Source of the DNA: Bdellovibrionia bacterium
GTDB taxonomy: Bacteria > Bdellovibrionota > UBA1018
Direction of reading: 5' to 3'
Assembly: GCA_049424145.1 (NCBI GenBank)
Contig: JBMSSC010000050.1
Coordinates: forward strand, 1-17,735
Length of the DNA stretch: 17,735 nt
Below the pieces are notes generated by a model. That model saw only the letters and a list, made by a program, of their open reading frames with translations, was not told the DNA's origin and ran no database searches. Shown here piece after piece: positions 1 through 17,735 of the stretch; positions within the stretch are counted from its first letter, which is position 1; each line of letters begins with the position of its first letter. Both the position numbers and the translations under genes were made by a program.

Positions 1-421
1 GCCCTGAGAGCGGATCGATCTTACTGAAATCAGGAGTCAGTGGATCAAACGAGAACACTGCTCCCACTTGAGCAAAACTTGCTAGAATGCCTAACAAAAA
101 CCCCGCCCCGCAGATCGGAAACCCCATCAGCAGGATCATCTTCAGGGCCTTCATCAGATACTGACCCATCACTTGGGTGTTACCCAGATCGACGCGTGAG
201 GATAGATCGGTCCTCAACACTTCCTTCATGAATTCTGCGATTTCCTGACCAAACCTGGGAGCCATGGAATACATCATCACCGCAACGGTGAGCAAAACAA
301 GAAGCCCACTGAGCTCCTTGCTCTGGGAGACCATCCCCTTGGAGCGAAACTCCTCCAGTCGATACTGAGAGGCTTCTTCTGTTAAATCTTCTCTGGATTG
401 ACTCTCCCGATCGTCCGCCAT
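1..421 (-). CDS. flhB: Flagellar export switch protein FlhB, 5' part (continues beyond window edge)
   Basis: Manual translation from ATG at 421: MADDRESQSREDLTEEASQYRLEEFRSKGMVSQSKELSG...FAQVGAVFSFDPLTPDFSKIDPLSG. This matches the FlhB N-terminal TE..(T/S)..R...R.KG.V..SKEL and Q.G..F....L.P.FSKI.P..G motifs, and it starts 3 nt after the fliR stop. Confidence 0.95.
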   Translation of the reverse strand, partial: MADDRESQSREDLTEEASQYRLEEFRSKGMVSQSKELSGLLVLLTVAVMMYSMAPRFGQEIAEFMKEVLRTDLSSRVDLGNTQVMGQYLMKALKMILLMGFPICGAGFLLGILASFAQVGAVFSFDPLTPDFSKIDPLSG

Positions 422-424
422 CGC

Positions 425-1234
425 TTAGCTCCTAGGAACCATGGATTGCATGGTTCCCTCCATCCAAAGTCCCATCTGGCTGATGAGGGAAACCACATCC
501 TCTCTGAACCCAGGAAGATGGAGAAAGAAGACCACACGCCCCACAAGAGCACTCACCCCCATGGAGATCACCATGACGTTGAGCTGAGGGACGGCTTTGG
601 CCAAAATCCCAAAGATCACGTTCACCGTAAATAAAATCACTGCAACCGGAGCCGACATTTGGATGGCAAATGCAATCACCTGCGAGGAAAGCTGAATGAG
701 ACGTTGATTAAATTGCCCCCCCAGTTGAGCGCGTCCGAGCCCAACAATCTCGTAGCTTCTGAGGGCGGCTCTCACCATCAAGTGATGGCCATCCAACGCT
801 AAAAACAAAAGCATCGCCAACGTGGTTTGAACCTGGGCTACAATCTCGCTCTGTGACTCCTGATGTGGATCATACTGACTGGCTGCAGAAAACCCCATGA
901 AGTTTCCAGCCAGATTCGCTCCAATTGAGATCCCTTGAAAAATCAAGCGAGCCACAAAACCCAAGGCTAAACCCAAAACCACCTCAAGCGACAGGGTGAG
1001 CACCAAATGCGCAGGCGAAGACGACCAAACCTGAGCCTCCCTCACCGAGACGCTCCCGCTTGCGACCAGGGCTGGAAAAATAGCCACACTGGTCGCCAGT
1101 GCGAATAGAATTTTAATCGGTGCTGCAACCACACGATCCCCAATAAAAGGCAGTACCGTATACAAAACACTGATCCTCACCAGAACCGCAACGAAGGTAA
1201 GGAGCTCTGGCACATTCACCTGAAAGAGCGACAC
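425..1234 (-). CDS. fliR: Flagellar export gate protein FliR (GTG start)
   Basis: 269 aa, highly hydrophobic; EVVLGLALGF, MGFSAASQYDP, LFLALDGHH, KAVPQLNV motifs; follows fliQ with a TAGTG overlap. Confidence 0.96.
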   Translation of the reverse strand: MSLFQVNVPELLTFVAVLVRISVLYTVLPFIGDRVVAAPIKILFALATSVAIFPALVASGSVSVREAQVWSSSPAHLVLTLSLEVVLGLALGFVARLIFQGISIGANLAGNFMGFSAASQYDPHQESQSEIVAQVQTTLAMLLFLALDGHHLMVRAALRSYEIVGLGRAQLGGQFNQRLIQLSSQVIAFAIQMSAPVAVILFTVNVIFGILAKAVPQLNVMVISMGVSALVGRVVFFLHLPGFREDVVSLISQMGLWMEGTMQSMVPRS

Positions 1235-1503
1235 TAGCGAACCAACCCTCCAGCCCCACCTAAGACATCGGTGGTGTACTGTCTGAGCACCTCCAACATC
1301 CAGGGAGCCATGATAAATAAAACGGCAACAACAGCCACCATTTTGGGAATAAACGTGAGCGTCGACTCATTGATTTGCGTGATGGCCTGAAGAATACTCA
1401 CCATAATCCCTACACTCATGGCGGCCAGCAAAAGGGGCCCCGCTAAAAAAAGGGTCGTCTTCAGTGCCTCCGTCCCAATGGACATCACCATTTCTTCATT
1501 CAT
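1234..1503 (-). CDS. fliQ: Flagellar export gate protein FliQ
   Basis: 89 aa; VSILQAITQINESTLTFIPK signature and C-terminal APWML. Confidence 0.98.
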   Translation of the reverse strand: MNEEMVMSIGTEALKTTLFLAGPLLLAAMSVGIMVSILQAITQINESTLTFIPKMVAVVAVLFIMAPWMLEVLRQYTTDVLGGAGGLVR

Positions 1504-1530
1504 CGGATTCGGTACTCCTTTTCTTCCTTC

Positions 1531-2331
1531 TTAACCAAAACTTTTGACCAAACTTCCAATCATGAGTTCCCACCCATCCACTAAGACAAAGAGCATCAAT
1601 TTAAACGGAAGCGAGATCATCACCGGAGGCAGCATCATCATTCCCATGGCCATCAGAACACTGGCCACCACCATATCCAGAACCAAAAACGGCAAGTACA
1701 ACATGAATCCAATCTGAAACGCCGTTTTTAGCTCACTGATAATAAACGCAGGAACCAGAACATAGGTCGGAACCTCTGTGCGATTCCTTGGCTTAACTTC
1801 CTTGGAAAGCGAGAGGAATAGCTCCAAATCCTTCTCCCGAGTCTGATTGAACATAAACTCCCGGAGCGGAGCCTCGGCCCGACTCATGGCCACTTGTTGG
1901 GTGATTTTCTCACTCAAGTAAGGCTCCACGGCCTGCGAGGAAATGACCTTCCAGGTGGGAGCCATGACAAAAAATGAGAGAAACAACGAGAGCCCTACGA
2001 TCAGTTGATTCGGAGGCATCTGCTGAGTTCCAAGCGCTTGCCTCACAAAACTGAGCACCACCACGATGCGCGTAAACGCAGTCATCATAATGAGGATGGA
2101 AGGAGCTAGCGAGAGGACCGTCAGCATCAGGATGATTCTTAAGGTCGCCACCATATCGGCGGGCTTCTCCTGCTTAGCAAACGACAGACTCAGGGAGGGC
2201 AGAGAGAGTCCTGAAGTGCCGGGAATAAAACTCCCCTTGGCCGCTCCCCCTTCTGCATAAGCCCAGGAGCTTGCAAGCAGGAGGCACACCACAAACCCAA
2301 AACTCAGCCCAAGCATTCTCGCTTTTCTCAT
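1531..2331 (-). CDS. fliP: Flagellar export gate protein FliP with N-terminal signal peptide
   Basis: MTAFTRIVVVLSFVRQALGTQQMPPNQ, VPAFIISELKTAFQIGF, MGMMMLPP...LPFKLMLFVLVDGW signatures; signal peptide ending AYA. Confidence 0.98.
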   Translation of the reverse strand: MRKARMLGLSFGFVVCLLLASSWAYAEGGAAKGSFIPGTSGLSLPSLSLSFAKQEKPADMVATLRIILMLTVLSLAPSILIMMTAFTRIVVVLSFVRQALGTQQMPPNQLIVGLSLFLSFFVMAPTWKVISSQAVEPYLSEKITQQVAMSRAEAPLREFMFNQTREKDLELFLSLSKEVKPRNRTEVPTYVLVPAFIISELKTAFQIGFMLYLPFLVLDMVVASVLMAMGMMMLPPVMISLPFKLMLFVLVDGWELMIGSLVKSFG

Positions 2332-3461
2332 AGGGGCTTTAATCCTTGAAGGCGATTCTTAATCCGAGAACTTGCACTCGGGATCAAAGAGGCCTCATCC
2401 TGTCCCAAATCAGGCCTTCTGGCCTCAGACTGCAGCAGGTCAGAAAACATCATCTCTGGACCCAAAGGACCGCTCGAGGAAGAATCCCCACTTACAGGGT
2501 CCCCCTCAGAGATCTGAGTAATCAAATTGATCGAGTCATTGGAAACACCAAGGACCAAAAGCTGCCCTGCCACTCTCACCACGGCCAGGCTCTTTTTCGG
2601 ATCCAGATGATGGGTCGCAATCACTTCAATCATGTCACGATCTTTTAGGAGACCTTTTTTTGCGAACTTTCCAACGGCTTTCACCCAGTTGCTCTTGGAT
2701 TCAAACTTCTTTAACTTCTTCAGAGCAAAGATGAATAAGCAAAACAGAGCTGAGACTAAGATCATCTTCCAAAACACGGGCCACAAAGGAGGCAGGGGTT
2801 TTCCTCCTGCAAGCCTAGGCTTTTCCTGTCCCCGAAGTGCATTTGACTCAGTTCTCTGCTCTAACTGAGTCTCTGAGGGCGGGGCATTTTTCTGATCAAG
2901 CGCCTCACTGGGAGCCGCAGCAGAATTTTCCTTCATGACCTTCTCGAGTAGTAATTTTTCATCCACCTCCCGGGAATCCTGAGGCGAGTTTTCTACGGCC
3001 TTAACTGACTCGATTTTTTGCTCTCCGGCTCCTGCATTTTCTCGTGCTTGGACAAAAGCAGGGTCGAGGCTCACTTGGAGGCTCTCACCTTTGAACTGAA
3101 GTCTGAACTTGTTTTTAAAATCCCCTGCTTTGCCCCGGAGATTAAATCGACAACGGATCAGCTGAGGAGAGTACTGATAGGCAAAGATCTTCGATACGAA
3201 CTTTCCGGTTACCGGGACGATCTTAGCCGGATAAACGCCAACGTTTTTTATGGAGAGCTGATAGAGATCATCCTGCAACTCCGAAGAAATCCAAGAGCGA
3301 TCCACCTTCCCATCAAAGTGCATCAGAAATTCAGAAACGCCTTTCACCTCAACACTTTTTAAGCTCACTACAGCGTGGGAAAAACGGGGAGCAAAGAAGC
3401 TCAATCCGATAAGGATCCAAACCGACTGAACTAAGTTCATTTGAGTTTTCCGTGCGATCAT
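2328..3461 (-). CDS. fliO: FliO-family export gate assembly protein, extended form with signal peptide and N-terminal periplasmic domain
   Basis: Lies between fliN and fliP; single TM (WKMILVSALFCLFIFAL) followed by the FliO domain IEVIATHHLDPKKSLAVVRVAGQLLVLGVSNDSINLITQI. Confidence 0.88.
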   Translation of the reverse strand: MIARKTQMNLVQSVWILIGLSFFAPRFSHAVVSLKSVEVKGVSEFLMHFDGKVDRSWISSELQDDLYQLSIKNVGVYPAKIVPVTGKFVSKIFAYQYSPQLIRCRFNLRGKAGDFKNKFRLQFKGESLQVSLDPAFVQARENAGAGEQKIESVKAVENSPQDSREVDEKLLLEKVMKENSAAAPSEALDQKNAPPSETQLEQRTESNALRGQEKPRLAGGKPLPPLWPVFWKMILVSALFCLFIFALKKLKKFESKSNWVKAVGKFAKKGLLKDRDMIEVIATHHLDPKKSLAVVRVAGQLLVLGVSNDSINLITQISEGDPVSGDSSSSGPLGPEMMFSDLLQSEARRPDLGQDEASLIPSASSRIKNRLQGLKPL

Positions 3462-3838
3462 TTGAGTTGCTCAATCCTCTCCACGGGAGAAATGATGTCC
3501 GTGATACGAATCCCAAACTTTTCATTCACTACGACGACTTCGCCTCGTGCAATGAGCTTGTCATTGACTAGAACCTCAAGCGGCTCACCCACAAATTTCG
3601 TGAGCTCAATCACAGAGCCCTGAGACAGCTGAATCACATCCCGAATCTCCATCTTGGAGCGACCCAGCTCAGCCGTCACCTTCAGTGGAATATCGAGAAT
3701 AAAGTCCAAGGACTGAATGGGTGGAGCAGCGGGCTTCCTGGGTGAAGCTCCCTTGGGGCCCCCAGAAAATCCGCCTTCTGAGCCCTGCCCTCCTATGTTT
3801 GAATTGTCTTCGCCATGATCTGCAGCAGCGCCTGCCAT
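3458..3838 (-). CDS. fliN: Flagellar motor switch protein FliN (start revised to ATG at 3838; ORF track uses TTG at 3865)
   Basis: SpoA domain LDFILDIPLKVTAELGRS...GSVIEL...GEPLEVLVNDKLIARGEVVVVNEKFGIRITDI; ATG at 3838 is preceded by the RBS-like GGGGAG right after the fliM stop. Confidence 0.96.
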   Translation of the reverse strand: MAGAAADHGEDNSNIGGQGSEGGFSGGPKGASPRKPAAPPIQSLDFILDIPLKVTAELGRSKMEIRDVIQLSQGSVIELTKFVGEPLEVLVNDKLIARGEVVVVNEKFGIRITDIISPVERIEQLK

Positions 3839-3851
3839 ACTGTTTCTCCCC

Positions 3852-4895
3852 TTATTCGTGTTCAACTAAACGCGTCACTTGAACTGCTCGATTGCCCCTG
3901 GACACCCCAAAGAAGCACTTAAACTTAGGCACTTCCTCGACCAAGACATCAAGCTCTCCATCCGCATCCTGAGCCAGTGGAATGATGTCTCCCTCATTGA
4001 GATTCACCAAGTCACCCACTGTGATTTGAGCGCTTCCCAAATTCACCTTCACGTTGACTGAGACGTTTTTTACGTGCTCCTCCATGTAGGCTTGCCATTC
4101 CGTATCCCCACTATCGTTCTCGGATTGAAACGAAGCATTGAGCTTGTTTCTAATCGGCTCAATGGTGGAGTAAGGAATGACCAGAGCGATGGTGCCGCTT
4201 GCGTTCTCAAGCTCAATTTCAAAAATCGTGGAAATGATCACGTCACTGGGGGGAACAATCCCCACGAACTGAGGATTCACCTCAGCTCTGACAAAGGAAA
4301 TGTCAACTTTATGAACGGGAGCCCAGGCTTCTTCGAGATCTTTGATTGCAAAATCCATCACCTTGCGCATGATCGAAAGCTCAATGCGAGTGAACTCTTT
4401 TCCCTCAGTCTTTGCGTACTGACGATCCGTGCCCCCAAAGAAACTATCCACGAGTGCATAGGCCAGCTTGGACTCATAGACTAGGAGCGCTGATCCCCTG
4501 AGGCTCTCAAACCTCATGATGCACATGCAACTGGGGATCGGAAGCGTGTTGACAAATTCTCCAAACTTCAGAAGATCGGTCGAAATAATATTAATCGAGG
4601 CAATCTTACGCAGCGCGTTCGAAAGGGACATTCGATAGAGTCGAATGAATCGCTCATAGATGATATCCAAGGTGGGCATCCGACCCCGGATCACGCGATC
4701 CTGACTCGTCAGGTCGTAGAGAGTCACATCGGGCTGATTGGATGCTCGAGCGGATCCTCCTGAGAAATTCTCCTGAAATCCACCCCCTGAAGTCGCTCCG
4801 TCACTGGGGGCTTGGCCTGAATCTCCTGCAGGCGCAGTTCCCCCGACTGCTCCAAGCAGTGCATCCACTTCAGATTGGGTAAGAACTTGATTCAT
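3852..4895 (-). CDS. fliM: Flagellar motor switch protein FliM
   Basis: N-terminal CheY-P-binding VLTQSEVDALL; YDLTSQDRVIRGRMPTLDIIYERF; DSFFGG; EFTRIE; EVNPQFVGIVPPSD; C-terminal SpoA domain. Confidence 0.98.
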   Translation of the reverse strand: MNQVLTQSEVDALLGAVGGTAPAGDSGQAPSDGATSGGGFQENFSGGSARASNQPDVTLYDLTSQDRVIRGRMPTLDIIYERFIRLYRMSLSNALRKIASINIISTDLLKFGEFVNTLPIPSCMCIMRFESLRGSALLVYESKLAYALVDSFFGGTDRQYAKTEGKEFTRIELSIMRKVMDFAIKDLEEAWAPVHKVDISFVRAEVNPQFVGIVPPSDVIISTIFEIELENASGTIALVIPYSTIEPIRNKLNASFQSENDSGDTEWQAYMEEHVKNVSVNVKVNLGSAQITVGDLVNLNEGDIIPLAQDADGELDVLVEEVPKFKCFFGVSRGNRAVQVTRLVEHE

Positions 4896-4900
4896 AATTG

Positions 4901-4947
4901 AGCCATCCTAGCTTGGTTACCGTACCCAGGAGCATCCCGCTCCCAAG
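4901..4947 (-). promoter_or_regulatory. Two GGA-loop hairpins in the fliM leader (candidate CsrA/RsmA-type sites), the second overlapping the RBS
   Basis: Minus-strand RNA GGAGC-GGGAU-GCUCC (4929-4943) and AGCU-AGGAU-GGCU (4901-4913); ATG at 4895. Confidence 0.35.
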
Positions 4948-4951
4948 TCCA

Positions 4952-5539
4952 TTACGTGTGTAAAGCAAAACTAGTGAAGAAGACTCCCTTCACTTTTCCA
5001 CTCACTAAGAAACTATTGATAGAAGACTTAATTTCCTCCTTGAGAAACTCTCGCCCCTCAACGGTTGCAAGATCGGAGGATCGCTTACTGTTGACTAAAT
5101 CAATGATCGTATTTCTGACTTGAGGGATTTTGAAATTGACTTCCGCTTCAACTTCCTCGTTTGGAAGCTCAAGCGAGATATTGATCCGAAGGTACTTAGG
5201 AGCGGTACTTCCAGGAGCTGAGAGATTCACGGTGAACTGATCAAGATTGATCATCTTACCGAGTTCTTCGTGCTTTTTAGGGGCTTTCTCAGCCTCTCCG
5301 TGGCCTCCCCCATGACCTCCCCCTCCGCCATGGCCCTCTCCCTTTTCTTTTGAATCCTCTTCGGAGGCTCTAAGAGCAATGTCTTCGGCTTCTTGCCGAT
5401 TCTTATCTTTTTGAAAGGAAAGGTATAAGACGCCCACAATTCCAAGCGTCACCAAGAGATTCACAGCCGTGAGGATCATCACTAATCCTCCTCCTGCTTG
5501 ACCTCGAGTATTGAGCAACTGATTTTTGAAGCTCCTCAT
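4952..5539 (-). CDS. fliL: Flagellar basal body-associated protein FliL
   Basis: Single N-terminal TM; LDQFTVNL, YLRINISLE, PQVRNTII, DLATVEGREFLKEEI, GKVKGVFFTSF motifs; directly upstream of fliM; RBS GAGGAGG at 5551-5557. Confidence 0.96.
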   Translation of the reverse strand: MRSFKNQLLNTRGQAGGGLVMILTAVNLLVTLGIVGVLYLSFQKDKNRQEAEDIALRASEEDSKEKGEGHGGGGGHGGGHGEAEKAPKKHEELGKMINLDQFTVNLSAPGSTAPKYLRINISLELPNEEVEAEVNFKIPQVRNTIIDLVNSKRSSDLATVEGREFLKEEIKSSINSFLVSGKVKGVFFTSFALHT

Positions 5540-5553
5540 AAGCGAAAAGTCCT

Positions 5554-5597
5554 CCTCGCGGGTACTTCCTATTTTGCAATGGAAGTACCCGCAGAGG
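5554..5597. repeat. Inverted repeat: perfect 12-bp arms (5558-5569 / 5581-5592), extendable by 4 bp into the fliL RBS
   Basis: GCGGGTACTTCC-N11-GGAAGTACCCGC; flanking CCTC (5554-5557) and GAGG (5594-5597) pair across a 1-nt bulge. Confidence 0.9.
5575..5590 (-). promoter_or_regulatory. Putative sigma54 (RpoN) -24/-12 promoter for fliL-fliM-fliN-fliO-fliP-fliQ-fliR-flhB
   Basis: Minus strand GGGTACTTCCATTGCA versus consensus TGGCAC-N5-TTGCW: exact GG-N10-GC spacing, AC and TTGCA retained; predicted +1 near 5564, just upstream of the fliL RBS. Confidence 0.6.
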
Positions 5598-5618
5598 CAA
5601 GACCTAGAGCTTCATTAA

Positions 5619-5639
5619 TATAAATAATTTTTATTTATA
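5619..5639. repeat. AT-only inverted repeat (9-bp arms, 3-nt spacer)
   Basis: TATAAATAA-TTT-TTATTTATA. Confidence 0.7.
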
Positions 5640-5640
5640 C

Positions 5641-5666
5641 TTGAGAGTCAAAACACTGACTCTCAA
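5641..5666. repeat. Perfect 10-bp inverted repeat just after the flgE stop (activator site, or mRNA-stabilising/terminating hairpin)
   Basis: TTGAGAGTCA-AAACAC-TGACTCTCAA; no U-tract follows on the coding strand. Confidence 0.85.
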
Positions 5667-5681
5667 TTCAGATCTCATTCA

Positions 5682-6965
5682 CTAACCGCGCTTCAAGTTT
5701 AAGACATCCTGAAGCATCTCATCGGAGGTACTAATCACCTTCGTATTGGCTTGGAAGTTCCGTTGAGCCTGAATTAAGTTAATGAATTCGTTAGCAATAT
5801 CTGTTGTGGAGGCTTCAATCGTTTTAGCCGTCAAACGTCCACGACCACCGGCCTGAGGGGAGCCAATGGAACCTTCACCAGAAAGCCTACTGGCTCGGAA
5901 GCGGTTTTGACCGACCTTATTTAACGCCTCAGGGTTTTCAAACTTAGCCAAAGCGATTTTTCCCATGACTAAGCTCTGACCATTGGTGAAATTAGCAATC
6001 ATGGTCCCATCATCATTAAAGCTCAAACCCATCAAGCTTCCACCCGTGGATCCGTTCTGAACATTTTTATACGTCTCAGAAGCTGTTCCATACTGAGTGA
6101 CTTCCAGGCCATTGCCACCGGATTTCTTATCGGCTCCAAAATTGAATTTCACCACCTGATTGGGAAGCGCTCCTTTGGTAAAACTAAAGGAGGACTTATC
6201 GGTCACCTGCTCTTTTAATCGCCCATCCGTATCAAAAACCAATTTCCCCTTGGCGCACTCCACCATCTTGCCCTTTGCTCCTCCCACGATTTCATCGCCT
6301 TTGGCCATGGCTCTCCAGGTCCAAACTCCATCTTCCGTTCGATTAAAGTAGAGGTTCACAGAATGAGCAATACCCGCAGAATCATAGACTGTCACACCGG
6401 TTCCAAAGTGCGAAGTCAAATCAGGTTGTTCAGGATCAAAGTTTTCCTTAATCTCGCTTCTTAAATCCAGGTTAGCAAATAGCTTCACTTCATTGGTGGG
6501 CTTCGCAGGGATCACGGATCGAGTGATCTCCATCTCCCCGAGTTTTGAGGTAATTTTGCCATCATCGTCGGCTTGATACCCCAAAACATGGAAGTTATCG
6601 GAGTTAATTAACTTTCCCTCCTTGTCAAAGTGCATGGATCCATTTCGTGTGTAGGTTTGACCATCAATTCCTTGGAGAACAAAAAACCCATCTCCGGTAA
6701 TCGAGATGTCAGTGGGTGATTCCGTCTGAAGAATGGAGCCTTGAGAGAAGATTGGATTAACAGCACCGAGGCGAACTCCACGACCGACTTGGTTGCCGCC
6801 TTGATACCCCTTAAGTGATTGAGAGATCACGTCCTGAAACTCAGGTCGACTCACTTTAAAGCCAATCGTCCCAGCGTTTGCAATGTTATCACTAAATACG
6901 GATAACGCCTCACCTTGAGCCGATAGACCTGAAGTTCCTGTCAACATTGAAGAAAGAATACCCAT
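5682..6965 (-). CDS. flgE: Flagellar hook protein FlgE
   Basis: 427 aa; SGL...SDNIANAGTIGFK, FSQGSI..T..PTDISITGDGFF, YTRNG, VYDSAG (FlaE/D2 domain), IEASTTDIANEFINLIQAQRNFQAN; RBS AAGGAGG at 6974-6980. Confidence 0.97.
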   Translation of the reverse strand: MGILSSMLTGTSGLSAQGEALSVFSDNIANAGTIGFKVSRPEFQDVISQSLKGYQGGNQVGRGVRLGAVNPIFSQGSILQTESPTDISITGDGFFVLQGIDGQTYTRNGSMHFDKEGKLINSDNFHVLGYQADDDGKITSKLGEMEITRSVIPAKPTNEVKLFANLDLRSEIKENFDPEQPDLTSHFGTGVTVYDSAGIAHSVNLYFNRTEDGVWTWRAMAKGDEIVGGAKGKMVECAKGKLVFDTDGRLKEQVTDKSSFSFTKGALPNQVVKFNFGADKKSGGNGLEVTQYGTASETYKNVQNGSTGGSLMGLSFNDDGTMIANFTNGQSLVMGKIALAKFENPEALNKVGQNRFRASRLSGEGSIGSPQAGGRGRLTAKTIEASTTDIANEFINLIQAQRNFQANTKVISTSDEMLQDVLNLKRG

Positions 6966-7006
6966 ACGGAAAGCCTCCTTGCATTCATTGCATTAGTTTA
7001 GTTATT

Positions 7007-7059
7007 ACAATCCGTCCATCATTCGGGATTGTTAGGCTTCCCTCAAAGGGTCCAGCCTA
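7007..7059 (-). promoter_or_regulatory. Candidate structured cis-regulatory RNA in the flgE leader (two abutting hairpins)
   Basis: RNA: UAGGCU-GGA-CCCU-UUG-AGGG-A-AGCCUA (7059-7033) immediately followed by ACAAUCC-CGAAUGAUGGAC-GGAUUGU (7032-7007). Confidence 0.55.
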
Positions 7060-7076
7060 TGATTTCCACTGACTTC

Positions 7077-7469
7077 CTAAATCACTACTGCTCCATCAAT
7101 ATTCGTAAATACATTCCCACTCACTGCATTTCGATCCACAGCCGTAACAACCGTTCTATTTTTCACACTAATAATTAACGCAGCATCCTTGGTGAGGACC
7201 AAGGTATCTTCCACTCCCTTTGCCTCGGCGCGATCCACAGCATCATTAATCTTACTCATCGTTGCAGGATCAATATCAATCCTACGATCTTTGATGCGCT
7301 GGAACGCATGGGCTGAGAATTTCAACGGGGGTTTAATCTGATTTAAAACCTCATCAAACTCACTGGGGACCCCTTCTTGTTTCTTGGGTCCTGTTTGATC
7401 CAGGTTTCGAACCCCCGATTGCCCCGGAAGCGAAGTAATGCTCGGGTACAGTATCGGTGAGCGACTCAA
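7077..7469 (-). CDS. Uncharacterised flagellar operon protein (TIGR02530-type), TTG start
   Basis: Lies between flgD and flgE; LKFSAHAFQRIKDRRI, AVDRAEAKG..DTLVL, ALIISVKNRTVVTA, NVFTNIDGAVVI signature; RBS AAGGAGG; TTGA overlap with the flgD stop. Confidence 0.9.
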   Translation of the reverse strand: MSRSPILYPSITSLPGQSGVRNLDQTGPKKQEGVPSEFDEVLNQIKPPLKFSAHAFQRIKDRRIDIDPATMSKINDAVDRAEAKGVEDTLVLTKDAALIISVKNRTVVTAVDRNAVSGNVFTNIDGAVVI

Positions 7470-8287
7470 GTTCCCTCCTTTCCTGCTCCAGCCAGAGCTT
7501 CTGATTGGGGAAGCCCCCCAACTGGAGCTGAATTGATCTGAGGCAGTTTCTGAGCTTTCAGATCACTGCCCCCTAAATCCATTTCAATCTTAGCCAAGTT
7601 CTTCAGCGTGACTTTCTCCTGGTGCTCCGCCGTTCCCACTAAGAACACGGGCTCACTTCCCTCAAAACTCACACCAATCACTCGGGCCTGCACACGAGGA
7701 TTGACCTCAATGGAGGCATCCCGATCGTTTTTAGCCGTAATTCGCATCAAATAGTTGCCCGTCTTTGCAGGAAGGGAGTTGGACTTAATGCCGTCCCATG
7801 AAAAGGTCACTGGACCGGCCTTCGTTTCTCCGAGATCCTTCTTATAGACTTCCTCTCCGGTCTCACTTAAAAGCACTGCCTCAAGCGTCTTTGCATCCTG
7901 GGTGAGATGAAAACTGAGCAAGTCATTTTGACCTTCCACATGAGGGAATCGCTCACGATCCACCGTGACGACCTTTCCGATGAGGTTCGTCATGGCTAAT
8001 TGCTCCAGAGGTCGATTCTGAGAGGCGATTTTGCCTAAATTTTGATTTGCGTTTTGCAGTTGTTCAACGGAGGTGAATTGAGCAATCTGCGTGCCCATCT
8101 GTTCGGACTTAAATGGATTGAGCGGATCTTGGTTTTTCATCTGAGTGACCATGATCTTTAAAAAATCATCCTTATCGAGGGTTTTTTTGACCTCTCGAGG
8201 TCGCTCCGCTTTGGCTCCATACTGAGCTTGGAAGCGCGTGAGGCTATCTCCAAACTGAACCGAGGAGGGTGAATTGATCTCACTCAT
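7466..8287 (-). CDS. flgD: Flagellar hook capping protein FlgD
   Basis: LDKDDFLKIMVTQMKNQDPLNP, QIAQFTSVEQL, LIGKVV, FSWDG...G.Y (FlgD Ig-like domain). Confidence 0.97.
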   Translation of the reverse strand: MSEINSPSSVQFGDSLTRFQAQYGAKAERPREVKKTLDKDDFLKIMVTQMKNQDPLNPFKSEQMGTQIAQFTSVEQLQNANQNLGKIASQNRPLEQLAMTNLIGKVVTVDRERFPHVEGQNDLLSFHLTQDAKTLEAVLLSETGEEVYKKDLGETKAGPVTFSWDGIKSNSLPAKTGNYLMRITAKNDRDASIEVNPRVQARVIGVSFEGSEPVFLVGTAEHQEKVTLKNLAKIEMDLGGSDLKAQKLPQINSAPVGGLPQSEALAGAGKEGT

Positions 8288-8339
8288 CTGCGGGTCACCT
8301 CTTTTATGTTAGTGCAATTCCTCAGTTTCATCTTGTTTC

Positions 8340-9944
8340 CTAACCCATTAAGTCAATTCGACCACTACGGCCCAGTCCGCTTCCTAGCGCAGAGGCTCTC
8401 ACGGGATTGAACATCCTGAGGCCCTCTGTTCTCCCACCTCGAGCGCTCGGATTCTCTAATCCTTCCTCTCTTTGCGCATCCCTAAAACCTCGCTCAGAAC
8501 CACCACTCCAACTCTCCTGAAAGCCGGATTGAAACGACGGAGAGCCTGAGTCCTGATTGAACTCTGAGTTCAAGCTCATGGAGGGCTGCTGCTGAGCCAC
8601 TGACAGATCCACCTGTTTTAAGCTTAAGTTCTGCGACGACAGAGAGTCTTTAAGAGATCCTAGGCTCTCTTCAATGATCTTTTTAGCTCGTTCATCGGTG
8701 GCTTGGATCTGCAGTTGAACCTGATTGCCCTGAGTGGAGACCCGAATACTCAATTCCCCCAGGTGATCGGGTCTGAGGTGGACCCTCATACTCCCTGAGC
8801 CCTGAGCGGCAATCTGCTTAATATTTAACCCAAGATTCTGAAGGGATTCACTGGTGAGTCTGGGCTGAGCATTGGCTCCGGTCGTCACTGAAGCAGAAAT
8901 CATCGAGCGCCCCGCGTCTGCAGAGGCGAATCCTAAGGCCGGTCCCATCTGAGCCCCCAGCAGAACCTCAGCACGAGGGTTCAGCATCATAGGAGCAGGA
9001 CCCTTGCCTTCACTCCCCCCAGCGTCCATCGATTCCACGCCCTTTTCCCCAGAAGGACCCTCTTGAATCATCGCTCCAAAGGACGAGCTTTGATCCTGGA
9101 ACCCCCCTCCTTTTTGCTGGTTTGCGCCTTGAACCGAGCGCATGAACTCTCGAATCTCCAAGGGATTCATGGGAGAAGCGCCCGAGTTTACGGCCATTAA
9201 TTTTCCCTGGCTTCTAGAACTCTGACGGTTGACAATGGCTTCAGATGGGGCATCCAAGGAGGACTCCGTATCGCCCTGCCATTGACCTTGAAAATTCTGA
9301 GCCAGCTCACTGAGGGTCATCCCGTCTTGGATCTCCCTACCTGAAACAGGCTGTGAACCTGGATCAATTGAAGGCTGCTTCAAGGGCAAAAAGACCTCCC
9401 AATCACTCAGCACTTCTTCCTTCCCAGCAGGCACCAGCCCCGCAGCATTCATCGCGGTGCTTTTCACCGTCTGGTCCTCGGCCTGGACTCCATCTTGGGT
9501 TTCACCCCAAGGCGAGAGGCCTTTTTTGGTGAAGACGATCTTAGAACCACCCACCAAAGAGTCGAGCGACTCGGGTTCAGGCAAGACTTCTAAAGACGAC
9601 AAGAGATTTGGGGAATCCTTCTGCCCGGCTTTTAAAACAGGATTGGATCCCCCTGCTTTGCTGGATTCACCCGGAGCCTGAGGCGAAGGGGAGCGACCCG
9701 AGGAAACCGAGGACTCCCCGGCTGGAGAGGACTCAATGGGTTGCCTGGTCTGCTGGGCCTGTGAGATATAACCCATAAACTCGGAATCACCCTGGGAACG
9801 GGATTTCTGAGCGGTCCGGTTCTTATCCCGTGAGCGATCCAAGGAAGCCAGAGAAGGCCTCCTCTCTCCCAACGCCTTGGCGGTTGATGGGGAACGAGAA
9901 GAAGAAGGATCGATTGAGAGGCTACTGAGCTTTTCCATCATCAC
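8340..9944 (-). CDS. fliK: Flagellar hook-length control protein FliK (true start probably ATG at 9938 or 9941)
   Basis: Long S/G/P/Q-rich disordered N-terminus; C-terminal T3S4 domain MRVHLRPDHLGELSIRV...AKKIIEESLGSLKDSLSSQNL; ends GRIDLMG; upstream of flgD; AGGAGG at 9945-9950. Confidence 0.92.
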   Translation of the reverse strand: MMMEKLSSLSIDPSSSRSPSTAKALGERRPSLASLDRSRDKNRTAQKSRSQGDSEFMGYISQAQQTRQPIESSPAGESSVSSGRSPSPQAPGESSKAGGSNPVLKAGQKDSPNLLSSLEVLPEPESLDSLVGGSKIVFTKKGLSPWGETQDGVQAEDQTVKSTAMNAAGLVPAGKEEVLSDWEVFLPLKQPSIDPGSQPVSGREIQDGMTLSELAQNFQGQWQGDTESSLDAPSEAIVNRQSSRSQGKLMAVNSGASPMNPLEIREFMRSVQGANQQKGGGFQDQSSSFGAMIQEGPSGEKGVESMDAGGSEGKGPAPMMLNPRAEVLLGAQMGPALGFASADAGRSMISASVTTGANAQPRLTSESLQNLGLNIKQIAAQGSGSMRVHLRPDHLGELSIRVSTQGNQVQLQIQATDERAKKIIEESLGSLKDSLSSQNLSLKQVDLSVAQQQPSMSLNSEFNQDSGSPSFQSGFQESWSGGSERGFRDAQREEGLENPSARGGRTEGLRMFNPVRASALGSGLGRSGRIDLMG

Positions 9945-10776
9945 CCTCCTGTTCTTCAGGCTTTTCCGCCTTGATTTTTGACCCGTTTAATCCCGCCAGA
10001 AGCTCGGACAACCTTGAGGAACGAGCTGGATCCATCAGGTTCATAATCTTCGCTAACTTTTTTGACTCCATCCGAGAAATCGCAGCCACCGCAAGACGGT
10101 CATCCAAGGTGGCTAGAACCTTGGCGGCTGATTTTGGGGTCATCGTGATAAATGTTTCCACTAGCTTGGCGACGTCGGATTCTTTCTTCTTCGCCCGTTC
10201 TTGGGATCCGATCTGAATTTCATCTCTGACTTTTTTAAGACCTGCTAATTCCTCGGCAATCGATTTCTCTCGCAGACCGAGCTCAACTTCCTTGGCGGCC
10301 AATTGCTTTTCTTTGGCCTCCATTTCCTTCTTTTTTCGCTCCAAATCTTCAAGAACCGATTGATCTAAAATGCAAGTGTTGGACTTCCCTTTTTCAGAAA
10401 GCAAGGAGGAGTTAAAATCCGAATTGGACCTTCGCTTCTTTTTCAGAATCACGCGCTTCTCAGGAGCCGCATCGGCATGCCCCTCAGCACCTTGAGCCGA
10501 CTCACCATGCCCCTCAGCACCCGTTTTCTGGGCCTCCGAGTGAGCAGAGGGTTTCTTTGAGGCGTCTGCCCCATGGCCTTCTGCTTGAGCCCCCTTGGAT
10601 TCATTCGATGGCTCTGAATGTGCTTTGGGCTCATGACCCCCACCTGCTGAATCATGAGAGGCAGACTCATTGGCTAAGACCACTGAGCTAGTGGAGCACA
10701 GAAGCCATGCACTCAGTATCCCATGAATCACTGAAGATCGGATCCTCTTATTCTGACTCAATTTCATAGCCCTCAT
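9922..10776 (-). CDS. MotE/YlxF-like flagellar protein (signal peptide, coiled coil, MgtE N-terminal-like domain)
   Basis: Lies between fliJ and fliK; coiled coil LERKKKEMEAKEKQL; LVETFITMTPKSAAKVL...AISRMESKKLAKIMNLMDPARSSRLS. Confidence 0.85.
   Translation of the reverse strand: MRAMKLSQNKRIRSSVIHGILSAWLLCSTSSVVLANESASHDSAGGGHEPKAHSEPSNESKGAQAEGHGADASKKPSAHSEAQKTGAEGHGESAQGAEGHADAAPEKRVILKKKRRSNSDFNSSLLSEKGKSNTCILDQSVLEDLERKKKEMEAKEKQLAAKEVELGLREKSIAEELAGLKKVRDEIQIGSQERAKKKESDVAKLVETFITMTPKSAAKVLATLDDRLAVAAISRMESKKLAKIMNLMDPARSSRLSELLAGLNGSKIKAEKPEEQEGDDGKAQ
10476..10521. repeat. 16-bp direct repeat, 30-bp period, encoding GAEGH twice in the MotE-like protein
   Basis: CATGCCCCTCAGCACC at 10476-10491 and 10506-10521. 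Confidence 0.9.
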
Positions 10777-11215
10777 TCGATCGTGACGTTCTCATGATCA
10801 CAAAGTCATCCAAGTTGCGATCCTCAAACTTTAAAACGGCCTTTTGATGTTCAGCTTTTGCTTGCTCCAAAAGAAGCTCAATGGCTTTACTTTCGCGCTT
10901 GGCCAATAGATAAACCTGAAGTGCTTTTTGAACTGCCTTTGCTGCGCGTTGAATCGCAGCCTCACTTTGAACAATTCTCCGCTTCGCTCCTTGGATATAG
11001 CTTTCCTCCAGATGAAATCGTGTGATCGTCTCACTGGTTTGAGCAAAAGTTTCTCTTCTCTTCCAAGCTTGATTCAGCTCGTTGATCAAATCTTGTTTCT
11101 TTTGGATGCACTCCTGATGCACGCGCTGAGTGCGAGCCAGATGACGGAGAAACTCACGCTCCCTGGTCTTTCTCACTTTCAGCACTGTATTAAATTTGAA
11201 TTTAAATTTCTTCAT
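10748..11215 (-). CDS. fliJ: Flagellar export protein FliJ
   Basis: 155 aa helical, basic protein after fliI; MKKFKFKFNTVLKVR start, AKRESKAIELL, LDD near the C-terminus. Confidence 0.9.
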   Translation of the reverse strand: MKKFKFKFNTVLKVRKTREREFLRHLARTQRVHQECIQKKQDLINELNQAWKRRETFAQTSETITRFHLEESYIQGAKRRIVQSEAAIQRAAKAVQKALQVYLLAKRESKAIELLLEQAKAEHQKAVLKFEDRNLDDFVIMRTSRSNEGYEIESE

Positions 11216-11295
11216 CGATAACTCTATTTTTCACTTATTTTATTTTTTTTAAAAGACTGAATATTTTTCCCCAATCCACTGAAAATTTTAACCAC

Positions 11296-12717
11296 TTAAA
11301 ATCGAACCTGTGAGGATCCCCCTTGACCCCTTTTTCCTTCTGGAACAGCTTGGTTAGCTAAAAGATGAGACTCTCCTAATCGAACAATAGAATGAAGCTG
11401 AGCTAGCGTATCGGAAAAACTTGCCTTCTCGCCCATTCCTTGTTTTAAAAAATCATTGATCTTATCTCGAACTGCGATGGCTTGATCCACTTTCGGATTA
11501 CTCCCTCGAACGTAAGCTCCGATGTTGATCAGATCCTCAGCCTCTTGATAGTTCGCAATCCATTCTTTGATTTGTCCCGCCCACTTCACATGATCCTGAG
11601 TAATCACTGATCTCATCACACGGCTTGCACTTTTTAAGACATCAATGGCGGGAAAATGATTCTTCTGCGCAATGGTACGACTCAACACAATGTGACCATC
11701 TAAGATCGATCGAACGGCATCAGCAATTGGGTCATCCATCTCTTCACTTTCGACCAGAACCGAGAACAAACCCGTGATACTTCCTTTGACCGGAGCCATT
11801 CCTGCTCTTTCAAGTAATTTTGGAATACTAGAAAAAACACTCGGAGTAAATCCCCTGGAAGCAGGAGGCTCACCTAAGGAGAGACCAATTTCTCTCTGAG
11901 CCATACAAAAACGTGTGACTGAATCCATGAGAAATAAAACATCTTTTCCCTGATCTCTGAAGTATTCGGCGACCGTTGCAGCCAAGTACGCCCCTCGCAT
12001 TCTGAGCAGTGGGGAGCGATCCGAGGTCGATACGATCACCACAGAGCGTTTTAAGCCCTCGGGGCCTAGATCATTTTCAATAAACTCTCGAACTTCGCGT
12101 CCGCGTTCCCCGATCAGAGCAATGACATTGATATCTGCCTTCGTATGCTGAGCCATCATTCCCAGTAAGACCGATTTTCCGACCCCAGAACCCGCCATGA
12201 TCGCCAAGCGCTGTCCTTTTCCGCAGGTCAAAAGACCATTGATCGATCGAATTCCAAGATCTAAGGGCTCCTCCACTTTTTGCCTCTCCAGTGGATGAGT
12301 GGGCTTCTGATATAAACTCCGCTGACTCACCTGACCTAGGCGATGAATCAAGGGACCCTTTCCATCGATTGGATCTCCTTTTCCATCCAACACACGACCC
12401 ACGAGGGCATCTCCCACACTGACTGTTGAGCTTCTCTCCTTGAGCACCACCAAACTATCCGTATTGACTCCGGCTGCATCATCGTATGGCATGAGCAGTG
12501 CCCGTTTATCTCGGAAGCCCACGACCTCAGCGTCAAAGCCCAAATCTGAATCCAAGTCATGCGAGGCTAAAATCCGACAAAGACTTCCAACCGATGCACC
12601 TGGCAAATAGGCTTCATAGGTCAATCCAATCGACTTGGTTATCCGACCCATTCGAGTATGAAGCAGGGATTGATTAAGACGTTCTAAATAGGGGGACTGA
12701 TCAATTCTCCAGGTCAT
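11296..12717 (-). CDS. fliI: Flagellum-specific ATPase FliI
   Basis: Walker A AGSGVGKS, ALIGERGREVREF, Walker B LFLMDSVTRFCMAQREIGL, RSILDGHIVLSR, DLINIGAY. Confidence 0.98.
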   Translation of the reverse strand: MTWRIDQSPYLERLNQSLLHTRMGRITKSIGLTYEAYLPGASVGSLCRILASHDLDSDLGFDAEVVGFRDKRALLMPYDDAAGVNTDSLVVLKERSSTVSVGDALVGRVLDGKGDPIDGKGPLIHRLGQVSQRSLYQKPTHPLERQKVEEPLDLGIRSINGLLTCGKGQRLAIMAGSGVGKSVLLGMMAQHTKADINVIALIGERGREVREFIENDLGPEGLKRSVVIVSTSDRSPLLRMRGAYLAATVAEYFRDQGKDVLFLMDSVTRFCMAQREIGLSLGEPPASRGFTPSVFSSIPKLLERAGMAPVKGSITGLFSVLVESEEMDDPIADAVRSILDGHIVLSRTIAQKNHFPAIDVLKSASRVMRSVITQDHVKWAGQIKEWIANYQEAEDLINIGAYVRGSNPKVDQAIAVRDKINDFLKQGMGEKASFSDTLAQLHSIVRLGESHLLANQAVPEGKRGQGGSSQVRF

Positions 12718-12728
12718 GAACCCTCATT

Positions 12729-13607
12729 TCACTGGGCGGAATCCGATTTCTCATCGGATCGATCATCGGATTTATGCTCAAGCAGAGCCTCTTCAATGCG
12801 CTGCAGTTGCTGCTCGAGATTGGAATCGATTGAGCCATATTCGGTCTCAACCCGACACCCTCCTCGGGCGATCTCTGGAGAAACTTCGATCTTAAGATTC
12901 TTGAGCTCCCCGAATCTTTTCAACAGATCTTGCCTGAGCATTCCAATGAAGCCCTCATCCTCAGAATTGATCTTCACCGTGACATGATCGCGCACGCCCA
13001 CACCCTCAACCAGCTCGAGCGTCAGCCTGGATAAAAACTCTCGATCTAGGCTCAACTCACGCAATAGAACCATCCGCGAGATTTTAAAGATCAATCCAAT
13101 GAGGAACTTCTCATTTAATCTGAAGATCTCCGACCGAGCGCTCTCCAATTGCTCCATCAGCTGTTGAAGATGAGTGATCTCTTCGTCTACTTGAAGGCGA
13201 ACCTGAGAATACCCCTCTTCACGACCCTGACGAACTCCCTCTTCATAGCCCTCTTGCTGAGCCCTGGTTTTGACATCCTCTCGGATCTGCTCAACCTCTT
13301 GTTTGAGCTTCTCATCAAAAACCCGCTTCTCCTCCTCTTCAACCGAAAGAGGCTCTTTTAAGAGCGGATTTAGGCTAAAACGACGGTCTTTTAAGGCTCT
13401 CATCGCACGATCAGGATCGGTCACTGCAAGAGGTCCAAACTTCTGCTTAATTTGATCGTACCGATTGGTCTGCTGATTCTTCAGCGAAATCACCTCAAAC
13501 GATCCCACCTGCCGCTGAAACCCTGAGTTGACCTCGGAGACTTTCACTCCAGCGGTGCTTTTTGACTCGGGGGTGACCTTAAAACCCTTCATCTTGCCGT
13601 CTGACAT
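12729..13607 (-). CDS. fliH: Flagellar assembly protein FliH
   Basis: AQQEGYEEGVRQGREEG (AxxxG(xxxG)n repeat); C-terminal GGCRVETEYGSID; lies between fliG and fliI. Confidence 0.95.
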   Translation of the reverse strand: MSDGKMKGFKVTPESKSTAGVKVSEVNSGFQRQVGSFEVISLKNQQTNRYDQIKQKFGPLAVTDPDRAMRALKDRRFSLNPLLKEPLSVEEEEKRVFDEKLKQEVEQIREDVKTRAQQEGYEEGVRQGREEGYSQVRLQVDEEITHLQQLMEQLESARSEIFRLNEKFLIGLIFKISRMVLLRELSLDREFLSRLTLELVEGVGVRDHVTVKINSEDEGFIGMLRQDLLKRFGELKNLKIEVSPEIARGGCRVETEYGSIDSNLEQQLQRIEEALLEHKSDDRSDEKSDSAQ

Positions 13608-13625
13608 GAGTTTCCTTCAATGATT

Positions 13626-14639
13626 TTAAACAATCGCATCTGCATCACCGCCTCGACTGACGATGATTTTTCCTTCGGCCTCAAGCTTCTTAGCCGCGTT
13701 AATCACGACCTGTTGAGCCGCCTCAACATCCGAAAGCCTCAGAGGCCCTAAGGAGGCCAGGTCGTCTTTCAACTGATCTTGAGCTCGCTTAGAGATGTTT
13801 CTGAAAATCTTCTCGCGGATCTCCTCGGTTGCATTCTTTAGGGCGATGACCAACTTATCGTTTGGCACCTCCTTTAAGACCATTTGAATGCCACGATCAT
13901 CGATATAGATAATATCCTCGAAGACGAACATGAGTTTGCGGATCTCCTCGGCCAATTGAGGATCCTTCTCCTCCACTTTGCTCATAATCGTCTGCTCGCT
14001 TGCCTTATCCATGGAGTTTAACATCTCAGCAATCGGCTGTACGCCTCCGAGTTGCTGCGTATCAATGGAGCCTAGGGTTGCAAGCTCCTGCTTGAGCACC
14101 TCGTCCACTTGAGCAATGAGATTTGGAGAAATAAAGTCGAGATTTGCAATTCTCAGAACCACTTCAGTCTGAATCACCTCAGGCAACCTCTTGAGGACTT
14201 CACATTTCTTATCCGACTCCAAATGTGCCAGAATCAGAGCTACGGTCTGTGGATGCTCGTTCATCAGGAAGTTGGCCAAGGTTCTGGGGTCAACCAGCTC
14301 CAAGGCCTCCAGTGTTCGACTCCCCTCTAAAACAGCCAATTGTCCAAGAACCGTCCGTGCTCGCTCCTCGCCTAGAGTGGATAGGACGAAGTCTCGCCCC
14401 TGAGCATGTCCAAAAATCAGGTTATCCTCCTCAGCAATCTCAGTATAGAACGCCTGAAGGACTGACTTCACCGTGGAGATCGGCACCTTAGTGACCTGAC
14501 TCATCGCATTTACGAGCCGCTTGACGTCATTGTCCTTCATTTTTTTAAAAATCTGATGAGTGACCTGATTTCCCAAGACATTGAGCAACAGGGAAGACTT
14601 CTCAAGCCCATTCATGTCATCAAACGACTCAAACCCCAT
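13626..14639 (-). CDS. fliG: Flagellar motor switch protein FliG
   Basis: EHPQTVALILAHL, GGVQPIAEMLN, MFVFEDI, DDRGIQ, GPLRLSDVEAAQQ motifs. Confidence 0.98.
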   Translation of the reverse strand: MGFESFDDMNGLEKSSLLLNVLGNQVTHQIFKKMKDNDVKRLVNAMSQVTKVPISTVKSVLQAFYTEIAEEDNLIFGHAQGRDFVLSTLGEERARTVLGQLAVLEGSRTLEALELVDPRTLANFLMNEHPQTVALILAHLESDKKCEVLKRLPEVIQTEVVLRIANLDFISPNLIAQVDEVLKQELATLGSIDTQQLGGVQPIAEMLNSMDKASEQTIMSKVEEKDPQLAEEIRKLMFVFEDIIYIDDRGIQMVLKEVPNDKLVIALKNATEEIREKIFRNISKRAQDQLKDDLASLGPLRLSDVEAAQQVVINAAKKLEAEGKIIVSRGGDADAIV

Positions 14640-14690
14640 AAATCCCCTCCAAAAAATTCAATCCTAACCCAGACGTTCACGGCCGATTCC

Positions 14691-16382
14691 CTACGCCGAA
14701 GCTTTCGACTTTCCGTCGCCTTCCTCATCCCGTCGTTTTGCCGCCGTTTGATCGAGCCATTCTTTTAAGATCAAAGCAGCCTTGTTCGGATTCGCATCCA
14801 CGAGGCTGACGATCTTCTCCTTGATCATCTCTCCTTCGACCTTTGCGGGATCCGTATGATCAGGAATCATCGGAACAATATCCTCTAAGGAGGCCACAGC
14901 CGTGTTCTTTTGGATCTTCTCCAGCTCCTCAATTGTTTGAGGAAGGAACGTATCCACACTGTCAATCGTGTTCTCTGTGACCCATTTGATGAAGGGTCGG
15001 ACCACAAACATAAAGAACAAGCCGATGAGTAAGCCCATGACGCCATAGATCAGAAGGTTCATCAGATAGCTTCGGTTCTCGCGTTCGGTGAGAATCTTCT
15101 GAGCCTCTTCGAAATCCTCGTGCGTGAACTCCATGCTCTTGACTTCAATGCTATCCCCACGGTTTCGATCCAAGCCCACGGCACCGGCAGCAATCTGCTC
15201 AAACTCCTTGAGGCGTTCCGGCGACCAGTTCTCGTATTTCTGACTCACTTTTCCGTCTTTTCCGACTTCCTTAATCAAATGGGAGTCGAGAACCACAGCC
15301 ACGGAAAGTCGTCGGATGCTGCCTACCGATCGGGAGGTTTTTCGGACGGTCTGAGGAACCTCAAAATTGGTCACTTCATTATTTTTTGAGGTCTCCGTCT
15401 TAATTTCATTCCCCCCAGGAGCCGACTGAGCCGGATTATTGGCCTGACTCCCTGAGACGCCTTGAGCCTGGGGCCTGGTCCCATTCATGGTATCCGAGCG
15501 CTTCTCCACGGACCGAACCGCAGCACCCTCGGAATCATAAAGCGTTTGGGTCTCACTCACCTGAGAGAAATCCAAATCCGCCGTCACCTTAGCCACCACC
15601 CGACCTTCGCCAACAATGTGGGAGAGCACGCCATCAATCCGCTTTTCCAGCTCACTTTCAAGCTTCGTCTGAAAATCAAGCTGTGTGGCCGTCGATGCAG
15701 CCAAGGGATCATTGGTGTTCTTTGAGAGCACCTTCCCCTCCGAATCCATAATCACCACATCACTGATATCGAGTCCTTCTACCCCCCTGGATACGAGGTT
15801 CCCAATTCCATAGACTTGTTTATCCGTGAGCTTAACTCCTGGCTCAAGATCCACCACCACGGAGGCCGATGGACGCTTTTGATCCTCCACAAAGGTACTT
15901 TTCGCTGGAACGGCCAGATGCACTCGAGAGCGCTTGACTCCCTTAATCGTGTTAATCGTGCGCATGAGCTCGCCTTCTTGAGCTCTTTTTTGGTTAATCT
16001 TCTGAATAAAACTTGTTGTCCCCAGCGACTGCTTATCAAAGATCTCATAACCCACTACACTGGTCTGAGGAAGCCCCATCGTGGCCAATTCGAGCCTCAG
16101 CTCATGAACGGCCTCCGATGGAATCGATACATTTTTTCCCGTCACATCAATCTTAAATGGAATATGCTTCTCCCGAAGTACGCGCATGATGTTACTGGCG
16201 TCTTCAGGATTAAGATTCGACATCAAGGGAACATACGTCGTATCACCCGCCCAATAAAAAAGGCTCCCAATCAGGATAAAAATACCCAGAAACGTGGCAG
16301 AGACCGCAAGAATCTTCTTGGGGCCTAGGTTATTGATAAACCCTTTGATTTGTTTAAACACCTTCTCAAAATAATTATCCAA
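14691..16382 (-). CDS. fliF: Flagellar MS-ring protein FliF (TTG start)
   Basis: Two TMs; GYEIFDK, RAQEGELMRTI, RVHLAVP, PSASVV, RRLSVAVV, RGDSIEV, AALILKEWL; GAGG 6 nt upstream of the TTG. Confidence 0.98.
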   Translation of the reverse strand: MDNYFEKVFKQIKGFINNLGPKKILAVSATFLGIFILIGSLFYWAGDTTYVPLMSNLNPEDASNIMRVLREKHIPFKIDVTGKNVSIPSEAVHELRLELATMGLPQTSVVGYEIFDKQSLGTTSFIQKINQKRAQEGELMRTINTIKGVKRSRVHLAVPAKSTFVEDQKRPSASVVVDLEPGVKLTDKQVYGIGNLVSRGVEGLDISDVVIMDSEGKVLSKNTNDPLAASTATQLDFQTKLESELEKRIDGVLSHIVGEGRVVAKVTADLDFSQVSETQTLYDSEGAAVRSVEKRSDTMNGTRPQAQGVSGSQANNPAQSAPGGNEIKTETSKNNEVTNFEVPQTVRKTSRSVGSIRRLSVAVVLDSHLIKEVGKDGKVSQKYENWSPERLKEFEQIAAGAVGLDRNRGDSIEVKSMEFTHEDFEEAQKILTERENRSYLMNLLIYGVMGLLIGLFFMFVVRPFIKWVTENTIDSVDTFLPQTIEELEKIQKNTAVASLEDIVPMIPDHTDPAKVEGEMIKEKIVSLVDANPNKAALILKEWLDQTAAKRRDEEGDGKSKASA

Positions 16383-16418
16383 TCATGACCTCGCTATCTG
16401 ACTTCAGATGAATTAAAA

Positions 16419-16784
16419 CTAAACTTGCATTCTCATGATCTCACGATACGCATCTAAAATTTTGTTCCGAACCTGCATCATCAGCTTCAACGATGTATCG
16501 GCTCTTTCAATGGTGAGCATCGTTTCATGAATGTTCTTATTCCGCCCTGCAACCATCTCTTTGATGGCCGTATCTGCTTGAGCTTGGTGGAGATTCACCT
16601 GATCCATCGAGTTGGTCAGGATTTCAGAGAATGTTTTCCCAGACTCACCTGCTCTTCCTGGGTTTTCAGCCCCAGGGGACTCTAACATCTCTCCTCGCTG
16701 CGTCTGAACGCGATCGGCATAGGAGCGAAGAAACTCTCCGGAGCGAGCAAACTGACTGAGATTATCGACCATCAAGTTAGACAT
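16419..16784 (-). CDS. fliE: Flagellar hook-basal body protein FliE
   Basis: IHETMLTIERADTSLKLMMQVRNKILDAYREIMRMQV signature. Confidence 0.97.
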   Translation of the reverse strand: MSNLMVDNLSQFARSGEFLRSYADRVQTQRGEMLESPGAENPGRAGESGKTFSEILTNSMDQVNLHQAQADTAIKEMVAGRNKNIHETMLTIERADTSLKLMMQVRNKILDAYREIMRMQV

Positions 16785-16841
16785 GGATCCTCTTCTTTTC
16801 TTGGATCATTTTTTTAAGCACGCCTCATTCTTCATTGACTA

Positions 16842-17279
16842 TTAGCGCCCAATCTCAAGGGCTTTTTGAGCCATCTGCTTGGCTGCTCCCATTGCCGTGA
16901 CATTCGCCTCGTAAGATCTCTGAGCACTGATCATATTGGCCATTTCCTCAACAGGATTGACATTGGGCATGGCAACGTAGCCTTCCGCATTGGCATCCGG
17001 ATGATTCGGGTTATAGACCATCCTCGGGGGTTTTTCGTCCTCGTGAATCCCCACCACACTGACGACCTGTATGTCCTCATCCAGCTGATTCTGTAGAATT
17101 TCCCCATAGCTCTCCCGATCGGTCTCCGCAGCAATGATGGGGTCTTTTCTCCTATAGGGGCCTCCATCGACACCACGCGTGGTTTCGGAATTAGCAATAT
17201 TGCTGGAAATGGTATTCATGCGCTTGGTTTGCGCATCAAGACCCGAAGCACTGACTCTCATGGATGAAAAAAAGTCCAT
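16842..17279 (-). CDS. flgC: Flagellar proximal rod protein FlgC
   Basis: ASGLDAQTKRMNTISSNIANSETT, PYRRK, YNPNHPDANAEGYVAMPNVN..EEM..MISAQRSYEAN. Confidence 0.98.
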   Translation of the reverse strand: MDFFSSMRVSASGLDAQTKRMNTISSNIANSETTRGVDGGPYRRKDPIIAAETDRESYGEILQNQLDEDIQVVSVVGIHEDEKPPRMVYNPNHPDANAEGYVAMPNVNPVEEMANMISAQRSYEANVTAMGAAKQMAQKALEIGR

Positions 17280-17695
17280 TAGTGATTACCTCCCCCTTCG
17301 CCGATGGCGTATTTGAGCATACCCAGTTTCTTCTTTAACATCTCAGCGGACGCATCATAGAGGATCTGATTTTCAGCCATCTTAGCCATCTCTGCGGCTC
17401 GATCCACGGTGTTTCCATCCAAGGATTCAACGCCATTGGGATCTTCGTAGATTTCTGGTGCAACCGCATCGGTGTCTAAATGCCCCAAGTGTCCTGCATG
17501 AGTTCGCATAGCTGGCGTTTCTGATCCCACCCCAAGAGCATCTCTCAGAGCAGACTCAAACTCCATTTTCTTGGCTTTGTAGCCAGGAGTATCAGCATTC
17601 GCAATATTGCTACTAATCACATTCTGATTCGCTAGCCTTAAATTCAAGGAGGTATTGAGGGCACCGATTGTTGCATCAAAACCACTATCGATCAT
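17279..17695 (-). CDS. flgB: Flagellar proximal rod protein FlgB
   Basis: ISSNIANADTPGYKAK, THAGHL, DGNTVD...EMAKMAENQILY; TAATG overlap with flgC. Confidence 0.98.
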   Translation of the reverse strand: MIDSGFDATIGALNTSLNLRLANQNVISSNIANADTPGYKAKKMEFESALRDALGVGSETPAMRTHAGHLGHLDTDAVAPEIYEDPNGVESLDGNTVDRAAEMAKMAENQILYDASAEMLKKKLGMLKYAIGEGGGNH

Positions 17696-17735
17696 TTCTG
17701 TTTCCTTTTTCTAATTTTAACAAAAATAGTTCAAT

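Follow-up and report, generated by a model that had tools for sequence, protein, structure and literature searches.

In ribosomal-protein leaders, an RNA structure carried by an operon is read by a protein encoded in the same operon, and translation is controlled. Among flagellar genes, flagellin is controlled by the CsrA-FliW pair, and FlgM serves as an export checkpoint. The excess of hook subunit made from one long operon, and the stop of its synthesis at completion, have been little studied outside enterics. Two candidate flagellar cis-RNAs ending near the ribosome-binding site, Termite-flg (RF01729) and flg-Rhizobiales (RF01736), are described in the passages found of Weinberg et al. 2010 (PMC2864571). 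The RNA element reported here has a different fold from both, and is not catalogued: Rfam 15 gave no match for the window, for 20 orthologous loci, or for 14 loci at E values up to 5. Termite-flg was rejected as its identity, since, in 5 genomes, RF01729 fails to match the TIGR02530-flgE spacer even with the E cutoff raised to 10.

The window, that is the whole stretch of 17,735 nucleotides of Bdellovibrionota DNA which was analysed, contains a flagellar operon encoded by the minus strand, whose proteins have their named relatives in Bdellovibrionota. A 111-nt spacer (6966-7076) separates in it the TIGR02530 gene from flgE. The first-pass annotation had seen in this spacer two hairpins, P1 and P2, followed by an AAGGAGG site, and these were read again exactly as drawn (Table 1). 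Neither a sigma-70 promoter nor a terminator is found within the 111 nt. Also in agreement with the annotation, an intrinsic terminator was rejected, as the spacer is devoid of any terminator-like site (GC-rich hairpin plus U tract). The gene flhB is split across two contigs of the assembly (window 1-385 and contig C175).

Table 1. Features of the TIGR02530-flgE spacer and of flanking genes in the window.
Feature	Position	Strand	Description
P1 core	7033..7059	-	lower stem; 3x1 internal loop GGH/R; upper stem closed by CC/GG; apical loop variable
P1 internal loop	GGA 7051-7053, A 7039	-	3x1
P2	7007..7032	-	freely covarying stem; 12-nt loop 7014-7025, consensus NGAHYGAYNGAN
flgE ribosome-binding site AAGGAGG	6974-6980	-	inside small ANGGA hairpin, CsrA type, 6969..6984
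Ribosome-binding-site hairpin 3' tail	6969-6977	-	complementary to P1 3' strand; resulting fold excludes P1
TIGR02530/PF12611 gene, 130 aa	7077..7469	-	proposed RNA reader
flgE, hook subunit	5682..6965	-	putative regulated gene
flgD, hook cap	7466..8287	-	context only

Taken as a single sequence, the spacer is a weak case for a structured RNA. Its folding energy has a z-score of -1.28, 23 of 200 shuffled sequences fold equally well, and the minimum-energy fold lacks P1. The 53-nt element by itself scores better (z -3.16; 2/500 shuffles as good). It is the comparative evidence which settles the reality of the element. The starting set comprised 111 loci, 30 from the phylum, one from a gut contig, and the best 80 of 596 GTDB loci; eight were dropped by hand because of a bad parse or a missing motif, and removal of long arms and duplicates left 89. 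Pairs were counted in an alignment of 69 orthologous spacers, a selection of rows mostly with a recognisable P2: 85.0% of cells pair, and double changes occur at 15/15 pairs. None of 500 shuffled controls reaches any of these measures, and registers slid along the alignment give 35-49%. RNAalifold, run on a MAFFT alignment, recovers 8 pairs, corresponding to the outer P1 stem and P2.

In a wider set, 195 of the 205 TIGR02530 loci (184 unique) parse as P1, with a parser loose enough to accept at least one locus (L131) that the search model rejects. The pair closing the 3x1 loop is canonical in 162 of the 184 unique copies, and swaps among these to G-C (10) and A-U (5), whereas at the H-R juxtaposition, A-A in most copies, no covariation is seen. 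The loop is therefore GGH/R, and the register of the first-pass annotation, which had placed a GGA/A loop in P1, is the right one. The P2 loop consensus is canonical in 129/184 unique copies. This loop, NGAHYGAYNGAN, has three GA steps spaced by four bases, which probably form tandem sheared G-A pairs. P1 is the near-universal core, and P2 is common yet dispensable. The direct abutment of the two hairpins, proposed at first as a feature of the element, is found here and is common, but is not a requirement, and P2 is replaced or missing in several families. In family f17 (L113-L120), its place is taken by another hairpin with a different conserved loop, CUGUAGU. The P1 apical loop is free, and tolerates insertions of about 100 nt. 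Those of L231 and L232 are AT-rich and contain short repeats; the internal loop and P2 are intact in both.

P1, usually accompanied by P2, was found between the TIGR02530 stop codon and the flgE site in Bdellovibrionota, Bacillota, Bacteroidota and Armatimonadota. The same position is occupied in Geobacteraceae, Actinomycetota, Fibrobacterota, Omnitrophota and others, making about ten phyla in all; the first-pass annotation was right in that similar text follows TIGR02530-type genes in other phyla. By its covarying structure and its fixed place before related genes, the element is a strong candidate for a cis-regulatory structured RNA.

The association with TIGR02530 was monitored in several groups. 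The RNA search model, called R1, has one match in the genome hosting the window; a loose P1 descriptor has 57 in the same genome, P1 alone being not specific. Of 151 Bdellovibrionota genomes, 114 carry the TIGR02530 gene, and R1 matches only 44. Twenty regions from this phylum, either missed by R1 or odd, were inspected by eye: 18 show P1 and have an altered P2 or none; the remaining two, without P1, are a decayed gene and an orphan gene copy. Among 150 Bacilli, 112 of which have FlgD, the RNA is located at the end of the gene in all the 72 genomes with TIGR02530 (68 by standard search, four with filters off), and in 0/40 of the loci positive for FlgD and negative for TIGR02530, with E up to 1 and filters off. 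Three stray matches were located at other positions (E 0.03-0.044). In 149 Clostridia scored, the figures are 52/52 positive loci (50 by standard search, two with a long loop insertion) and 0/5 negative ones; an extra second flgD locus has neither gene nor RNA. Four weaker matches away from the gene were noted in Clostridia, and one is clearly a real copy. It is a second full copy of the RNA (L233:1449-1514, minus strand), with no TIGR02530 beside, and precedes a short ORF broken up by an element of IS200/IS605 type. In 150 Bacteroidota genomes, 20 of 24 matches are in the order TIGR02530-RNA-flgE, and the other four are weak. A FlgE tree was built with 74 positive and 46 negative loci. Gene and RNA, scored on it as one character, change state 16 times by parsimony, and at least 11 of these changes are forced by well-supported branches. 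Covariation, spacers from several phyla and co-occurrence all uphold a cis element which is conserved and goes with TIGR02530 and flgE.

G017, a genome from the family of the window, has TIGR02530 in place, but decayed (L131/L244): the histidine and the NVFTNID motif are altered, the spacer is reduced to 34 nt, and the RNA is lost. G058 (L118/L154) has an additional TIGR02530 gene, an orphan with no flagellar genes around it, which lacks the N-terminal tail, the F motif and the RNA. Both cases, RNA loss beside a decayed gene still in place and an orphan gene without RNA, were counted in favour of the TIGR02530-RNA link. Of the two TIGR02530-flgE loci of the Selenomonas genome G154 (L098, L137), the second, L098, has an intact gene and no RNA. 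In L300 the RNA directly follows flgD, and TIGR02530 is not found between them. A single deletion could remove gene and RNA together, since they adjoin, and the flgD-flgE junction is short in most TIGR02530-negative loci. In L138-L147 flgD has moved beside a uvrB-like gene, and fliK-TIGR02530-RNA-flgE remain in the main operon. Neither the gene nor the motif was detected in plasmids and viral contigs, the sole 'phage' match being an unverified gut contig which carries flgD-TIGR02530-RNA-flgE. The phage G protein which a preprint relates to TIGR02530 was not recovered by tblastn; the part of this preprint available only names the family. TIGR02530 is missing from 14/14 well-known control genomes, E. 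coli and B. subtilis included, which may explain why the element was overlooked.

In the TIGR02530 protein of the window, a low-complexity tail is followed by an invariant F38-x-x-x-L42 and by a domain of the RelE/colicin type (BECR). The predicted structure (pLDDT 88.6, pTM 0.66) starts with a flexible tail, and a short helix at 37-44 leads to an alpha/beta domain. In a fold search, ranks 1-18 are all RelE/ParE/HigB/YafQ/YoeB-type chains or Cami1 (Z 6.4-4.6, rmsd 2.5-3.8, 60-75 aligned), Z values which, being below 8, could denote a common arrangement. Foldseek gave no match with E < 0.001, no sequence relative of TIGR02530 was found in the PDB, and a search of the Atlas by features retrieved nothing outside the TIGR02530 family. 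DUF4258 is matched by 49/120 family members at E up to 0.1. The family profile, compared to a DUF4258 toxin found beside an MqsA antitoxin (L248:599-1447), aligned with a probability of 93% (E 2.5e-7) over the S-x-H-A-x-x-R-x-x-x-R-x-I and ITA motifs. Residues S52, H54, R58, R62, K84 and T109 are near-invariant (the last five conserved in 96-100% of members) and are located in the first helix and the last strand; the net charge of the core is mildly basic (median +2). Three methods agree in predicting for TIGR02530 a BECR fold related to DUF4258 toxins. A type II toxin-antitoxin module was nonetheless rejected, because the neighbours of TIGR02530 are flgD or fliK, and flgE, and no antitoxin gene adjoins. 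DUF4258 is presented as an undescribed BECR family in the passages found of PMC11980606, and is grouped with colicin-like nucleases, which keep a catalytic histidine in the first helix, in those of bioRxiv 10.64898/2026.08.28.747851. Flagellar members are not mentioned in the passages found of the two surveys.

The first-pass annotation had interpreted the spacer as a processing or binding site which sets the large excess of FlgE over FlgD and FliK. A site of binding or processing is still the best reading, with TIGR02530 as candidate partner, and may contribute to that excess. A clue to the mode of action comes from the flgE ribosome-binding site. In the window, the best fold of the naked RNA lacks P1, whose 3' strand is paired instead with the tail of the ribosome-binding-site hairpin. 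This occluding fold is preferred to the P1 fold by 5.8 kcal/mol (-33.5 vs -27.7), a figure in which non-canonical loop pairs earn no credit. In Bacillota, the flgE site reads GGAGG-UY in 43 of 66 loci having that core vs 2/126 neighbouring genes, which favour GGAGGUG (55), and in 3/23 TIGR02530-negative flgE sites; the GGAGG-UY ending is complementary to the P1 5' strand and follows it, as RGGUY is found in 44/59 loci where P1 reads GGACCY vs 4/18 otherwise, kin not being independent in these counts. The predicted occupancy of the anti-SD helix averages 0.24 in Bacillota, 0.08 in Bdellovibrionota and 0.07 elsewhere. No compensatory fit of the helix was found in Bdellovibrio and Geobacter, and the switch is not universal. 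According to the CsrA binding consensus, a CsrA-type hairpin covers the flgE site in 31/59 Bdellovibrionota vs 4/46 controls, and csrA is present in the genome of the window; P1 and P2 themselves do not qualify as CsrA operators. In Bdellovibrionota this hairpin may add a second input.

These data can be accommodated in a model, to which we assign a little less than an even chance, in which the RNA serves as an operator for TIGR02530, a putative domesticated RNA-binding protein of toxin fold encoded just upstream, and binding switches on FlgE translation. P1, and usually P2, fold in the mRNA, as shown by covariation. By sequence, P1 and a helix over the flgE site exclude each other; this helix is made by the P1 3' strand in the window and by the P1 5' strand in Bacillota, where GGACCY pairs to RGGUY, and the two folds would act as a switch. 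TIGR02530 would recognise the GGH/R loop, found only in the P1 fold, and the P2 loop could provide a second contact. Bound P1 would free the site, and raise translation of FlgE and, in some genomes, of FlgG or flagellin. Co-occurrence, the toxin-fold protein, copies in trans and the competing helix all speak for this model. Were TIGR02530 the reader, activation would be somewhat the likelier sign, and repression a serious second. Against the operator model count the adjacency of gene and RNA, loci L098 and L300, fold Z values below 8, a protein core which is only mildly basic, and an anti-SD helix which is not universal. RNA-seq contigs of a relative cover the locus. In the part available of PMC8219983, read depth increases downstream of a stem-loop in R. 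cellulolyticum operon 1018 (139/214, 440/649, 580/786), which is not tied to the element.

The conserved residues of TIGR02530 sit where colicin-like BECR enzymes keep the catalytic histidine and basic residues, and the protein might be a site-specific endoribonuclease, the element being its cut site. A cut in the P2 loop or in the GGH bulge would split the transcript, remove the inhibitory P1 strands, and change the stability or translation of the flgE message. The coincidence of histidine and RNA loss in G017 fits with cleavage, and so does a weak fold match to the processing RNase RegB of T4 (rank 44, Z 3.3). On the other hand, several families keep the histidine yet lack P2, no antitoxin gene adjoins, and a shared fold does not prove activity, as ParE-type members are not RNases according to the passages found of PMC11980606. 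Cleavage is on balance an unlikely explanation, to be kept in mind.

Copies of the element found elsewhere bear on the identity of the reader. A motif-first scan of metagenomes gave at least 120 matches. Among the 120 listed, 101 have the order TIGR02530-RNA-flgE, and 2 have the gene and are cut off on the downstream side. Eight are next to a rod or hook gene, with no TIGR02530 seen upstream: the flgF-flgG spacer is the site of five, flgD directly precedes one, another hook-type gene precedes a second, and the last is a cut-off locus. The remaining 9 have neither; one precedes flagellin (L378), one is cut off, two have unrelated ORFs downstream and are well formed, and the other five resemble chance matches. 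Of the well-formed copies, L291 is followed by a small unrelated ORF and L379 by an unidentified stretch. Since copies precede flgG and flagellin, the element would act on the downstream gene and be read in trans; judged by such placements, it is the mark of a small regulon of hook, rod and flagellin genes.

The same copies before axial-subunit genes, having no TIGR02530 beside, would also suit a different reader, be it unexported FlgE or FlgG, a housekeeping RNase or RNA-binding protein, or a metabolite, with TIGR02530 merely sharing the cassette. L098 and L300, in which the local link is broken, and the ease of joint deletion of adjacent gene and RNA are in line with this. The RNA, however, survives in 0/46 TIGR02530-negative loci, all of which have FlgE, and is lost in G017 where the gene decays in place; in many positive loci it lies 20-100 nt from the end of the gene. 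A metabolite is further disfavoured by the few invariant bases left to build a pocket, as we infer. Another reader appears rather improbable, slightly more so than cleavage.

Pure translational coupling, in which ribosomes reaching the TIGR02530 stop codon melt P1 and expose the flgE site, is suggested by the many Bacillota P1 which start 2-8 nt past the stop or include it. The distance from stop to P1 ranges however from -22 to 108 nt, the TIGR02530 frame extends into or through P1 in one clade (L149-L153), and both the sequence-conserved loops and the link to one protein family are left unexplained, which makes coupling highly implausible. In type III toxin-antitoxin pairs an RNA restrains the toxin, and a similar decoy role is evoked by the obligate pairing of a structured RNA with an adjacent gene for a toxin-fold protein which has no protein antitoxin, but can hardly be credited to an element which is single-copy, downstream, always just before the ribosome-binding site of a flagellar gene, also found before flgG and flagellin, and absent from viral contigs and plasmids.

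Returning to TIGR02530 as the reader of the operator, its N-terminal motif suggests how the protein might sense assembly. F-x-x-x-hydrophobe is found in 120/120 members, with F at 32-41 in the central 80%, and in a fixed window in 165/183 locus proteins vs 17 in a control window. The position of F38 resembles that of F42 in FlgD, F43 in FlgE and F46 in FlgB of the window. F-x-x-x is a consensus of flagellar export signals, and the motif, alternatively a packing helix, may be recognised by the export gate. In Salmonella, FlgD docks on FlhB via residues 36-40, according to the part available of PMC8983047. It is conceivable, though doubtful, that TIGR02530 is a domesticated toxin-fold RNase or RNA-binding protein and an early export substrate which sets hook and rod synthesis through the RNA. 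Its cytoplasmic level would then report the state of the export apparatus. If true, this would be a FlgM-like secretion checkpoint acting on mRNA in about ten phyla, and missing in the 14 control genomes.

Literature searches on TIGR02530, the flagellar operon protein and flgE RNA motifs, mostly among papers outside subscription, gave no description of the element. It is not mentioned in one supplement of PMC8632094, nor in the main text of PMC11109978. HMP2_4503 (77 nt), located near flgE in Roseburia, is included in a file of PMC8040213 without flgD and Flagellar_put, and may overlap the element. The flagellar operator RNA is real, broadly conserved and apparently undescribed, and TIGR02530 is a strong candidate as its partner. 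What has been added to the first-pass annotation is the helix over the ribosome-binding site, the flgG and flagellin copies, and the nature of the TIGR02530 protein. Together, they offer a testable RNA-protein pair for hook control in Bacillota, Bdellovibrionota, Geobacter relatives, Bacteroidota and others, and a likely molecular role for TIGR02530, a common uncharacterised flagellar gene. If the model is true, a nuclease fold of toxin-antitoxin systems has turned into an operon-specific regulator.

Several known systems share traits with the element. The core letters of P1 resemble those of SRP RNA helix 8 (RF00169), an identity rejected since the register slid by +2 pairs in 43.9% vs 85.0% of cells and no fixed tetraloop is present; R1 matches 0/3 SRP loci. 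No small SRP RNA was found by RF00169 in the assembly of the window or in three genomes of the family (G000, G041, G122), where it may be divergent or unassembled. Termite-flg and flg-Rhizobiales, restricted to narrow taxa, are made in contrast of a long hairpin capped by GCGCGAA and of GGGAGAG hairpins, respectively, as reported in the passages found of PMC2864571. TIGR02530 has fold and motifs in common with DUF4258 (PF14076), RelE-ParE and colicin-like BECR nucleases and T4 RegB, and differs from DUF4258 toxins for the lack of an antitoxin, the fixed flagellar place, the N-terminal tail and a conserved C-terminal extension. Control of an abundant flagellar subunit at the post-transcriptional level, or linked to export, recalls CsrA-FliW and FlgM. 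Differently from CsrA-FliW, the putative targets are hook and rod genes, and the conserved GGH, which can also be GGU or GGC, is placed in an internal loop, as a CsrA site is not; as for the comparison with FlgM, a link of TIGR02530 to export is suggested by a motif only. Ribosomal-protein leaders are similar in being small internal-loop RNAs within an operon which act on translation and are read by a protein of that operon, as is proposed here. No Rfam leader matches the element, which is set apart by an operator placed after the gene of its putative regulator, by a regulator with a toxin fold, and by a predicted activating sign.
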